NCBI GenBank assembly: GCA_038883795.1 | Contig: JAVZLK010000005.1 | Location: forward strand, 1-64,000 | Direction: 5' to 3' | DNA: 64,000 nt | Origin: Candidatus Bathyarchaeia archaeon | GTDB taxonomy: Archaea > Thermoproteota > Bathyarchaeia > Bathyarchaeales > Bathycorpusculaceae | Notes under the pieces: model-generated | Seen by the model: the letters and a program-made list of their open reading frames with translations, nothing else | Databases searched by the model: none | What the model was told of the DNA's origin: nothing | Made by a program: the position numbers and the translations under genes | In this document: piece after piece, positions 1 through 64,000 of the stretch | How the letters are laid out: every line of letters begins with the position of its first letter | Position numbering within the stretch: the first letter of the stretch is position 1

Positions 1-393
1 GCAATTCTTAACACGATTCCGAAAAATTCTCCATTAATCTTTGGAGGCTACCCCATTAGGGGCTTCGCAAGGCAATATACGCGACAAAGGAGGAAGGCTG
101 CTGAAAAGCTTGGAAACCCGAGGCTTTTGCAGATAACTTTTCACACCTTTCGCCATTGGAAAGCTACCATGGAATATTATAAGACAAGGGATATCCTCTA
201 TGTGATGAGGCTTCTCGGCCACAAAAACATTAAGAATACGCTGGTTTACACGCAGCTGGTGGATTTCAAAAACGACGATGATTTCGTCTGTAAGGTTGCA
301 TCAACCAACGAAGAAATAGCCCAACTAATAGAGGCCGGGTTTGAATATGTATGCGAGCATAACGGAGCTAAATTCTTCAGAAAACGCAAATAA
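1..393 (+). CDS. Tyrosine recombinase/integrase, C-terminal part (5' truncated by window edge)
   Basis: Frame 1 is open from base 1 (AILNTIPK...) to the stop at 391-393; contains HTFRH (HxxR) and LLGHKNIKNTLVY with the catalytic His/Tyr. Confidence 0.9.
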   Translation, partial: AILNTIPKNSPLIFGGYPIRGFARQYTRQRRKAAEKLGNPRLLQITFHTFRHWKATMEYYKTRDILYVMRLLGHKNIKNTLVYTQLVDFKNDDDFVCKVASTNEEIAQLIEAGFEYVCEHNGAKFFRKRK

Positions 394-407
394 GTTATCC
401 ATTGCAG

Positions 408-459
408 GCCGGGGGTTCATTCCATCTAAGCCCGGGGTTCATCCAACCAAGCCGGGGGT
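408..459. repeat. Degenerate 21-22 bp tandem repeat, third copy is the tRNA 3' end
   Basis: gccgggggttcattccatctaa (408-429), gcccggggttcatccaaccaa (430-450), gccgggggt (451-459). Confidence 0.75.
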
Positions 460-522
460 GGGAGTTGAACCCACATATAGCTGCTCTGCAGGCAGCCGCC
501 TGAACCGTTCGGCCACCCCGGC
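450..522 (-). tRNA. tRNA-Cys (GCA), no intron, CCA not encoded
   Basis: Reverse complement GCCGGGGTGGCCGAACGGTTCAGGCGGCTGCCTGCAGAGCAGCTATATGTGGGTTCAACTCCCACCCCCGGCT folds as a cloverleaf; anticodon arm GCTGC-CTGCAGA-GCAGC; U73 discriminator. Confidence 0.95.
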
Positions 523-556
523 AATTATGATTATTTTTGAAGTTTAATAAAAATGT

Positions 557-1591
557 TTAAGTTATTCCAAGTTTTTTGGCTGTTTCTTTGTAGATTTTTT
601 GGGCTTCTTTTTCGTTTTTTATGTTTTTTATGAGCATGCGCCCGTTGTTGAAGAGGGTTATTTCGAATTGTTTATAGTTGAAGATTATGGCGAGTTGGGA
701 TTTTATTTGGGTTTTGAAGTTTTGTTTGATTTTTTCGTATATTTGGTTGAGGTTTAGTTTTAGGGGTTTTTCTGGGTTTACATTGACTGTGTTTTGTCCA
801 CATAGCCAAACGAGTTTTTCTCTTTTTTCTGTGGGGGTTATTGTGCCTTGGCATGCTGGGCAGTTTTCCCTTTTATATATGTCTATGGTTGTGAAGTACA
901 TGTCGCTGAAGTCGCAGATCATTAGTTTTCCTTTCAAAGTGGAGCCCATGCCCGTTAGGGTTTTTATTGTTTCCATGGCTTGCATGGTTCCAATAATGCC
1001 TGGAGTGACTCCCAACACGCCACGCACATCGCATGTTAATAGGGTGCTATCGTCGATGTTTGGAAGAATACATTCTAAGCATGGAGTTTCTGGCGGGGCG
1101 AAAACGGAGAGGTTGCCTTCAATTCCTATGGCGGCTCCAAAAACGTATGGAATTTGAAGTTTTGCGCATGCTCTGTTAACCAAGTAGCGGGTTCGCATGT
1201 TATCTAAGCCATCCACAACGCAGTCCATTCCAGAAATCAGTTTTTCAACATTGTTTGCGTTTAAGTTTTCGGGGATGGGTTCAACTTTTACCAGGGGGTT
1301 GATTTTTGTTAGCCTTTTTGCTGAAACCTCAGCTTTTGGATAGTGCAAATCTTGTGGTGTGTATAAGACTTGTCTATGAAGGTTATGTATTTCTACGGTG
1401 TCTTGGTCTATTAGGCGTATGTGTCCAACTCCAGCGAGAGCCAAATAAAGGGATGAGGCGGTGCCTAATCCGCCAAGCCCAACTATGGCGACTTTTGATT
1501 TTGAAAGTTTTTTCTGTCCTTCTTTGCCTAGTTCTTTTAGGATTGTTTGGCGACTGTAAAATTCTTCGTACAAGACTTTTTTCTTTGACAT
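557..1591 (-). CDS. HesA/MoeB/ThiF family E1-like adenylyltransferase
   Basis: YSRQ, GLGGLG, NLHRQ, two CxxC zinc motifs, catalytic-Cys motif TCDVRGVLG. Confidence 0.9.
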   Translation of the reverse strand: MSKKKVLYEEFYSRQTILKELGKEGQKKLSKSKVAIVGLGGLGTASSLYLALAGVGHIRLIDQDTVEIHNLHRQVLYTPQDLHYPKAEVSAKRLTKINPLVKVEPIPENLNANNVEKLISGMDCVVDGLDNMRTRYLVNRACAKLQIPYVFGAAIGIEGNLSVFAPPETPCLECILPNIDDSTLLTCDVRGVLGVTPGIIGTMQAMETIKTLTGMGSTLKGKLMICDFSDMYFTTIDIYKRENCPACQGTITPTEKREKLVWLCGQNTVNVNPEKPLKLNLNQIYEKIKQNFKTQIKSQLAIIFNYKQFEITLFNNGRMLIKNIKNEKEAQKIYKETAKKLGIT

Positions 1592-1616
1592 TTTGTCTTC
1601 CCTATCATTTAGTATT

Positions 1617-3311
1617 TTAACTGGTTTTATATCTACCCTTTTTTAGAAATTGTTTTTCATAGATTTCTCTAACACGCTGTATCGTGTCTGCTTCTTCTGG
1701 GTTTTTGTCTTCTCTTATGCGGTTTATTCTTGCAAAACGCAAAGCCATGCCGCACTTGTATTTTGGGCTTTTCTGAATTTCGTTATATGTTACTTCAACA
1801 ACTATTTTTGGAACTACAACAACTCTTCTTGGCTCTTCCTTTATGGTTAACTCTTTAAGGCGTTTTGTCATTTCAATGATTTCTGCATCTGTTAATCCCT
1901 TGAATGTCTTGCCAACAGTTAGATATTCTCCAGTTTCCGCATCACGCGCAGCCAAATAGTAGTCTGAAAGCCATTCATGTCTTCGCCCATAACCGTATTC
2001 AGCTGCAACAATAACCAAATCTAAGGGTTCGAGAACGGGTTTTATTTTGAGCCAATGTTTTCCACGGATTCCTGGCGTGTATGGGCTGTCAATTCTTTTT
2101 GCCATTAACCCCTCATGCCCAGCGTCTACAGCCTCTTTTAAAAATTGTTCTGCTTCCTCGCGTTTGTCTGTAATTATTTGTTTTGTTAATGGTATTTCTC
2201 CAGCATTTTCAGTCAGTATTTTTCTTCTCTGCAAATATGGAAGCGTGATTAAACTTTCGCCGTTTAGGTATAAAATGTCGAAGAGGTAAAGCTGCACGGG
2301 AATTTTTTCAGCCAATTCCTCTATTGCGTGGACTCTTTTGAATCTGCGCATTAGGTGCTGAAATGGTATGGGATAACCGCGTTTGTCTATTGCTATTACT
2401 TCTCCTTCGAAAATGGCTTCCTTCGCCCTTACATTTTCTCTGGCTTTTTCAACGATTTCTGGCAGGCTTGCAGTTACATCTGTAAGTCTTCGGCTGAAAA
2501 CTTTAATTTCGTCGTCGAGTTTATGGATTTGGATTCTAGCCCCGTCCAACTTGTATTCGAGAGCTGTTTTTCCTCCATGCTCCTTTAGGGCTTCTGTGAC
2601 GTCGTTTGCCATTTGAGCCAGCATAAGCCTAACTGGTCTAAAAACTTTAAAACCAACTTTTAGTAGACTTTCCTTACCTTCCTTTTTAGCTAGGGCGGCA
2701 ACTTCTCCAATATCACCTAAAGTCATGCTTGCCCTCTGCACTTCTTTGATGGGAATTTGGAAGGCTTTTGAAACAGCTTGCTCCATTAACCCTTCATGGA
2801 AGCCTGTTCGCATTTCCCCTATGAAAATTTTAACCAAATATTTGGCTTCGAGTGGAGAAGCAGCACTTATTAGGGCTTCTATTAGGCGTTCCTTTTTTTC
2901 CCTTGAGCCGTATCCTGTGGCTTCGGCTATAGCCTCCAGTTGGTGTCTAACTTCGGTTATTGTTAATGGTCTTTGGAAAAGGGTTGCTTGCCGTTTGATT
3001 TTGCTTTTTTCAAAGATTTCTTTTGTGGCTGAGCCTATGTCGCCAGTTTTGCTGAAAGCTTCAATAAAGACTGCCCATTCAACGCTTGCTATGCGTTTTA
3101 TTATTTCGCTTAGGGTTGCCCAACTAACATCAAGCGTTTGTTGGCTCCATTTTGGGAAGGGTCTCCCGAGAATCATGGAGGCGGCTGGCTCAACCTCTTC
3201 TGCATCCAAACTTTTTAGGAATTCTGCCACAAGGTCTATCATTTGAAGTCGTTTGGTTGTGGCTTCAAGTTTTTCGCAAAGCTCTGCTAATGTTATGAAA
3301 GGAGTCTGCAT
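1617..3311 (-). CDS. lig: ATP-dependent DNA ligase
   Basis: EYKLDGAR (KxDG), EGLMAK, WLKIK, ALRFARI motifs; 564 aa. Confidence 0.95.
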   Translation of the reverse strand: MQTPFITLAELCEKLEATTKRLQMIDLVAEFLKSLDAEEVEPAASMILGRPFPKWSQQTLDVSWATLSEIIKRIASVEWAVFIEAFSKTGDIGSATKEIFEKSKIKRQATLFQRPLTITEVRHQLEAIAEATGYGSREKKERLIEALISAASPLEAKYLVKIFIGEMRTGFHEGLMEQAVSKAFQIPIKEVQRASMTLGDIGEVAALAKKEGKESLLKVGFKVFRPVRLMLAQMANDVTEALKEHGGKTALEYKLDGARIQIHKLDDEIKVFSRRLTDVTASLPEIVEKARENVRAKEAIFEGEVIAIDKRGYPIPFQHLMRRFKRVHAIEELAEKIPVQLYLFDILYLNGESLITLPYLQRRKILTENAGEIPLTKQIITDKREEAEQFLKEAVDAGHEGLMAKRIDSPYTPGIRGKHWLKIKPVLEPLDLVIVAAEYGYGRRHEWLSDYYLAARDAETGEYLTVGKTFKGLTDAEIIEMTKRLKELTIKEEPRRVVVVPKIVVEVTYNEIQKSPKYKCGMALRFARINRIREDKNPEEADTIQRVREIYEKQFLKKGRYKTS

Positions 3312-3403
3312 AAAGTCTAACCTATCCTATCCTAGAATTTTCAAATGTTAAATTACAGAGATAAGTGTTCTTTTGTTAATGACAAAAAAGGGAAGAGTGC
3401 GTT

Positions 3404-3784
3404 TTAGAATGAGGCTTCCAGTTTTTCCTTAACTTCCTTTATTTTCTTTTCTAGCTCCTTAACCTTTTCCTTATCCTTTAATGCGATGTAGCAGTCTCTT
3501 GCATATTCTAAGGCGCTTACCCCAAACCTGTCAAAACCTTTGTTGAAGGATAGTTCTGCGGATTTGAGGAAATTTTCCGCAGCCTTTTCATGGTCTTTAA
3601 GCATGTAAGCGCATTCTCCAGCCTTAAAAAGCATGGATGTGGCGTCAAAGAAGTTGTTAGCTTTACGGTATAGTTCTGAGGCTTGCAGAAATTTTTCCAT
3701 AGCTTCTTTGTATTTTCCAGTTTCATAAAGCGTATTCGCATCCTTGTGCAGTTTTACCGGGTCTTCCTTAACCTTTTCGCTCAT
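3404..3784 (-). CDS. Short TPR/SNAP-like helical repeat protein
   Basis: Repeated A..F..A.EL helical pattern; 126 aa. Confidence 0.65.
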   Translation of the reverse strand: MSEKVKEDPVKLHKDANTLYETGKYKEAMEKFLQASELYRKANNFFDATSMLFKAGECAYMLKDHEKAAENFLKSAELSFNKGFDRFGVSALEYARDCYIALKDKEKVKELEKKIKEVKEKLEASF

Positions 3785-3911
3785 AATGTCTCAACTCGCA
3801 TTTTGCTATTTATGAGCATAACACTTCCATTTAGGGTTTTCCCATTTTACACGCCTAAACAATTCTAATATAACTGTAGATGTTTAAAGAAATTTGGCTG
3901 AAGGGAAAAGC

Positions 3912-4646
3912 ATGAAAATTTGCGACGCCCACGTGCATTTGGGAAAGTCGGGACCTTGGCAACCATACATAAATCCGACAATCTACACGGATGAGCTTAT
4001 TCGGCTCTTTGACAAGTATAATGTTGAACGGGCAATAGTTTTTCCAAACCCAAATGTTGGCGATGAATATCCAAAAATGAACGAATACATAGCAAAATCC
4101 GTTAAGAGGTATCCAAAAAGGCTAATAGGGTTTGGACGAGTAGATCCAAGAAGGAAAGACGCCATAAAAGAGTTGACTGGCATAAAAAATGGCTTGGGCT
4201 TGACGGGGGTCAAGTTGCATCCGATGGTGGAATGTTTCAGACCAGACCATCCCTTCTTCAACAAATTTTTCAAGAAAACCAACGCCCTAAATCTCCCAAT
4301 ACTTTTCCATTCTGGAGACGGATTTTCCTCTCCAGGGCTTATCCTAAAAATTGCTAAGAAATATCCAAAACTTCTCATAATTCTTGCACATCTGCGAGAA
4401 GCATCGGTTAACGCCTTAAAAGAATGCGAAAATGTTTATGTTGAAACCTCTGGCACATTGCCAGACTTCATTGAACTTTCAGTTGACATAGACGAAAATC
4501 GAATATTGTTTGGCTCCGACATTCCCTATTACCGGTATCCAACCCAAATAGCAACAGTTGAGGCTGCAGAAATTTCGCAAAAAACTAAAAGAAAAATTTT
4601 CTATGAAAACTTCCAAAAATTGTTCAGCCAAAATAATGAAGGCTAA
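3912..4646 (+). CDS. Amidohydrolase_2 family metal-dependent hydrolase
   Basis: DAHVH, GVKLHP, ILFHSG, ILFGSD motifs; ATG at 3912 preferred over TTG at 3894. Confidence 0.88.
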   Translation: MKICDAHVHLGKSGPWQPYINPTIYTDELIRLFDKYNVERAIVFPNPNVGDEYPKMNEYIAKSVKRYPKRLIGFGRVDPRRKDAIKELTGIKNGLGLTGVKLHPMVECFRPDHPFFNKFFKKTNALNLPILFHSGDGFSSPGLILKIAKKYPKLLIILAHLREASVNALKECENVYVETSGTLPDFIELSVDIDENRILFGSDIPYYRYPTQIATVEAAEISQKTKRKIFYENFQKLFSQNNEG

Positions 4647-6054
4647 ACCACTTATGACTCTTAAATGTGTTAAATGCAAATCAAAATTTCCATATTCGCC
4701 ATTTCTAGGCAGATGCAACAATTGCGACGGAACCATCGAATATGATTTAGGTTTGCCAAAAAAGGGCAAAATCAAATTTTTTGGGCGCTTCAGTTTTTGG
4801 CGATATAAAATTCTACTTCCGCCAACTCGCCATCAAATCAGCTTAGGCGAGGGCGGAACACCTCTCCACAAAGCCTTAAGGCTTGCCAAAAGTTTGGGTT
4901 TGCAAGAATTATATTTGAAGGATGAAACCCGAAACCCCACAAACTCTTATAGAGACAGAGCTGCCGCGCTTTATGTATCAAATGCTGTCGACCTCAAGCA
5001 CGACACTTTAGTTTGTGCATCTAATGGAAATTTAGGCGCCTCTTTGGCTGCATATTGTGCTAAGGCTGGACTAAACTGCCACTTAATTGTACCAAAACTC
5101 GTGGACGTTGGAAAATTGGCGCAGATGCTAGTTTATGATGCCACAATAGAAGAGTTTGGGGAAATTTTGGACGACTCCATAGGTAAGGCTGAAACCTTGG
5201 CAAAGGAGATGAATTGGTATCAAGCTACAGCCGAATTAAATCCATTGGCAATTGAGGCTCAGAAAACAATTTCTTATGAGGTTTATGAGCAATTTGGCGT
5301 TCCAGACTACTTCATAGTGCCCATGGGAAGCGGTGGAACAATCTATTCCATCTGGAAAGGCTTCAAAGAACTCAAACAGCTCAAAATAGCAGATTCGCTG
5401 CCAAAAATGGTTGGTGTTCAACCAGAAGGAAGCTCGTCCATAGTCAAAACATTTTTAGAAGGACAAACAAAAATACTGAAAATCTCTAAACCATCCACCC
5501 ATGCCTTAGCCGTTTTAGTATCCCAACCGCTCCAGGGTGAGCTTGCCATAAAAGCCATAAAAGAATCAGAGGGCTTAGCCTTAACAGTTTCTGACCAAGA
5601 AATCTTCTCAGCAGAACTTCAAATAGCCAAACTTGAAGGAATGTTCGCAGAACCAGCAAGCTCAGCAACAGTCGCAGCCCTAAGAAAGCTTATTGAAACC
5701 GAAAAAATTGATAAAGGTAATAGTGTTGTCTGCTTAATCAGTGGAAGCGGACTCAAAGCTACAGATGTGCTCCACGCCTTAACCAAAAAGCAAAAAACAG
5801 CAAAAGTAGGCTTAGAACTAAGCACAAAAGAGAAGATATTACGGATTCTTAGCGAAAAAGATACTTATGGTTACGATTTATGGAAAAAACTCGCAAAAAC
5901 AATGACACGCGCCGCGATATACCAACACCTAAACGAACTTTCAGAGAAAGGTCTGATAATAAGCTATACAAAAAATGGGAAAAGATTCTTCAAAATAACG
6001 GAGCGCGGCAAAAAAGCTTTACAAGCGATGGATGATTTGAAACTTCTCTTTTAG
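4636..6054 (+). CDS. Threonine-synthase-fold (PLP fold type II) protein with Lys-to-Arg at the PLP site, fused to a C-terminal PadR-type wHTH
   Basis: N-terminal CxxC/CxxC ribbon, SLGEGGTPL, NPTNSYRDR (canonical SFKDR), ASNGN, VPMGSGG, ISGSGLK; C-terminal ~75 aa with YGY, IYQHL..L...GLI, ITERG. Confidence 0.88.
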   Translation: MKAKPLMTLKCVKCKSKFPYSPFLGRCNNCDGTIEYDLGLPKKGKIKFFGRFSFWRYKILLPPTRHQISLGEGGTPLHKALRLAKSLGLQELYLKDETRNPTNSYRDRAAALYVSNAVDLKHDTLVCASNGNLGASLAAYCAKAGLNCHLIVPKLVDVGKLAQMLVYDATIEEFGEILDDSIGKAETLAKEMNWYQATAELNPLAIEAQKTISYEVYEQFGVPDYFIVPMGSGGTIYSIWKGFKELKQLKIADSLPKMVGVQPEGSSSIVKTFLEGQTKILKISKPSTHALAVLVSQPLQGELAIKAIKESEGLALTVSDQEIFSAELQIAKLEGMFAEPASSATVAALRKLIETEKIDKGNSVVCLISGSGLKATDVLHALTKKQKTAKVGLELSTKEKILRILSEKDTYGYDLWKKLAKTMTRAAIYQHLNELSEKGLIISYTKNGKRFFKITERGKKALQAMDDLKLLF

Positions 6055-6056
6055 GT

Positions 6057-6071
6057 CGAAAAGCTAATATA
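6057..6071 (+). promoter_or_regulatory. Probable BRE + TATA box of the S component gene
   Basis: cgaaaag followed by ctaatata, about 45-50 bp upstream of the start codon. Confidence 0.55.
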
Positions 6072-6092
6072 GTATAGTTATAACTATACTAT
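6069..6092. promoter_or_regulatory. Perfect 24-bp palindrome, candidate operator
   Basis: ATAGTATAGTTA|TAACTATACTAT in the 60-bp gap between the wHTH gene and the transporter gene. Confidence 0.8.
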
Positions 6093-6114
6093 TTCTTCTC
6101 AACTTGCACGGTGT

Positions 6115-7029
6115 TTGTTGATGGAAAAGCAATTAACGGTAAAAGTATTTTCGGGCATAGGCGGATTTTTAGCAGCGGCAATTTCAATTCTAGAAGTTTT
6201 CACCATCTTATCTGATATGGGGTTTGTGATATTTGAGAAAATAAGTTTAACAGATTCCCAAAAAATATTCATCAGCCTTCTAATTTTCTTTGGCTTATTT
6301 AGCGCTATTCTCGAGTTGGCCAGTATTTATTTTATGCGCAAAGGACATACAAAGGCTAGCTCTATCTCAAGTTTTGCAGGAGCGATATCAGCATTACTTG
6401 GGCTTTTAACCCCAAGCATTTTTGGATTCGCTCAATCTAGCGTTTTTCTGGTCGGTATGATAGTTAGCATGATTTTTATGGGAACCAGTGCAGTAATCGC
6501 TTCAACTGTGCCGTCAAAAGCGATTAGGGGTCCACTTTTAACAAGTGTAGAAGTTGCTGTTGTAGCTTCATTTTCGGCTTTGTACGCTGTATCGATAGTT
6601 ATTACATTTCAAATATATCCGATTCCATCACCAACTGGAGGTTTCCTACATTTCGGAGATTTTGTTGTGTTTCTAGTCGCTTTACTTTTTGGGGTAAAAG
6701 TAGGAGGACTCGTTGGAGTTGTAGGCGCTGTCGTAGCAGATTTTTACCTTGCCTATCCTCGTTGGTATGTCTCAATCATTGCGCATGGACTGGAAGGTGT
6801 CATACCAGGATTTACAAAGAAGAAAAATTTTGTGTTACAATTGATTGCATGCATAATAGGCGGCTTTCTTATGGCTGCAACCTACTTCTTCGTAAACATA
6901 TTCATTAAGGGCTATCCTGTTGCTGTCATCTCTTTTGTTCAAGACCTTTTCCTTCAAGCTGGAGCCTCAATAGCCGTAGGATTACCCATAGTCAAGATTG
7001 TAGAAAGAATATTGCCGTGGTTCCGTTAA
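6115..7029 (+). CDS. ECF transporter S component (HmpT-like) with an extra N-terminal membrane domain
   Basis: C-terminal half has P.PTGGFLHFGD...ALLFG...G...ADFYLAYP.W....HGLEG; N-terminal ~135 aa has about four extra hydrophobic helices. Confidence 0.8.
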   Translation: MLMEKQLTVKVFSGIGGFLAAAISILEVFTILSDMGFVIFEKISLTDSQKIFISLLIFFGLFSAILELASIYFMRKGHTKASSISSFAGAISALLGLLTPSIFGFAQSSVFLVGMIVSMIFMGTSAVIASTVPSKAIRGPLLTSVEVAVVASFSALYAVSIVITFQIYPIPSPTGGFLHFGDFVVFLVALLFGVKVGGLVGVVGAVVADFYLAYPRWYVSIIAHGLEGVIPGFTKKKNFVLQLIACIIGGFLMAATYFFVNIFIKGYPVAVISFVQDLFLQAGASIAVGLPIVKIVERILPWFR

Positions 7030-7032
7030 ATT

Positions 7033-8070
7033 CTATGATTTTTTAAGTAATTGGTATATTCCTCCAGAGATGAAGGCTAATGCTCTCGCAATGTCTATTG
7101 GCGGATAAAGGATTATTCTTTTGTATTTTTTGTCTCCTTTTTTAATGGTTTGATATCCATAAAAAATCATAAGTCCAAAAAATGGAAGTAACAGCATTGT
7201 TAACAGAATTATTTGAGATATAAATGAACTGGTCAAATAGACGTGTATTGCTAATGCCAGCATTGCTGAACTCCATGTGAGAAAGCCGATTATGCAAAGG
7301 AGAATCCATTTTGGAAATGCGCTTTTTATCCCCATTTTTCTTAACATTAAACCTAAACCTCGCCCATAACTGAAATTTTGTTTTAAAAGTTCCTTTAAAG
7401 CTGGTCTATGCTTATGCTTCACTAAAACCTCTGGGTCCAAAATCATCGTGTATCCTTCTCTGCATATTCTCTCAACAAGCTCGTCCTCATCAAAACCATA
7501 CTTAATGCCTTCATTAAACAACCCAACTTTGTTTAACGCATCCCGCTTCACAGCCATGTTGCAGCCAGCTGGATATTTTTGAGGGGGCATAACAGAGTTT
7601 AACGCTTCCTTTTTTCTGAAAATTCTCATAACTGGAATGAAGCTTTCATCAGAATAATGGGACAAAAAACTATCATAATATCCAACTACATTTCCCCCAA
7701 CACAACCAACATTATCAAAATCTCGAAAATTATCAACTATTCTGATTAACCAGTCTTTTGGTACGATGCAATCAGCATCAGTGAAAGCAACAATTTCCCC
7801 ATTACTATTTTTTAAACCCGTGTTTCTCGCCGCGTTTAATCCCGGTCTTTCTTCTAACAAAAGTTTGACAGGATACTGCGAAACTATTTCTCTTGTGTTG
7901 TCTGTGGAATTTCCATCAACCACAATAATTTCCAGTTTATCCTTATCATAGTCGATTTGCATGAGAGAATCCAAGAGCTCTTTTATGTATGCAGCTCCAT
8001 TTTTAACGGGAACTATTACTGAAATTTTTGGGCGATATTCGCCTTTCTCTTGCAAGGGCTTTGCCTTCAT
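7033..8070 (-). CDS. Glycosyltransferase family 2 with C-terminal membrane segment
   Basis: ISVIVP, VVDGNSTD, ARNTG, FTDADC. Confidence 0.9.
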   Translation of the reverse strand: MKAKPLQEKGEYRPKISVIVPVKNGAAYIKELLDSLMQIDYDKDKLEIIVVDGNSTDNTREIVSQYPVKLLLEERPGLNAARNTGLKNSNGEIVAFTDADCIVPKDWLIRIVDNFRDFDNVGCVGGNVVGYYDSFLSHYSDESFIPVMRIFRKKEALNSVMPPQKYPAGCNMAVKRDALNKVGLFNEGIKYGFDEDELVERICREGYTMILDPEVLVKHKHRPALKELLKQNFSYGRGLGLMLRKMGIKSAFPKWILLCIIGFLTWSSAMLALAIHVYLTSSFISQIILLTMLLLPFFGLMIFYGYQTIKKGDKKYKRIILYPPIDIARALAFISGGIYQLLKKS

Positions 8071-9047
8071 GAAATTGGTTTTCTTTCACGCAAAATTGCT
8101 TTTACGGTTCTTTCAACTGCCTGACGACTGTTCAATTTGGGTTTCCATCCGAGACTTTTAATTTTTTCAATACTTAAAAGCATGAATTTCACGTCTCCCT
8201 TCCAACCCCTTCCACCATCAACACCACGGGTGTAAACATACTCAACATTTCTTAAACCCATCTCTTGGCAGACTATATCGGCTATTTCTTTAACGTTCAC
8301 TTGATCTTCCGAACCAACATTGTAAATTTCCACTCTGTTATGCTGTTGGTTAATGCCAGTAAGCATGGCATCTATACAATCGTCAATGTATAAGTAAGAT
8401 TTTCTTTGAGTTCCATCGCCGAGGATTTCCAATTTTTTCGGATTCATAGAAAGTTTGTTTACGAAATCATATATGACGCCGTGCTGCGACCTAGGTCCTA
8501 TAATATTTGCCAGTCTATAAATTATGGCGTTGAATCCATAAGTGTAGGCATATGCTGTTATTAAAGCCTCAGAAGCAAGCTTAGAAGCGCCATAAATGGA
8601 AATTGGTTTAAGAGGCGCGTAATCTTCTGGTGTTGGAATTTTTTTTGCGTCTCCATAAACGGTTGATGAAGAAGTGAAAACAAGATTCTTAGTACAATCA
8701 ACTTTGCGAACCGCTTCCAGAAGGTTGAAGGTTGCAGCTATATTCTGTTCATAATGCACTTTAGGGTCAGCAGCGCCCACCCTAACCTCTGGATTTGCAG
8801 CCAAATGAAAAACGGTTTCACATCCCGATAAGGGTTTTAAAATGCTTGCTGGCTTTAAAAGATCCGCGTGTACAAAGAAGTTTTCCTTTTTCAGCCATTG
8901 TTTTAGGTTTTCAAGTTTTCCAGAACTAAGATTGTCAAAAACAACTACCTCTTTCCCCTCTTTACATAAACGGTCAACAAGGTGGCTCCCTATGAAGCCT
9001 GCTCCTCCACTTATGAAGGTTTTTTGAGAGTCTAATTTTTTATGCAT
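8067..9047 (-). CDS. NAD-dependent nucleotide-sugar epimerase/dehydratase (GalE-like)
   Basis: GGAGFIG, HLAA, SSSTVYG, YGASK. Confidence 0.92.
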   Translation of the reverse strand: MHKKLDSQKTFISGGAGFIGSHLVDRLCKEGKEVVVFDNLSSGKLENLKQWLKKENFFVHADLLKPASILKPLSGCETVFHLAANPEVRVGAADPKVHYEQNIAATFNLLEAVRKVDCTKNLVFTSSSTVYGDAKKIPTPEDYAPLKPISIYGASKLASEALITAYAYTYGFNAIIYRLANIIGPRSQHGVIYDFVNKLSMNPKKLEILGDGTQRKSYLYIDDCIDAMLTGINQQHNRVEIYNVGSEDQVNVKEIADIVCQEMGLRNVEYVYTRGVDGGRGWKGDVKFMLLSIEKIKSLGWKPKLNSRQAVERTVKAILRERKPIS

Positions 9048-9102
9048 TTTTTCTCCTCTTACACGCTTAATTGGTATACTTATGGAATTTTAATTTTAGG
9101 TA

Positions 9103-9915
9103 TTAAATATTGTAATAGGCGGGTTTGGTTTTCCATAGTTTTGTATAGGATTTTCTTGGACGCTTAAGTCTCCTTATTTTCTTTCGGATTTGACGCCAAA
9201 CGAGATATTTTGGAAGAAGTTGTTCAAGCTTTTCTTTGTGCGAGTGGTATACGCTGAATTTTGGTTCCACAATTATCTTGTAGCCTCTTGCTTGCATTTC
9301 AACTGCCCAATCATAATCTTCGCCTCCAAACTTTCCAGCAGAAGGAATTTCTTTTGGTAATTGTTCGTCGAAGGGATATTCCTCCCACAGCGATTTTCTT
9401 AAAATGCAATCTATTGTTGAAAAAAAGTTATCTTTGACATAAGCTCTGCTAATTTCGTTAAGTTTCTTCCACGAATGGTATACAAGCTTTTCCCATAAAG
9501 TTCCATCCTTATGTGGTGTAAAATAGCCTCCAACACCCGCAACTTTCGGATCTGAAAAATGCTGTATTCCATTTTCCAGCCACACGGTCGAAGAGGGCAA
9601 AGAATGCCCATTTGTTATGCATATAAGCTCTGAATCTGCAACGAATACCCCAACATTTGTAGAATATGGATGGGAAAAATCTTCATCCCTTATGGGAACA
9701 AGCTTGAAACCAATATTACCAAAAAAGTTGTTCTTGGCTAAAGACAAGAGCCTTCTCATCTCTTCAAATTTTTCTATGGATGAAAAATTATCTACAACAA
9801 CCACTTCTTGGGGTTGCAAGGTTTGGCTTGAGAGATTCAGCAATAGCTGTTTTAAAAAACTTTCAACATCCCTTGTTCGGATAAGAATTGAAACACTGCG
9901 TTTTTTGAATGACAT
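9103..9915 (-). CDS. Glycosyltransferase family 2
   Basis: VSILIRT, VVVDNFS, GEDYDW; the DxD position is atypical (TNGH). Confidence 0.8.
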   Translation of the reverse strand: MSFKKRSVSILIRTRDVESFLKQLLLNLSSQTLQPQEVVVVDNFSSIEKFEEMRRLLSLAKNNFFGNIGFKLVPIRDEDFSHPYSTNVGVFVADSELICITNGHSLPSSTVWLENGIQHFSDPKVAGVGGYFTPHKDGTLWEKLVYHSWKKLNEISRAYVKDNFFSTIDCILRKSLWEEYPFDEQLPKEIPSAGKFGGEDYDWAVEMQARGYKIIVEPKFSVYHSHKEKLEQLLPKYLVWRQIRKKIRRLKRPRKSYTKLWKTKPAYYNI

Positions 9916-10059
9916 CTTAAAACTTGAGTGAGTGAAAGTTGTTTAAAAATATGATGGCTTTAATGAAACAATAATACTTGCCATCACAGTTAACTCTTGC
10001 TTCATGTAACGAATAAATCCAACCAATGATGATTTAATTCCTTAATGGAGGGTTAAAGG

Positions 10060-11067
10060 CTGAAACTTCCCCAAGGAAAAATTCCCGTTGACGTCTTAAA
10101 AGAAGTTGTTTTCAAACATTTAGGAGCCAAACGTGAAGAAGTGGTTTTGGGGCCTTCCGCTGGATTTGATGGCGCAGTAATTGAAGTAGGAAATAAGTCT
10201 TTAATTGTTTCCATGGACCCAATAACTGGCGCCGTGGAAAGAATAGGCTGGCTTGCCGTAAACATAAATGCCAATGACATTGCAACCTTTGGCGTCCAAC
10301 CAACCCTATTCGCTTCCTGCATATTACTTCCAGAAAATGGAGACAGAAAAACTCTCGAAAACATATGCACCCAAATGGATGAAGCAGCAAAAGATTTAGA
10401 AATAGCCATAATTGGTGGACATTGTGAGGTAACTCCGGGTTTAACAAATCCGATAGTTATTGGGTGTGTGATGGGCATAACAGAGAAAGGAAAATATGTT
10501 ACAGCTGGAGACGCCAAACCCGGAGACAAACTCATATTGACCAAAAGCGCAGGAATAGAGGGAACAGCAATCCTTGCAACCGAGAAAGAAAAGCAGCTAA
10601 AAAGAGTTTTAGAACCAGCCCTAATGCAAAGTGCTAAAAAATTATATAATAAGATAAGCGTTGTTAAAGATGCCTTAATAGCTGCAAAAACCGGCGGAAT
10701 TCACGCCATGCACGACCCAACCGAAGGCGGTGTAAGCGGCGGAATTCATGAAATGGCAGAAGCCTCAAATGTTGGCTTTCAAGTCTATGAGGAAAAAATT
10801 CCCGTTCAACCCGAAACCCGAAAAATATGTGAATACTTTAAAATTGACCCACTACAACTCATTAGCTCTGGTGCTTTACTAATTTCGGCAGAGCCAGAGT
10901 TTGCAGAAAAAATAGTTGAAGAATTAAAACGGAACAAGATTAACGCTTCGCTTATTGGCGAATTTTTAGAAAGCAAGCATGAGCATAGGATTATAAGAAA
11001 AAACGGAACAATTCAAACCTTGCCAAAACCCATTTCAGACCATCTTTGGATTGCCCTAAAAAGTTAG
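10060..11067 (+). CDS. AIR synthase (PurM-like) family protein, not a true HypE
   Basis: DPITG, NANDIA, GGHCE, MHDPTEGG, LISSG; no C-terminal PRIC. The frame extends to CTG at 10060 after a GGAGG; the ORF track starts it at 10141. Confidence 0.82.
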   Translation: MKLPQGKIPVDVLKEVVFKHLGAKREEVVLGPSAGFDGAVIEVGNKSLIVSMDPITGAVERIGWLAVNINANDIATFGVQPTLFASCILLPENGDRKTLENICTQMDEAAKDLEIAIIGGHCEVTPGLTNPIVIGCVMGITEKGKYVTAGDAKPGDKLILTKSAGIEGTAILATEKEKQLKRVLEPALMQSAKKLYNKISVVKDALIAAKTGGIHAMHDPTEGGVSGGIHEMAEASNVGFQVYEEKIPVQPETRKICEYFKIDPLQLISSGALLISAEPEFAEKIVEELKRNKINASLIGEFLESKHEHRIIRKNGTIQTLPKPISDHLWIALKS

Positions 11068-11113
11068 CTTTTCTTTGCGCTACCTTAAAATATCCACAAT
11101 AAAATTTTAAAGT

Positions 11114-12202
11114 GTGAAGGGAAACTCTTTGGGGTTAACACTACAAAAGGCTGCACGAATCGCCAGATATTCTGTGATCCCAAATAAGCCCTATCATGTG
11201 CAGTGGATGATTACGAGGAAATGTAACTATCGCTGCAGAGGATGCAACGTTTGGCGGGAACAAGACGAGAAAGAATTGTCCACGGAAGATGTCAAAAAAG
11301 GATTGGATATTCTTAAGGAACTTGGTGTTGTTGAGATAGTTTTTTCGGGAGGAAACCCGCTTTTAAGGGAGGATATAGGCGAAATTTTGGATTATGCTTC
11401 ACGCTTTTTTATAACAACTGTTTATGATAATGGCAGTGTTGCAGCGGAGAAAATTGATGCTTTACGCAGTGTGGATTTTGTTGCCATTTCCCTTGACAGT
11501 TTGGATTCGAGAAAAAATGATTATGTAAAAGGCGTTAAGGGTTCATGGAAAAAAGCCATGCAAACAATCGAAAAACTTCATGAGAACGGAATTCGGGTTG
11601 GCGTGTCGCCAACAATTTCTCAGTTTAACCTTTACGAAATGGTGGATTTCACCAACTACTTCTTGGAAAAGGGAATTCCAGTTTGGTATTGCCTATACTC
11701 TTATGACTCATCTAACGATTTAGGTCAGCTTTTCAAAATTGGCAGAAAAAATGATGAGTTTTTAATAACTGATAATAAGGCTATGGTTGAACTTTGTGAT
11801 GCGCTTATGGATATGGAAAGGAAAAACAGCAATGTCCTCATAACAACTAAAACTTTAAAGGCTGTCAAAAACCTTTATTGGAATGGAAACAGAACATGGA
11901 AGTGCCGCGCCCTCCAAAACTTCTTCATCATAGATCATATAGGTCGAGTTGCTGGGTGCCACCTTAACAAACCGGTAGCTTCTATTTTCGATTTGCCAAA
12001 AGTCTGGAACAGCGAAGAGTTTAATGTCCTGCGCAATATTTACAGTGAGTGTTCCAGGTGCATATACCTCTGCTATATTGTTTATTCTATCCATGGCAGC
12101 GTTGTGGGCAATTTGGAAATAGCCAGAGAGAAGTGGAGGAGCGCCAAACTTTTCTTAAGGAAAAAGTCTCTTAAGTCTCTAAGTTTGGTAAAATGGAAAT
12201 AA
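11114..12202 (+). CDS. Radical SAM protein with C-terminal SPASM/twitch-like Cys domain
   Basis: CNYRCRGC, SGGNPLLR, C-terminal C...GC...CSRCIYLC. Confidence 0.88.
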   Translation: MKGNSLGLTLQKAARIARYSVIPNKPYHVQWMITRKCNYRCRGCNVWREQDEKELSTEDVKKGLDILKELGVVEIVFSGGNPLLREDIGEILDYASRFFITTVYDNGSVAAEKIDALRSVDFVAISLDSLDSRKNDYVKGVKGSWKKAMQTIEKLHENGIRVGVSPTISQFNLYEMVDFTNYFLEKGIPVWYCLYSYDSSNDLGQLFKIGRKNDEFLITDNKAMVELCDALMDMERKNSNVLITTKTLKAVKNLYWNGNRTWKCRALQNFFIIDHIGRVAGCHLNKPVASIFDLPKVWNSEEFNVLRNIYSECSRCIYLCYIVYSIHGSVVGNLEIAREKWRSAKLFLRKKSLKSLSLVKWK

Positions 12203-12440
12203 CTTCGAATATTTTCTTAACAAGTATTTTATCCACCGCGCTCTCTTCTTCTATATCCGTTATTGGTATGGCTTCTTTCCACAATGTTTGCGTTTCAGAG
12301 ACATTATCAATTATGATCCGTGGTCCAGCATCCTTGGGCTTTTTCAGTTCAAGGATTGATGGCAAAAGCATGATGAGAATGAAGGTTGAAACTCCCAAAG
12401 TTAGTAGGATAAGTGTTGTTGGAGTCGGATTCGGAACCAT
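12171..12440 (-). CDS. Small single-pass membrane protein
   Basis: N-terminal hydrophobic helix followed by ELKKPKDAGP; lies 25 bp downstream of the GT2 gene. Confidence 0.6.
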   Translation of the reverse strand: MVPNPTPTTLILLTLGVSTFILIMLLPSILELKKPKDAGPRIIIDNVSETQTLWKEAIPITDIEEESAVDKILVKKIFEVISILPNLET

Positions 12441-12465
12441 GCCTTATCTTTTTGGAATTTATCCA

Positions 12466-13755
12466 TCAACTGGCAATATAACTGTTTCCATTCCCTGAGT
12501 GGAAGGTCTTTGTCCAATGGTTACAATTTTTTCTGAAAATTTTTGATATAAGCAAATCCATGAGGGCTTTGGTGCAGATGGGTATGTTGTACAGAAAAGT
12601 GAATATTAAAAGTGGAATTAACCATTGGGCTCTTGTTCTTCCATCCAAATATGCGCCTATTCCAACCTCAAAGAAAGGAGCGAAATTTCCTACAAAACTG
12701 TAAAGAGAAAAGGAGATTGGGATAGATTTCCAAATCATGCCAAACCAAGATGAAGGATTTAGGAAAAACAGTGAAACTCCAATGATCCATGAAAACAAAA
12801 CCAGAACCGGCATGAAATAGAGGTTTAATAAAAGTAGGCCGTCGATTTTCTGTTTTAAACTTAAATTTTTGCTTTTTAAAACTTTGAAGGAATGTTTTAG
12901 GGCACACTGCATATGTCCCTTAGCCCATCTATACCGTTGCTTCCAATAAGCTCGCCAATTCTCCACAGCTTCTTCATAACATTCTGCGTCATTCACATAG
13001 CTAATTTTATAGCCAGCAAGGTATACGCGGAAAGTTAAGTCCGTGTCTTCTGCCAGAATTGACTCATCCCAACCACCCAAACTTTCTAAAACATTACGCT
13101 TAAAACCTCCAACGGTGCCGCCAAACTGTGTGATCAATCCTAAGGTGTCTCTTGCTTGTTGGTCAACGCAATACCCGCCTATTCTCTCTAAAGCAACAAG
13201 CCTCGTTACCAAGTTTTGGGGCTCATTTAAGACGACAACTCTACCTTGCACTGCCCCAACCTTGGGATTAGCAAATTTTTTCACAAGTTTTTCTACAATA
13301 TCTCTTTGCGGATAATAGTCTGCATCAAAACAGAGGATTATTTCTCCATTGGCATGTTTAAATCCAGCGTTTAGGGCTGAAGCCTTCCCCCTTTTCCCTT
13401 CTTTTTGGTTTCGATGTATAACTTTAATGTAAGAATATTCTTTTGAGTATTCTTCGCTTATTTTTCCCGTTTTATCTGTTGAGGCGTCATCAATAACTAT
13501 TATTTGCAACTTTTCTTTGGGATAAGTTAGTTTAGTCATTCCTTGAAGAATTCTTTCAATAACTTGTTCTTCATTATGTGCTGGAATTAGAATGGAAACC
13601 ATTGGTTGATAAGTTGCGTTTTCCATTTCATTAGTAACTTTATTCTTTTTGTTGTTCTTGAGAATTGTTAAGGTGAATATGTAATGCCGAACCATGTATG
13701 CAGCTATTAAAACTGCTAAAAATAGCGATAGCATTTCTAAAAGTTCAGCTATCAA
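12466..13755 (-). CDS. Cellulose-synthase-like GT2 glycosyltransferase
   Basis: DDAS, KASALN, FDAD, AEDTD and QRYRW (D,D,D,QxxRW), with flanking transmembrane helices. Confidence 0.9.
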   Translation of the reverse strand: MIAELLEMLSLFLAVLIAAYMVRHYIFTLTILKNNKKNKVTNEMENATYQPMVSILIPAHNEEQVIERILQGMTKLTYPKEKLQIIVIDDASTDKTGKISEEYSKEYSYIKVIHRNQKEGKRGKASALNAGFKHANGEIILCFDADYYPQRDIVEKLVKKFANPKVGAVQGRVVVLNEPQNLVTRLVALERIGGYCVDQQARDTLGLITQFGGTVGGFKRNVLESLGGWDESILAEDTDLTFRVYLAGYKISYVNDAECYEEAVENWRAYWKQRYRWAKGHMQCALKHSFKVLKSKNLSLKQKIDGLLLLNLYFMPVLVLFSWIIGVSLFFLNPSSWFGMIWKSIPISFSLYSFVGNFAPFFEVGIGAYLDGRTRAQWLIPLLIFTFLYNIPICTKALMDLLISKIFRKNCNHWTKTFHSGNGNSYIAS

Positions 13756-14146
13756 ATTTCACCCTCAACTTTTCTTTGGAAGGGACCAACAATGTTAAGC
13801 TAATAGTCCAAAAGGAGACAACCCACACAAGATTTATGAAAGGACTTAAAACTATGTAGAGAATACTAAAAAGATTTCCGAAAAAGTTAGCCGCTGCATA
13901 AGCAAACAAATAAAAAAGGTAATTCCAACATACTCCAACAAAATTGCCAATAACAAGGATGAATACTTTCTTTGTAAGGGTTCCGTTTAATGGAAAAATT
14001 AAGGAAGCGAAAAGAAAATTAAAAAGCACATGCGTGACTGAGACTTCAAAGGGAATCTGCAAAAAATACAGGGGCAAGAAAGAAAACACTGTTCCAATAA
14101 GCAATCCAAAAATTAAATGACCCTTTTTCCATTCACCTAGTTCCAT
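13745..14146 (-). CDS. Four-helix membrane protein of unknown function
   Basis: 133 aa, strongly hydrophobic, overlaps the GT2 start. Confidence 0.7.
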   Translation of the reverse strand: MELGEWKKGHLIFGLLIGTVFSFLPLYFLQIPFEVSVTHVLFNFLFASLIFPLNGTLTKKVFILVIGNFVGVCWNYLFYLFAYAAANFFGNLFSILYIVLSPFINLVWVVSFWTISLTLLVPSKEKLRVKFDS

Positions 14147-14193
14147 TCTCCCAAACCCATGATGACTTATGGAAACTAAATATAGAAAATTAA

Positions 14194-14230
14194 TCTAGAA
14201 TTAGTTTCTAGAATAGTTTTAAAATTTGCG
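14194..14230 (-). promoter_or_regulatory. BRE/TATA promoter of the GT2 operon with a downstream inverted/direct repeat
   Basis: Minus strand cgcaaa-ttttaaaa (14230-14217); TCTAGAA-N5-TTCTAGA at 14194-14212. Confidence 0.55.
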
Positions 14231-14249
14231 CAAAAATCCGTTAAAACTT

Positions 14250-14843
14250 TCAATAATTCTTAGAGTGAAGGAGTAAATTGTCAATTATCATGCATAAAAC
14301 TTGGAAAACTTCTTCAGCCTCCAAATTTTCGGTGTCCAAAATTAAATGAAATGGCGAAAAATCTTCTCCTAAACTGAAGCCATAAAGCTTTTTGTATATG
14401 GCTTTTGTCTGCTCCTCCTTGTTTTTCAAAGCGTTAAAAGCTTCTTTGACGCCTATTCCATCTCTAATGGCTATTCGTTTAGCCCGCTTTTCCGGAGAAG
14501 CTTCTAACCACACTTTGAAGCCTTCTTTTAGAAGCCATGGCATCGTCCAACTGTCCAAAATCACGTTTCCCTTTTTTGCAAGTTCCAAAAGTTTTCTGTC
14601 GACAGCCTTGTCAAATTTTGGGTCTCTTCCCCTCTTTTCTAGAAACCGTTTTCCTTCTTCGCTTTCCCACCATCCGCTTCGAGATGGCTTATAGCCTTCT
14701 TGAATGGCTAAGGCTTTTAATGCATCTCCGCCAGAATAATATCTAAGCCTATATTTTTCTGCAAGTTTTTTTGCTAGTGTACTTTTTCCGCTTCCAGCCA
14801 TTCCACATATGCAGATGACTATAGGCTTTTTTCTTTTGCTCAT
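14250..14843 (-). CDS. cmk: Cytidylate kinase (archaeal type)
   Basis: GMAGSGKST P-loop, RAKRIAIRD; follows L34e as in the conserved archaeal cluster. Confidence 0.9.
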   Translation of the reverse strand: MSKRKKPIVICICGMAGSGKSTLAKKLAEKYRLRYYSGGDALKALAIQEGYKPSRSGWWESEEGKRFLEKRGRDPKFDKAVDRKLLELAKKGNVILDSWTMPWLLKEGFKVWLEASPEKRAKRIAIRDGIGVKEAFNALKNKEEQTKAIYKKLYGFSLGEDFSPFHLILDTENLEAEEVFQVLCMIIDNLLLHSKNY

Positions 14844-14864
14844 CTGTTTTCCTCAATTTAGAGC

Positions 14865-15134
14865 TTAGATTATTCTTGCAGCCTGTTTTAAAGCTACTTT
14901 TAGGCAGTTGTGGCATACTTGTCCGCCAAAGGGACGCCAAATTCTTCTTTTGGTTCGATTAAGTTTACGTATTTCCGTAGACCCGCCTCGTGGAGTTCCA
15001 GCTAAGGGTTGACCACAAATGAAGCATGAGGGCGCTGTTGTCTTCTCCTTTTTGTAGTGAGTTTGGCTTTTTCCGCCTGGCAATTTGGTTTTTAAGCGTT
15101 TTCGACTCCGTGTACGCAAGTGAGGTTGCGGCAT
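14865..15134 (-). CDS. rpl34e: 50S ribosomal protein L34e
   Basis: LPGG, CFICGQPL.G, RPFGGQVCHNC. Confidence 0.95.
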   Translation of the reverse strand: MPQPHLRTRSRKRLKTKLPGGKSQTHYKKEKTTAPSCFICGQPLAGTPRGGSTEIRKLNRTKRRIWRPFGGQVCHNCLKVALKQAARII

Positions 15135-15147
15135 CTCTTCACTTCCT

Positions 15148-15621
15148 TTACTCTATTGGCATAATACCTAATACGCGGGATGCAGTCCATCCGAAAAGAA
15201 AAGAGCATATGAGATACCATATGAATATGTATTGCGGTCCAATTCCAGGAATGTACGCCACAATGTGCGCACCATAAAAAGGTCCTAACACAAAAAACCA
15301 TATTAAAATGTAGCTGGAGGTAATTCCCATAAGAATCCATTGGGGTTTAGCCATTTTTTTCTGCATATTAAAAATTTGTGTTTCCTTCTTTTTCAATTTC
15401 TCAAGAAGCTTCCTATCCTGTGTACGCTGCGCCTGAAACAATTGGGCACGATATTCGGCAATTTCTTTCTGCATTTCTTTATATTGGGACCACCCAACAA
15501 AGCGGTGAATTAAAAGACGATTAAGTGCGGAGTTTAGGAATGAAATAGCGAAACAGATTAGCATTATTGTTATGGTAGCTCCAGGCGGTTCTGGCTTCAT
15601 CAACAATTCGATTAAGTCCAT
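15148..15621 (-). CDS. EMC3/TMCO1 (DUF106, Oxa1 superfamily) membrane insertase
   Basis: TM, coiled coil, TM, then WYLICS; conserved position downstream of secY. Confidence 0.88.
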   Translation of the reverse strand: MDLIELLMKPEPPGATITIMLICFAISFLNSALNRLLIHRFVGWSQYKEMQKEIAEYRAQLFQAQRTQDRKLLEKLKKKETQIFNMQKKMAKPQWILMGITSSYILIWFFVLGPFYGAHIVAYIPGIGPQYIFIWYLICSFLFGWTASRVLGIMPIE

Positions 15622-15715
15622 AATCTCTCCTCAAACATTTTAATTGTTTCTTTGTTTATTTTCGCATTAATAACTATTTTCACAAACTATTACTAAATAT
15701 TTATAGAGTCTGTTT

Positions 15716-17131
15716 TTAGCCTCCTAATAGGCGCCTAAAGGCTGGATACATTTCAGCTGCTCTCTCTTGCATTAGCAACTCATAATATTGATAAATTATG
15801 CCTACAGAAAGTAGAATACCCATTCCGGAGCCGAAAACTCCGAAGAGATCTGAAACGGCGGCAATCAATCCCACAATTATTCCGCCTAGTATGGTTACTG
15901 TTGGAATGTAGCGTTTAAGAATGGATTCCACAGCTTTTCCAGAACGTCTATATCCAGGAATCTGCATGCCAGCATCAACAAGCTGCTTAGCCACGGTGGA
16001 AGGCCCTAAACCGCCAACCTCAAGCCAAGTAAGCGAAAAGATAACGCTGAAAGCTATGAGAATTGCCGTATAACCCAAAGCCCTATCTGGACTTTCTAAG
16101 GCATTTGTAAGACTGTGCGGTGCTGTCACATAATACACAAGACCGCCTATAGGTTCAAGTTGCTGATTTGGATATTCTCCAACCCATCTGAATCGTCCGA
16201 GAAGGTCAATCCAAAAGTTTCCACTGGAATATTCGCGTCTTCCGCTCATGCTCCAGAAAAGTTGCGAGAAGAGGTAAATGTTGGCGAAAAGGGCTGAAGC
16301 GAATATTACCGGAAGGTTTGATACGTAAAGCAGTTTTATTGGGTATCTGCTGCGGTAACCCTTATAACCAGCATAAGAGAGTGGAAGTTCGACTCTTACG
16401 CCTTCCATGTAAATTATGATTAGAAAAGCAGCAATCGTTGCTATGAATCCGATTAAGGATGGATATGCACCGCTTCCAACAATCCATGAGATTATGTTCC
16501 CTTGACTCAAAGCCATAGTGAGAGCTCCGACGAAAAGGCCTGTTGGCGGATTGAAGCATTGCCATACGATTTGTTGTGCGACACCAGCCATGATAAATAG
16601 GCTTATTCCACTTCCTAAGCCCCAACCTTTCTGAATGAGCTCGTCCATGAGCAAAAGGATTATTCCAGAGGCTAGAAGCTGAAGGAAGACTATTATTGCG
16701 ATGGCGGCGGAAGGGACGCTGTACATTCCGCTGATCATGTAGGCAAAGGCTTGGACTCCTGTTAGGATTATAGAGAAGACTTTGCTTGCTGTTGTAAATA
16801 GGGCTCTGTCTTCTGGACGTGACATGTCGCATTCTATCATACCTGAGCCAACCAATAGCTGGAGTATTAAGCCCGCCGTGACTATGGGACCTATTCCAAG
16901 CTCCATGAGGGTGCCGCGGTGGGAAGCCCAAATGATTCTTAAAGCGCTGAAGCTTTCTTGTTGTGTTTGTGGGATTCCATATAGTGGCACTTCTGACATT
17001 ATTAGATAAATTACTAATACGATGGCTGTCCAGAAGATTTTCTCGTTGAATCGGACTCTGCGTTCTGGAGCCTTTACTTCCGGTATGACTCTTGCGATGG
17101 GTTTGAAAAGGTTTAGGAATCTGCCAGCCAT
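15716..17131 (-). CDS. secY: Preprotein translocase subunit SecY
   Basis: GTLMELGIGPIVT, GLGSGISLFI, YPIKLLYVSNLP, QIPGYR. Confidence 0.97.
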   Translation of the reverse strand: MAGRFLNLFKPIARVIPEVKAPERRVRFNEKIFWTAIVLVIYLIMSEVPLYGIPQTQQESFSALRIIWASHRGTLMELGIGPIVTAGLILQLLVGSGMIECDMSRPEDRALFTTASKVFSIILTGVQAFAYMISGMYSVPSAAIAIIVFLQLLASGIILLLMDELIQKGWGLGSGISLFIMAGVAQQIVWQCFNPPTGLFVGALTMALSQGNIISWIVGSGAYPSLIGFIATIAAFLIIIYMEGVRVELPLSYAGYKGYRSRYPIKLLYVSNLPVIFASALFANIYLFSQLFWSMSGRREYSSGNFWIDLLGRFRWVGEYPNQQLEPIGGLVYYVTAPHSLTNALESPDRALGYTAILIAFSVIFSLTWLEVGGLGPSTVAKQLVDAGMQIPGYRRSGKAVESILKRYIPTVTILGGIIVGLIAAVSDLFGVFGSGMGILLSVGIIYQYYELLMQERAAEMYPAFRRLLGG

Positions 17132-17141
17132 GGCCTATCCG

Positions 17142-17579
17142 TTACTCTCCTTGTTCTTGAGTTTCCATCAGTATTTGTCCGCCCGCTTCCTTTATCTTTT
17201 CAGCCGCAGATTTGGAGCATGATGCTACTTTTACAATTAATGGTTTTGTAACTCTTCCAGTGCCCAAAAGTTTCGAATAGCCCAAACTTTCTAAGTCTAT
17301 GAAAATTTTACCATCCTTTTCTTCTGATGTTGCTTTGGCTAATTCTTCAAGTTTTCCGACGTTTATGACTTTTTGCTTTTGTTTGAGGCTTTTTGGTGAG
17401 GTGAATCCTTTCTTGCCGAAATATTCAGGTTCATACCTCAAAACGTAAGACCATAAGTGTTTGTGTCTCCCAGCTTTTCGCCCCCCTTTTGACCCAGACT
17501 TTCTATGTTGACCAACCCTTCCGTAACCTACTGTTCTGGAACCGCGTTTCTTCCGAATTTTTCTTAGTTTGTGGGGCAT
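17142..17579 (-). CDS. rpl15: 50S ribosomal protein L15
   Basis: RGSRTVGYG, FGKKGF, KLLGTG, AAEKIKEAGG. Confidence 0.96.
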   Translation of the reverse strand: MPHKLRKIRKKRGSRTVGYGRVGQHRKSGSKGGRKAGRHKHLWSYVLRYEPEYFGKKGFTSPKSLKQKQKVINVGKLEELAKATSEEKDGKIFIDLESLGYSKLLGTGRVTKPLIVKVASCSKSAAEKIKEAGGQILMETQEQGE

Positions 17580-17580
17580 T

Positions 17581-18036
17581 TTAATCAGCTACTCTTTTAG
17601 CAACTTGTTCAGCAGCCTTTTTTAACCTTATTTCAAGTACTCCATTCTTATATTTTGTATGTATTGTGTCTGGAATCACTCTTGCGGGAAGATTTAAACT
17701 TTTACGGTATCTCCACTCTAAAGCCTCAGCAGCCAAAGTTAATTTTTGATTTTCTATTTGGATTTTCAAGTTTTCCTTGTTAACTCCTTTAGCTTCTGCA
17801 ACTATGACTATTTCATCCTTTTCTTCTAAAACATCAATTAAGGGCTCAAGCTCCCTCCATTTTCTTCCCTTGTAAATCTTTAGAAGCTCGATTTTTGGAA
17901 GCGCCTTCCATTTTTTAATTCGCGACCTTCTCATTGCAAATGTTCTAGGAGCTTTTTTTCTTTTGGCTTTGTTTATTGTATCAATAATTTTGAACTTTTT
18001 TGAAACTCTTTTGTTTCCCCGCCATTTAACGCTCAA
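17581..18036 (-). CDS. Small heat shock protein (Hsp20) with basic N-terminus
   Basis: EPLIDVLE, AEAKGVNKE, LPARV, YKNGVLEIRL alpha-crystallin signature. Confidence 0.85.
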   Translation of the reverse strand: MSVKWRGNKRVSKKFKIIDTINKAKRKKAPRTFAMRRSRIKKWKALPKIELLKIYKGRKWRELEPLIDVLEEKDEIVIVAEAKGVNKENLKIQIENQKLTLAAEALEWRYRKSLNLPARVIPDTIHTKYKNGVLEIRLKKAAEQVAKRVAD

Positions 18037-18076
18037 ATTCTCCTTCTCCTCGGATACAATGGCATTTCAAAAGCTG

Positions 18077-18092
18077 TTATAAAACATATCGC
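18077..18092 (-). promoter_or_regulatory. Probable internal promoter upstream of hsp20
   Basis: Minus strand gcgatatg-ttttataa in the 71-bp gap after rpl30, followed by a GAGGAGAAGGAG SD-like run. Confidence 0.5.
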
Positions 18093-18107
18093 AAAAAGTT
18101 TAAAAGC

Positions 18108-18596
18108 CTATATCATCCGCCCTATTAATTCGTTAATTTTTTCTCCTCTATATCCTAATTCGCCGCCAACCCCATAACTCTTCTTAATTTTTCCTTTAAA
18201 CCCCTTTGTTGGCGGATGCAACCTAAAGTTTGGCTGCACGTTTGGCAGTTTCCAATACTCAATTTTGCAATTAAAAACCGCTTCCGCAAGCTCCTCAAGT
18301 GATTTAAAGCCAACTTTTTGTGCGTATTCGTCTGTTAACTTCTTATTTCCAGCAAGTCTTCCCCTTTCTTTTATGAGCTTGTTAATGGTTTCTTTTGCGG
18401 CTTCGCCCCAAGTAACAAAGTTTTGCGCTGTCTTAAGCATTCCGAGGAAGGATGGGCGATCATCAATTAGCACCGCATAATTATTTCTTTTTAGGTTGAG
18501 CATTTGCAACGTTTCTCTCACGTGGCGAGGGGCGCTTATTGTTCCACGAACCCTCACAACCGCTAAGCACTTGCGTTGTTGCTTTTCTTCGTTCAC
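18108..18596 (-). CDS. rpl30: 50S ribosomal protein L30 (uL30)
   Basis: AVVRVRG, VTWGE, FRLHPP..GF, GELGYRG. Confidence 0.96.
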   Translation of the reverse strand: MNEEKQQRKCLAVVRVRGTISAPRHVRETLQMLNLKRNNYAVLIDDRPSFLGMLKTAQNFVTWGEAAKETINKLIKERGRLAGNKKLTDEYAQKVGFKSLEELAEAVFNCKIEYWKLPNVQPNFRLHPPTKGFKGKIKKSYGVGGELGYRGEKINELIGRMI

Positions 18597-19241
18597 TTAT
18601 CTCACCCAATCCATTGGTGTTATGAGGCTGTAGGTTTTCTTCAAAGCATCAAAAATGGCGTACGAGAAGGATGGAATTGTCCTTGTTGAACCATAACTTC
18701 TCGTCCAACAATCCTTTATTCCGGCAAGACCCAAAATCACCTTGGCGGTTTCGCTTGCCACGAGTCCTAAGCCTCTGGGTCCGGGAACAATTACTATCCT
18801 TACGCCTCCAGTTTTTCCCTCAACTTGGAAGGGCACTGAATGAGGTTTTCCGCAACCGCATTCCCAGCTTCCGCATCCCCGCCTCACAGGAACGAGGTTT
18901 AGGCGGGCGTTTGCGGCTGCCTTCTCTATGGCTGTTCGCACTTGGCTTGCTTTTCCAGAGCCTAATCCTAAGTAGCCGTCTCTGTTTCCAACAGCCACTA
19001 TAGCCTTAAACCTTGACTTTTCTCCTGCGTCTGTTTGTTTTTGAACTAGGTTTATGTTTATAACCTCTTCTTGAATATCCGGAAGTAAAGCATCCACAAT
19101 TTGGGGCTCACGAATTTGTAATCCACCCATAAAAATTTCTTCAATGGATGTTACTCTGCCTTCTTGAATCATTTTTCCAAGGCGGGTCCTCGGAACCCAA
19201 TGTTCCAAACTTTCTGATGAGGATGTTTCTCTTGTTGTCAT
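18597..19241 (-). CDS. rps5: 30S ribosomal protein S5
   Basis: [33 protein letters not shown]. Confidence 0.97.
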
Positions 19242-19846
19242 TTCTTTTTACCTCCTTTCTTGAATGCGGAAACAATTTCGGCTTTGACTTTCGCAAAGTG
19301 TTCGCTGATATTTTCTGGAGGGAATTTTTGTTTCAAATATTGCGAAAATCTAATTTGATACTGTTCAGGGTTTGAGGCTAAACTTTCCGCGTATTGTGCA
19401 ATATGTTCACCCTTTATTCTTTTCTCATCTGGCAGTTTTTCCTCGCCATAAGGCACATTTATTCCAGCATCCAAAACTCCCTTTAAAACGGCGAAAACCC
19501 TTGCTCCTTTGGAAGGCGCGTGTAATCCGATGTCTAAAATCGCTTCTTTTATTCCCTTTGCTTTGGCTCTTAATCCGCAAAGAAGTCCGGTCAAATAGGC
19601 TGCTGGGAGATTTTTCCTTGAAGCTTTCCACCCATAGGTTTTGGTTAGTTCTCTGCTGTGGGCTGAAACTAAAACTTCGTCTCCATGGGGTTTTGCCGTT
19701 ATTATTTGGGCTATTACGTTTTTTAGCGTGATGCGGGTTACTAAGCGAGGCTTTCCAGAAAGCACTAAAGCCTTTCTTGATTTGTAATTTGTTTTCCCCT
19801 CCCTTCTTCTCCGAAATGGGACGCAATAGCGTGAATTTTTAGCCAT
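19238..19846 (-). CDS. rpl18: 50S ribosomal protein L18
   Basis: [26 protein letters not shown]. Confidence 0.97.
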
Positions 19847-20301
19847 TAACGTTTCCTCCAGAGCTCATGGGCTTTAAGATAACGCTCTAAATCAGCAACA
19901 GAACCGAATCTTCCGCTGCTTGCCATCTTGTATAATTTTCGGTACGTGCTTTCCGTGATGGTTTTGTTGGCTTTTAATTCGCGAAGCCTCTTTCTTAAAG
20001 CCCTAATCCTACTCATCCAAGCCTCTTTCTTAGAAATTTTTGCATGGGCTGCACCGCTTCTGCTGCCAACCCCACGCCTTCTACCCTTCCTTTTCTTTTC
20101 ATGTAAAATTCTTGCTCTTGCATGGCTTATGCCCTTTATAGGAAGAGGCTTTATTACGCCTTCGTGAATTAATTTTCTGATTTCTTCTCGTGTTATTGCT
20201 GTCTCGGCATCTTCTATTCTATTTGGGTCTATCCATACACGATTTTGTCCAACCTTCAATATTCTGGCTGCTATACGCCGCTGACTTTTTAGGCTCGTCA
20301 T
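19846..20301 (-). CDS. rpl19e: 50S ribosomal protein L19e
   Basis: [29 protein letters not shown]. Confidence 0.97.
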
Positions 20302-20831
20302 TGCTTTTCCTCGCTCCCCTCTTCTTTAGGTTTCTTTTTTCTCCCTCGCTTTCGTTTCGGCTTCTCTTTCTCTACAATTTCTTCCTCTTTTTCAGGTTTC
20401 TCCTCTTCCTTTTCCTTTTCTTCAACAGTTTCCTTAATTTCTTTAACATTCAGAACAGTTATCTTTCTCTTTCTAGATTCGGTGAGGATTTTGATTCTTT
20501 CCCTTTTACCAACGGTGTGTGCAATCCGAACTGCTTGGGTTTTTGGGTCAATTTTCTTGATTTCTTCAGCATTATGCACTAAAACTTCTTGGTAACCCGA
20601 TGGATGAAGCCCTCTGGCAACCTTTGGTCCTCTATATCCCACGTTTACTGTGGGCGGCCAACCCTTTATTTTTCTTCGCATCTTATTGTCTATGCCTTTC
20701 GGTCTGCGCCAATTTTCTTTCAAGCGTTTGTATCGCCAACTTTCCTGTCTGACAAATTTTGGCTTTCTCTTCTTCACTTGAGCTCTTATTTTTAATGCCT
20801 TTTCTGTGGCTGTCGGTGACGTTTCTGTCAT
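20298..20831 (-). CDS. rpl32e: 50S ribosomal protein L32e with charged C-terminal extension
   Basis: PKFVRQ, WRRPKGIDNKMR, RGLHPSG. Confidence 0.97.
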   Translation of the reverse strand: MTETSPTATEKALKIRAQVKKRKPKFVRQESWRYKRLKENWRRPKGIDNKMRRKIKGWPPTVNVGYRGPKVARGLHPSGYQEVLVHNAEEIKKIDPKTQAVRIAHTVGKRERIKILTESRKRKITVLNVKEIKETVEEKEKEEEKPEKEEEIVEKEKPKRKRGRKKKPKEEGSEEKQ

Positions 20832-21376
20832 GTTTCCATTCCCTCAATTTTTTCATATACGTATATGCCATCAAGAAAGACGCGTGGGTCTTTTCTTTTC
20901 ACTTTGGTGGCTTGTTCAATGTTTGCTGCTGTTTGGCTTACATCTTCCAAGTTTATTCCTTGAACGATTATGTCTTCGCTTTGGACTTTAACTTGCACAT
21001 CACCTATTATTTTCGCTTTTCTTGGGTTGCGTTCGCCAGTGAAGTTTTCAATTAAAACAGTCTTATCCTTAATTTTAACCGATATTGGAAAATGGGAGAA
21101 AACTATCTTAAGCTTGCATGTAAAACCCTTCCTAACCCCAGTAATCATGTTTTGGATATGCGAGTAAATTGTGCCTACAAGGGCTGCCTCCCTTTTCCTC
21201 GGCCACTCAGCCCAAATGCGAAGGGTTTTGCCATCCAACTGCATGGATACGGGAGCGGAGGAAAAGTCACGGGTTAATGTTCCCTTGACACCTTTAACTG
21301 TTACTTTCCTTCCTTGTAGAGTTACTTCTACGTCTTCTGGGATTTGAATGGTTCTGGAGATTTCTATGGCTCGCAT
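20828..21376 (-). CDS. rpl6: 50S ribosomal protein L6
   Basis: HFPI, QTAANIEQ, DPRVFLDGIY. Confidence 0.97.
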   Translation of the reverse strand: MRAIEISRTIQIPEDVEVTLQGRKVTVKGVKGTLTRDFSSAPVSMQLDGKTLRIWAEWPRKREAALVGTIYSHIQNMITGVRKGFTCKLKIVFSHFPISVKIKDKTVLIENFTGERNPRKAKIIGDVQVKVQSEDIIVQGINLEDVSQTAANIEQATKVKRKDPRVFLDGIYVYEKIEGMET

Positions 21377-21391
21377 CTTTAAGGCACCCGT

Positions 21392-21775
21392 TTAGTAGAC
21401 GAATGCTGTTAGTCTACCTCCCAAACGTTTTTCTTTTGCCTCCCTATGGGATAACACTCCCTTTGGTGTTGAAATTATTAGAATGCCAACATCTCTTGAG
21501 GGAAGGAATTTTTTCTCCCACTCTTCAAATTCATCCACCTTAACTGCGAAGCGGGGTTTAATGGCTCCACACTTGTTTATTCTTCCCAAAAGCTGAACCT
21601 TGAATTTTCCAGAACGCCCATCATCAACAAATTCAAATTCTCCAATGTAACCGTTCAACTGCATAATTCTTAAAACCCTTCCTAAAAGTTTAGAGGCAGG
21701 ACTAATTACACATTCGCGTTTGTTACGCAGCTCGTTATTCATGATCGTTATTAAACCATTTGCCAACGTGTCCAT
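21392..21775 (-). CDS. rps8: 30S ribosomal protein S8
   Basis: [24 protein letters not shown]. Confidence 0.97.
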
Positions 21776-21787
21776 TTGCTTTCCCCA

Positions 21788-21952
21788 TTACTCATACTTT
21801 TTGAAGCCGAGTTTTTTGGCTACTTCCCTAAAACAATGGCGACATAAATATAAATTATAGCGTCGAATCACCGGCCCATAGGAACCGCATCGGCTGCATG
21901 GTCTCGCTCCCTTTCCATATTTTCTTTCCTTTTTAGGCTTTTGTTTACCCAT
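21788..21952 (-). CDS. rps14: 30S ribosomal protein S14 (54 aa, not in the ORF track)
   Basis: Manual translation [54 protein letters not shown]; lies between L5 and S8. Confidence 0.96.
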
Positions 21953-21967
21953 ATCTCTCCCCCTCGC

Positions 21968-22507
21968 CTATACTATTTCAACTCCTAAGCTGTCTTTAAC
22001 AAAAACCATGGCTTCTTCAGGCGTTAGAATATGTTTTGCGCCAATCTGTGCTTTTCTCTTTCGGCGATTTTTCACGCGATATCCTGGGCGGCTGAGCGAA
22101 ACGCAGACGTCCATGCCGAAGATGCCTATTTCTGGGTCGTATTTTACGCCTGAAATTTCGATGTGCTCTTTTATTCCGAAGGAGAAGTTGCCATGTTTGT
22201 CGAAACGTTCTTTTGAGATTTTGTTGTCTATTACTGGCAAGACTTTCTTTAAGAACTCTATTGCCCTTTGTTTTCTGAGAGTTACGATGCAAGATATGGG
22301 TTCGCCCTTTCTTATTCCAAAATCTCTTATGGTTTTCTTTGCTTTTCTCTTGCATGGATTTTGTCCTGTTAACTGTTTTAATACTTTTGAGGCTTTTTCC
22401 AAGGGTTCTCCAGATTTTCCAACGCTAATGTTTACAACAACCTTTTCGATTTTAGGTTTAAGCGTTGGATTTTCTTCCCAAATTTTGCGAATTTCATCTT
22501 CAGACAA
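21968..22507 (-). CDS. rpl5: 50S ribosomal protein L5
   Basis: KVVVNISVG, FGIRKGEPI, GNFSFGIKEH. Confidence 0.97.
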   Translation of the reverse strand: MSEDEIRKIWEENPTLKPKIEKVVVNISVGKSGEPLEKASKVLKQLTGQNPCKRKAKKTIRDFGIRKGEPISCIVTLRKQRAIEFLKKVLPVIDNKISKERFDKHGNFSFGIKEHIEISGVKYDPEIGIFGMDVCVSLSRPGYRVKNRRKRKAQIGAKHILTPEEAMVFVKDSLGVEIV

Positions 22508-23266
22508 TTAAGCCGCCTCCGGAAGCGATATTAGGGGTTGTTTTTCGCCTATTGCAAAAACGAAGTTTAAAATTGTTTGGTAACGATTGCCCTTCTCGTC
22601 CTCTATAACGGCAAGGGTGTTTCGCCGCTTTTTCCCCTTTGCACTCTCAATTTCGACTATTCTACCATATTTTCCAATGTTTTTTCCACCAATTATTATG
22701 GCGAAATCGTTTTCCTTCAATTTTATATGTTCAAGAATCTGCCTTTCTGGAAGACTTATCTTCAATGTGTCAAGGGTTTCGTAAACATCTTCTTGCGGGT
22801 TCTTTGGGTCTGCAACTTTCACTAAAATATTTGAGCCGTCATGAAGATTAAGTTGCACATGTCCATTTTTTATTGTCGTCTTGTTTTCTATTCTGCAAAG
22901 CTTAAAGCTTGTCTCGTCCTTGTTTATGGGATGGAGAATTAGGCCCTTCTTGGATGGTAATAAGCGAAAGTGTTTATCCACATCCAATATGGAGATAACA
23001 TCCATCAAACCTGTTGGAAAATCATCCTCACGCCTAACATTCCCGTCTACATGAATTTTTCCTTGAGAAACTATGGTTTTAGCTTCTTTCCTTGTTTTGG
23101 CGAAACCCAAAATATCCCGCAAAATTATGGCTAGCGGCAAACAGCTTTCAAGAGAATGCGGTCCCGGCGATGGTTTAACTACCCAAACGAATTCTTTTCT
23201 GTGGATTGGCCAAAATCTGGGCGCTGGTTTACGCTTCAGCCCTGTTGATTCTCCTTTTTTGCCCAA
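22508..23266 (-). CDS. rps4e: 30S ribosomal protein S4e
   Basis: LKR..AP..W, PGPH, GLMDVI, QLNLHDG. Confidence 0.97.
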   Translation of the reverse strand: MGKKGESTGLKRKPAPRFWPIHRKEFVWVVKPSPGPHSLESCLPLAIILRDILGFAKTRKEAKTIVSQGKIHVDGNVRREDDFPTGLMDVISILDVDKHFRLLPSKKGLILHPINKDETSFKLCRIENKTTIKNGHVQLNLHDGSNILVKVADPKNPQEDVYETLDTLKISLPERQILEHIKLKENDFAIIIGGKNIGKYGRIVEIESAKGKKRRNTLAVIEDEKGNRYQTILNFVFAIGEKQPLISLPEAA

Positions 23267-23268
23267 AA

Positions 23269-23877
23269 CTATTTTCCTCCCTCAGTTTTCTCTACTGCTT
23301 TTTTGCGTTTGGCTCTCCTTTTCCTTGCTTTTGGTTTCTCTTCTTCCTTGGATTTTTCAGCTTTTTTGGCTGGTTTTCTTGGCGCTTTTCGCCTTCTCCT
23401 TTTCGGTTTTTCTTCCTCCACAACTTTTTCTTCGATAACCTCTTCTTTGACTTCTTCAATTTTTTCTGGAACCTTTTTCTCTGCAGTCTCTTCTATTTTC
23501 TTTCTCGCCTCTTTTTTTCTTTCCAAAATTTTCTTTCGCCATTTATCATCTAGATTTAAGCGGGTAATCATAACTTTCGATGGATGAATTGGAACGAAGG
23601 TTGTGGTTCCATCAACCTTTTCCCTTGTTAAGCCTTCAACATAAATCCTATACTTTTCTCGGTCAACCTTGGCGATTTTACCTTCAAAGCCCTTGTGGTC
23701 TCCACGCATGATTCGCACAGTGTCGCCGCTCCTTACTGGAATGGTTTTAACTCCATGGGATTTCCTAAGCTCTGGCGAAAGTGGAGCGGCAAAGAGCTTA
23801 TAGCGTATGTGGTCTGGAGCTTGAAAAACCATTTTTCGCTGTTTTGTTGGTTTTGTTACAGCCTTTACCGTTTGCAT
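23269..23877 (-). CDS. rpl24: 50S ribosomal protein L24 with long charged C-terminal tail
   Basis: KPTKQRK, GDTVRIMRGD, PIHPSKVMI. Confidence 0.96.
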   Translation of the reverse strand: MQTVKAVTKPTKQRKMVFQAPDHIRYKLFAAPLSPELRKSHGVKTIPVRSGDTVRIMRGDHKGFEGKIAKVDREKYRIYVEGLTREKVDGTTTFVPIHPSKVMITRLNLDDKWRKKILERKKEARKKIEETAEKKVPEKIEEVKEEVIEEKVVEEEKPKRRRRKAPRKPAKKAEKSKEEEKPKARKRRAKRKKAVEKTEGGK

Positions 23878-23887
23878 GTTTTCTCAC

Positions 23888-24328
23888 CTATATTATTATG
23901 CTGGCGGCGCTTGCTATTCTCGGCCATCTTTCAGCAGCCTCCTTTGCTACCGGGCCACGGATTTCTGAACCCTTCATTTCTCCATCTGGAGTTATTATTA
24001 CTGCCGCATTATCTTCAAATTGAACCCAAACGCCGTCGGCTCTTCTGAAAGGTTTCCTTTGCCTCACAACCACGGCTTGGAAAATTTTCTTTCTCATGTC
24101 TGGAGTTCCATGCCTAACAGAAACCACAACTCTGTCGCCAACGGCTGCGGCTGGATAACGGCGTAACCTCCCTTTATATCCCATAACTTGGACCAACCTC
24201 AATTCTCTGGCGCCCGTATTATCAGCGCACCTTAATATTGAGCCAACTGGAAGTTCCCTTGAAATTTTCGGTCCAAATCCAATCATTCCCTTGGCAACTA
24301 ACGCCCTCTGTTTCGCCTTTGCCGCCAT
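23888..24328 (-). CDS. rpl14: 50S ribosomal protein L14
   Basis: [27 protein letters not shown]; start set to ATG at 24328. Confidence 0.96.
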
Positions 24329-24329
24329 T

Positions 24330-24653
24330 TCATTTCTCCTCCATCTTCTCCACGACAACGAAGGATACGGTTTTGCTTATGGGGCGACATTCAGCGATTA
24401 TTACGCGGTCTCCCTCCTTTGCGTCTATGCATGGTGGGTTGTGGGATGGAATGCGGCTGTGTCTCCTTTCGTATCGCATAAACTTTGGAACGTAATGGAG
24501 ATAATCCCTTTTAACAATGACGGTTTTATCCATTTTTGCACTAACAACATAACCGTCTAATATGCGGCCTCTTATTGGGAGGTCCCCATGAAAGGGACAA
24601 TTTCTGTCATTGCATGTTTTCTTAGGCTTTTTAAAAGTGAGGGACATCACCAT
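24330..24653 (-). CDS. rps17: 30S ribosomal protein S17
   Basis: [23 protein letters not shown]. Confidence 0.97.
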
Positions 24654-24928
24654 AACCTCTTAACCCGTTTTTTGAGGCGGTCTTCGGGTTTTCCCAAAAG
24701 AAGTTTGCCATCAATTTCAACAACGGTTCCATCAGAAAACTTAAAATGGAAAATGGCTGAATCTTTTATAATCTTCTTCCTTTCACCTTTGTGTAAAATT
24801 GTGAAAGTGTTTCGGGTTTCATCTATAACCTTGCCCGCCAACCCCACGTAACCAGAATGTGTACTTTTAGCGACTTTGGCTTCTGTTCCAATGAATTCGC
24901 CGCGGATGATGTCTGGTGTTACTTTCAT
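24647..24928 (-). CDS. rnp1: Ribonuclease P protein component 1 (Rpp29/Pop4)
   Basis: EFIG, GKVIDETRNT, IDG..L...PEDR. Confidence 0.93.
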   Translation of the reverse strand: MKVTPDIIRGEFIGTEAKVAKSTHSGYVGLAGKVIDETRNTFTILHKGERKKIIKDSAIFHFKFSDGTVVEIDGKLLLGKPEDRLKKRVKRLW

Positions 24929-25161
24929 TTCTTTTTCTTCTCCTTCTTGACTTTTTCAGTGGCGATTTTCTGTTCTTTTTCTATGGTTAGTATTCTGGCA
25001 ATAGTTTTACGGAGTTCCTTAATTCTGGCTGGATTTTCAACACTGCCGCCTGCCTTGATCATGGTTTTTAGCCTTAAAAGTTCTGTTTTGAGTTCTGTGA
25101 GTTTTTTCATTCGCTCTTCTGAGGACATGTCGCGGATTTCTTTGAGACGCATTATTGGCAT
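24925..25161 (-). CDS. rpl29: 50S ribosomal protein L29
   Basis: EIRDMS, NPARIKELRKTIARILT. Confidence 0.96.
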   Translation of the reverse strand: MPIMRLKEIRDMSSEERMKKLTELKTELLRLKTMIKAGGSVENPARIKELRKTIARILTIEKEQKIATEKVKKEKKKK

Positions 25162-25830
25162 TTACTCGCTTTCCTCCGTTTCCTCTTCTCTTTTCTCTTC
25201 AGCCAAAGCTTCTTCTGGTTCTTCTGGTGGTGGGGCTTCGGCTATTTGGATTTTGTCTGGAAAAACTGCGTCTGGAGGCATTATTCTAACTCTTACGCCG
25301 AAAATTCCTGGTTTCAGTTGAACGTGAACTTCAGCTTTGCGCATATATTTTAATGCTGGGTCTCCACATTTTGGCATGTATCCAGCCCTAAACTTTTCGA
25401 ATCTAGCCCTTTCTGTTCGAAGTTTGCCACTTATGATTATTTCTGCGCCTAAGGCTCCAGCTTCCATAACTTGGTTTAAAGCCCAAAATCCAGCCCGCCT
25501 AAAATGCACGCCCCTTTCAAGGGCTGAGGCAACACGGGAGGCAACAACATAAGCGTTCAGTTCTGGAATTTCAATTTCTGAAACAGAAATTTGCGGGTTT
25601 GAAACCTTAAATTTCTCTTCCAAAATGCTTGCAAGCTCTTTTATGGTTTCTCCGCCGCGTCCTATGACCAGTCCAGGACGCATGGCGTAAATTACTATGT
25701 GGGTTCCCAAGGGAGTTTTGGATATGGATACTCCGCCGTAGCCTGCTTTTTCAAGTTTTTTCTGCAGAAATTCGTCGATTTGTGTTTTCTTTTTTGACTC
25801 TGTTATGAAGTGTTGGACGGATGCCATCAT
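25162..25830 (-). CDS. rps3: 30S ribosomal protein S3
   Basis: TPLGT, RPGLVIGRGG (KH domain), ISGKL..ERA. Confidence 0.97.
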   Translation of the reverse strand: MMASVQHFITESKKKTQIDEFLQKKLEKAGYGGVSISKTPLGTHIVIYAMRPGLVIGRGGETIKELASILEEKFKVSNPQISVSEIEIPELNAYVVASRVASALERGVHFRRAGFWALNQVMEAGALGAEIIISGKLRTERARFEKFRAGYMPKCGDPALKYMRKAEVHVQLKPGIFGVRVRIMPPDAVFPDKIQIAEAPPPEEPEEALAEEKREEETEESE

Positions 25831-26309
25831 GTTTCCCCTGTTTCTGGTTGTTCTTCAAGGGCAAGTTCTATGTGGCAGAGGGTTTCAAAATCTGGTGTGG
25901 CTCTTCCATGAGCCCTTGGCATGTAACGTTTGATTTTCATTCCTGGATAGGCTGCTGCGTGGATTATGCGCATTCTGTCCGTGTCTAAGCCCTTATATTC
26001 GGCGGTGGCTTCTGCACCCTCTAAAATTTTAAGAATATGTTTTGCTGCTTTCACTGGGTATCTGCCCGCAAAAGCCTTTTCCAAGCCATGGCGGTGTCCA
26101 GCCTTCTTCTTAAACCTTCTGAAGGGAACAGCTCTTTTTTTGGCTATGACATCCCTTAAATATTGTTTTGCTTGGGTAAGGTTCATTCCCTTAATTGTTC
26201 GGCATACTTCCCGTGCCGATTTATGGGATACCCTAACCTCTCGTCCGCTTGCCTTCACGGTTTTTTCCGGGTCTAATTCTTCTGTTATGGAGTATCCCCA
26301 TTTTGGCAC
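25827..26309 (-). CDS. rpl22: 50S ribosomal protein L22
   Basis: VPFRRF, GRYPVKAA, PRAHGRA; start set to GTG at 26309. Confidence 0.95.
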   Translation of the reverse strand: MPKWGYSITEELDPEKTVKASGREVRVSHKSAREVCRTIKGMNLTQAKQYLRDVIAKKRAVPFRRFKKKAGHRHGLEKAFAGRYPVKAAKHILKILEGAEATAEYKGLDTDRMRIIHAAAYPGMKIKRYMPRAHGRATPDFETLCHIELALEEQPETGET

Positions 26310-26352
26310 TTCGTATTCGCTCCAACTGTGCAATTGAACAGCGTTATAGCGA

Positions 26353-26367
26353 TTTATATGTTTTCCG
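26353..26367 (-). promoter_or_regulatory. Probable BRE/TATA promoter of the ribosomal superoperon
   Basis: Minus strand cggaaaa-catataaa about 45 bp upstream of the L22 start. Confidence 0.55.
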
Positions 26368-26558
26368 TTAGCTAAAGCAGTTTTCAGGCTAGTTTAAACT
26401 TTAAAAGCACTAATAAACCCATGCCTTACAACCGTGTTTTACAGAAAAATTAGAGGGTAGGGTCCCTATTGGTTTGTTTTAACGCCAAAAAATGTTGCGA
26501 TTTGTTTATGTTTAACCATTCACGCTAATATTCAGAGCCAAAGTAAAGGTGAAAATGA

Positions 26559-27626
26559 TTGGAGGCTAATAAGGGTAATATAACTATGTTGCATGGTGCT
26601 GGCGGAACCGTCATGCACGAACTGGTTAGGAATTATATTGTTAAGTATTTTGGCGGTTTTGGCAACGCTGAAGTTCCCCTCGAAGCTTTAGATGATGCAG
26701 CAGTTGTAGGCGATGTAGTATTAAAAAGCGATTCCCACGCCGTCAAACCCATCTTCTTCCCAGGCGGAGACATTGGACGCTTAGCAGTTTCAGGCACAGT
26801 CAACGACATCGCAGTTTTAGGCGCCGAACCATACGCTTTAACTTGCGGCTTCGTTTTAGAAGAAGGCTTAGCCATATCCGATTTTGAAAAAATCTTGGCT
26901 AGCATGCAAAAAGCATGCCAAGAAGCAGGCGTAAGCATTGTAACTGGCGACACTAAAGTTGTTGAGAAAGGAAGCCTAGGCGGCTGCATAATAAACACTT
27001 CTGGAATTGGCAGAAGAACCCCCGCTTTAGAAGAAAATCTTAGGATTGTTAAACAGTTTAGAAGGGATTTTAGCGCAAGGTGGATTTTGGATTCAAACCT
27101 TAAGCCAAGCGATAAAATCATATTGTCTGGGACAATTGGCGATCATGGCTTAGCCGTCTTATCAGCCCAAGAAGGACTAAGCTTCGGAAGTAGCATAAAA
27201 TCTGACGTCAAACCCCTAAACCGCTTAATTCAGCGCTTATTGGGCGAAGTTGGCGGCATAGTCGCCATGAAAGACCCAACAAGAGGCGGCTTAGCCGACG
27301 CCCTAAACGAGTTCAGCGAAAAATCCAATATTGGCATACTAATTCACGAAGAAAAAATTCCAATAAAAGAAAATGTGCAGGCAGCATGCGAAATGTTAGG
27401 TTTAGACCCGCTGGAGGTTGGAAACGAAGGAAAAATAATCATCGGCGTAGTTAAAGAAAAGGCTGAAGAAATTCTGGAACTGTTAAGAACGACAGAGGAA
27501 GGGAAAGAAGCAGAAATCATAGGCGAAACAACCAAAGATTTCAAAGGCGTCGCCATGCAAACAGTTGTCGGCGGAAAAAGAATAATAGCCAGACCCATAG
27601 GAGACCCAGTCCCAAGAATATGCTAA
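26559..27626 (+). CDS. hypE: Hydrogenase maturation protein HypE
   Basis: HGAGG, FFPGGDIG, GDTKVV, DPTRGG, C-terminal PRIC. Confidence 0.96.
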   Translation: MEANKGNITMLHGAGGTVMHELVRNYIVKYFGGFGNAEVPLEALDDAAVVGDVVLKSDSHAVKPIFFPGGDIGRLAVSGTVNDIAVLGAEPYALTCGFVLEEGLAISDFEKILASMQKACQEAGVSIVTGDTKVVEKGSLGGCIINTSGIGRRTPALEENLRIVKQFRRDFSARWILDSNLKPSDKIILSGTIGDHGLAVLSAQEGLSFGSSIKSDVKPLNRLIQRLLGEVGGIVAMKDPTRGGLADALNEFSEKSNIGILIHEEKIPIKENVQAACEMLGLDPLEVGNEGKIIIGVVKEKAEEILELLRTTEEGKEAEIIGETTKDFKGVAMQTVVGGKRIIARPIGDPVPRIC

Positions 27627-27728
27627 ACTATCATGAAATCATGCCTACGGTCTTTAACCAAATTTTAAAAACTAAAAACGCATAGTTTTGTTGCTGCATC
27701 AGCGAGAGAAATAAAGGAAAATGAAGAT

Positions 27729-28319
27729 TTATGGTGGAGGCGGTGGGGGTTGGTAAGGTGATGGGGGCATGGCAGAGGGTGGCTTGATTGAGAAGAACGC
27801 AACAGCGGCGAGTATCCAAGCTATTAGCATTATTAATGCGCCGATGAAAATTATGGTTAAAATAGCACCTATAAGCAGCAGTAACCCTGCAGTATCAAAC
27901 ATTTTCTCCCCAGACTTTAGAGCAAGCAGGTTGAATGATTTCTTGTAAAATATGGCTTCTATGATAACGAATATTACAAAAATTACCCAAATCACAATCA
28001 CTGCCCCAATAAGACCCCAAATGTTTGTAAAGTCAGGCACTCCTCCCATCCCCATAGACAAGCCCATTCCAAGGAAAGCCATAACAGCCATGGCTATAAC
28101 AGCGATAGTTCCAATAATGCCGAAGATGAAACCATAAAGTGCGTTGTCAAATATGCCTCTTTCACCGTAAACTTCTGATAATCCTTTCATTGCTATTAAC
28201 ACAAGTATTATGCCAATGAGACTTAATATGCCAACAAAGCCAGAAAAAGCACCTAATGAACCGATGGCTACTAGTATCGCTCCTATACCGCCTAATGTTC
28301 TGTTTGATTCTAAACTCAT
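27729..28319 (-). CDS. DUF996-like membrane protein with poly-Pro tail
   Basis: LGGIGAIL start, AGLLLLIGAILTII.IG...IAWIL..VAFF pattern. Confidence 0.75.
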   Translation of the reverse strand: MSLESNRTLGGIGAILVAIGSLGAFSGFVGILSLIGIILVLIAMKGLSEVYGERGIFDNALYGFIFGIIGTIAVIAMAVMAFLGMGLSMGMGGVPDFTNIWGLIGAVIVIWVIFVIFVIIEAIFYKKSFNLLALKSGEKMFDTAGLLLLIGAILTIIFIGALIMLIAWILAAVAFFSIKPPSAMPPSPYQPPPPPP

Positions 28320-28402
28320 TTATATAGAACCTCGCTGAGTGGTTTGTGTCTTCTAAATAAAAGCTTTTCTACGAATTCCAATCTAATAGCGCGGTTTTCG
28401 CT

Positions 28403-28549
28403 TCATCTTCTCTGAAGATAATTGTAGAGTTCTTTTGCATAGTTTACAAGGCTTTCAACACGTTTACTTAACTCTTCAACCCTCACTTCAAGCTTAACAA
28501 TTCTCTCCCGAAGCTCTACAAGCTCCTTCTTTAATGCTTCTTCAGACAT
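28403..28549 (-). CDS. 48-aa coiled-coil microprotein (not in the ORF track)
   Basis: MSEEALKKELVELRERIVKLEVRVEELSKRVESLVNYAKELYNYLQRR; heptad periodicity; starts 25 bp after the hypD stop. Confidence 0.7.
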   Translation of the reverse strand: MSEEALKKELVELRERIVKLEVRVEELSKRVESLVNYAKELYNYLQRR

Positions 28550-28574
28550 AAACTTCAAACCCAATTTTCTTATT

Positions 28575-29669
28575 TTATCTCGTTATATTTATTGCCTTTG
28601 CCCATATTCTGCATGTTCCTTCTATGCTAACCATGCAGGCGCCAACGGGCTTTTGTGGCGTGCATATCCTCATAAATAGTGGACATTCTGTTGGTTTTAT
28701 TTTTCCAATTATGACGAGGTGGCATTTGCAGCCGTGTTGTATGTCAACACCCCTTTCAACTTTCACATCATGCTTTAAATGGGCATCATAGGCCTTATAC
28801 TCCTCATTCATGACAAGTTTGGATGATGGAATTGTTCCTATTCCACGCCAGTTGCCATCTGCAACGCTGAAAACTTTCTGCATGATTTGTTGAGCTTTTG
28901 TGTTGCCTTCCCAACGCACAGCCCGAGTGTACTCGTTTTGTAGGCGTGGTTTGCCTTCGCTTAACTGTTTCAAAATCATGTAAATGCCAAATAATACGTC
29001 TATGGGTTCGAAGCCAGCCACAACCGTTGGCATGCCGTAGTCTTTTGGAAAGACTTCGTAAGGCTTAAGCCCAATAATCGTGCTGACATGCCCAGGCGCT
29101 ATAAAACCGTTTAGGCTTAAGTCTTTCATTTCAACAAGCATTTTCATGGCTGGAGGAATCAAACGATGCGAAACCAGAAAACTAAGGTTTTCAGGCGGCT
29201 TTTTCAAAATTTCAACCGCTGTGGATGGCGCTGTGGTTTCAAAGCCAATAGCGAAAAAAGTAAATTCTTTCTGCGGTTCTTTTTCAGCCATTTTGACAGC
29301 ATCGCTAACGCTGTAAACTATTCGGACATCTGCGCCTTGAGCTTTGGCATCTAAAAGCGACATTTTGGAGCCTGGAACCCGCAGAACATCACCAAAACAG
29401 GTGACAACAATGCCTTTTAGGGCTAGTTGTATGGCTTCATCAACCTCTGATGCTGGTGTTACGCATACTGGACAGCCTGGTCCGGCGATAACTTCAACAT
29501 TTTTCGGTAAGAGGCTGCGGATGCCATAATGCGTAATTGTCCATTCGTGGGTGCCGCAGACGTGACAAATCTTGACTTGAGTTTCTTTTGGTGTGAGTTC
29601 TTGGATTTTTTCTGCTATGCGCCTCGCCAATTTTGGATCTCTAAACCTTAACTTTTCAACCATTTCCAT
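28575..29669 (-). CDS. hypD: Hydrogenase maturation protein HypD
   Basis: CGTH, GPGCPVC, GFETT, PGHVS, GACMVS.EG.C. Confidence 0.97.
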   Translation of the reverse strand: MEMVEKLRFRDPKLARRIAEKIQELTPKETQVKICHVCGTHEWTITHYGIRSLLPKNVEVIAGPGCPVCVTPASEVDEAIQLALKGIVVTCFGDVLRVPGSKMSLLDAKAQGADVRIVYSVSDAVKMAEKEPQKEFTFFAIGFETTAPSTAVEILKKPPENLSFLVSHRLIPPAMKMLVEMKDLSLNGFIAPGHVSTIIGLKPYEVFPKDYGMPTVVAGFEPIDVLFGIYMILKQLSEGKPRLQNEYTRAVRWEGNTKAQQIMQKVFSVADGNWRGIGTIPSSKLVMNEEYKAYDAHLKHDVKVERGVDIQHGCKCHLVIIGKIKPTECPLFMRICTPQKPVGACMVSIEGTCRIWAKAINITR

Positions 29670-29674
29670 ATCAA

Positions 29675-29908
29675 CTACTGTTTAGTTTCGGCTTCTGCTT
29701 GGAGGATCTCATTCCATAGGCTTATGGTTTCCAAAGCTTCTTCTTCGCTTAAAACTTGAATTGCGTAACCAGCATGAACAAGAACATAATCGCCAACCTT
29801 AGCATCCACAAGCGTTACATTAACTTCTCTTAAAACGCCCTCGCCGAAATCCACTTGAGCTTTGTCTCCTTGGATGTTTATGACTTTTGCTGGAATAGCC
29901 AAGCACAT
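29675..29908 (-). CDS. hypC: Hydrogenase chaperone HypC
   Basis: MCLAIPA start (Cys2), GDYVLVHAGYAI. Confidence 0.96.
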   Translation of the reverse strand: MCLAIPAKVINIQGDKAQVDFGEGVLREVNVTLVDAKVGDYVLVHAGYAIQVLSEEEALETISLWNEILQAEAETKQ

Positions 29909-29956
29909 CTTTATCACCACATTCGAAAGGTTAACAAAAATAAATTGGTTATGGTT

Positions 29957-32242
29957 TTAAAGGAAAAATCCGCCAAAAACAGCTTGACCAAAAGACACGC
30001 CCCCATCCCCAGGCGGAACAGCCTCATGAAACACAAAACGTAAGCCAGCCTCTTCCACAATTTTTCGCATAATCGAAGACATAATTTGATTGCAGGCAAC
30101 TCCACCAGAAAAGCCAACGGTTTTGATGCGATTTTCTGAAGCTTTTTCTACGGCTAAAGTTGCCAAACCTTTGGCTAAATATGCATGAGCGGAATAAGCT
30201 AAATCTGCCTTAGACTGCTTTTCTCTGTTTACAAATGTTTCGTATAACATTTGCGTGGTATCCAACACATCACCTTTTATTATTGGTTGCAGCTTTAGCG
30301 CATCATTGCCTTTTATAGCTGCGGATTCAAGCTTCATGGCTGGTTCACCCTCATAAGTACGTTCATAACATATTCCCAAAACTGCCGCAACGGCATCCAA
30401 AACTCTTCCACAACTTGTCGTTTCACTAAGGTTACGGCTTTTTTCAAGCTGTTGGAGAATTAATTGAATTTCGCTTTCGCCGTGGGGAAAGTGCTGCCTG
30501 TTTTGCCAAAGCCAATCTTCCACATTTATCATCTTGTAAAGTATTCCAGCCGCCATTCTAAGTGGATAACGGGTTGCTAAATCTCCGCCCATTAAAGGTT
30601 GTTTTTGAAGGTGGGCTACTCTTTTGAAATCTTTGCTTTCTCTTGTGGCTATTATAATTTCGCCTCCCCATGCTCCGCCGTCAACGCCATATCCATATCC
30701 GTCACAGCATACGCTGACAATTTCGTTTAGGTTGTGCTCAGCCATCAAAGCTGCAACATGTGCGTAATGGTGTTGGACTTGGATTAGTTGCCAGCCATTT
30801 TCTTGCGCTAATTCTTTGGCTAGTTTTGTTGTTGTGAATTTTGGATGCAAATCGCATGCTACGGCTTCCACTTTGCTGTTTGTTAGGCGGATTAGGTGGT
30901 AAGTCGCATTTTCCAAAAAATCCCTTGTTTCAATGTTTTCCACATCGCCTATGTGTTGAGAAATGAACGCCTTATTATCGAGCAAAACACAAGCAGTATT
31001 ATTCAACTCTCCGCCCAAACCCACGACGCAACGCTTAGCCTTTTCTTTAAGAATTATTGGCGCTGGAGCATAACCCCGCGAACGCCTAATAAAAACTAAG
31101 CTTTCACCATGCATGCGCACAACTGAGTCATCGCATCTGTGGGCTATTTGGCGATTGTGGAAAAGAAAATAGTCAACGGTATCGCCCAATCTCTGCAAGG
31201 CTTCGTCATTATCCTTTATTATTGGCTGGTTTGGCGGATTAGCGCTGGTCATAACAAATGCTGGCTCATCAACCTCATCAAAGAGCATGTAATGCAAGCC
31301 CGTGTAGGGCAACATAACGCCCACATTGTGCAAACCTGGAGCAATCAAATCTGAAAGATAATAATCCTCACTTTTGTTCAGCAAAACAATTGGGCGGGTA
31401 TAAGAAGTTAAGACTCTTTCCTCAGCTTTGCTAACTTCTGCAAAAGTTTTGATGGCTTCCAAACTTTTCGCCATTATGGCAAAGGGCTTTTGCCTTCTAT
31501 GCTTAACCCTCCTAAGCCTAATTAGAGGCTCATCCTTCAATGTTGAGGTTGCGACATGGAACCCTCCATAACCTTTTATGGCAACTATAAAGCCTTCAGA
31601 AAGAAGCCTACCAGCCTCCCTAATCGGATCCTTACAATTCAAAGGTTGACCATTATTGTTTGTTAGATATGCTTTTGGTCCGCATTTTGGACACGCTACG
31701 GTTTGAGCGTGGAAACGCCTATTCAAAGGATCCGCATATTCTCCATGACAGAATGGGCACATGGTGAAATCGCGCATTGTCGTGTTTTCCCGGTCATAGG
31801 GCAAGGCTTCAATAATAGTATATCTTGGACCACAATCAGTGCACGTTATAAAAAAATAGTCGTGACGCGGGTCTTTTGGGTTTTTTAGTTCTTTTAGGCA
31901 ATGGTCGCATATGGCTACGTCTGGCGGAATAACCGAACCAGAAAGCTCCATCTCTTCAGAGCTTTTGTAAATTGTAAACGTATCAAAAGCGTTCTTTCCG
32001 CCCAATTTTTTTATGAGAATTTGGTGGATTTGCGCCAGAGGAGGCTTATTTTCCTTTAAATCTTTTAAAAAATTTTTTATTTGCCTTTCTTCCCCTTCTA
32101 AGAGAATTTCTACGCCAGCATCACCACGGTTTCTAACGTAGCCCTTTAAACCATTTTTTACGGCAGTGCGGTAAATGAAGGGACGGAATCCAACACCTTG
32201 AACTATGCCTGTGACGTTAACTTTGACTCGCAATTGGGGCAT
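29957..32242 (-). CDS. hypF: Carbamoyltransferase HypF
   Basis: VQGVGFRP, two zinc fingers, QHH.AH, PPGDGG.S.GQ. Confidence 0.97.
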   Translation of the reverse strand: MPQLRVKVNVTGIVQGVGFRPFIYRTAVKNGLKGYVRNRGDAGVEILLEGEERQIKNFLKDLKENKPPLAQIHQILIKKLGGKNAFDTFTIYKSSEEMELSGSVIPPDVAICDHCLKELKNPKDPRHDYFFITCTDCGPRYTIIEALPYDRENTTMRDFTMCPFCHGEYADPLNRRFHAQTVACPKCGPKAYLTNNNGQPLNCKDPIREAGRLLSEGFIVAIKGYGGFHVATSTLKDEPLIRLRRVKHRRQKPFAIMAKSLEAIKTFAEVSKAEERVLTSYTRPIVLLNKSEDYYLSDLIAPGLHNVGVMLPYTGLHYMLFDEVDEPAFVMTSANPPNQPIIKDNDEALQRLGDTVDYFLFHNRQIAHRCDDSVVRMHGESLVFIRRSRGYAPAPIILKEKAKRCVVGLGGELNNTACVLLDNKAFISQHIGDVENIETRDFLENATYHLIRLTNSKVEAVACDLHPKFTTTKLAKELAQENGWQLIQVQHHYAHVAALMAEHNLNEIVSVCCDGYGYGVDGGAWGGEIIIATRESKDFKRVAHLQKQPLMGGDLATRYPLRMAAGILYKMINVEDWLWQNRQHFPHGESEIQLILQQLEKSRNLSETTSCGRVLDAVAAVLGICYERTYEGEPAMKLESAAIKGNDALKLQPIIKGDVLDTTQMLYETFVNREKQSKADLAYSAHAYLAKGLATLAVEKASENRIKTVGFSGGVACNQIMSSIMRKIVEEAGLRFVFHEAVPPGDGGVSFGQAVFGGFFL

Positions 32243-32341
32243 CTCTCATTTTAGCGTGTGTTCTCTTGTATATATGGAAATACCTATGAAAACTTAATTC
32301 GTCATAAGAATTAGCGTTTAAGGGACGAATAAAATGAAGGT

Positions 32342-34084
32342 TTAGGCTTTTGCCTCGGATTTTTTGCGTTCTTCTTCTTGGAGTACCCTTTTTAGTACTT
32401 TGCCAACCATTGTCATGGGCAGTTCTTTGCGAAACTCCACTTCCCTTATCGCTTTGTAGGGCGCCACCTTCTCGTTAACGAAATCCATGATTTCCTTTTC
32501 TGTGGCTGTCATTCCCTCCTTCAAAACAACAAAAGCCTTTGGAATCTCACCCGCAATAGGGTCCGGTTTGCCTATTACCGCACAGAGTTTTACGGCTGAA
32601 TGCTCATATAAAACGTCTTCCAATTCTCTTGGGTAGACGCTGTAGCCCTTGTATTTTATCATGTCCTTTTTGCGGTCTGTAATGTAAAAGTAGCCATCCT
32701 CATCCATCCTTCCAATATCACCAGTATAAAGCCAACCATCCCTCAAAACTTGGGCTGTTTCTTCAGGCATTTTCCAATAACCCTTCATAACCTGCGGTCC
32801 CCTCACAACCAGTTCGCCTGTTTCGCCAGGCGCCAACTCTTTCTCGCCTGTTTCAGCATCCATTATTTTCGCATCCGTGTCAGGCCAAGGAATGCCTATG
32901 GAACCCACTTTTACGGTTTTCATTGTTTTGTCTAAGGGGTTGCAGTGGGTTACTGGTGAAGATTCTGTCAAACCATAACCTTCCACTAAAACGCCGCCAG
33001 TTACTTCCATGAATTTCTTCTGAATTTCTGGCGGAAGCGGCGCAGAACCGGATATGCAGAAACGCACCGATGTGCAGTCATATTTACCCAAATCTGGATG
33101 AGCTAGAAGCATGGCGTACATGGTTGGTGCTCCACAGAAAACGGTAACCCTATACTTTTGTATCGCTTGGAAAGTGCTTACGGCATCAAAGCGTGGGAGC
33201 AAAACAATTCTTCCGCCTATGTAGATGGGCGCATTCATACCTGTTGTCATGCCGTAAATGTGGAAGAGAGGCAGCACCGCCAGAAAGGTTTCTTCCCCTT
33301 CCATCACGTCTTTAAGCCAAGCCTTACACATGACAGCGTTTGAAACCAAGTTCATATGGGTTAACATGGCGCCTTTTGATGTTCCAGTGGTTCCACCAGT
33401 ATACTGCAGCGCTACTAAATCCTCTTTTGGGTTTATCTCCACTTTCGGTGGGTTTGGCGGATACTTATCCACAAGCTCCTTAAAGAAGTAAACGTTCGGT
33501 TTGCGTTCAACTTTATGGGATGGAATCTTCTTCAACAAAGAGCCTAAAAAGGCTGTGGCTCCAGGCATATACTCTTTCAAGCTTGCCACAATTACCCTTT
33601 TCAATTTTGTTTTCTGCCAAACCTTTTCCACAATTGGATATAGAAGGTCTAAAACAACTATTGTTTCAGCTTCGGAATCGTTAAGTTGATGCTCCACTTC
33701 CCGTTCCTTGTATAAGGGGCTTATGGCTGTAGCAATGGCTCCAGTTTTTATGGCACCATAATATGCCATTATAAATTGGGGAATGTTGGGCAAGAAAATA
33801 GCCACTTTGTCGCCCTTTTTCACACCGAAATCTGTGAGGGCTGTTGCAAACTTGTCCGTAATCGTGTCCAATTCCTTGTAGCTGATTTTTCTGTCAAAAT
33901 AAACTATTGCAGTTTTTTCTGGATATTTCGCCGCAGTATCTCTAAGAAACTGGAAAAGCGGAATTTCAGGATAATCTATGTGTTTGGGAACCCCTTCAGG
34001 CCAAAACTTGTACCAAGGCTTTTCGGGCACTTCCTTCTTTTCAATTTTTTCTTCTTTCACCTTTCTCCTTCTAGGACACATCAT
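32342..34084 (-). CDS. AMP-forming long-chain fatty-acid-CoA ligase (FadD-like)
   Basis: YTGGTTG..KG, EGYGLTE, TGDIG, LPMTMVGK. Confidence 0.93.
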   Translation of the reverse strand: MMCPRRRKVKEEKIEKKEVPEKPWYKFWPEGVPKHIDYPEIPLFQFLRDTAAKYPEKTAIVYFDRKISYKELDTITDKFATALTDFGVKKGDKVAIFLPNIPQFIMAYYGAIKTGAIATAISPLYKEREVEHQLNDSEAETIVVLDLLYPIVEKVWQKTKLKRVIVASLKEYMPGATAFLGSLLKKIPSHKVERKPNVYFFKELVDKYPPNPPKVEINPKEDLVALQYTGGTTGTSKGAMLTHMNLVSNAVMCKAWLKDVMEGEETFLAVLPLFHIYGMTTGMNAPIYIGGRIVLLPRFDAVSTFQAIQKYRVTVFCGAPTMYAMLLAHPDLGKYDCTSVRFCISGSAPLPPEIQKKFMEVTGGVLVEGYGLTESSPVTHCNPLDKTMKTVKVGSIGIPWPDTDAKIMDAETGEKELAPGETGELVVRGPQVMKGYWKMPEETAQVLRDGWLYTGDIGRMDEDGYFYITDRKKDMIKYKGYSVYPRELEDVLYEHSAVKLCAVIGKPDPIAGEIPKAFVVLKEGMTATEKEIMDFVNEKVAPYKAIREVEFRKELPMTMVGKVLKRVLQEEERKKSEAKA

Positions 34085-34146
34085 TCAACCCTAACCTTAA
34101 ATATTAGAGGCGATGGGGTAATAATACTTTCTACAATGGGGTTTCC

Positions 34147-34950
34147 TTGAAAACTGAAACAGTTTGGATTAACTGCGAAAACTTACGCCTTTATGGCGAA
34201 CTACACATTCCAGACCATGTCCCAGCACCTGCCCTACTCATATGCCACGGCATGAACGCCCACGGTTTTCACGCCATCAAAATTTACGAAAAATTGGCAA
34301 GAGCAGCATGCGAAAACGGTTTTGTCGCATTACTCTTCGATTTTAGAGGAGTTGGAAAAAGCCTTGGAAATTTTGACTATGGCTTTGGAGAACAAGAAGA
34401 CGTGAAATGCGCCATCAACTATTTAGCCTCGCGAGCAGAAGTTATTTCTGACAAAATTTTTGTTTTGGGACACAGTTTAGGTGGAGCAGTTTCGCTTTAT
34501 TCTGTCCAAAATGATAACCGCCTTAGAGGACTTATTTTGTGGTCCACGCCAAACAACCATGACTACAATGTTAGAAAGTTTATCACTCGCACGAGGGGAA
34601 AGAGCGGCTTATACTGGTTCATGCTCTTCTCTTGGGTCGACAAGCTTTTTGACACTTCAAAATTGTTTAAGCTGGAAGTTTTTGGAATAAAGTTACGCCC
34701 AAAATATGTTAGGGAAAAACTTATGAAACTAAACGAATGTGAAGCAGTAACAAAATTGGACGCCGTGCCTTTGTTGGTTGTGATTGGCGATGCAGACGTT
34801 CTTGTCGGTGTAGAAGAAGCCCGTCAAGTTTTCGAATTGGCAAAGGAACCAAAAACTTTCTTAATAGTTAATGGCGGTGATCACATTTTTAGTGGAAAAG
34901 AAGAAGTAGTTATAACTGAAACTTTGAATTGGATAAAAAAGTGGAAATAA
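34147..34950 (+). CDS. Alpha/beta hydrolase (esterase/thioesterase-like)
   Basis: FDFRGVG.S, GHSLGG, GDADVLV, GDH catalytic triad. Confidence 0.9.
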   Translation: MKTETVWINCENLRLYGELHIPDHVPAPALLICHGMNAHGFHAIKIYEKLARAACENGFVALLFDFRGVGKSLGNFDYGFGEQEDVKCAINYLASRAEVISDKIFVLGHSLGGAVSLYSVQNDNRLRGLILWSTPNNHDYNVRKFITRTRGKSGLYWFMLFSWVDKLFDTSKLFKLEVFGIKLRPKYVREKLMKLNECEAVTKLDAVPLLVVIGDADVLVGVEEARQVFELAKEPKTFLIVNGGDHIFSGKEEVVITETLNWIKKWK

Positions 34951-34958
34951 ACGCAATT

Positions 34959-35396
34959 TTAAGGCGGAACAAATTCATATGTGGCGTAGCCTTCAGGTGA
35001 AATTTTCGCCACAAGCTTAACCTTCATCCCAACACTGATTTGCGACAACTTGAAACCCGTCAACCACGCCAGAACCCGCACACCTTCTTTTAGCTTGCCA
35101 ATCGCCACAGTGTAAGGCTTATACTGCTGAAATGTTGTTGGTCGAACAACTACATGCGTGAAAGTTTCGATTTCTGCTTCGCTGCTTAATTCAATCCAAT
35201 CCATTTCAGACGCTAAACATTCTGGACAGTCAGCCGATGGCGGAAAATACATTTTTCCACATTTTTTGCATTTTGTTGCATAAACCTTCCCTTCCTTCAA
35301 GCCTTCCCAAAACTTTAACGTCTTGCTTATTGGTATGTCTTGAACAATTTTTATTTCCCTAGATTTTATTGTCGGCATTCCTGACATATCCATCAT
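34959..35396 (-). CDS. Zn-ribbon/OB-fold (DUF35) thiolase partner
   Basis: CKKCG..YFPP..DCPEC followed by OB-fold; overlaps the thiolase stop. Confidence 0.92.
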   Translation of the reverse strand: MMDMSGMPTIKSREIKIVQDIPISKTLKFWEGLKEGKVYATKCKKCGKMYFPPSADCPECLASEMDWIELSSEAEIETFTHVVVRPTTFQQYKPYTVAIGKLKEGVRVLAWLTGFKLSQISVGMKVKLVAKISPEGYATYEFVPP

Positions 35397-36565
35397 CTCC
35401 TTAATATGGTAACGTAACAGTAATGCCCCGTTCCGCCAACGTTGTGAGCTAATCCGATATAATTTCTTAGTGGAACTTGCCTTCCTTTTTCCACAGCCTC
35501 TTCACGAAGCTGTTTTGTAAGCTCGTATATCATGGAGCAACCAGTCGCGCCTATTGGGTGTCCTTTAGCCTTTAAGCCTCCGTCCATATTCACGGGGATT
35601 TTTCCGCCAATTTCTGTCTGCCCTTCACGAATGAGTTTGGCGCCTTCGCCTTTGCTGCAGAACCCCAAATCTTCATAAGCCATTATCTCCGCTATTGTAA
35701 AACAGTCGTGAACTTCTGCGAAATCCACTTGTTCTGGGTTGATTCCAGCCATCTTGTAAGCCATTTGGGCTGCGTATACGCTGGCTTCCAAACCCACATA
35801 ATCCAGTCTTTTGCTAAGGTTTGCTGTTCCAGAGGAATAGCCAATTCCAGCAACCCAAACCGGAGTATCTACGCCTAACTCTTTGACTTTTTCTTCTGAA
35901 GCCAAAATTATGGCTGCAGAACCGTCTGTCATTGGGCAGCAGTCAAAAAGCTTTAGGGGTGAAGCTATAACCATGGAAGATAAAACATCATCAACCGTTA
36001 TTTTGTTTTGAAGATGGGCTATGGGGTTCATGGAACCATACTTATGGTTTTTAACAGCCACCAAAGCCAAATCCTCCTCTGTCGTCCCAAACTTTGCCAT
36101 ATGTGCAGTGGCGTGCAAAGCGTAATAGGCTGGAAAAGTTGGTCCAAAATTGTGAAACTCCCATAAATAATATCCAGCCCTGCCAATCCACTCCATAGCT
36201 GAAAATGTGTCGATTTCCCTCATTTTCTCAAAGCCTAAAGCCATAGCAATTTCCGCTTGACCACTCGCAATTGTAGAGTAAGCTGCTTGGAAGGCTGCGC
36301 TACCACTTGCGCACGCTGCTTCACATCGAACTAATCCAGCCTTTGTTAGACCACAATATTCAGCTGCTACAACCGCTGGGAGCAGTTCTTCGTACCATGC
36401 TCCAGCCCCAGTGGTTCCTACAGCCACAAATTCCACGTCCTTTGCGGTTATTCCAGCATCCTCCAAGGCTGGCTTTACGGCTTCGAAGGCTAATTCCGCA
36501 ACGTTCACGTCGCTTCTGTTTCCAAACTTAGAGTTGCCAACTCCGATTACAGCTACTTTTCTCAT
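35393..36565 (-). CDS. Thiolase (SCP2-like archaeal acetyl-CoA acyltransferase)
   Basis: EAACASG, EVHDCF, GHPIGATG, HNVGG. Confidence 0.94.
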   Translation of the reverse strand: MRKVAVIGVGNSKFGNRSDVNVAELAFEAVKPALEDAGITAKDVEFVAVGTTGAGAWYEELLPAVVAAEYCGLTKAGLVRCEAACASGSAAFQAAYSTIASGQAEIAMALGFEKMREIDTFSAMEWIGRAGYYLWEFHNFGPTFPAYYALHATAHMAKFGTTEEDLALVAVKNHKYGSMNPIAHLQNKITVDDVLSSMVIASPLKLFDCCPMTDGSAAIILASEEKVKELGVDTPVWVAGIGYSSGTANLSKRLDYVGLEASVYAAQMAYKMAGINPEQVDFAEVHDCFTIAEIMAYEDLGFCSKGEGAKLIREGQTEIGGKIPVNMDGGLKAKGHPIGATGCSMIYELTKQLREEAVEKGRQVPLRNYIGLAHNVGGTGHYCYVTILRR

Positions 36566-36627
36566 TTCAATCCCTTTTCATTCTGTTTTAAATATAAAAA
36601 AGAGGGCAATATTAGAAAAGTGTACGC

Positions 36628-37416
36628 TTATTTGCCCTTAAACTCTGCTTTTCTCCTTGACATAAAGGCTTCTACGCCCTCTTTTAAGTCTTCTGTGGAA
36701 AATGTTAGCCCCATCAGTCCAGCTTCCAGTCTTAATCCGACTTCTAAGGGCACTTGTGTTCCAAAGTTTAGGGCATGTTTTGCATATTTCATGGCTATGG
36801 GTGGACCTTCAGCAAGTTTTGTTGCCAATGCTCTGGCTTCTTCTCGCAATTTTTCGTAATGCACAACTTTGTGCACAAGCCCTATTTTTAGCGCTTCTTC
36901 CGCCTTCATTCTTCCGCCAAGCATAACCATCTCTTTAGCCTTCGCCAAACCCACAATGCGCACAAGCCTTTGGGTTCCACCCCATCCAGGAATCAAACCT
37001 AAGGCTATTTCTGGACTTCCAAGTTCAGCGTGTTCAGCTGCTATCCTAAAGTCGCATGCTAGGGCTAGTTCTAAGCCTCCTCCGAGGGCGAAGCCATTTA
37101 TTGCAGCTATTACGGGTTTTGACATTTCCTCTATTTTGCCAAAAACTTTCTGCCCAGCCCTTGAAAATTCCTCAGCCTTCGCTGGAGTAGCCTTCGGAAA
37201 CATGGTCACATCTGCACCAGCGCTGAAGGACCTGTCACCTTCTCCGGTTATTATTAAACATCTTATTGATTGGTCTTTTTCAGCCGTGTCTAAGGCGTCT
37301 GCAAGTTCTTCCATCAAAACGTCGTTGAAGGCATTTAACCTATGGGGTCTGTTTAGGATTATCCACAATAGGTTTTGTTCTCTTTCAATTTTTATTGTTT
37401 CATACGCTTTACTCAA
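36628..37416 (-). CDS. Enoyl-CoA hydratase (crotonase)
   Basis: FSAGAD, ALGGGLEL, PE..LG.IPGWGGTQRL. Confidence 0.95.
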   Translation of the reverse strand: MSKAYETIKIEREQNLLWIILNRPHRLNAFNDVLMEELADALDTAEKDQSIRCLIITGEGDRSFSAGADVTMFPKATPAKAEEFSRAGQKVFGKIEEMSKPVIAAINGFALGGGLELALACDFRIAAEHAELGSPEIALGLIPGWGGTQRLVRIVGLAKAKEMVMLGGRMKAEEALKIGLVHKVVHYEKLREEARALATKLAEGPPIAMKYAKHALNFGTQVPLEVGLRLEAGLMGLTFSTEDLKEGVEAFMSRRKAEFKGK

Positions 37417-37475
37417 AGTTTTTCACCACACCATCCCTTTTTGCAACCATACATATATTGTTTCAATTTGCTTTC

Positions 37476-38630
37476 CTAATATTTTCTCAATAAATATTTA
37501 AGAACGGTTAGCTTCTGGATTTCGCTGGTTCCCTCGTAAATTTCTGTTATCTTTGCGTCTCTATGATACCTCTCAACCCTATAGTCGCCCAAATAACCAT
37601 ATCCGCCAAGGGTTTGAATGGCAAAGTCCGTAACTTCCATAGCTACACGGCTGGCGTACTGTTTTGCCATGGCTGTTGCCATTGGGTCCATTTTTCCAAC
37701 ATCCACGAGCCAAGCAGCCCTATAAGTGAGCCACCTTGCAGCTTCAATTTTTGTCATGGCTTCTGCCAATCCGCAACCTATTAATTCGTGTTGGAGTATA
37801 GGCTGTCCGAAGGCTTCTCTTTGTTTGGCGTATTTGAAGGCTATTTCCCAAGCTCCTTGAGCCATTCCAATCGCTTGGGCTGCCACGCCCACTCTGGTTT
37901 TGTCAAAGAATTCCATGGAGTGATAGAAGCCTCTGTTTAGTTCGCCAACAATGTTCCAGTCCGTCACCTTAACATTGTTGAAGACGACTTCGCCCGTCAC
38001 TGAACATCTGATTCCCATCTTGTTGTGGAGTTTTGTCGTTTCGAGTCCGGGCGTGCCTTTGTCCACGACAAAGAGGGTTTCGCCTCTGTATGTTGGTCTA
38101 ACTTTTGTGTCTGTCTGTGTTAAAACGACTATGAAGTCGGCGAGGGTGGCGTTTGTTATGAAGGTTTTTGTGCCGTTTATCCACCACTCGTTCCCATATC
38201 TTGTGGCAGTGGTTTCCATATGTGTTATGTCGCTTCCACTAACATTAGGCTCGGTGAAGGCTGCTGCTGACATTGTTTCACCTTTACATATGGGTGGAAG
38301 ATACTTTTCCTTCTGCTCCTTTGACCCATAAGACAAAATGAGTTCGCTTCCAAAATTTCCGCTAGAAATAGCCACGCCGAGAGAAGAGTCAGCCCTACAC
38401 ATTTCTTCGATGACTAAACATGTTTCCAGCAAACCGCATCCTTGCCCACCATATTCTTGTGGGAAAAACATGCTTGTGAAACCAAGCTTTGCAGCCTTCT
38501 TGTAAAGTTCAATGGGATACTCCTCCTTCTTATCCAGTTCTAAGGCTAGTTCTGGCTTGAACTCTTTTTCGCAAAACTCTTTAACAGCATTTTTTATTGC
38601 CAACTGTTCTTCCGTCAACTCAAGCTTCAT
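37476..38630 (-). CDS. Acyl-CoA dehydrogenase (second paralog)
   Basis: FTEP, NGTKTFITN, GGYGY, IYEGTSEIQ; ATG at 38630 overlaps the upstream stop (TAATG). Confidence 0.94.
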   Translation of the reverse strand: MKLELTEEQLAIKNAVKEFCEKEFKPELALELDKKEEYPIELYKKAAKLGFTSMFFPQEYGGQGCGLLETCLVIEEMCRADSSLGVAISSGNFGSELILSYGSKEQKEKYLPPICKGETMSAAAFTEPNVSGSDITHMETTATRYGNEWWINGTKTFITNATLADFIVVLTQTDTKVRPTYRGETLFVVDKGTPGLETTKLHNKMGIRCSVTGEVVFNNVKVTDWNIVGELNRGFYHSMEFFDKTRVGVAAQAIGMAQGAWEIAFKYAKQREAFGQPILQHELIGCGLAEAMTKIEAARWLTYRAAWLVDVGKMDPMATAMAKQYASRVAMEVTDFAIQTLGGYGYLGDYRVERYHRDAKITEIYEGTSEIQKLTVLKYLLRKY

Positions 38631-39817
38631 TAATAGAACCCCCTTCCAGCCTTTTTGCCAGTCCATCCCTTGCTAACATACTCTTCTAATAGTGGACAGG
38701 GCTTGTAAAGTTCCAGATTATATTTCGCATACAATTCCTTAAGCCTATTAAGCATTGTATCCAAGCCCATTCTGTCAGCATACTCGCATGGTCCAGAAGG
38801 CCAATAGGTTCCCAACTTCATTCCAGTATCAATGTCTGCTGGGTTTGCAGCATCATCATAGATAAGCCAAGCGGCTTCGTTGGCAGCCACCGCCCAGGAC
38901 CTTTCAACATCATATTCCTCAAGAAGGTTAAATGGTATTCTCGGTCTTCCTTTAGTCCAATCGTAAAAGCCCATGCCTGTTTTTTGTCCAAGCTTGCCTC
39001 CTTTCACCAAGGGTTCGATTACTTCTGCGCATGGTTTCATTCTTTCACCATAAGCCTCATACAAGATTTTACCCACTTCGTAGGCTATGTCTAAGCCAAC
39101 AAAATCCGCCAGCTCAAACCAGCCCATTGGAAAGCCGCCGCTATATTTTACTGAGGCGTCTATCCCCTCTTTTGTGGCTTCTCCCCTGTGGAATGCCCAG
39201 AAGGCTTCGTTAAAAACTGCGCCTAATATTCTGTTCACTATAAAGCCACGAACGTCTTTTCGCACTACTATGGGCGTTTTTCCAAGTTTTTTGGCAAGTT
39301 CCACCAGCAAATTTATGGTTTCTTGGCTTGTGCCTTCGCCCTTAATAACTTCAACCAAAGCCATCAGCTGGGGTGGGTTGAAGAAGTGCATTCCAGCCAC
39401 TTTTTCTGGACGTTTTGTTGCTTTTCCCATTTCTGTTATGCTTAATGTTGAAGTGTTAGATGCAAATATTGCATGCGAAGGAGCCAACTGATCAAGGGTT
39501 GCGAAAACCTTCTTCTTAACCTCAATATTTTCCACAACTGCTTCTACAGCTAGGTCTATGTCTTTCGCTGCTTGCTCATAACTTGTTGTCGTATTTATCC
39601 GCGCTAAAGTTGCTGCTGCATCTTCTGTCCTTATCCGTTTTTTCTCCACAAATTTATCTAAACTCCATTTAATTTTCTCCATCCCCTTTCGCAGAAGTTC
39701 ATCGCTTATATCCACCATCGCAACCTCGTAGCCAGCCATTGCCAAAAGCTGAGCAATTCCATGACCCATTGCTCCAGAACCTATAACTGCCGCTTTTTTC
39801 AAATTTTCAATAGTCAC
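38630..39817 (-). CDS. 3-hydroxyacyl-CoA dehydrogenase
   Basis: GSGAMGHGIA, ASNTS, GMHFFNP, duplicated C-terminal domain. Confidence 0.95.
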   Translation of the reverse strand: MTIENLKKAAVIGSGAMGHGIAQLLAMAGYEVAMVDISDELLRKGMEKIKWSLDKFVEKKRIRTEDAAATLARINTTTSYEQAAKDIDLAVEAVVENIEVKKKVFATLDQLAPSHAIFASNTSTLSITEMGKATKRPEKVAGMHFFNPPQLMALVEVIKGEGTSQETINLLVELAKKLGKTPIVVRKDVRGFIVNRILGAVFNEAFWAFHRGEATKEGIDASVKYSGGFPMGWFELADFVGLDIAYEVGKILYEAYGERMKPCAEVIEPLVKGGKLGQKTGMGFYDWTKGRPRIPFNLLEEYDVERSWAVAANEAAWLIYDDAANPADIDTGMKLGTYWPSGPCEYADRMGLDTMLNRLKELYAKYNLELYKPCPLLEEYVSKGWTGKKAGRGFY

Positions 39818-39938
39818 AAATTTTCCTCCTTTCTAATGCGTAATGTTGAAGTGGCAAAGGTAATAAGATTTTTGAAAAGAAAAAGCGGAATTTCCTTAAA
39901 ACTCACTGGATTTATCGAAAATAAAGAAGGAGAAACGG

Positions 39939-41093
39939 CTAAGTTTGTTTTTGTAGGAAATTGATTATGGTAAGTTTTTGAATTTCGCTTGTTCCTTCGT
40001 AAATTTCAGTTATCTTTGCGCAGCGGTGAAAACGTTCCACATGATAGTCTGCCAAATAGCCGTATCCTCCAAAGATTTGGATAGCCTCATCCGTGACTTC
40101 CATGGCTACTCGGCTGGCGTAAGCTTTTGCCATAGAAGTTGCCATCGGGTTTGGTTTTTCCTTATCGTAGAGCCATGCTGCCTTATATGTCATTAAGCGG
40201 GCTGCCTCTATTTTCATAGCCATTTCAGCAAGTTTGAAGGATACCCCCTGGAAGTTTATTAGTGGTTGGCCAAATTGTTTGCGAGTTTTAGCATAGTTCA
40301 GGGCTCTTTCAAAGGCTCCTTGAGCCATTCCGACTGCTTGGGCTGCAACAGTAATGCGGGTTCCATCAAAAAGCTCTAGCGCATAATAAAAGCCCTTGTT
40401 TAATTCGCCAACCAAGTTTGCTTCTGGCACTCTTAAATCGCTTAGAGAAAGCGAACCAGTAACGCATGGTTTTATTCCCATCTTTCCATGCAATTTTGTG
40501 GCTTCTAATCCTGGCATGCCCTTTTCTGCTAGGAATAGGCTTTGTCCTCTATGGGGTGGTGTTGCATTTGGGTCTGTCTGGCACAATATTATGAAGGTGT
40601 CTGCTATAGGAGCGTTTGTAATGAATTGTTTATCGCCATTAATAACCCACTCATTTCCATCTTTGATGGCTGTGGTATCCATTCGTGTTATGTCGCTTCC
40701 ATGTTCTGGTTCTGTGAAGGCGGCTGCAGCAATTTTCTCTCCTTTCGCAAGGGGCGGAATGTATTTTTCTTTTTGCTCTTCGCTGCCATGTTTTAGAAGC
40801 ACATCCGGCACCATAAGGTTTCCAAGAGAAACAGCCACGCCTAAACCGGGATCCACTCGGCACATTTCTTCGACAACTATGCACTCTTCTAGGACGCCGT
40901 AGCCTTGTCCGCCATATTCTGTTGGTATCCTCATGCTTGTAAATCCGAGTTGGGCTGCCTTTTTGTAAAGTGCCATTGGAAAATCTTCTTTTTTGTCGTA
41001 TTCTAAAGCGAGTTCTGGTGTGAACTCTTTTTCGCAGAATTCTCGGACGGCACGCTTTATTTCTTGTTGTTCCTCGTTTAGTTTAAACTCCAT
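39939..41093 (-). CDS. Acyl-CoA dehydrogenase (first paralog)
   Basis: FTEPEHGSD, KQFITN, GGYGY, IYEGTSEIQ. Confidence 0.95.
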   Translation of the reverse strand: MEFKLNEEQQEIKRAVREFCEKEFTPELALEYDKKEDFPMALYKKAAQLGFTSMRIPTEYGGQGYGVLEECIVVEEMCRVDPGLGVAVSLGNLMVPDVLLKHGSEEQKEKYIPPLAKGEKIAAAAFTEPEHGSDITRMDTTAIKDGNEWVINGDKQFITNAPIADTFIILCQTDPNATPPHRGQSLFLAEKGMPGLEATKLHGKMGIKPCVTGSLSLSDLRVPEANLVGELNKGFYYALELFDGTRITVAAQAVGMAQGAFERALNYAKTRKQFGQPLINFQGVSFKLAEMAMKIEAARLMTYKAAWLYDKEKPNPMATSMAKAYASRVAMEVTDEAIQIFGGYGYLADYHVERFHRCAKITEIYEGTSEIQKLTIINFLQKQT

Positions 41094-41125
41094 TTTCAGT
41101 TTTCTCCTTTCAAGGTTTTAGAAGT

Positions 41126-42115
41126 TTAGGCTTTCTGTCCCTTCAACTCATAAATCTTGTTCTTCAAAGACGGCACAATTTTAAACAAGTCTTCAACAAC
41201 GCCATAGTCTGCGAAACTGAATATCGGCGCATTTGGGTCTTTGTTTATGGCTATTATCAAATCAGAGTTTTTCATCCCCAAAACATGCTGAAAGGCACCA
41301 CTTATTCCAACAGCAATATAAAGCTTCGGTTTTACGGTTTTTCCTGAACTTCCAACTTGGCGGTCATTGGGAAGCCAGCCCTTATCCACTATTGGACGTG
41401 AGCAGGCGAGAACTGCGCCTATGCTTTTGGCAAAATCCTCTATTAGGGGTATGTTGCTTTGGTCTTTTATTCCTCGACCTATTCCAACAAGTTTTTCTGC
41501 GGCGGTTATGTCAACTCCGCCAGGAGGCGGCAATACATACTGAATGAAGCGTTTCGTGATTACCTCTTCCGTGAGAGGCGATGGTTTTTCTATTATTTCT
41601 CCATTTAGTGGCGTGGCTGGTTTTTGGGCTGTAAATGCTGCTTGGCGAACTGTTACCATGTAGCTTTCTGCTTTGCGCATGGTTGCTTTTACGTTCACTT
41701 TTCCTCCATACATTTGCCTAGTAACACTCAGCGTGTCACCTTCCCATGTGAGGTCTATGCAGTCAGTGGCAAGTGGAATATTCAAGGCTGCAGCAAGTCT
41801 TGGAGCCAACTCAATGCCATAAGACGTATGCCCAATCATTGTTAAGATCGGCTTATATTCCTTAATGAGGTTTGTTAGCACTTTTTGATAAGCTTCAGAA
41901 TTAAAGTTTTCAAGTTTTGCGTCTTCAACAACCAAAACTTTTTTGGCATATTCAGTTAATGCCTTCGCTTTTTCCTTAACTTCTTTGCCAAGAATCACCG
42001 CAGTTAATTCCATGCCTGCCTTTTCTGCAGTTTCTCTAGCTTTTGTCAACATTTCATAAGTTATATCGCGGATTTGTCCTTGCCTATGCTCTGCTAAAAC
42101 AAAAATTTCCGCCAT
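41126..42115 (-). CDS. etfA: Electron transfer flavoprotein subunit alpha
   Basis: GRG, SRPIVD.GW, QVGSSG, GISGAFQH, AINKD. Confidence 0.95.
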   Translation of the reverse strand: MAEIFVLAEHRQGQIRDITYEMLTKARETAEKAGMELTAVILGKEVKEKAKALTEYAKKVLVVEDAKLENFNSEAYQKVLTNLIKEYKPILTMIGHTSYGIELAPRLAAALNIPLATDCIDLTWEGDTLSVTRQMYGGKVNVKATMRKAESYMVTVRQAAFTAQKPATPLNGEIIEKPSPLTEEVITKRFIQYVLPPPGGVDITAAEKLVGIGRGIKDQSNIPLIEDFAKSIGAVLACSRPIVDKGWLPNDRQVGSSGKTVKPKLYIAVGISGAFQHVLGMKNSDLIIAINKDPNAPIFSFADYGVVEDLFKIVPSLKNKIYELKGQKA

Positions 42116-42904
42116 TTATATCAACCCCCTTGCCTTTAGGATTTCAGCAATTTTCGCAGCAATCTCGTCTGGGGTTCCTTTGAGAAATTCTGCTTGCTTT
42201 TCAGTTGGCGGCACATAAAGCTTCTCTATTTTAAGCCAAGAACCAGCATCGCCAACATCAGCCTCAGACAAGCCTGTATCTGCTAATGTCATAACTTTTA
42301 TTTCTTTTTGCATAGCCTTTCGAATGCCCATTATAGAAACATAGCGGGGCTCATTAATGCCCGTCTGAACGGAAATTAATGCTGGCAACTTTATTTCAAG
42401 CTGCTCTTCTAAACCGCCTTCCAATTCACGGTTAACCTTGGCTGCTCCAGCCTCCAACTCAATTTTTTTAACCATTGTCGTGTGAGGGATTCCGAGCATT
42501 TCAGCCAATATTGGGCCTACCATGGCGTAGCCATCATCGCTAGCCTGCATGCCAGTCAAAATCAAATCGTAATGAAGCGTTTTGATGACGCTGTGCAAAA
42601 TTTTTGCTATGGCATAAGCGTCTGAGCCAGCAAATTTTGGGTCTGTTAGGCGTATGGCTCTGTCTGCTCCACGGGCTAAACACTTGCGCAGTGTGCTGTC
42701 TGACTCTTCAGTGCCTATGGTTATGGCTGTAACTGTTCCGCCAAATTTCTCTTTGATGCGCACAGCCTCTTCCAAAGCATAATCGTCCCACTCATTAATG
42801 TCGAAGACCAACCCAGCCTTTTCTATGCCTTTGCCGCTAGCATCAATTTTTAGTTCCGCCTCTGCAGTTTCTGGAACATGCTTAACACAAACAATAATAT
42901 CCAA
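42116..42904 (-). CDS. etfB: Electron transfer flavoprotein subunit beta
   Basis: IIVCVKHVP, ALEEA, GMQASDD, NEPRY. Confidence 0.95.
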   Translation of the reverse strand: MDIIVCVKHVPETAEAELKIDASGKGIEKAGLVFDINEWDDYALEEAVRIKEKFGGTVTAITIGTEESDSTLRKCLARGADRAIRLTDPKFAGSDAYAIAKILHSVIKTLHYDLILTGMQASDDGYAMVGPILAEMLGIPHTTMVKKIELEAGAAKVNRELEGGLEEQLEIKLPALISVQTGINEPRYVSIMGIRKAMQKEIKVMTLADTGLSEADVGDAGSWLKIEKLYVPPTEKQAEFLKGTPDEIAAKIAEILKARGLI

Positions 42905-43047
42905 TTCGCTTTGCTCTCCCCATGTTTGAATCCTTCATTTACAACCGTTTTTCATAAAACTTTTGCTTCAAAAACGATTTTAACACCATTAAGCTCTTAT
43001 TTTTGTAAAATTGCCAATAATGTTATAATTGCAAATCTTATTATTTA

Positions 43048-43479
43048 TTGGTGCTGATTGGGATGCCAATAAACATTGACCAACTTAAACAAAGAATAAA
43101 TGAAATTCTCGAATCGGAGACTGAAATTAAACGTTTAACATCAAAATCTTACACTAAAATGAGCATAGAAGAAAAATACGCTGTTAGATATCATATCATA
43201 GTGACTGCGGAAGCTTTAGGAAGCATATGCCTTCAAATAGCCATGGAAGACCTTAAACTTGCACCACAGTCATACTCAGAATGCTTCAAAATAATGGAAA
43301 AAGAAGGTATCTGTGACTGTGCTAAGGATTTAATCGCACTGATGCGTCTCAGAAACCTATTAACACATCGTTATTGGATAACAGACGACGCCAAAATCTA
43401 CGATTCCATCAAAAACAACTTCAAGGCTGTAGACAGATTCTTAAAGAGCGTGAAGGAAAAATATGCAATCAACGTATGA
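43048..43479 (+). CDS. HEPN (DUF86/HepT-like) RNase toxin
   Basis: RNLLTHRY matches the RX4HXY motif; true start may be ATG at 43063. Confidence 0.87.
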   Translation: MVLIGMPINIDQLKQRINEILESETEIKRLTSKSYTKMSIEEKYAVRYHIIVTAEALGSICLQIAMEDLKLAPQSYSECFKIMEKEGICDCAKDLIALMRLRNLLTHRYWITDDAKIYDSIKNNFKAVDRFLKSVKEKYAINV

Positions 43480-43834
43480 TAAAATACAATTCTACAAGCT
43501 TAATCAAAAAGGGAAAGAAGAAATAATCAAAAAAATCAGAAAATTATTAGCAAACCAGAAAAGAGTTCAGCTTGCAATACTTTTTGGAAGCATAACGACA
43601 CGAGAGTACATAAGGGATATAGATTTATGCATACATTCAAACCCAAAATTAAATTTCGAAGAATTGCTTGACCTAAACGCTAGAATAGAGCTAGCCCTTG
43701 GCGTTCCAGTCGACCTTGTGGAGCTGAAAAACCTTTCTCCAAATTTTCAAACAAACATCTTAAGAAATGGCATTCTAATAAAAGGACAAAAAACACTATT
43801 GAATAAGCTTCTAAACCAAGCAACCATTCAATAG
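43463..43834 (+). CDS. Minimal nucleotidyltransferase (MNT/MntA-like antitoxin)
   Basis: LFGS...DID and VDLV; overlaps the HEPN gene. Confidence 0.88.
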   Translation: MQSTYDKIQFYKLNQKGKEEIIKKIRKLLANQKRVQLAILFGSITTREYIRDIDLCIHSNPKLNFEELLDLNARIELALGVPVDLVELKNLSPNFQTNILRNGILIKGQKTLLNKLLNQATIQ

Positions 43835-43888
43835 GCTTATGGCTAATTTATAATAAATTTATCTCTAGAAGTGGGAAGCGCTATTGGC

Positions 43889-46119
<2,231 letters not shown>

Positions 46120-46127
<8 letters not shown>

Positions 46128-47349
46128 TTGCTTTCGCCTCCACAGCTTCAATTTTTAACGGCGACATAGCAGCTATCTTTTTGAAAAATTCTTCAAATTT
46201 TTGATTAAATTCTCCTACACATCTGGGCGAAACTGTAAAAAGCTCAAACCGTTCAAGTAGTCCAGTCTTTTTTAGGAAGTTTTTAAGCACATCCATATTC
46301 CTATCGGCTGTTTCCCTTCCCTCTTGAAGTTTGCAGTCTTCTGCCGAACAAACAACAGCCATGACACCGTCAAAACCGCTGTGTAAGGCTTCTACAACGT
46401 GAACCGGGTCTAGAGCCTTGAAGCATGGAATTTCCATGACTACTGCCTTCTTCTTAAAAAGTAGGCATTCTGGGTCGTCTAAACAAGAAAATTCTGACCA
46501 TTGACAGCAGAAAATAAGTATGGATGGAAAGCTGGCTTCAGTTTTCATTTTTCTAGCTGCTTCTCCGTAAAGTCTCACTAATTTGCTAATGTTTTCGAAT
46601 TCGAAACCTTTAACCTGAATTGCCAAATGTGGACAAACAAGTGCGCATGCTCCACAACCCATGCACGCTTCCTGAATTATTCGTGGTGTTGCAAACTCTT
46701 CAGCTTCTATGGCGCCGTATGGGCATATAAAAACGCATTTGTCGCAGCCAACACATTTTTCTGTGTCATAAACAGCCTTATGTGAATACTTAATAACTTT
46801 CAACGCTTCTTTGCTGAAGCCTAACTGCTCCAGAACAGCTTGGCTAAGCATAAGCCTTCTAGTGTTAATTTTTGTTCCCCTTTTGAAGCGGCAAAACTCG
46901 TCCTCACATTGTATGGAAACAATGTTTTTTATGCCAGAATTTAACGCTTTGAAAATGAATTCTGTGGGCACTCTTCCAGAGCATGGTAAACGTAATGGTA
47001 TGTAGCTTTTTATGTTTAAACCTTGACTTTCAAGAATATCCTCAATTTCACATGTGGCGGGAGAGTTTCCCCTACACATGAGAACAAGCGTATCGCCCTT
47101 CTCCTTTTCCCTCATACAATTAACATAGTTTAGTAAACTTTCATAATTGTAATAGACAATTTCTATCGCCAAAGACGGACATGCGCTATAACATATTCCG
47201 CAAACTTGGCATTTTTGAAGGTCTATTTCTACCTTTCCCGTTTCAGCGTCACGTTTTATAGCCTCGTAAGGACATATGGAATGGCATATTGAACATCTGC
47301 TACAATAGTCTTGGTTAATGGTTACTGCGGCAGCGCAAGGTTCACTCAT
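46120..47349 (-). CDS. Tandem (2x[4Fe-4S] ferredoxin + MvhD)x2 protein
   Basis: Four CxxCxxCxxxCP motifs in two pairs, each pair followed by an MvhD-like domain (MC..PCSGR..C....C and FCC..PC..C....C). Confidence 0.85.
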
Positions 47350-47457
47350 CTACATTCCTCCAACGCTTTGCGGTTAAACGATTTTGCTTCAAATTTGCGT
47401 TAAGGTTTAGAATTCTTGAAAAGAGTGTTCCAAAAATATAATGATTTTGGAATGGGT

Positions 47458-48402
47458 TTACGGTTTATAATAGTAAGGTCTTCGGATGTAACCATAAGCC
47501 TCTAGAGCTGCAGTTATACCTTGCCCCACAGCAGTTCCAACTTGCTTAACCGGATGATTTGTGACGTCGCCGGCAGCATAAACCCCTGGAATGTTTGTTC
47601 TTTGGCGAATGTCAACCATAATATAACCATCCTCATCAACAGCGACGCCCGCTTCCTTAGCTAGTTGACTGTTTGGGTCTTCTCCAACCTGAACAAAAAC
47701 GCCGTCAACAAGCAACTCCTCAGTTTCCCTAGTCTTATTGTTAAAAATTATAACTTTGTTAACTAACCTTTCGCCCTTAATTTCACTAATTTCCGTGTTC
47801 CACAAAATTTCAACATTCCCCCTAGCCTTTAAGGCTTTAACAAGCGCCTCCTCTGCTCTAAATTCTTCTCTGCGATGGGCAATCTTAACTTCTGAAGCCA
47901 AATCTGCTAAGTATAAGGCTGTTATGACAGCAGAGTTTCCGCCACCAATAACAAGCACACGTTTTCCCTTAAACAAAGGTCCATCACAAATGCCACAGTA
48001 ACTAACGCCTCTACCACGAAATTCTTTCTCTCCTCGAACGCCCAATTCACGGTAATGCGAGCCGGAAGCGATTATAACGGCCTTTGCTTCATATGTGGTT
48101 TTATTTGTCTTTATAATTTTTTTATCGCCTTTAAGGTTCATTTCAACAACTTTTTCAAATTCGTGGACTGTGGCGCCGGCTTTTCTGCAGTGAGTCACCA
48201 TTTTTTGGGCTAATTCCATTCCGTTTATAGTTTGAAATCCTGGATAATTCTCAATTATAGGCGCATCAGCCGTTGTTCCTCCGGCCAATTTCTCGTCTAA
48301 AACAAGTGTTTTTAGTCCGCTTCTTGCGCCATAAATTCCGGCGGCTAAGCCTGCAGCGCCTCCGCCGATTATTATTAGGTCCCAGTTTTCCATGTTCAGC
48401 AA
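47458..48402 (-). CDS. trxB: Thioredoxin reductase
   Basis: ENYPGF, GVSYCGICDG, GGGNSA, HRREEFRA, AAGD. Confidence 0.94.
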   Translation of the reverse strand: MLNMENWDLIIIGGGAAGLAAGIYGARSGLKTLVLDEKLAGGTTADAPIIENYPGFQTINGMELAQKMVTHCRKAGATVHEFEKVVEMNLKGDKKIIKTNKTTYEAKAVIIASGSHYRELGVRGEKEFRGRGVSYCGICDGPLFKGKRVLVIGGGNSAVITALYLADLASEVKIAHRREEFRAEEALVKALKARGNVEILWNTEISEIKGERLVNKVIIFNNKTRETEELLVDGVFVQVGEDPNSQLAKEAGVAVDEDGYIMVDIRQRTNIPGVYAAGDVTNHPVKQVGTAVGQGITAALEAYGYIRRPYYYKP

Positions 48403-48443
48403 CCTTGAAACAAATAGTTTGGTATTGTTTAAATGGGTTATGC

Positions 48444-48587
48444 CTAATATTCTTCGTCTTCGTAATCCATGTCCGCTATTTCTATTTCATAACATTCTTG
48501 GCATAAGCCATCAAAGGTTTCATACTCTTCTTTTGTGATTCTCTTGCCACACATTATACACTCATAAACTTCCTCTTTCTCATTCAT
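48444..48587 (-). CDS. 47-aa acidic CxxC-x15-CxxC microprotein (not in the ORF track)
   Basis: MNEKEEVYECIMCGKRITKEEYETFDGLCQECYEIEIADMDYEDEEY; starts 1 bp after the upstream paralog stop. Confidence 0.8.
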   Translation of the reverse strand: MNEKEEVYECIMCGKRITKEEYETFDGLCQECYEIEIADMDYEDEEY

Positions 48588-48588
48588 T

Positions 48589-48753
48589 TTACATAACGTC
48601 TCCAAACATCATAAGCGATTCTTCAGTCATCTGGTCGTCCCAGCATTCCCAGCACATTTCATCATACGCTTCATACTCTTCTCGGCTAATTTCTCGACCG
48701 CAAACAGAACAATAATACTTTTCTTCCTTTTTCTTCTTTTTCTGTTTCTTCAA
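48589..48753 (-). CDS. 54-aa CxxC-x15-CxxC microprotein (not in the ORF track)
   Basis: TTG start; MKKQKKKKKEEKYYCSVCGREISREEYEAYDEMCWECWDDQMTEESLMMFGDVM; paralog of the next ORF. Confidence 0.78.
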   Translation of the reverse strand: MKKQKKKKKEEKYYCSVCGREISREEYEAYDEMCWECWDDQMTEESLMMFGDVM

Positions 48754-48810
48754 ATGGAATCGCTAACACATTTACAAAAATTAGAAATAATAGCCTAAAA
48801 ACATTATGAA

Positions 48811-49932
48811 TTACAAAGCAAGCGTTAACAATTCTGCTATGTCCATTACTTGAATTTTGCCTTCATTTCCAGTCGTCTTAACCGCATCTTCGATAGTTAA
48901 TAAGCAGAAGGGGCATGCCACAGCCAAAATTTCTGCACCAGCAGCAACAGCATCCTTAACGCGAATTTCTGCTAAACGTGGTCCTGGAATGTCAACCCAC
49001 ATTCTTCCGCCGCCACCTTCGCAGCACAAACTACGAGCTCTTGAACGGTCAAACTCCAACAATGTTACGCCTGGTATGCTTTCAATGACTTTTCTAGGCT
49101 CTTCATAAATGTTGTTTTGTTTTCCAAGGAAACATGGGTCATGATAGATAACTTTCTTTTTCACTTCTTTCGAGAACGTTAGTTTTTTGTCGTCAATTAG
49201 TTTTGCCAATAATTGTGTGTGATGTTGAACTTCAAAGCTTGTTTGGTTGTAACGGTTTTTGAAGGCATGAAACCCATGGGGACAATTTGTAACAGTCTGT
49301 TTTATGTTGTATTTGTTGAATATTTTCATGTTCTCTTCTACAAGAAATTCGAATAAGCCCTTCTCGCCCATACCATAAACTTCGCTTCCACAACAACTTT
49401 CTTCATCGCCTAAAACGCCGAAGTTTAAGCCCGCTTTCTGGAAGCAATTTACAAGCGCTTTGGCTACGTTTTGAACTCTTGGGTCGTAGGCTGAAGTGCA
49501 ACCCACATAATATAGGGTTTCTGCGCCTTGAGAAACATGCTTGACATTTAAGCCTTGAAGCCACTCGGAACGTTTGCTGCGAATTCTAGCCCATGGATTG
49601 CCATTTTTGAATATGCTTTCAAGAGCATCACGGATTGTTGGAGAAATTTGTCCCTCTTCAACTGCCATGCTGCGAATATCAATCAAAAATTCGTATGGGT
49701 TAAGGTCTTTTGGACATCGAACGCCGCAGGTGGAGCATGTTGTGCAACTCCACAACTCATTTTGCGGATGTATTGTTAACTTGCCCAGAGCGGAGACTTC
49801 CCGCATATATCGCCTAATATTCAAATTAGCCTTCTTTGAAACTGGACAAGCGCCAGTGCACATTCCACATTGAATACATTCAAGAAGCTTATGCTTTTGG
49901 ATGAGTTCTTGAACGTTCATTTTATACATCAC
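48811..49932 (-). CDS. Soluble HdrD/GlpC-like Fe-S oxidoreductase (HdrC-like domain + two CCG domains)
   Basis: CIQCGMCTGACP, CTTCSTC...CP, YVGC, CCGS, HDPC, CCEG, ACPFC. Confidence 0.9.
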   Translation of the reverse strand: MMYKMNVQELIQKHKLLECIQCGMCTGACPVSKKANLNIRRYMREVSALGKLTIHPQNELWSCTTCSTCGVRCPKDLNPYEFLIDIRSMAVEEGQISPTIRDALESIFKNGNPWARIRSKRSEWLQGLNVKHVSQGAETLYYVGCTSAYDPRVQNVAKALVNCFQKAGLNFGVLGDEESCCGSEVYGMGEKGLFEFLVEENMKIFNKYNIKQTVTNCPHGFHAFKNRYNQTSFEVQHHTQLLAKLIDDKKLTFSKEVKKKVIYHDPCFLGKQNNIYEEPRKVIESIPGVTLLEFDRSRARSLCCEGGGGRMWVDIPGPRLAEIRVKDAVAAGAEILAVACPFCLLTIEDAVKTTGNEGKIQVMDIAELLTLAL

Positions 49933-50020
49933 TTTTGTTGCCTCTTAGAGGTAAGATTTTTAATAAGTCTTATCCTTTCTATCAATCCAAACAGACCATG
50001 AAAACTGGAGATTAATACCG

Positions 50021-52387
50021 ATGGAAAAGAAAATGCCAAGAATTGGAATTTTCGTCTGCGAATGCGGCGGAAACATAGGCGATGTCGTGGATATTAAGGC
50101 TGTTGTTGACGCAGTTAAAAACTGGGAAGGCGTAGTCACAGCAAAATACCACAAATATTTATGCAGCAAACCAGCCCAAGAAATGATACTCGAAGCCATA
50201 AAAAAAGAGAACCTTGACAGAGTTGTTGTCGCCAGCTGCACCCCAAGAATGCATTTAGCAACATTCCAGAACGTTCTGGAAAGGGCTGGCTTAAACCCCT
50301 ACATGCTCGAATTTGTAAACATAAGAGAGCAAGACTCATGGGTTCATGGAACCCATGGATTATCCACGGAAGCGACAAAGAAGGCTATAAGCCTAATAAG
50401 AGGCGGATATGAGCGAAGCTTAGAGCTTGAGCCTCTCCAGCCCATAAGCGAAAAAGGTTCAAGGGAAATTCTCATAATCGGCGGAGGAATAGCTGGCATA
50501 ACCGCTGCCCTCGAGCTTGGCTATTTAGGCTTTAAAGTGCACTTGGTGGAGAGAAAACCAAGCATAGGCGGCAACATGGCAAAATTAACAAAAGTTTTTC
50601 CAACATTAGATTGCGCCCAATGCATACTCACACCGAGAATGGCGGAAGTGGGAAGAAACCCAAACGTGAACTTGCTGACCTTTTCCGAAGTGCAAGAAGT
50701 CAGCGGAAGACCAGGCAATTATACAGTTAAAGTTTTCATGAAACCCCGCGGCGTAGATGTCGAAAAGTGCAGAAGCTGTGGAGTATGCGCAAAAGTTTGC
50801 CCTATCTCTGTTCCAGACGAATTTAATGAGGGCTTATCCCAGCGAAAAGCAGCTTACATAGAATTTCCACAAGCCGTCCCATCTGCTTACGCCATAGACT
50901 TTAATGCATGCACCAAATGCCGAAAATGCGAACAGCTTTGTCCAGCTAAAGCCATAAACATAGATGACCCGGGCAAAATTGTTGAATTAAATGTTGGAGC
51001 AATAATTTTGGCTACTGGATATGAGCTTTATGATGCACGTAATTTGGAAATTTATGGTTATGGTAATTATAAAGACGTTATAACAATGATGGATTTGGAA
51101 AGGCTTACTTCTGCTACTGGACCAACAGGCGGCTATGTTAAGCGTGCAGATGGAAGCGATGTGCGCAAAATGGCTATTGTTCTATGTGCTGGTTCAAGGG
51201 ACAAGAATTACATTCCCTATTGCAGTCGAATCTGCTGCATGTACTCATTAAAGCAAGCTTTTGTGCTTAAGAAAATGTTAGGAATAGACGTTACAGTTTA
51301 CTATATTGACATAAGGGCTACGGGAAAAGGCTACGAGGATTTGTACTGGCGAGACCAAGAAGCTGGTGTAATTTTTGTGAAGGGGAAAGTGGCTGAAATT
51401 TACAAGAACAATAATGGTAAGCTTGTTGTTTTGGCTGAGGACACATTAACTGGCGAGATGCGGGAAGACGAATATGACATGGTGGCCTTAGCCACGCCCA
51501 TGGTTCCGCCAAAAGGATTGAAGGAGTTGGCTGAAAAACTAAAAGTTCCATTAGGCGAGGATGGCTTTATTACAGAAAAGCATCCAAAACTTGACCCAGT
51601 GGATACGCTTGTTACTGGAATATTTGCCGGCGGCTGCGCCCTCAGCCCAAAAGATGTGCGTGACACGGTTTCTGACGGTTTAGGAGCTGCTGCTAAAGCA
51701 TCATTATTCCTTAAAAGCGATTATGTAACAACAAGCCCAGAAAAAGCCTTTGTAATTGCTGATTTATGCAATGGCTGCAAAGCCTGCGTTCCAATTTGCC
51801 CAGTAAACGCCATAAGCATGCAGGAAGACAAAGCGAAAATTGACCCATTCCAATGTATTGGTTGTGGCGCATGCATCCCAGTCTGTCCACAAGAGGCTAT
51901 TGATTTCAAGAATTCAACAAGTAGACAGATTATTGCTGAACTGCGAGGTGTTTTGGCTGATAAGGCAGCAGACGAAGTTAGGATTATAGCTTTTGTGGAT
52001 AAGAATGTGGGTTATACGGGCATGGACTTTTTAGGGCTTGACCGAGCAGTTTACCCAGAAAACGTGCGAATTGTGGCTGTTCCATCCACCGCAATCTTGG
52101 GTTTAAAGCACCTGCTAGCTGCGTTTGCTTTCGGCGCCGATGGCATTCTAGTCATCGAAGGAAGCGAAGAAATCGATGAAAAATTCACTAAAAAAAGAAT
52201 GATTGACATGACAAGAGAATTAGCCAAATATGGCGTTGAAAGCATGCGAGTACGTTACAGTTACGTGCCCCTACCAGTTTATAAAAAAGCGGCTGAACTC
52301 TTCAACATGTTCGCAGAGAGAATCAAAAAATTCGGTCCATTAACGGATGAAAAACGCAACACAATAAGACAGCAAATCAAAATCTAA
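50021..52387 (+). CDS. hdrA: HdrA with a C-terminal Cys-free MvhD-like domain
   Basis: FVCECG, GGGIAG, FPTLDCAQC, CAGSRD..CSRICC, four ferredoxin motifs, YPENVRIV. Confidence 0.93.
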   Translation: MEKKMPRIGIFVCECGGNIGDVVDIKAVVDAVKNWEGVVTAKYHKYLCSKPAQEMILEAIKKENLDRVVVASCTPRMHLATFQNVLERAGLNPYMLEFVNIREQDSWVHGTHGLSTEATKKAISLIRGGYERSLELEPLQPISEKGSREILIIGGGIAGITAALELGYLGFKVHLVERKPSIGGNMAKLTKVFPTLDCAQCILTPRMAEVGRNPNVNLLTFSEVQEVSGRPGNYTVKVFMKPRGVDVEKCRSCGVCAKVCPISVPDEFNEGLSQRKAAYIEFPQAVPSAYAIDFNACTKCRKCEQLCPAKAINIDDPGKIVELNVGAIILATGYELYDARNLEIYGYGNYKDVITMMDLERLTSATGPTGGYVKRADGSDVRKMAIVLCAGSRDKNYIPYCSRICCMYSLKQAFVLKKMLGIDVTVYYIDIRATGKGYEDLYWRDQEAGVIFVKGKVAEIYKNNNGKLVVLAEDTLTGEMREDEYDMVALATPMVPPKGLKELAEKLKVPLGEDGFITEKHPKLDPVDTLVTGIFAGGCALSPKDVRDTVSDGLGAAAKASLFLKSDYVTTSPEKAFVIADLCNGCKACVPICPVNAISMQEDKAKIDPFQCIGCGACIPVCPQEAIDFKNSTSRQIIAELRGVLADKAADEVRIIAFVDKNVGYTGMDFLGLDRAVYPENVRIVAVPSTAILGLKHLLAAFAFGADGILVIEGSEEIDEKFTKKRMIDMTRELAKYGVESMRVRYSYVPLPVYKKAAELFNMFAERIKKFGPLTDEKRNTIRQQIKI

Positions 52388-52471
52388 ATAAGCATGTTAA
52401 AATTGTAGTTTCGAGTCGCAAAGTTTAATTTTCATGTCAAACTCAACATTCACAAAAGAGGCTATCCTACC

Positions 52472-55267
52472 ATGGTTACTTTGTATTTAGATAAAATTTT
52501 TAATCCCCGAAGCGTTGCCATAATCGGCGCCAGCGACGAGGAAGGAAGCGTAGGCTATGCTTTAATGAGAAATTTTATTGATTTAGGCTTTGATGGAAAA
52601 GTTTATGCTGTTAACATTCGCAAAAATGAAATTTTAGGTTTAAAAGCTTACCAATCTGTAGACCAAATTCCAGAACCAGTAGACCTTGCAGTGATTGCAA
52701 CTCCAGCCAAAACTGTTCCAGACATTGTGGAACAATGTGGAAAGGCTGGGATAAAAGGTATAATCATAATTAGTGCGGGCTTTAAGGAAATTGGATCAGA
52801 AGGCAAAGCCTTAGAGGATAGGATTCTTGAAATAAAAAACAAGTATGGTTTGCGCATTATTGGACCAAACTGTCTGGGCATAATCCGTCCAAGCATAAAA
52901 CTTAACGCCACATTTATTAATAAAACGCCAAAGCCGGGCAACATAGCCTTCATAAGCCAGTCTGGAGCCTTGGGCTCGGCAATTTTAGACTGGGCTATTC
53001 GGGAAAATATCGGCTTCAGCAACTTCGTATCTGTAGGTTCAATGCTGGATGTGGATTTCGGCGATTTAATAGACTATTTCGGCACAGACCCACAAACAAG
53101 AAGCATACTAATGTACATAGAAGGCTTAACAGACGCCAGAAAATTCCTCTCAGCCGCCCGCCACTTCGCAAGAACAAAACCAATAATCGTAGTTAAGGCT
53201 GGAAAATTCTCGGAAAGCGCAAAGGCTGCAGCTAGTCATACGGGTTCTCTTACGGGTGAAGATGTTGTTTATGATGCTGCTTTTAAGCGTGCTGGAATTG
53301 TTCGCGTTGAAGAAATCGCCGACTTATTTAATTGCGCCGAAGTTTTGGGCATGCAACCACTGCCGAAAGGTCCAAACCTTGTCATAATAACTAATGCTGG
53401 TGGACCAGGAGTTATGGCTACAGACGCTCTCATAGCGAGGGGCGGAAAACTGGCGAAGCTTAGCCCGAAAACAATGGAATACCTTAACAGCATTCTCCCC
53501 CATTATTGGAGTAGGGGAAACCCCGTTGACATTTTGGGGGATGCCAAAGCAGACCGTTATAGGGCGGTTTTGGAAGCTTGTCTGGACGACGAGAATGTTG
53601 ATGGTGTATTAATTATTTATACTGCTCAAGCTGTGGCGGAACCAGTAGAAATTGCAAAAAGCACAGTTGAAGTATGCAAAAACAGGGGTTACCAAAGTAA
53701 AACAGTTTTAACCTCTTTTATGGGTAGTGGAGCAGTGGAAGAAGCTAACAGAATTTTTAATCAAAACAGCATTCCCACATACGCCACTCCGGAGCAAGCG
53801 GTTAAAACATATCTTTACATGTACCAATACAAACGCAACCTTGAGCTTCTTTATGAGACACCGGAAGAGTTGCCGGTTGATGCTGCTCCGCCGAAGCGTC
53901 CCATAATGGTGATAATGAGAAACGCTGCCCTGGAAAATCGTGAACTCTTGAACGAAGCGGAAGCCAAAAAACTATTGGAATATTATGATTTCCCAGTTAT
54001 AAAAACTGCGGTGGCTAAAACACCGGATGAAGCGGCAAATGTAGCCATGCAAATTGGCTATCCAGTCGTTCTTAAAATTTTGTCGCCCCAGATAATTCAT
54101 AAAACCGAGGCTGGTGGCGTAATTCTTGACATAAATTCTGAGGTTGAGCTTAGAGAGGCTTTTGAATGTATCATGGAAAGAGCGAAAAAGTATAATCCAA
54201 ATGCTGAAATTTTGGGCGTCACGGTTCAGAAAATGGTAAAGAAGCGTGGATATGAAATAATAATTGGGGCAAAGACAGATCCACTTTTTGGTCCAGTTAT
54301 CTTGTTCGGGATGGGCGGAATTGGCGTAGAACTCTTTAAAGATTTTTCCGTTGGGCTTCCGCCTTTGAATCAGACATTAGTTAGAAGGCTTATGGAAGAA
54401 ACTAAGGTTTACCAGCTTTTAAAAGGCTATAGAAATGTGCCTCCTGCCAACCTTAAACTTCTTGAAGAATTAATAGTTCGTTTCTCTCAGCTTCTTATAG
54501 ACTTTCCGCAACTGAAAGAAGTCGACATTAACCCACTATTTATAGATGAAAACGACGCTGTAATCATAGACGCCAGAATTGTCATCGATAAAGAAAAAGT
54601 ATTCCAAAAACTTGAGCCTCACCAGCATCTGGTAATAAGCCCCTATCCTAAGAAGTATGAAACTTTGTGGAGGATGCGGAACGGACGCACGGTTTTGCTT
54701 AGGCCAATAAAACCCGAAGATGAGCCTTTATGGTTGGAGATGTTTAGGAATTTCTCTGAGGAATCCATACGTTTTAGGTTCTTCCAAATAATTAAAGACA
54801 CGCCTCATGAGGTGCGGGTGAGATATTGCAATATTGATTATGATAGGGAAATAGCCATAGTTGCAGAACTAACAGAAAATGGGCAAAGAAAAATCCTCGG
54901 CGTGGCGAGAGTAAGCTTAGAACCAGACAGAAAAAGTGGCGAAATAGCCTTTATTGTGGCTGATCCATGGCAAGGTTTGGGCTTGGGAACAAAAATGGTG
55001 GATTATACAATTGAAATTTGCAAAGAAGTTGGAGTTGAAACCCTTTACGCCATAATGCTTCCAGACAATCATAGAGCAATAAACCTCACAAAGAAAATGG
55101 GGTTTACGCTTAAGTATCAAGAGGACGGCACAGTTAAAGGAATTTTAAACTTGAAGGAAGAATCAATACGAAGTCAAGAAGAAAAGCTTCAAGAAAAAGC
55201 GCAGGTTGTGGCAGCACCTTCTGAACAAAAAGAGCAAAGAAGAGAAGCAGAAACCGTTAGCAGTTAA
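52472..55267 (+). CDS. ADP-forming acyl-CoA synthetase (alpha+beta) fused to a GNAT acetyltransferase (Pat-like)
   Basis: GPNCLG, SQSGA, SHTGSL, NAGGPG, HKTEAGGV, DINP; C-terminal LRPIKPED...WQGLGLG. Confidence 0.92.
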   Translation: MVTLYLDKIFNPRSVAIIGASDEEGSVGYALMRNFIDLGFDGKVYAVNIRKNEILGLKAYQSVDQIPEPVDLAVIATPAKTVPDIVEQCGKAGIKGIIIISAGFKEIGSEGKALEDRILEIKNKYGLRIIGPNCLGIIRPSIKLNATFINKTPKPGNIAFISQSGALGSAILDWAIRENIGFSNFVSVGSMLDVDFGDLIDYFGTDPQTRSILMYIEGLTDARKFLSAARHFARTKPIIVVKAGKFSESAKAAASHTGSLTGEDVVYDAAFKRAGIVRVEEIADLFNCAEVLGMQPLPKGPNLVIITNAGGPGVMATDALIARGGKLAKLSPKTMEYLNSILPHYWSRGNPVDILGDAKADRYRAVLEACLDDENVDGVLIIYTAQAVAEPVEIAKSTVEVCKNRGYQSKTVLTSFMGSGAVEEANRIFNQNSIPTYATPEQAVKTYLYMYQYKRNLELLYETPEELPVDAAPPKRPIMVIMRNAALENRELLNEAEAKKLLEYYDFPVIKTAVAKTPDEAANVAMQIGYPVVLKILSPQIIHKTEAGGVILDINSEVELREAFECIMERAKKYNPNAEILGVTVQKMVKKRGYEIIIGAKTDPLFGPVILFGMGGIGVELFKDFSVGLPPLNQTLVRRLMEETKVYQLLKGYRNVPPANLKLLEELIVRFSQLLIDFPQLKEVDINPLFIDENDAVIIDARIVIDKEKVFQKLEPHQHLVISPYPKKYETLWRMRNGRTVLLRPIKPEDEPLWLEMFRNFSEESIRFRFFQIIKDTPHEVRVRYCNIDYDREIAIVAELTENGQRKILGVARVSLEPDRKSGEIAFIVADPWQGLGLGTKMVDYTIEICKEVGVETLYAIMLPDNHRAINLTKKMGFTLKYQEDGTVKGILNLKEESIRSQEEKLQEKAQVVAAPSEQKEQRREAETVSS

Positions 55268-55408
55268 AACATTATACTACAATTTAAATTAAACGTAACG
55301 CAAAAAATTTTATAGTCTTTTTTCTATTTACGAATGGCTAAATTTAAATTATAGAAATGCGATTATCTTTCTCTTTCATTGAAAAGCTTCACTTAGTTTG
55401 GTGATGAG

Positions 55409-56347
55409 ATGGAGAAGTTAAAAGTAGCCTTTTACTGGGCTGCAAGCTGTGGAGGCTGCGAAATAGCTGTTTTAGATATAAACGAAAAAATTCTCGATGT
55501 AGTAGCAAAAGCAGACATTGTCTTCTGGCCCGTGGCAATGGACATAAAATATAAAGATGTTGAGGCTATGCCAGACAAAAGCATCTATGCCTGTTTCTTT
55601 AATGGCGCAATACGCAACAGCGAACAAGAGTATTTGGCAAAACTGTTGAGACAAAAATCAAAAATTCTCGTGGCTTTCGGCTCATGCGCTTGTGACGGAT
55701 GCGTTGTGGGATTAGGAAACCTTTGGAATAAGAAAGCAATATTTGAACGTGCATACTTTGAAACTCCTTCCACTAAAAATCCGCAATCAGTAACGCCTCA
55801 AACCAGCCTCAAAGTGAAAGAGGGAGAGCTTGAACTTCCAGAATTCTACGACACTGTAAAAACTTTAGCCCAAACAGTTGAAGTGGACTATTTCATTTCA
55901 GGCTGTCCGCCGCCAGTTCCGCGGATAATTGAAGCTTTTGATGCAATACTAAGTGGTAAGCTGCCTCCAAAAGGCTTAAGTTTCCTATTAAACAAGTCAA
56001 TATGCGACGAATGCTCCAGAGAAAAGAAGGATAGAAAAGTTACCCAAGTAAAGAGAATCTACGAAATAGAAGACGATTTTAAAACATGCTTCTTAGACCA
56101 AGGCGTCGTATGCATGGGTCCAGCAACCCGCGGCGGATGCGGCGCCCAATGTTTGAAGGCGAACATTCCATGCACTGGCTGTGGCGGTCCAGCCCCAAGA
56201 GTGACAGACCAAGGCGCAGCCATGATAAGCGCCTTTGCCTCCATCGCAACAGAGCCAAAAGTCATAGAACAAGTCGTAGACCCCGTTGGAACCTTTTACA
56301 AGTATTCCCTTGCAAATTCCATTCTACGAAGGAGAGTGATTAAATGA
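55409..56347 (+). CDS. mvhG: Group 3c [NiFe]-hydrogenase small subunit
   Basis: SCGGC, GSCA, GCPP, ICDEC, CMGPAT..GC...C....PCTGC. Confidence 0.92.
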   Translation: MEKLKVAFYWAASCGGCEIAVLDINEKILDVVAKADIVFWPVAMDIKYKDVEAMPDKSIYACFFNGAIRNSEQEYLAKLLRQKSKILVAFGSCACDGCVVGLGNLWNKKAIFERAYFETPSTKNPQSVTPQTSLKVKEGELELPEFYDTVKTLAQTVEVDYFISGCPPPVPRIIEAFDAILSGKLPPKGLSFLLNKSICDECSREKKDRKVTQVKRIYEIEDDFKTCFLDQGVVCMGPATRGGCGAQCLKANIPCTGCGGPAPRVTDQGAAMISAFASIATEPKVIEQVVDPVGTFYKYSLANSILRRRVIK

Positions 56348-57807
56348 AAGAAATAGTAATAAACCCAATCACAAGACTTGAAGGCCACGGAAAAATAACA
56401 ATCTTCTTAAACGAAGAGGGAAATGTGGAAGAAGCCTACTTCCAAGTCCCAGAACTCAGAGGCTTCGAAAAATTCTGTGAAGGAAGAAGGGCTGAAGACT
56501 TACCAATAATAACCACAAGAATTTGCGGCGTCTGCCCAGTAGCCCACCACATGGCTGGAGCCAAAGCCTTAGACGCAGCATTTAACGTAGAACCTCCAGA
56601 AACAGCCAAAAAACTTAGGGAGCTCATGTATTGCGGTTATTACCTTTACGACCACACATTACACTTCTACTATTTAGGAGCCCCAGACTTTGTAGTTGGA
56701 CCCGACGCCCCTCCAGCCAAAAGAAACGTTCTCGGAGTGATAGAAAAAGTTGGTCTCGAAATCGGCAAGGAAGTTATAAAGCATAGGGCTTATGGACAAA
56801 AGATAACAGAAATATTGGGCGGCAAGGCAACCCACCCCGTGAGCGCTTGTGTTCCAGGCGGAATTGCAAAATCCTTGTCTGAAGAGGAGAGGCAAGAGAT
56901 TGAGAAAATGGTGAGAAGCTTCATAGAATTCGCAAAATTCACCCTCAAAATCTTTGATGACGTTGTCCTAAAAAACACTAATTATGTGAACCTAATTAAA
57001 AGCGAACCCTACACCCTAAAAACCTATTATATGGGAACAGTTGACAAAAACAACAAAGTAAACTTCTACGACGGCAAAGTCCGCGTTGTAGACCCACAAG
57101 GAAAAGAGTTCGTCAAATTTTCTCCAAAAGAATACTTGGATGTTATTGAAGAGCATGTTGAACCATGGACATATGTTAAACTGCCCTACCTAAAAAAGGT
57201 TGGATGGAAAGGACTTGTAGGCGGACAAGACAGTGGACTATACAGGGTTGGTCCCCTTGGAAGACTTAACGCTGCAGAGGGTATGGCGACACCCATAGCC
57301 CAAGCAGAATACGAAAGAATGTATAAAACCTTAGGAGGAAAACCGGTTCATCATACTTTGGCTTATCATTGGGCTAGGGTGATAGAGCTAATGTATGCGG
57401 CTGAAAGAGCATTAGAATTGGTAACGGACCCGGAAATAACTGGAAAGGACATTAGAAACAAGCCTGGAAAACCAGGCGAAGGCGTCGGCATAGTGGAAGC
57501 AGCAAGAGGAACACTTATTCACCACTATCAACTTGATGAAAACGCCTTAGCCAAAAAAGTCAACCTGATAGTAGCCACAACCCACAATGCGCCGAGTATT
57601 TGTATATCCGTAAAAAATGCAGCAAAAAGCCTCATACGAAACGGCAAAGTCAACGATGGAATATTAAACATGGTTGAAATGGCGTTTAGAGCCTATGACC
57701 CATGCTTTGCTTGTGCAACCCACATGGCTATTGGGGAGATGCCATTAAAAATTGAAATTTACAATCATGAAAGGCAACTGTTAAAAACTATAAGGAGAGG
57801 GGGATGA
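56344..57807 (+). CDS. mvhA: Group 3c [NiFe]-hydrogenase large subunit
   Basis: TRLEGH, RICGVC (L1), AYDPCFACATH (L2) plus C-terminal extension. Confidence 0.94.
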   Translation: MKEIVINPITRLEGHGKITIFLNEEGNVEEAYFQVPELRGFEKFCEGRRAEDLPIITTRICGVCPVAHHMAGAKALDAAFNVEPPETAKKLRELMYCGYYLYDHTLHFYYLGAPDFVVGPDAPPAKRNVLGVIEKVGLEIGKEVIKHRAYGQKITEILGGKATHPVSACVPGGIAKSLSEEERQEIEKMVRSFIEFAKFTLKIFDDVVLKNTNYVNLIKSEPYTLKTYYMGTVDKNNKVNFYDGKVRVVDPQGKEFVKFSPKEYLDVIEEHVEPWTYVKLPYLKKVGWKGLVGGQDSGLYRVGPLGRLNAAEGMATPIAQAEYERMYKTLGGKPVHHTLAYHWARVIELMYAAERALELVTDPEITGKDIRNKPGKPGEGVGIVEAARGTLIHHYQLDENALAKKVNLIVATTHNAPSICISVKNAAKSLIRNGKVNDGILNMVEMAFRAYDPCFACATHMAIGEMPLKIEIYNHERQLLKTIRRGG

Positions 57808-60227
57808 AAATGGATAAGGTTAAGGTTGGTGTGTTCCTTTCCGACTGTGGAAATCAACTGTCCCAAATCCTCGACTTCGACGCCCTAATCGGTTTCGTAA
57901 AGGGAGTTTCTGGAGTTGCGCTTGTTGCCAGAGCCAGCGAATTTTGGCGTGGCGAAGGACTAAAAACCATCGTTGACGCTGTTAAAGGCAAAAAGGTAAA
58001 CCGTGTTGTTGTTGCAGAAACAATTCCAAAACTAAGCGAAATAAACATTCTTGAGGCTGTGGAAAAAGCTGGGCTTAACCCATATTTAACAGAGATAATA
58101 GACTTAAAAGACCATTGCGCTTGGCCTCATAAAGACTCGCCTAAAGAAGCTACGGAAAAGGCTAAAGCAATGCTTTTGGCTGCCATTGAGCGGGTCAAAC
58201 TTCTTGAGCCCATAGAGAAGCTTGAGTTTCCGGCAACCAAATCCGTTTTGGTCATAGGCGGTGGCATAGCTGGAATGCAAGCAGCAGAAGACTTGGCAGA
58301 AATGGGATTTGAAGTGTACTTAATCGAGAAAGAGCCATTTCTTGGAGGCTTGGCTGCTCGAGCTGGGCGCTTCTTCCCAACAGACGATTGCGCCATATGC
58401 ATTCAATCTCCAGCTTCAGACGTGAAAAATGTGACACATACTTCTCGAAAATGCGTTTACCGCTCAGGTTTTACGGAAATTCCAAACCTCAACGTGCTAA
58501 CAAATTCGAAGGTTTTAAAAGTTGAAGGCGTGCCGGGAAACTATAAGGTTACAATAGAGAAGAAGCCAAGATATGTGAATGAAGAAAAATGTGTTGCCTG
58601 CGATTTATGCACAACCGTTTGCCCTGTAGAAGTTCCAGACACATATAATGCTAATCTCAAAAAACGCAAAGCCATATACATAAACACGCCAATAGTTTAT
58701 CCACCAGTCTACGTTATCGATGCCAGCGCCTGCAAATTTGACGAATGCGCCAAATGCGTGGAAGTTTGCCCAACAAAAGCCATAGAATTAAACCAAAAAA
58801 GCAAGAAAATGACGTTAAACGTTGGCAGCATAATAGTTGCCACGGGCTTTAAAGAATATGACCCAAGCGTGATAAAGGAATACCATTACGGTGAATACCC
58901 AGACGTTATAACACAGCTTGAACTGGCAAGGATGATTGATGGTTTTGGTCCCACAAAGGGCATGATAATTAGACCTTCTGATGGGAAACCAGCCAAAAGA
59001 ATAGTCTTCGTGCAATGTGTTGGTTCTAGAGATAGGCGTTGGAACCCATGGTGTTCAAGCATCTGCTGCATGATATCGCTAAAACATGCTACGCTAATTA
59101 AATCGGCCTATCCAGACACTGATGTGACAATATGCTATATTGACATAAGAACCACTGGAAGAGAACACGAATACTATTATGAACGAGCAAGAGAGATGGG
59201 AGTAAAATTCGTGAAGGGCAGACCGACAGAAATTTTGCATGATCCAGAAGCGAATGTTTTAGTTGTTGATGTTGAAGATGAGCTTCTGCGCAGATTCTTA
59301 GAATTGGAAGCTGACTTGGTAGTTTTGGCGCCTTCCATGGTTCCAGCGGATGGCACAAAGGAGCTTGCTGAAATTTTAGGTTTAGAATTTGAAGAGGATG
59401 GTTTCTTTAAGGAATATAACGCCAAGCTTAGGCCAACAGAAACCAAAAAGAGGGGGATTTTCCTCTGCGGCGGAGCCACATTTCCAAAAGATGCTCCAAC
59501 AACATCCCTTCAAGCCCATTCAGCGGCTATGAAAGCCGCCAAGTTTCTTAACATGGGCAAAATAGTTAAAGACCAAAGGACCGCCATTGTAAACGAAGAA
59601 TATTGTGGCGACTGCGAATTTTGTCCAGTCACTTGTCCTTATGGCGCCATAACTTTGACGCCTAAAGGTGATGGACATTTTGTTGCAAAAATATCAGACC
59701 TCCTATGTGAAGGATGTGGCGTCTGTGTTGGCACATGTCCAGTTAACGCCATTGAACTCAGACATTTCAAACAAAACCAAATTTTAGCCCAAATGAGAGC
59801 TTTGCTTTCAATAAATGGAACATCAAAACCCCTAGTTCTGGCAATAACCTGCTCAGAATGCGGGAACGCAGCTGTGGATTCTTCTGGCATGGCTATGATG
59901 CAGTATCCAGCCAATGTGAGAATAATGAGGGTTCCATGCACTGGAATTTTACAAGTTCAGCAAATCCTTGAAGCCTTTAGGGCGGGCGCCCAAGGCGTTA
60001 TGGTTGTGGGATGCAAAACTGATGGCTGCCACTATGAGGTTGGGAGTCAAATAGCCCAGAGAAAAGTGGAATTGGCGAAAATGTTGCTTAAAGAGTATGG
60101 CATAGAACCCGAACGACTGGAAATGTTCAACATGGTTTACATAGAAGGAGACAAATTTGCCGAAGCTGCAAAAATGATGACTGAAAGAGTAGAGAAACTC
60201 GGTTTCATCCAATTACCATTCTCATGA
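57804..60227 (+). CDS. hdrA: HdrA with degenerate N-terminal cluster domain and intact C-terminal MvhD
   Basis: GGGIAG, FPTDDCAIC, CVGSRD..CSSICC, ferredoxin motifs; MvhD part CSEC, PCTG, GCKTDGCHY. Confidence 0.92.
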   Translation: MKMDKVKVGVFLSDCGNQLSQILDFDALIGFVKGVSGVALVARASEFWRGEGLKTIVDAVKGKKVNRVVVAETIPKLSEINILEAVEKAGLNPYLTEIIDLKDHCAWPHKDSPKEATEKAKAMLLAAIERVKLLEPIEKLEFPATKSVLVIGGGIAGMQAAEDLAEMGFEVYLIEKEPFLGGLAARAGRFFPTDDCAICIQSPASDVKNVTHTSRKCVYRSGFTEIPNLNVLTNSKVLKVEGVPGNYKVTIEKKPRYVNEEKCVACDLCTTVCPVEVPDTYNANLKKRKAIYINTPIVYPPVYVIDASACKFDECAKCVEVCPTKAIELNQKSKKMTLNVGSIIVATGFKEYDPSVIKEYHYGEYPDVITQLELARMIDGFGPTKGMIIRPSDGKPAKRIVFVQCVGSRDRRWNPWCSSICCMISLKHATLIKSAYPDTDVTICYIDIRTTGREHEYYYERAREMGVKFVKGRPTEILHDPEANVLVVDVEDELLRRFLELEADLVVLAPSMVPADGTKELAEILGLEFEEDGFFKEYNAKLRPTETKKRGIFLCGGATFPKDAPTTSLQAHSAAMKAAKFLNMGKIVKDQRTAIVNEEYCGDCEFCPVTCPYGAITLTPKGDGHFVAKISDLLCEGCGVCVGTCPVNAIELRHFKQNQILAQMRALLSINGTSKPLVLAITCSECGNAAVDSSGMAMMQYPANVRIMRVPCTGILQVQQILEAFRAGAQGVMVVGCKTDGCHYEVGSQIAQRKVELAKMLLKEYGIEPERLEMFNMVYIEGDKFAEAAKMMTERVEKLGFIQLPFS

Positions 60228-60236
60228 TGGAGATAA

Positions 60237-60752
60237 TTGGAAATGGCACAAGAAAAAACCTCTCCAAAAGATTTTTCCAAAGAGATAACAAGCCGACTTG
60301 GCGGCGAAACAATAACCTTTTGCTATCAATGCGGAACATGCGCCAGCAGCTGCCCAGTTGCCAAAATTACGGAAAAGTTCAATCCAAGAGAAGTTATTAG
60401 ACTGGCGCTTTTGGGAATGAGGGACGAGGTTTTATCCGGCGATGCCATTTGGCTCTGTTCCTCATGCTACAACTGTCAAGAACGTTGTCCCCAAAAGGTT
60501 GAAATAGCCGACGTCATCTACGCATTGAGAAATCTAGCCATTCGAGAAGGACACATTCCAAACATCTATTCAGAGTTTGCAGCTGGACTAATGAGTGAAG
60601 GGCGCATAGTTCCAATTTCTAAATTTTTAGAAAAGAAAAGACCAGAATACGGTTTGCCGCCCCTAAAACCAGCAGGCGTTGAAGCGATAAAAAAGATTCT
60701 TTCCGCCACGGGTTTTGATAAAATTCAATTCAAAAAGGGTGAGACCCAATGA
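60237..60752 (+). CDS. hdrC: Heterodisulfide reductase subunit C
   Basis: CYQCGTCASSCP, WLCSSCYNCQERCP. Confidence 0.94.
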   Translation: MEMAQEKTSPKDFSKEITSRLGGETITFCYQCGTCASSCPVAKITEKFNPREVIRLALLGMRDEVLSGDAIWLCSSCYNCQERCPQKVEIADVIYALRNLAIREGHIPNIYSEFAAGLMSEGRIVPISKFLEKKRPEYGLPPLKPAGVEAIKKILSATGFDKIQFKKGETQ

Positions 60753-61624
60753 CAACATATGCTTTATTCCTTGGCTGCACCATACCCGCCCGCCAACCAC
60801 ATTATGAATTGTCTGCAAGAAAAGCCTTAACAAAATTAGGAATAGAACTTGTCGACTTAGATAATATGACATGCTGTGCTCCTCCACCGCTGCAGTCAAT
60901 AGATTTGGAAACAAGCTTAGCTATTGCTGCCCACAATATTTGTATAGCCGAAGAGGCAGACCTTAACATAGTTACTCTTTGCACGGGTTGTTTCGAATCC
61001 CTGGCAATGGCGAATGCCATTTTAAAAAAGAATGAAGAACTGAAAGCGAAAGTGAACAAAATCCTTTCCAGCGTTGGGAAAGAGTTTAAGGGCAATAAAG
61101 AAGTTAGGCATTACCTTCAAGTTTTGATGAATGACGTGGGCTTAAAACGCTTAGAAAAGAGCGTAGTTAAAAAATTAAATAACTTGAAAGTGGCATCCTT
61201 TTCTGGTTGCCACCTCCTTAGACCTAGCGCTCTCTTAAAATTTGACGACCCAGAACGCCCACGAATCTTCGATAACCTAATTGAAGCCTTAGGCGCAAAA
61301 AGCATTTGGTATCGAAACAAGCTAAAATGTTGTGGAGGACTTTTGAGAGGCTATGCTGATGATGTTGCCTTAGCCATTGCGAAAGATAAAATTGTAAACG
61401 CTACTAGGGCTGGTGCTGATTGCATATCAACCCTTTGTCCCTTCTGCTTCTTAACATTAGACTTGGGACAGATGCTCATAAAATCCACTTACAAAGAAGA
61501 ATACAACATGCCAATCATCCACTATTCTGAACTTCTAAGCCTAAGTTTGGGAATAGACCCAAAAGAGCTTGCCCTTGACTTTCACAAGGTAAAAGTGGAC
61601 CCAGTACTGAACAAGATAGGTTAA
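60749..61624 (+). CDS. hdrB: Heterodisulfide reductase subunit B
   Basis: FLGC, CCAP, CTGC, SGCH, CCGG, CPFC. Confidence 0.94.
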   Translation: MTTYALFLGCTIPARQPHYELSARKALTKLGIELVDLDNMTCCAPPPLQSIDLETSLAIAAHNICIAEEADLNIVTLCTGCFESLAMANAILKKNEELKAKVNKILSSVGKEFKGNKEVRHYLQVLMNDVGLKRLEKSVVKKLNNLKVASFSGCHLLRPSALLKFDDPERPRIFDNLIEALGAKSIWYRNKLKCCGGLLRGYADDVALAIAKDKIVNATRAGADCISTLCPFCFLTLDLGQMLIKSTYKEEYNMPIIHYSELLSLSLGIDPKELALDFHKVKVDPVLNKIG

Positions 61625-61696
61625 GCCAAAAATTTCGTCTTATAGACGGAAAGCGTTAATAGTTTGAAGCTTCACCCAATTTTTGGGAAGCCTAAA

Positions 61697-61894
61697 ATGA
61701 AAATAGTTGCTTTAAAAGAGCATACTTGCTATTGTTGTGGAGAAACAATAAAAAAGGGTGAAGAATGCATCGCCTTATTTGTAAATCCTTCTAACCCAGC
61801 CAAAAATGAATTTGATGTGATTTATACATGCCTAAAATGTTTCGGAGAAGAAGCTTGCAAGATTAGGATAGAGAAAAGAAAAGCAGCTCCATAA
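61697..61894 (+). CDS. Small zinc-finger-like protein
   Basis: CYCCGETIKKGE...YTCLKC; ATG at 61697 (ORF track starts at TTG 61664). Confidence 0.65.
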   Translation: MKIVALKEHTCYCCGETIKKGEECIALFVNPSNPAKNEFDVIYTCLKCFGEEACKIRIEKRKAAP

Positions 61895-61898
61895 TGTT

Positions 61899-62372
61899 TT
61901 AACTATTATTGTTTAATTTTGGAATGTAAACTTCAAAAGCCTCATTATTATTACACTTCACAACCATATCTTCAATCTTTAAACGCTCAACTGGAAGGTT
62001 TAATTTTTGACATTCGTCAACGCAAACTTCTATTCCATTCAAGTCTTTGTGGCATTTTTTCTTGCAGATCTCTAAACCATCCACACCTGTATGAACTGTA
62101 ACTTTTTGGTCTCTACAGCGGCATTGCATCAATATCCTAACGTAATTTTCATTTTCGAAAACATCAATTAATGGTTCTTCCAACTGCGGAAGCGGAATAA
62201 AATGTTTAACTGGGCTTGATTCAACTTGTTCACTTATTATGTATTTTCTGTAAAGAAGCCTTTCCATCGGTTCCACAACAACATCGCTCTTTTCTTCCTC
62301 TTCAGCAATTTTCTTAGCTAAGACCTTGCAGAAAACATCGATATTTCGTAATGCTTCTTCAAAATCATCCAA
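61899..62372 (-). CDS. Divergent Cys-rich Hsp20-like protein
   Basis: EEPLIDVFE...LNLP...CNNNEAFEVYIPK resembles the alpha-crystallin pattern; 8 Cys. Confidence 0.55.
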   Translation of the reverse strand: MDDFEEALRNIDVFCKVLAKKIAEEEEKSDVVVEPMERLLYRKYIISEQVESSPVKHFIPLPQLEEPLIDVFENENYVRILMQCRCRDQKVTVHTGVDGLEICKKKCHKDLNGIEVCVDECQKLNLPVERLKIEDMVVKCNNNEAFEVYIPKLNNNS

Positions 62373-62456
62373 GGTCTCGACGCCTCTGTATTTATATTAT
62401 TTACTTTTATCCTTAAAAGGCTTCTTATGTTATAAATAACGCATAAATGATTTAGT

Positions 62457-63587
62457 TTACGCCTTCTTTTTCACCGGCAATGGTGTGGTTCGAACGTGCT
62501 TCACTACCCGAATAATATGCTCTACATCTTTTCTCGGCTGCTCCAACGCTCTGTTTATTGCTATATCCGCAATTGTCGCTCCTTTATCTGCAATCTTGTT
62601 CAAACAAGAAATGTTCGCCCTTAAATACGGAATTTCAGGAGCTTCTCGCATAAGTTTTTCTGCTTCCATTTCTAGCACGTTCTTCATTTCCAACACCCCA
62701 TTGGCAACTTTAAGATCTCTTGTGAAGATGCAGTCTAAGGCTTTCTGGAAAATAGTCTGTGTCAACTCGCCCATATGATAAATCCTTTCCACAATCTCTT
62801 TTGGAATTCTATCTCTGTAAGGTTCTAACTCGATAATTTTTTTCGCTATGTCTTCAGAATAGTCTGCGATCAACTCTAAATATTGCAATATTAAACGGGT
62901 GGCGGGAATAAAGAGGATATCCGTTGCTCCTACTTGCTCTGCCACCGCAGGTTTTGCTTGTGCAGAAAGGAGCAAACGCACCGCCAAATAATAAATAGTG
63001 TCTGCTTCATCTTCTCGGCTGACTGCCTCATTGGCTAAAGAATAGTTTTTCTCTAAGAAAGCTTGCATAGCCTCAGACAAAATTGTTGAAGCAATCAAGG
63101 ACAATCGTCTAATAAGCATGTCAATTTTAAACTTGGCTGGGTCCACGGAGCATTGCAACAAAATATTGTTTGGCGTTTCTTCCAGAATACCTAAACCAAT
63201 GAGTTTGCGAACAATTCTCCGAATTTCATCCACATGCATCTTCCCTATTCTACTGGAAGAAGTTACCCTTATAACATCTCGTCCAAGAATATAGCTTCCG
63301 ACAATTATTCTTTCCAGCATGCCATGCTCATCGCATGCATCTGCATTTATTATGTATTCTTCTGCTTCCTCTTTCAGCGCCATCTGACTTGGCACGATTT
63401 TTAATGTGCCGTCTCTTTCTGGTATGAGGAAGACAAGGTCTCCTGGGTTGATGTTGTTTTGTTTTGCCCATTCGCTTGGTAGTGAAACTGTCATAGTTGA
63501 GTATCCTACTTTTTGAACTTTTCTGCTTTCCAAAATAGATTCCTTCGGATGGTATTTACTATTATTTGTTTTATATGCATTACGCAT
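62457..63587 (-). CDS. AbrB-PhoU phosphate uptake regulator
   Basis: RKVQKVG.ST..VSLP..W (AbrB domain) plus PhoU repeats (EDEAD, LELIAD); true start may be slightly downstream. Confidence 0.88.
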   Translation of the reverse strand: MRNAYKTNNSKYHPKESILESRKVQKVGYSTMTVSLPSEWAKQNNINPGDLVFLIPERDGTLKIVPSQMALKEEAEEYIINADACDEHGMLERIIVGSYILGRDVIRVTSSSRIGKMHVDEIRRIVRKLIGLGILEETPNNILLQCSVDPAKFKIDMLIRRLSLIASTILSEAMQAFLEKNYSLANEAVSREDEADTIYYLAVRLLLSAQAKPAVAEQVGATDILFIPATRLILQYLELIADYSEDIAKKIIELEPYRDRIPKEIVERIYHMGELTQTIFQKALDCIFTRDLKVANGVLEMKNVLEMEAEKLMREAPEIPYLRANISCLNKIADKGATIADIAINRALEQPRKDVEHIIRVVKHVRTTPLPVKKKA

Positions 63588-63648
63588 ATCTCTTCTATTA
63601 TGTTATGTATTAGCTAAATATTAAGGAAAGGAAAAATGATGAAAGGTT

Positions 63649-63891
63649 GTGAAATTTTTGGAGGCATCAATGATGGAAAAGCCTATTAGGAGTTTGGTTA
63701 AAGCTATTTCTTGGCGAATTGTTGCAACCCTCACTACGATACTTTTGGTTGTTGTGTTTAGTAAAGATTTGGTTTTAGGCACAGTTGTGGGGATCACGGA
63801 ACTTATAGTGAAGACTGTTGTCTATTACGTTCATGAACGTGTTTGGAATTTATCCAACTTCGGTAGAGAAGTCAAAAGCAAAGTGCAGTAA
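63649..63891 (+). CDS. DUF2061-like small membrane protein
   Basis: RSLVKAISWR and YYVHERVW signatures. Confidence 0.85.
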   Translation: MKFLEASMMEKPIRSLVKAISWRIVATLTTILLVVVFSKDLVLGTVVGITELIVKTVVYYVHERVWNLSNFGREVKSKVQ

Positions 63892-64000
63892 TCATTTCGG
63901 TGTCGATGTGGGGGCGCTCTAAATATGGTATTTACTATTATAATTTATAAATGCACTAAGTATATATTTAATTCTTCAACTATATATAACTCAAGATTAA

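What the first reader, a model, noticed from the sequence alone, without database searches (positions are those of the whole stretch)
4636..6054. Threonine-synthase pseudoenzyme fused to PadR wHTH: candidate vitamin B6-sensing transcription factor
Seen: the Schiff-base lysine motif reads NPTNSYRDR (AGA at 4951-4953) instead of SFKDR, while the cofactor-contact motifs ASNGN, VPMGSGG and SGSGLK remain, and a PadR-type wHTH is fused at the C-terminus. Known: fold-type II catalysis needs that Lys; archaea have converted vitamin enzymes into regulators (ThiR, RbkR); HmpT-family S components can bind pyridoxamine. Inference: this protein binds a B6 vitamer non-covalently and represses the adjacent transporter. 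It would be auto-annotated as threonine synthase. Novelty needs a literature check because similar fusions may occur in other archaea.
Basis: partly seen in the sequence, partly recalled or inferred. Interest (0 to 1): 0.85.

Follow-up and report, generated by a model that had tools for sequence, protein, structure and literature searches.

The report
Archaeal vitamin B6 sensor-regulator, mislabelled threonine synthase
A gene that databases call threonine synthase has lost the enzyme's catalytic lysine, gained a DNA-binding domain, and sits before a conserved DNA palindrome that precedes vitamin B6 uptake or synthesis genes in many archaea, so it is most likely an undescribed vitamin B6-sensing gene switch.

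Summary
The ORF at 4636-6054 has a zinc ribbon, a threonine-synthase-like fold-type II PLP domain and a C-terminal PadR winged helix. Arg106 (AGA, 4951-4953) replaces the Schiff-base Lys. It is not an error: all 80 orthologous loci have Arg, written with six different codons.

Of 73 wHTH-fused representatives with a readable Lys column, 71 lack Lys, while 72 of 75 unfused relatives keep it. Most other ThrC-conserved residues, including the PLP-contact motifs, are retained.

The 22-bp palindrome at 6070-6091 occurs in 80 of 80 Bathyarchaeia loci. It precedes a PF07155 (PdxU/HmpT-type) ECF S-component gene in 77 and pdxS-pdxT in 3. More distant fused relatives (Met/Ile/Leu at the Lys site) also neighbour pdxST or PF07155 genes.

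PdxS, PdxT and PdxJ were not found in this 87%-complete genome.

Best reading: a dimeric, B6-responsive local regulator, probably a PLP-bound repressor. It would be the archaeal analogue of bacterial PdxR, built from unrelated domains. Ligand binding and the direction of regulation are inferred.

Caveats: one sublineage keeps Lys, some distant members have no B6 gene nearby, and the transporter's substrate is untested. I found no paper describing the family.

The parts
4636..6054 (+). Gene for the ThrC-like / PadR fusion protein (P0001, 472 aa from ATG 4636; probable true start ATG 4654, giving 466 aa as in most homologues)
   Evidence: ORF and translation. Pfam PALP plus PadR. NCBIfam NF004170 scores 392 bits over residues 9-465. 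Most listed homologues are 466 aa. AlphaFold2 model has mean pLDDT 92.9.
4666..4725 (+). N-terminal four-Cys zinc-ribbon motif (Cys11, Cys14, Cys27, Cys30), shared with unfused archaeal-type ThrC relatives
   Evidence: The four Cys columns are conserved in 82-88% of fused and 88-94% of unfused representatives.
4837..5745 (+). Fold-type II PLP-dependent-enzyme domain (residues 68-370), threonine-synthase-like, proposed ligand sensor
   Evidence: Pfam PF00291, E 4.6e-76. TIGR00260 thrC scores 206.4 bits. PDB ThrC hits reach E 2.5e-59. PLP-contact motifs are retained.
4951..4953 (+). Codon AGA = Arg106 at the position of the Schiff-base Lys of threonine synthases
   Evidence: Alignments to 6cgq, 2d1f and 2zsj. 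Arg in 120 of 120 close homologues. Arg in 80 of 80 loci, written with six codons.
5785..5817 (+). Flexible linker (residues 384-394) between the sensor and DNA-binding domains
   Evidence: It is the only internal segment with pLDDT below 50 in the AlphaFold2 model.
5836..6024 (+). PadR-type winged helix-turn-helix (residues 401-463), followed by a C-terminal helix to residue 471
   Evidence: Pfam PF03551, 38.9 bits against a cut-off of 27. The model shows helices 397-407, 412-419 and 425-437, a wing at 441-454, and a helix at 456-471.
6058..6069 (+). Purine-rich and A/T-rich stretch (GAAAAGCTAATA) just upstream of the palindrome; candidate BRE/TATA element of the downstream gene (inferred)
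   Evidence: Sequence. Information content is moderately raised in the last bases before the palindrome across 80 loci. No transcript data are available.
6069..6092 (.). Perfect 24-bp palindrome (core TAGTATAG-N6-CTATACTA at 6070-6091), the candidate operator
   Evidence: A site with at most 3 mismatches in 16 specified positions is present in 80 of 80 loci. Information content is 1.66 bits per position, against 0.34 and 0.18 in the flanks. The site stays with the downstream S-component or pdxS gene. It is the only perfect site in the 2.18-Mb genome.
6115..7029 (+). Solitary ECF-transporter S component of the PdxU/HmpT family (P0002; probable start ATG 6121), the predicted regulated target. 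It has an N-terminal extension of about 140 aa.
   Evidence: PF07155 at 71.5 bits over residues 145-297. 4hzu_S at E 4.1e-9. An S-component homologue follows the palindrome in 77 of 80 loci. The ecfA-ecfA'-ecfT module lies elsewhere in the genome, on contig C6.

Best explanation
The gene encodes a transcription factor, not an enzyme. A threonine-synthase paralogue lost its Schiff-base lysine (Arg106 here) and acquired a C-terminal PadR winged helix. It kept the cofactor pocket: the NPT-S-F/Y-x-DR strand, Asn132 of ASNGN, the glycine loop G231-S-G233-G234, and S/T369-G-x-G-L-K.

Shown or strongly supported: the protein is a conserved non-Lys ThrC homologue fused to a wHTH. It is predicted to dimerise through the ThrC-like domains. 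A 22-24-bp palindrome lies between it and the next gene in essentially all orthologous loci. That next gene is a PdxU/HmpT-type ECF S component or, in some genomes, pdxS-pdxT.

Inferred: the dimer binds the palindrome, which abuts or overlaps a TATA-like element about 30 nt before the start codon. It thereby represses the B6 uptake gene (or the PLP synthase genes) when the pocket holds PLP or another B6 vitamer. Binding would be reversible because no internal aldimine can form. When B6 is scarce the apo protein would release the DNA and uptake or synthesis would be switched on.

This genome shows no PdxS, PdxT or PdxJ, so the regulated transporter may be its main B6 supply route.
For: 1. Domains and Lys loss.

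2. Arg is under selection. It is present in 120 of 120 close homologues. It is present in 80 of 80 loci, using six codons.

3. Lys loss goes with the fusion. Of 150 representatives clustered at 50% identity, 75 carry the wHTH. The Lys column is readable in 73 of them: 71 non-Lys (L 18, R 15, I 15, V 6, T 5, M 4, F 3, and S, Y, A, N, H once each) and 2 Lys. Of the 75 without an aligned wHTH, 72 have Lys.

4. The pocket is preserved. About 55 catalytic-domain positions conserved in ThrC are equally conserved in the fused group, including N100, P101, T102, S104, F105, D107, R108, G131, N132, G231, G233, T369, G372 and K374. Only K106, S129, T288 and D320 are relaxed.

5. Operator. A site with at most 3 of 16 mismatches occurs in 80 of 80 loci, at 1.66 bits per position against 0.34 and 0.18 in the flanks. 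In 72 of 77 scanned loci it lies within 150 nt after the regulator's stop. In the other 5 an insertion has moved it, and it stays upstream of the S gene. No further site was found in 653,658 bases of loci. There is one perfect site in the whole genome.

6. Target genes. A PF07155-type S component follows the site in 77 of 80 loci, and pdxS-pdxT follows a perfect site in the other 3 (L047, L051, L065). Among 19 distant fused loci (41-57% identical; Met/Ile/Leu/Val/Thr at the Lys site), 3 are divergent neighbours of pdxS-pdxT and 10 are adjacent to a PF07155 gene. Of 30 phylum-wide loci, 22 have the S component adjacent, including members only 31-37% identical that carry a different palindrome.

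7. PF07155/COG4720 is the family of PdxU and PdxU2/HmpT (passage read in PMC9997740). HmpT binds pyridoxamine (abstract and passages of PMC4860826). P0002's only hit among solved structures is HmpT. Three of HmpT's six conserved residues are identical in P0002 and three are conservatively changed (alignment read).

8. PdxS, PdxT and PdxJ gave no hit in the own genome, which is 87% complete. Two Lys-bearing ThrC paralogues exist elsewhere in it. An ecfAA'T module is present.

9. Homodimer prediction: score 0.80 against a best control of 0.00. That mark was reached by 20 of 30 proteins solved as pairs and by 1 of 23 solved as single chains. The runs share at least 73% of their contacts and the partner's pLDDT is at least 84. 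ThrC dimers are solved, so this pass may reflect likeness rather than independent evidence.

10. Bacterial PdxR regulons comprise pdxST, pdxK and pdxU, and MocR regulators are absent from Archaea (passages of PMC5320631).
Against: No binding, transcript or transport data exist.

A Bathyarchaeia sublineage of fused proteins has Lys: 2 of 73 representatives, 15 of 15 listed members of the P0124 cluster, and loci L147-L152. Four of those six loci are still next to an S component. Lys loss is therefore not obligatory for the role.

Five of 19 distant loci and 8 of 30 phylum loci show no B6 gene in the DNA fetched. Their neighbours include GatE, EF-1 beta and AIR-synthase-like genes.

In two genomes that hold both the regulator and PdxS (G082, G056), only the site before the S gene was found at 2 mismatches or fewer.

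Many close relatives have neither the regulator nor PdxS.

PF07155 specificity is verified experimentally only for HmpT, which was first predicted to carry hydroxymethylpyrimidine (PMC4860826, PMC9997740).

Nearly all ThrC-conserved residues, not only the PLP contacts, are retained. An amino-acid-like or PLP-adduct ligand therefore cannot be excluded.

Repression is inferred from site position alone.
Confidence: 0.7

Rival explanations
1. The protein senses an amino acid or a pathway intermediate (threonine, O-phosphohomoserine, or a PLP-amino-acid adduct) through the retained substrate site. It couples that signal to the transporter, and B6 itself is not the effector.
For: Nearly all residues conserved in true ThrC, not only the cofactor contacts, are kept in the fused family. 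In some related genomes a Lys-bearing thrC is the divergent neighbour of the fused gene (L092, L103, L113). GabR-type regulators, from my own knowledge, use PLP plus an amino-acid effector.
Against: The genes that follow the conserved palindrome are B6 uptake-type or PLP synthase genes in 80 of 80 orthologous loci. No threonine-pathway gene lies behind the site. The palindrome lies on the S-gene side, not in the thrC-regulator spacer. Three ThrC-conserved positions beside Lys (S129, T288, D320) are relaxed.
Confidence: 0.12
2. The wiring is the same but the sign is opposite. The protein activates the S-component or pdxST promoter when ligand-free, or when bound to a B6 precursor, rather than repressing it when PLP-bound.
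For: Bacterial PdxR is an activator that PLP counteracts (reference titles listed in PMC9997740; my own knowledge). Nothing here measures transcription.
Against: The palindrome starts at or inside the A/T-rich TATA-like stretch and ends about 29 nt before the start codon. By general knowledge of archaeal promoters that is a repressor position. Activator sites usually lie upstream of BRE/TATA.
Confidence: 0.12
3. The system controls uptake of a thiamine precursor (hydroxymethylpyrimidine) or another micronutrient, because PF07155 S components are not all B6-specific.
For: HmpT was originally predicted as an HMP transporter, and PdxU has no verified substrate (PMC4860826, PMC9997740). The Pfam model itself is named for riboflavin.
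Against: The same palindrome precedes pdxS-pdxT in 3 orthologous loci, and distant family members pair with pdxS-pdxT. The sensor derives from a PLP enzyme and keeps its PLP contacts. HmpT's bound substrate was identified as pyridoxamine (PMC4860826).
Confidence: 0.04
4. It is a working threonine synthase that also binds DNA, or the Arg is an assembly error or a decaying pseudogene.
For: TIGR00260 thrC scores 206.4 bits, above its cut-off of 167.1. AGA is one base away from AAA.
Against: Arg is encoded by six codons in 80 of 80 loci. The frame is intact and highly conserved. Of 73 fused representatives, 71 lack Lys, and hydrophobic residues often take its place. Two Lys-bearing ThrC paralogues exist in the same genome. 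By established knowledge of fold-type II enzymes, catalysis needs that Lys.
Confidence: 0.02

Closest known systems
Threonine synthase (ThrC; fold-type II PLP enzymes; TIGR00260, and the archaeal-type models PRK08197 and PRK05638/NF004170)
   Same: Clear homologue: E 2.5e-59 to solved ThrC structures, with the same N-terminal four-Cys ribbon as unfused archaeal relatives. It keeps the same PLP-contact motifs and is predicted to form a dimer through the catalytic-domain region.
   Different: The Schiff-base Lys is replaced (Arg here; Leu, Ile, Val, Met, Thr and others elsewhere). A PadR wHTH is appended after a flexible linker. The gene is linked to B6 genes, not threonine genes. NCBIfam NF004170, an 'equivalog' model named threonine synthase, spans the wHTH as well, so the family name is misleading.
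MocR-subfamily regulators PdxR and GabR of Bacteria
   Same: Same logic: a PLP-enzyme-derived sensor fused to a wHTH. The regulon composition is also the same (pdxST and the PdxU-type transporter), as described for PdxR in PMC5320631.
   Different: The parts are unrelated and in the opposite order. MocR has an N-terminal GntR wHTH and a fold-type I aminotransferase domain, and from my own knowledge it keeps the Lys. This protein has an N-terminal fold-type II domain without Lys and a C-terminal PadR wHTH. MocR regulators are reported absent from Archaea (PMC5320631).
Archaeal vitamin regulators built from enzymes (ThiR for thiamine, RbkR for riboflavin)
   Same: An enzyme paralogue of a vitamin-related pathway is fused to a DNA-binding domain and controls vitamin genes locally. 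This is recalled from my own knowledge; no paper on them was read here.
   Different: The sensor folds differ. Here the sensor is not a B6-pathway enzyme but a B6-dependent one, so the cofactor itself would be the signal.
PadR family transcription factors (PF03551)
   Same: A wHTH with a C-terminal helix and a palindromic target, acting as a dimer (palindrome).
   Different: From my own knowledge, canonical PadR proteins are small (about 110-180 aa) and dimerise through their own helices. Here the confident predicted interface lies in the 380-aa enzyme-like domain.
ECF S components PdxU and PdxU2/HmpT (PF07155, COG4720), for the regulated neighbour
   Same: PF07155 hit at 71.5 bits. The only hit among solved structures is HmpT chain 4hzu_S. 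H84, Y120 and Q143 are identical, and E41, Q87 and N140 are conservatively changed.
   Different: The window's copy has an extra N-terminal hydrophobic extension of about 140 aa. Most orthologous loci carry shorter S components. No substrate has been tested.

Membership tests
Threonine synthase (catalytically active ThrC) | Schiff-base lysine in the S-F-K-D-R strand | tested here: not met
   Arg106 aligns with the Lys of 6cgq, 2d1f and 2zsj. Arg is found in 80 of 80 orthologous loci.
Threonine synthase (catalytically active ThrC) | Sequence membership: TIGR00260 score above its cut-off | tested here: met
   206.4 bits against a cut-off of 167.1. This shows homology, not activity.
Threonine synthase (catalytically active ThrC) | Conversion of O-phosphohomoserine to threonine | not testable with these tools
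   This needs an enzyme assay.
NCBIfam NF004170 (PRK05638, named threonine synthase) | Score above the curated cut-off of 421 bits over the full 442-position model, which includes the wHTH | tested here: not met
   392 bits over model positions 2-441. Only 8 of 301 phylum genomes score over the cut-off. Of these 8, Arg was read for the two top-scoring loci (L093, L094) and for L098 and L099. The Lys site of the other four was not captured.
PadR family (PF03551) | Pfam score above the gathering cut-off, with wHTH topology and a C-terminal helix | tested here: met
   38.9 bits against 27. The predicted topology is three helices, a two-strand wing and a final helix.
PadR family (PF03551) | Sequence-specific binding of a dimer to an inverted repeat | not testable with these tools
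   Indirect support only: a conserved palindrome and a predicted homodimer.
MocR / PdxR regulators | N-terminal GntR-type wHTH plus a fold-type I aminotransferase-like domain | tested here: not met
   Pfam finds only PALP (fold type II) and C-terminal PadR-like or other wHTH models.
PLP-binding protein (cofactor pocket retained) | Glycine-rich phosphate loop, Asn of S-x-G-N, and Ser/Thr of T-G-x-G-L-K | tested here: met
   G231 and G233, N132 and S369 are present. These columns are 90-100% conserved in the fused group. The roles of these residues are recalled, not taken from a paper read here.
PLP-binding protein (cofactor pocket retained) | Measured binding of PLP or another vitamer | not testable with these tools
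   PLP rode along in the dimer prediction but small molecules are not scored.
ECF S component of the PdxU/HmpT family (neighbour gene) | PF07155 above cut-off, likeness to HmpT, and a shared ECF module in the genome | tested here: met
   71.5 bits against 26.7. 4hzu_S at E 4.1e-9. ecfA-ecfA'-ecfT lie on contig C6.
ECF S component of the PdxU/HmpT family (neighbour gene) | Transport or binding of a B6 vitamer | not testable with these tools
   Only a residue comparison with HmpT was possible.

The most novel reading that the evidence does not exclude
This is the founding example of an undescribed, widespread family of archaeal vitamin B6 (PLP)-responsive transcription factors. The family would have arisen when a threonine synthase paralogue gained a PadR wHTH and then lost its catalytic lysine, with many different replacements, turning a covalently held cofactor into a reversibly bound signal. 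It would be the first B6 regulator known in Archaea, convergent with bacterial PdxR. It controls either B6 uptake or PLP synthesis through lineage-specific palindromes. It also implies that many Bathyarchaeia are B6 auxotrophs that scavenge the vitamin.
Probability: 0.6. Interest if true: 0.85.

Novelty: new variant of a known kind. Interest (0 to 1): 0.8.

Why it matters
1. MocR/PdxR regulators are reported absent from Archaea (PMC5320631), and I found no paper on archaeal B6 regulation. This family would fill that gap with a convergent design.

2. It is a clean natural case of a pseudoenzyme becoming a sensor. Loss of one catalytic residue goes with gain of a DNA-binding domain (71 of 73 fused against 3 of 75 unfused).

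3. Every named family member I saw in the databases is called threonine synthase, and one NCBIfam 'equivalog' model spans the fusion. Metabolic reconstructions of Bathyarchaeia and other Thermoproteota may therefore count a thrC that is not one.

4. The regulon gives functional context to archaeal PF07155 S components as likely B6 importers. PdxS was found in only 23 of 121 sampled Bathyarchaeia genomes, which points to widespread B6 dependence in a major sediment and hot-spring lineage.

5. A thermostable protein that binds PLP reversibly and reads it out on DNA could serve as a B6 biosensor.

Tried and rejected
Sequencing error or pseudogene: rejected.

A larger regulon in this genome: rejected. 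A scan of all 2,182,157 bases found one perfect site. The next best (14 of 16, C6:78765) lies inside an ORF.

Extra sites in other genomes: ten genome searches with up to 2 mismatches (nine distinct genomes, since G090 and G392 are the same genome reached by two handles) gave one strong site each. The few weaker sites occur at the rate of the reversed-pattern control and are not next to B6 genes.

Autoregulation through the same site: no second site was found upstream of the regulator.

The upstream Amidohydro_2 gene (3894-4646) as part of the system: rejected. A full-length homologue lies directly upstream of the regulator in 7 of 80 loci; 3 further hits are short or lie downstream.

Anti-correlation of regulator and PdxS across 121 class genomes: not clean. 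The regulator was found in 35, PdxS in 23, both in 3, and many have neither. The E-value threshold also excluded distant family members. I draw no conclusion from it.

PdxK: only a PfkB-family kinase with a sub-threshold Phos_pyr_kin match (26.4 bits) was found. The salvage kinase is unresolved.

Residue roles in ThrC: the paper search gave nothing usable, so the roles of the PLP-contact residues are recalled.

Literature on the fusion: searches found no paper describing a ThrC-like/wHTH regulator or an archaeal B6 regulator. One search was spoiled because 'ThiR' also matched 'third'. PMC11237513, on archaeal fusions, mentions only a cysH-thrC fusion. Subscription journals and supplementary files were not searchable, and a supplementary table could list this architecture.

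Expression: no RNA holder is listed. The four runs laid are contigs and cannot show transcript starts. Among the 40 differences printed, of 288 in all, none falls at 4951-4953.

Not run: fold search was not run, because the sequence search of solved structures already showed that no chain covers both domains. The second structure job and the two remaining homologue searches were also not used.

Full report
WHAT IS THERE. The window comes from a Bathyarchaeia genome bin (2.18 Mb, 81 contigs, 87% complete). The ORF at 4636-6054 (+) gives a 472-aa protein, P0001. Most homologues are 466 aa and begin at its Met7, so ATG 4654 is the likely start. Pfam finds a PLP-dependent-enzyme domain (PF00291, residues 68-370, E 4.6e-76) and a PadR wHTH (PF03551, residues 401-463, 38.9 bits against a cut-off of 27). 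NCBIfam's best model is NF004170 'threonine synthase' at 392 bits, just under its cut-off of 421. It matches residues 9-465, so that model already spans the wHTH. TIGR00260 thrC scores 206.4 bits. Solved threonine synthases match at E about 1e-59. In those alignments their NPTGSFKDR lies on the query's NPTNSYRDR, so Arg106 (AGA, 4951-4953) replaces the Schiff-base Lys. No solved chain covers both domains. An AlphaFold2 model is confident (mean pLDDT 92.9). It shows a disordered linker at 384-394, followed by a three-helix wHTH, a two-strand wing and a final helix.

THE LYS LOSS IS REAL AND SELECTED. All 120 close homologues (72-94% identical) have Arg. All 80 orthologous loci fetched from named Bathyarchaeia genomes encode Arg, as AGA 35, AGG 24, CGA 13, CGT 5, CGC 2 and CGG 1. 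Four of these six codons are two steps from a Lys codon. That rules out a sequencing error and shows purifying selection for Arg.

THE LOSS GOES WITH THE FUSION. I searched 1.84 billion representative proteins and examined the best 150. Of these, 75 carry the wHTH, and the Lys column is readable in 73. Among those, 71 are not Lys (Leu 18, Arg 15, Ile 15, Val 6, Thr 5, Met 4, Phe 3, and Ser, Tyr, Ala, Asn, His once each) and 2 are Lys. Of the 75 without an aligned wHTH, 72 have Lys. The exceptions are two short Arg fragments and one 519-aa Val protein that groups with the fused clade.

A FastTree of the catalytic domain alone separates three groups: an unfused Lys clade, a 'hydrophobic' fused clade and an 'Arg' fused clade. 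This fits one origin of the fusion, but the tree is unrooted in substance and one fused protein (P0150) sits beside the unfused clade. Comparing 72 fused with 65 unfused sequences, about 55 catalytic-domain positions are conserved in both groups. These include the NPT-S-F-x-DR strand, G131-N132, G231 and G233, and T369-G-x-G-L-K. Only K106, S129, T288 and D320 are conserved in ThrC but relaxed in the fused group. The pocket is therefore kept while catalysis is given up. The genome holds two other ThrC-family genes that retain Lys.

A CONSERVED OPERATOR-LIKE SITE. The palindrome ATAGTATAGTTATAACTATACTAT lies at 6069-6092, between the regulator's stop and the next gene. All 80 orthologous loci have a site within 3 mismatches of TAGTATAG-N6-CTATACTA. 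Information content is 1.66 bits per position across the 22 bp, against 0.34 and 0.18 in the 25-nt flanks. Of 77 loci scanned with the stop position known, 72 have the site within 150 nt after the stop, and 48 of those sites are perfect. My motif filter missed the regulator ORF in the other 3 loci, which also have the site. In the remaining 5 loci extra DNA intervenes, and the site sits further on. It lies 13-33 nt before the S-component start in 4 of them and 135 nt before it in L010. No other site occurs in the 653,658 bases of these loci. The site therefore belongs to the downstream gene's promoter region, not to the regulator's 3' end.

In the window the site begins in an A/T-rich stretch preceded by GAAAAG, and it ends 29 nt before ATG 6121. 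By general knowledge of archaeal promoters, that is the TATA-to-start region where repressors act. This step is inference. The whole genome has a single perfect site. Nine other related genomes each have one strong site.

WHAT THE SITE CONTROLS. The next gene (6115-7029, P0002) matches PF07155 at 71.5 bits. Its only relative among solved structures is chain S of 4HZU, the HmpT S component (E 4.1e-9). PF07155/COG4720 is the family of PdxU and PdxU2/HmpT, two of the three prokaryotic B6 transporters characterised so far (passage read in PMC9997740). HmpT was found loaded with pyridoxamine (abstract and passages of PMC4860826). Of HmpT's six conserved pocket residues, H84, Y120 and Q143 are identical in P0002. 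E41, Q87 and N140 are Asp, Glu and Asp (alignment read). An ecfA-ecfA'-ecfT module lies elsewhere in the genome.

In the 80 orthologous loci the gene behind the palindrome is a PF07155-type S component in 77. In the other three (L047, L051, L065) it is pdxS followed by pdxT, behind a perfect palindrome. The PdxS and PdxT queries for that search were first confirmed by Pfam.

MORE DISTANT FAMILY MEMBERS. The same association holds further out. I examined 19 loci of fused proteins 41-57% identical to each other, with Met, Ile, Leu, Val or Thr at the Lys site. Three are divergent neighbours of pdxS-pdxT (L088, L123, L124; three genera of one family). Ten are adjacent to a PF07155 gene, one has such a gene 2.3 kb away, and five show neither. 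These 19 are not a random sample. I picked them from the listings for reaching the wHTH end, and two of them because PdxS was known in those genomes.

Of 30 loci returned by a phylum-wide search with NF004170, 22 have the S component adjacent. These include members only 31-37% identical to P0001 that carry a different palindrome (TTAAAGTTTAAACTTTAA). Eight do not. This set overlaps the 80 in part. Different subfamilies have different palindromes in the same place, as expected if operator and wHTH co-evolve.

PHYSIOLOGY. PdxS, PdxT and PdxJ gave no hit in this genome, with the caveat of 87% completeness. PdxS was over its cut-off in only 23 of 121 sampled genomes of the class. The organism may depend on imported B6.

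MECHANISM PROPOSED. The protein is predicted to form a homodimer through the ThrC-like domains. The score is 0.80 against a best control of 0.00. That mark was reached by 20 of 30 proteins solved as pairs and 1 of 23 solved as single chains. The runs share at least 73% of contacts and pLDDT is at least 84. ThrC dimers are solved, so the pass may reflect that likeness. Two wHTH domains on flexible linkers would read the two half-sites.

I infer that PLP, or another vitamer, occupies the retained cofactor pocket without forming an aldimine, so occupancy follows the free pool. I further infer that the liganded dimer binds the palindrome and shuts off uptake or synthesis. The regulon composition equals that of bacterial PdxR (pdxST, pdxU; PMC5320631), but the parts are unrelated: fold type II against fold type I, and C-terminal PadR against N-terminal GntR. 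MocR regulators are reported absent from Archaea (PMC5320631).

WHAT SPEAKS AGAINST, OR IS OPEN.
- A Bathyarchaeia sublineage of fused proteins has Lys: the P0124 cluster (15 of 15 listed members) and loci L147-L152. An S component lies next to it in 4 of those 6 loci. A related palindrome is visible in 2 of those 4 (L150, L152); L148 and L151 show none. Two of the six loci are cut short. In the tree these proteins nest within the Arg clade. Lys loss is therefore typical but not required.
- Some distant members have no B6 gene nearby.
- In two genomes with both the regulator and PdxS, only the transporter site was found.
- Retention of nearly the whole ThrC site leaves room for an amino-acid-like or adduct ligand.
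- In some relatives a true thrC is the divergent neighbour of the fused gene. This may only record the duplication that gave rise to the family.
- No transcript data exist.

NOVELTY. Where sources name these proteins, they call them threonine synthase. Seven full-text searches found no description of the fusion or of an archaeal B6 regulator. Subscription journals and supplements were not covered. I rate this a new variant of a known kind, namely enzyme-derived vitamin sensors such as PdxR, ThiR and RbkR, with high interest.

Noticed in passing
L147-L152 (unnamed Bathyarchaeia genomes) and the P0124 protein cluster: A sublineage of the fused family carries Lys at the Schiff-base position (NPTSSFKDR and variants; 15 of 15 listed cluster members). 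It is still next to a PF07155 S component in 4 of 6 loci. A related palindrome is seen in L150 and L152 only. In the tree it nests within the Arg clade, which suggests an Arg-to-Lys reversal.
   Followed up: partly
L092, L103, L113 (and G106:C17, by coordinates): In some order-level relatives a Lys-bearing, unfused thrC (412-424 aa) is the divergent neighbour of the fused gene, giving the order thrC, fused gene, S component. This may be a trace of the tandem duplication that produced the regulator.
   Followed up: partly
window 6115-6540: The window's S component has an N-terminal hydrophobic extension of about 140 aa ahead of the PF07155 part (residues 145-297). Only 5 of 80 orthologous loci match this long form best. 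The others carry S components of about 175-255 aa.
   Followed up: no
window 6057-6092: In four hot-spring runs, many contigs match the window only across about 6057-6091 and diverge on both sides (loose ends at 6057 'before' and 6091/6092 'behind'). Related strains appear to share the promoter and palindrome island while the flanking genes differ.
   Followed up: partly
L093, L094 (G292, G160): The two best matches to NF004170 (about 700 bits) are reported with one TGA inside the match. My stop-to-stop reading gives ORFs of 441 and 435 aa, so the model probably just runs past the stop codon. I did not examine this further.
   Followed up: no
window 3894-4646: An Amidohydro_2 gene ends 8 nt before the probable start of the regulator (or overlaps the 4636 start by 11 nt). 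A full-length copy lies directly upstream of the regulator in only 7 of 80 orthologous loci, so it looks like a lineage-specific insertion between the TPR gene and the regulator.
   Followed up: partly
window 1-3784: Upstream lie an ORF cut by the window's edge that looks like a tyrosine-recombinase C-terminus (1-393, by eye only), a 344-aa ORF (557-1591, minus strand), a 564-aa DNA-ligase-like ORF (1617-3311, minus strand) and a TPR protein (3404-3784, minus strand; Pfam TPR/SNAP hits). The ligase and TPR genes are syntenic with the regulator in most of the 80 loci.
   Followed up: partly
L046, L048, L050, L056, L062 and similar loci, about 10 nt after the palindrome: In one sub-branch a third copy of the half-site (AAGTYACAACTATACTAA) follows the palindrome directly. 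This suggests an extra binding unit or a second dimer.
   Followed up: no
G000:C2:153562-154476 (L086 1030-1944): A PfkB-family kinase with a sub-threshold Phos_pyr_kin match (26.4 bits against a cut-off of 27) is the only candidate found for a B6 salvage kinase. It lies next to a formylmethanofuran-tetrahydromethanopterin formyltransferase gene.
   Followed up: no

Follow-up and report, generated by a model that had tools for sequence, protein, structure and literature searches.

A palindrome before a predicted vitamin B6 importer gene in Bathyarchaeia as the probable operator of a ThrC-PadR fusion regulator

In Bacteria, control of vitamin B6 falls to PdxR, a regulator of the MocR type. Our searches of the full-text literature returned neither an archaeal B6 regulator nor any paper on a regulator combining a threonine synthase (ThrC) fold with a PadR-type winged helix. 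The locus described here lies in a 64-kb window, by which we mean the whole stretch of bathyarchaeal DNA that was analyzed, and it contains a gene for such a fusion protein, a perfect palindrome immediately downstream, and then a gene for a predicted vitamin transporter. This arrangement raises the question of which protein the palindrome serves, and in response to which signal. Taking together the conservation of the site, its place in the promoter and the genes that accompany it, we consider it probable that the palindrome serves as operator for a one-component vitamin B6 regulator encoded just upstream, which would repress a B6 uptake gene. The features on which this reading is built are collected in Table 1.

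Table 1. Features of the regulator-target locus, with positions in the 64-kb window
Feature	Position	Strand	Remarks
Regulator gene	4654..6054	+	466 aa plus stop; N-terminal Cys4 zinc ribbon, ThrC-like fold-type II PLP domain and C-terminal PadR-type winged helix
Zinc-ribbon cysteines C5, C8, C21 and C24	4666..4725	+	Invariant in 20/20 orthologues
Codon AGA (Arg100)	4951..4953	+	Position of the PLP Schiff-base lysine; NPTNSYRDR versus NPTGSFKDR
Gly-rich loop GSGGT	5326..5340	+	Aligns to GNAGN of ThrC
PadR-type winged HTH (wHTH), residues 395-457	5836..6024	+	Likely recognition helix MTRAAIYQHLNEL encoded at 5902-5940
BRE-like element CGAAAAG	6057..6063	+	A-rich at -12 to -8 of the site, 0.22-0.35 bits, 93 distinct loci
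TATA-like box CTAATATA	6064..6071	+	Shares three bases with the left end of the palindrome
Palindrome ATAGTATAGTTATAACTATACTAT	6069..6092	.	Perfect, 24 bp; 22-nt core TAGTATAG-TTATAA-CTATACTA at 6070-6091
Expected transcription start of the S-component gene	6093..6096	+	Inferred from the usual archaeal spacing
GGTG, Shine-Dalgarno-like	6110..6113	+	7 nt before ATG 6121; read from the sequence
Target: ECF S component, PdxU/HmpT family, 302 aa	6121..7029	+	S domain at about residues 143-295

Palindrome and promoter geometry

The initial annotation had described a perfect inverted repeat lacking a spacer that overlaps the end of a BRE/TATA-like element, and both statements were confirmed at exactly the positions given. 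Direct reading of the sequence reveals an element identical to its own reverse complement, made of two 12-nt arms with zero spacer and an internal layout of (ATAGT)2-TATA-(ACTAT)2; it is not extendable, because positions 6068 and 6093 are both T. The element occurs a single time in the window at up to three mismatches, with matches in 0 of 100 shuffles, and a single time in the 2.18-Mb genome at up to four mismatches. Nine perfect palindromes with a half-length of at least 7 are found in the window and this one is the longest; genome-wide only two reach a half-length of at least 12, of which it is the shorter. Block-shuffled genomes contain 0.23 palindromes of such length per genome (at least one in 7 of 30 shuffles), or about 0.007 per 64-kb window, and the length of the palindrome, unlikely for the window and not decisive at the scale of the whole genome, is weak evidence. 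We regard the palindrome as more than a product of chance because it is conserved in relatives, not because of its length.

The annotation had tied its reading to the presence of the motif before orthologous S-component genes. The core TAGTATAG-N6-CTATACTA precedes the target gene in 20/20 loci from relatives and in 80/80 Bathyarchaeia loci (80 examined out of the 194 relatives found), counts drawn from relatives that are not independent samples. Across 93 distinct loci, each position of the 22-nt core carries 0.7-2.3 bits of information, compared with about 0.1 bits in the flanks, and the G and C positions of the core are invariant (2.1-2.3 bits). Perfect symmetry of the site is itself not under selection, because only 20 of these 93 loci are perfectly symmetrical over the core. 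A degenerate version of the pattern matched 28 of 41 genomes (41 hits) versus 13 of 41 (17 hits) for a control pattern, which sets the background level, and a pattern with an N4 spacer between GTT and AAC remained at background only, matching 4 of 41 genomes versus 7 for its reversed control.

The geometry of the locus matches the consensus of the 93 loci, in which a T/A-rich box is kept at -5 to -1 of the site (0.34-0.81 bits), and we take the CGAAAAG element to resemble the archaeal BRE consensus. BRE/TATA-like boxes were also found at target promoters that are unlinked to the regulator gene. A scan confined to promoters and terminators of bacterial type gave no match. In Archaea the transcription start usually lies about 25 nt from the TATA centre, and the stretch between the two is the classical position of repressors. 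The predicted site lies between the BRE/TATA-like box and the expected start, a placement that fits repression.

The fusion protein and its predicted B6 regulon

Orthologues of the regulator align from a conserved ATG at 4654 (MTLKCVKC), which we adopted as the start; the mechanically called ORF (498 aa) opens at TTG 4558. The product matches the Pfam families PF00291 (5.3e-76) and PF03551 (1e-9; 38.7 bits, with the cut-off at 27; residues 427-489 in the numbering of the 498-aa ORF), and no Pfam match to a GntR or aminotransferase domain was found in it. Public sources name the protein 'threonine synthase' because its score against the thrC model TIGR00260 (206.2 bits) exceeds the cut-off of that model (167.1); against NF004170 it scores 391.4 bits, below the cut-off of 421. 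It has the same fold as ThrC (TIGR00260) and a zinc ribbon whose cysteines are also present in the two Lys-bearing ThrC paralogues of the genome, but it differs from ThrC in lacking the Schiff-base lysine, in having lost the Arg of the NPYRLEGQKT motif and in carrying an added DNA-binding domain.

Alignment to the solved ThrC structures 6CGQ and 2D1F places Arg100 at the Schiff-base position, where Arg is invariant in 20/20 orthologues. The lysine is also absent from 18/18 distant fusions of the phylum (R in 7, L in 6, I in 2, M in 2 and V in 1), whereas the two other ThrC paralogues of the genome keep it and have no wHTH. These alignments establish the regulator as a ThrC fold that has lost the catalytic lysine. 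Its Gly-rich loop presumably corresponds to the PLP-phosphate loop of ThrC, as the fold suggests; among orthologues G225 and G227 do not vary, S226, G228 and T229 hardly do, and the Asn of the GN loop is retained. In the alignment to 6CGQ, the motif NPYRLEGQKT of ThrC reads NPLAIEAQKT in the regulator, and the Arg that is lost presumably serves in ThrC to bind the substrate phosphate.

At the other end of the protein, the likely recognition helix is nearly invariant in orthologues, and [IVLM]YQHL is kept in 18/18 distant fusions. An AF2 model of moderate quality (mean pLDDT of 67.5; blocks of the wHTH from 60 to 89, mostly at least 76) contains three helices (391-401, 406-413, 419-431), a wing of two strands (435-440, 443-448) and a closing C-terminal helix (450-465), the winged-helix topology expected of the PadR family.

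The target product matches PF07155 (1.1e-19, 71.5 bits, cut-off 26.7), and its only PDB sequence match is chain S of 4HZU (4e-9); one orthologue (L078) matches 4HZU_S at 2e-16 and RibU at 0.0028. As described in PMC4860826, this chain is HmpT/PdxU2 of Lactobacillus brevis, which binds pyridoxamine, and according to PMC9997740 both PdxU and PdxU2 fall within PF07155, the family shared with the target. When compared with the pocket of HmpT/PdxU2 as given in PMC4860826, the target is identical at W76, H84, Y120, S136 and Q143 and conservatively changed at E41, Q87 and N140. Overall identity is low, and the target has an extra, hydrophobic N-terminal membrane segment of about 140 aa before the S domain. 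Of 75 operator-linked S components, 73-75 retain the acidic, aromatic, basic, Glu, Tyr and Gln positions of the pocket, while the position of the His in HmpT/PdxU2 is occupied by Lys in 69. Membership in the PdxU/HmpT family leads us to predict that the target imports B6 vitamers, and the genome encodes an EcfT energising module (PF02361, 120.7 bits, G000:C6:48810-49418).

The genes found behind the site point in the same direction. The first of them encodes a PF07155 S component in 74 of the 76 called cases; in the other two it is pdxS, followed by pdxT. Only two of 41 relatives (G008 and G009) have a pdxS match over the cut-off, and both carry the site before pdxS, behind a GAAAG-TTTTTATA box; these unlinked pdxS sites count as one event because their flanking sequence is shared. 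Overall, pdxS-pdxT stands under a predicted operator in four genomes, and copies of the site number one to three per genome, always at B6-type genes. The suggestion of the initial annotation that a motif scan would uncover a regulon, with pdxS and pdxT among the genes to look for, was borne out in relatives, where further sites precede S components and pdxS, but not in this genome, where no second good site was found at up to four mismatches. A one-mismatch pattern match at C29:2603 lacks the GTT..AAC inner bases and is probably background. In the absence of a second good site, the predicted regulon of this genome is the single S-component gene.

In the mechanism that we propose, a dimer of the fusion protein would bind the half-sites TAGTATAG and CTATACTA, with 14 bp between their centres, and would fill the stretch from the TATA-like box to the expected start at about 6093. 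The bound protein would deny TFB and RNA polymerase, and perhaps TBP, access to the promoter and would thereby repress the gene. Feedback would be the most economical logic, in which a pocket holding PLP or another phosphorylated B6 vitamer non-covalently would promote DNA binding and switch B6 uptake off; in relatives with pdxST, the same feedback would also shut down B6 synthesis.

An alternative that keeps the site as a genuine operator of the fusion protein is that the signal is not vitamin B6, or that the protein activates. The pocket might respond to an amino acid, to O-phosphohomoserine or to hydroxymethylpyrimidine, or DNA binding might be a property of the unliganded form. We consider this family of readings unlikely. 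In its favor, HmpT was first assigned to hydroxymethylpyrimidine in the account of PMC4860826, an Arg replacing the Lys could suit another ligand, and the ThrC fold normally binds O-phosphohomoserine. Moreover, the genome, which is 87% complete, has no clear pyridoxal kinase (PF08543 at 26.6 bits versus a cut-off of 27), so that B6 salvage after uptake is incomplete as annotated. O-phosphohomoserine as the ligand would be disfavored by the loss of the Arg from NPYRLEGQKT, if that Arg binds the substrate phosphate as presumed. The placement of pdxS-pdxT under the predicted operator speaks against a signal other than B6, and the 39 of 41 relatives having no pdxS match over the cut-off fit a need for B6 uptake. 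An activator role sits poorly with a site that occupies the stretch from TATA to the expected start.

Linkage of the site to the target promoter and to the regulator gene

Loci in which the regulator gene and the target gene are separated show with which of the two the site travels. In one of them (L008) an inserted reverse ORF splits regulator and target, leaving the site immediately ahead of the S-component start; it likewise stays with the S-component gene in the 4 of 80 loci that have a gap of 158-1225 nt, and it is present at three unlinked S-component genes (G016:C32, G038:C66 and G035:C56). The site is therefore part of the target promoter rather than of the 3′ end of the regulator. No site was found before the regulator gene itself in L001-L020, and near the distant fusions L139-L144 there was neither a similar palindrome nor an S-component gene.

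Site and regulator gene are strictly associated. Orthologues of the regulator are encoded by 23 of 41 relatives, and a good site was found in all 23. The 18 genomes that have no orthologue yielded 7 pattern hits, all without the GTT..AAC inner bases, and the six loci examined for these hits contain no S-component gene; close S-component orthologues in regulator-less genomes have the N6 motif in 0/5 cases, one of them showing an N5-spaced relic. In two genomes (G010 and G007) the amidohydrolase gene that flanks the regulator gene in the window is directly followed by the S-component gene, regulator and site being jointly missing, and a third (G005) has the same order, but with its amidohydrolase gene cut by the contig end. 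The upstream amidohydrolase was also considered as a part of the system and was rejected, since it is kept in only 7/80 loci.

These observations bear on the possibility that a different transcription factor binds the operator and that the ThrC-PadR protein has another target, which we judge improbable. Other PadR-like winged helices, weak C-terminal matches, are indeed encoded in the genome. However, such a factor would not readily explain why site and regulator gene co-occur in every orthologue-bearing genome while the site was not found in genomes devoid of the regulator, or why both are absent together from between the same flanking genes in G010, G007 and apparently G005. In addition, the recognition helix and the site are both nearly invariant, and no other conserved regulator gene was found nearby. 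The assignment of the site to the upstream fusion protein, as first proposed, is thus supported at the level of comparative genomics by the 20/20 and 80/80 loci, by the three unlinked S-component genes and by the pdxS sites.

Function as a nucleic-acid hairpin, whether as a terminator or processing site of the regulator transcript or as a leader structure of the S-component mRNA, appears very improbable. The RNA would fold at -11 kcal/mol with a z-score of -4.2, as for any perfect palindrome, and the palindrome begins 15 nt past the regulator stop codon and is followed by TTTCTTCT. Yet the sequence is conserved beyond what pairing requires, and most variants break pairs: pair 4/17 of the site shows 13 non-complementary types versus 1 compensated, and pair 5/16 shows 10 versus 2. 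This mostly one-sided variation argues for a protein site rather than a hairpin. Neither does a hairpin agree with a site that stays beside the target at loci where regulator and target lie apart or unlinked, with a stem having only two G-C pairs per arm at which no terminator-like site scored, or with a conserved promoter-like box that puts the site before the expected start.

We give hardly any weight to a chance palindrome in an AT-rich spacer, or a merely symmetrical core promoter, for although shuffled genomes do produce such palindromes at the rate given above and the central TTATAA is TATA-like, the site is kept in 100 loci with unconserved flanks and invariant G and C positions and occurs in only one to three copies per genome, always at B6-type genes.

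Comparison with known regulators

The fusion protein represents a type of regulator that, as far as our literature searches reach, has not been reported from archaea. With somewhat less confidence than for the operator itself, we are inclined to assign the site to a large, so far undescribed family of B6 regulators in archaea, in which the ThrC fold would have become a reversible PLP sensor through replacement of its Lys by R, L, I, M or V, and in which a fused PadR wHTH would act on the stretch from TATA to start in promoters of B6 uptake genes and pdxST. The locus offers a candidate regulator, a sharply defined predicted operator and a small, coherent regulon made of a PdxU/HmpT-type importer and pdxST, in an abundant and almost uncultured lineage most members of which are without PLP synthase. 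If correct, this reading would provide the first archaeal transcription factor that responds to B6, and the first one built on a fold-type II PLP domain, and the replacement of Lys by Arg in its pocket would show how nature can convert an enzyme into a cofactor sensor. The widespread annotation as 'threonine synthase' would then be wrong, and a substrate could be assigned to a family of S components that is hard to annotate. Presence of the regulator together with TAGTATAG-N6-CTATACTA could serve as a rule for calling transporters of B6, and auxotrophy for it, among uncultured Thermoproteota, making B6 dependence a predictable trait of use in cultivation.

The closest functional parallel is PdxR. 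As presented in PMC5320631, PdxR and other MocR regulators of Bacteria resemble our candidate in joining a sensor derived from a PLP enzyme to a winged helix and in using operators of repeated boxes, and the PdxR regulon comprises pdxST and the PF07155-type B6 transporter gene pdxU, to which the regulon predicted here corresponds functionally. According to the same source, MocR proteins carry a GntR-type wHTH at the N-terminus together with an aminotransferase-like domain of fold type I in which the PLP lysine is retained, and they are stated not to be present in Archaea (PMC5320631). The protein described here differs in that its wHTH is C-terminal and of PadR type and its sensor is a fold-type II ThrC domain with the lysine replaced. 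By analogy, it may work like PdxR, but it is not a member of the MocR family.

RbkR, the archaeal riboflavin kinase and regulator, is likewise a one-component vitamin regulator that combines an enzyme domain with a wHTH; in the description of PMC5397151 it binds palindromic operators of 16-20 bp, in some cases as adjacent pairs, in front of genes for vitamin synthesis and of the ECF S-component gene ribU. It differs in having another fold, flavin-related ligands and a retained enzyme activity (PMC5397151), whereas the enzyme fold of the present regulator is, as predicted from its sequence, catalytically disabled. The sites of RbkR lie upstream of promoter elements, and its authors suggest activation (PMC5397151), in contrast to a site placed between TATA and the expected start.

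The third relationship, to PadR repressors (PF03551), is indicated by the profile match and by the three helices, two-strand wing and C-terminal helix of the structural model; an AT-rich inverted repeat is the likely target of the regulator. Typical PadR proteins are small and have an N-terminal wHTH and a helical dimerisation domain. In the regulator, by contrast, the wHTH forms the last 75 of 466 residues. The enzyme-like domain in front of it, about 390 aa long, is probably responsible for ligand binding as well as for dimerisation.

Architecture and conservation of the palindrome

The region between the fusion gene and the S-component gene carries a perfect inverted repeat without spacer, as the initial annotation had stated and as was confirmed when the sequence was read back. 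Its layout is (ATAGT)2-TATA-(ACTAT)2, and it cannot be extended since T occupies both 6068 and 6093. Allowing up to 3 mismatches, its pattern recurs nowhere else in the window, and none of 100 shuffles produced it; with up to 4 allowed, it is likewise single in the 2.18-Mb genome. The palindrome is the longest of 9 perfect window palindromes of half-length at least 7, and one of only 2 in the genome of half-length at least 12. Block-shuffled genomes contain on average 0.23 palindromes of the latter class, with at least one in 7 of 30 shuffles, so its length is suggestive for 64 kb but not decisive genome-wide.

Positions of the palindrome, neighbouring features and related loci (window coordinates unless a contig or locus is named)
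Feature	Location	Sequence or remark
Amidohydrolase gene	3894-4646	
Fusion gene	4654-6054 (+)	true start ATG 4654, judged from orthologues; 466 aa
Codon replacing Schiff-base lysine	4951-4953	Arg
CGAAAAG	6057-6063	5′ of palindrome, adjoining the TATA-like box
TATA-like box	6064-6071	CTAATATA; immediately upstream, shares three bases with palindrome
Palindrome	6069-6092	ATAGTATAGTTATAACTATACTAT
S-component gene	6121-7029 (+)	start ATG 6121, preceded by GGTG
Membrane extension	6121-6540	~140 aa, hydrophobic
Second-longest window palindrome	50264-50281	perfect, 18 bp; TTCCAGAACGTTCTGGAA
Longest genome palindrome	C1:91225-91252	28 bp, outside window; TTTTGAACATTTTTAAAAATGTTCAAAA
C39 palindromes	C39:5130-5149; C39:5789-5808	20 bp, perfect, similar, 660 nt apart, outside window; ATCCTTTACCGGTAAAGGAT; AATCTTTACCGGTAAAGATT
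Sites before unlinked S-component genes	G016:C32; G038:C66; G035:C56	
Site before pdxS (pattern scan)	G008:C45	
Double-operator loci	L095, L098, L100, L103, L117-L119, L123, L126, L127, L130, L135-L137	
L055 palindrome	G009:C54:1876-1897	TATTAAAGATATATCTTTACTA
Paralogous fusions	G018:C6:29022-30512 (L155); G025:C66:28229-29689 (L145); L146-L149, L151-L154, L156	
Palindromes ahead of paralogous fusions	L154:636; L151:1968	L154: TATTTAAGATAAAGCTTAAATA

Among 41 relatives from the same order, 23 encode a full-length fusion orthologue (54-90% identity). Of 20 loci fetched, 19 have the palindrome 3′ of the fusion stop codon and 5′ of the S-component gene; in the twentieth, L008, a reverse ORF is inserted between the genes and the site lies ~640 nt downstream, abutting the S-component start. 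Searching one genome per species returned 194 stretches encoding fusion relatives, the best 80 of which were examined; nearly all are labeled as Bathyarchaeia/Bathyarchaeota MAGs, two being labeled Thermoproteota and one bacterial, which places the window in a Bathyarchaeia genome. The motif TAGTATAG-N6-CTATACTA (no more than 2 mismatches in either half) was found downstream of the fusion gene at 12-43 nt from the stop codon in 76 of these 80 and at 158-1225 nt in the other 4, where it precedes the target start in L067, L087 and L104, and no ORF was called in L112. The expectation that the motif would stand ahead of orthologous S-component genes was thus borne out in 20 of 20 relatives' loci and in all of the best 80 of 194.

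Alignment of 93 distinct sequences revealed 22 core positions of 0.7-2.3 bits each against flanks of ~0.1 bit; positions −5 to −1 form a T/A box, and positions −12 to −8 are A-rich. We rejected the reading of the palindrome as a hairpin because changes in the site are mostly one-sided (non-complementary types 13 versus compensated 1 at pair 4/17, and 10 versus 2 at pair 5/16) and the bases themselves are kept, beyond what pairing alone would explain. Only 4 of 48 distinct 22-mers, together representing 20 of 93 loci, are perfect palindromes. The RNA fold of the stretch (−11 kcal/mol) is what any palindrome would give, and a bacterial-type promoter/terminator scan scored no terminator-like site. 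Judged by its pattern of substitutions, the site is a predicted protein site rather than a hairpin.

Two overlapping operators occur in 14 of the 80 loci, offset by 17 nt except in L130 (20 nt); TAGTATAGCTGCAACTATACTAAAGTCACAACTATACTA is an example. The right half of one site doubles as part of the next site's left half, an organization that suggests cooperative binding of two dimers. Related strains are represented by contigs in two hot-spring runs (X1 and X2); these contigs match the window solely over the operator (6058-6091), and their flanks are unlike the window on both sides (loose ends at 6057/6058 and 6091), which is a further view of the operator footprint.

Genes following the site and co-occurrence with the putative regulator

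The first ORF 3′ of the site, callable in 76 of the best 80 of 194 loci, encodes a PF07155 S component in 74; in the other 2 it encodes PdxS (PF01680, 342-343 bits), pdxT being next in both. Scanning the 41 relatives with the pattern yielded 41 matches in 28 genomes versus 17 in 13 for the reversed control, and matches with the GTT..AAC inner bases adjoin the fusion gene or precede unlinked S-component genes or pdxS. Only 2 of the 41 relatives encode PdxS; both bear the site TATT[AC]AAGTTAGAACTTTACTA before pdxS, 3′ of GAAAG-TTTTTATA and ~17 nt ahead of the gene start, an outcome that the initial annotation had named as support for its proposal. These two sites represent one event because their flanking sequence is common to both.

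In genomes without a fusion orthologue, pattern matches do not have the inner bases, and no S-component gene occurs in the loci retrieved around these matches. The N6 motif was found at none of 14 S-component homologues fetched from genomes without an R-type fusion (arginine at the Schiff-base lysine position), 5 of which are close orthologues (48-66% identity). Upstream of one of these 5 (G018:C6, L160) lies an N5-spaced relic, TAGTATAGTCAATCTAGACTA, which could be a decaying operator or be read by the I-type paralogue 11 kb away. The S-component gene directly follows an orthologue of the window's amidohydrolase in G010:C52 (L157) and G007:C26 (L163), and the same order is seen in G005:C96 (L162), where the amidohydrolase is cut by the contig end. 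The two genes are ~30-60 nt apart in these loci, with no regulator gene or operator between them, a natural case of the regulator-operator cassette being present in some genomes and missing as a unit from others. The amidohydrolase was rejected as part of the system, since no more than 7 of 80 loci retain it. Conservation, regulon and co-occurrence with the regulator all support the proposal of the initial annotation that the palindrome is the putative operator of the upstream fusion.

At L055, a palindrome with outer arms similar to the operator and a different inner part marks the beginning of an ORF for a small membrane protein; the adjacent ORF resembles QueC by eye.

The fusion protein and its wider family

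The upstream ORF combines a fold-type II PLP domain (PF00291, 5.3e-76) with a C-terminal PadR winged helix (PF03551, 38.7 bits versus a cut-off of 27). Its closest solved structures are threonine synthases (2.8e-59), and the AlphaFold model of its tail shows three helices, a two-strand wing and a last helix at moderate quality (mean pLDDT 67.5). In the sensor domain the Gly-rich loop and the GN-loop Asn are retained, but arginine (NPTNSYRDR) replaces the Schiff-base lysine of NPTGSFKDR. The fusion still passes the NCBI thrC model (TIGR00260, 206 bits versus 167), and every named public record among its best 120 matches is labeled threonine synthase. Given the missing catalytic lysine, this label appears to be a systematic misannotation throughout Bathyarchaeia. 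Two more ThrC paralogues in the genome retain the lysine and have no DNA-binding tail.

Full-length fusions of 36-51% identity were also found outside the class in a 301-genome sample of the phylum. The lysine is replaced in all 18 fetched distant fusions (R 7, L 6, I 2, M 2, V 1), and the [IVLM]YQHL helix is retained in all 18. In L150 (36% identity), tandem palindromes (TATAAAG-N6-CTTTATA) again lie 3′ of the fusion, and beyond them come a PF07155 gene and an ABC ATPase; pdxS was not found in five distant genomes with R-type fusions.

PdxR/MocR regulators, as described in portions of PMC5320631, share the logic and regulon of the fusion but differ from it in both domains, and the same portions state that MocR regulators are absent from Archaea. 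The closest archaeal analogue is RbkR, which in excerpts of PMC5397151 joins an enzyme to a wHTH, uses palindromic and sometimes paired operators, and targets an S-component gene along with synthesis genes. The full-text literature, searched mostly outside subscription journals, yielded neither a ThrC-fold/PadR regulator nor a B6 regulator from any archaeon.

Vitamin B6 as the predicted signal

The downstream gene encodes an ECF-transporter S component (PF07155, 71.5 bits) that in this genus bears an N-terminal membrane extension, and EcfT is present in the genome. In the PDB its sequence matches 4HZU chain S alone (4e-9), which a short-form orthologue matches at 2e-16 versus 0.0028 for RibU. 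According to sections of PMC4860826, this chain is HmpT/PdxU2, and the substrate bound to it was identified as pyridoxamine; among the pocket residues given there, the window's S component shares W76, H84, Y120, S136 and Q143 and has conservative changes at E41, Q87 and N140. The acidic, aromatic, basic, Glu, Tyr and Gln pocket positions are retained in 73-75 of 75 operator-linked S components, and PdxU and PdxU2 are PF07155 proteins in parts of PMC9997740.

Four lines of evidence agree on vitamin B6 as the putative signal: the regulon includes pdxST, the S component matches HmpT/PdxU2 with pocket positions kept, the sensor derives from a PLP enzyme, and PLP synthase is missing in most relatives. 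A gap in this picture is that a clear pyridoxal kinase was not found in the 87% complete genome (PF08543, 26.6 bits versus 27).

The TATA-like box is centered near 6067 and, with the usual archaeal TATA-to-start spacing, transcription is expected to start at ~6093-6096, so that the site would span roughly −25 to −2 and take in the last three bases of the box. Archaeal factors bound between TATA and start block recruitment of TFB and RNA polymerase, and from this position we read the fusion as a predicted repressor that would keep both off the S-component promoter. In the proposed feedback logic, the B6-loaded form would be the DNA-binding form, and replacement of the lysine may permit the reversible PLP binding that a sensor requires.

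Operator-linked S components fall into three size classes (about 167-205, 234-261 and 302-306 aa), the long form occurring also in L059, L060, L068, L076 and the unlinked G016:C32 gene. The C39 palindrome pair may be operators of a different regulator. Paralogous ThrC-wHTH fusions share ~37-39% tblastn identity with the window's protein and carry L, I, M or V in place of the lysine; perfect or near-perfect palindromes lie ahead of two of them.
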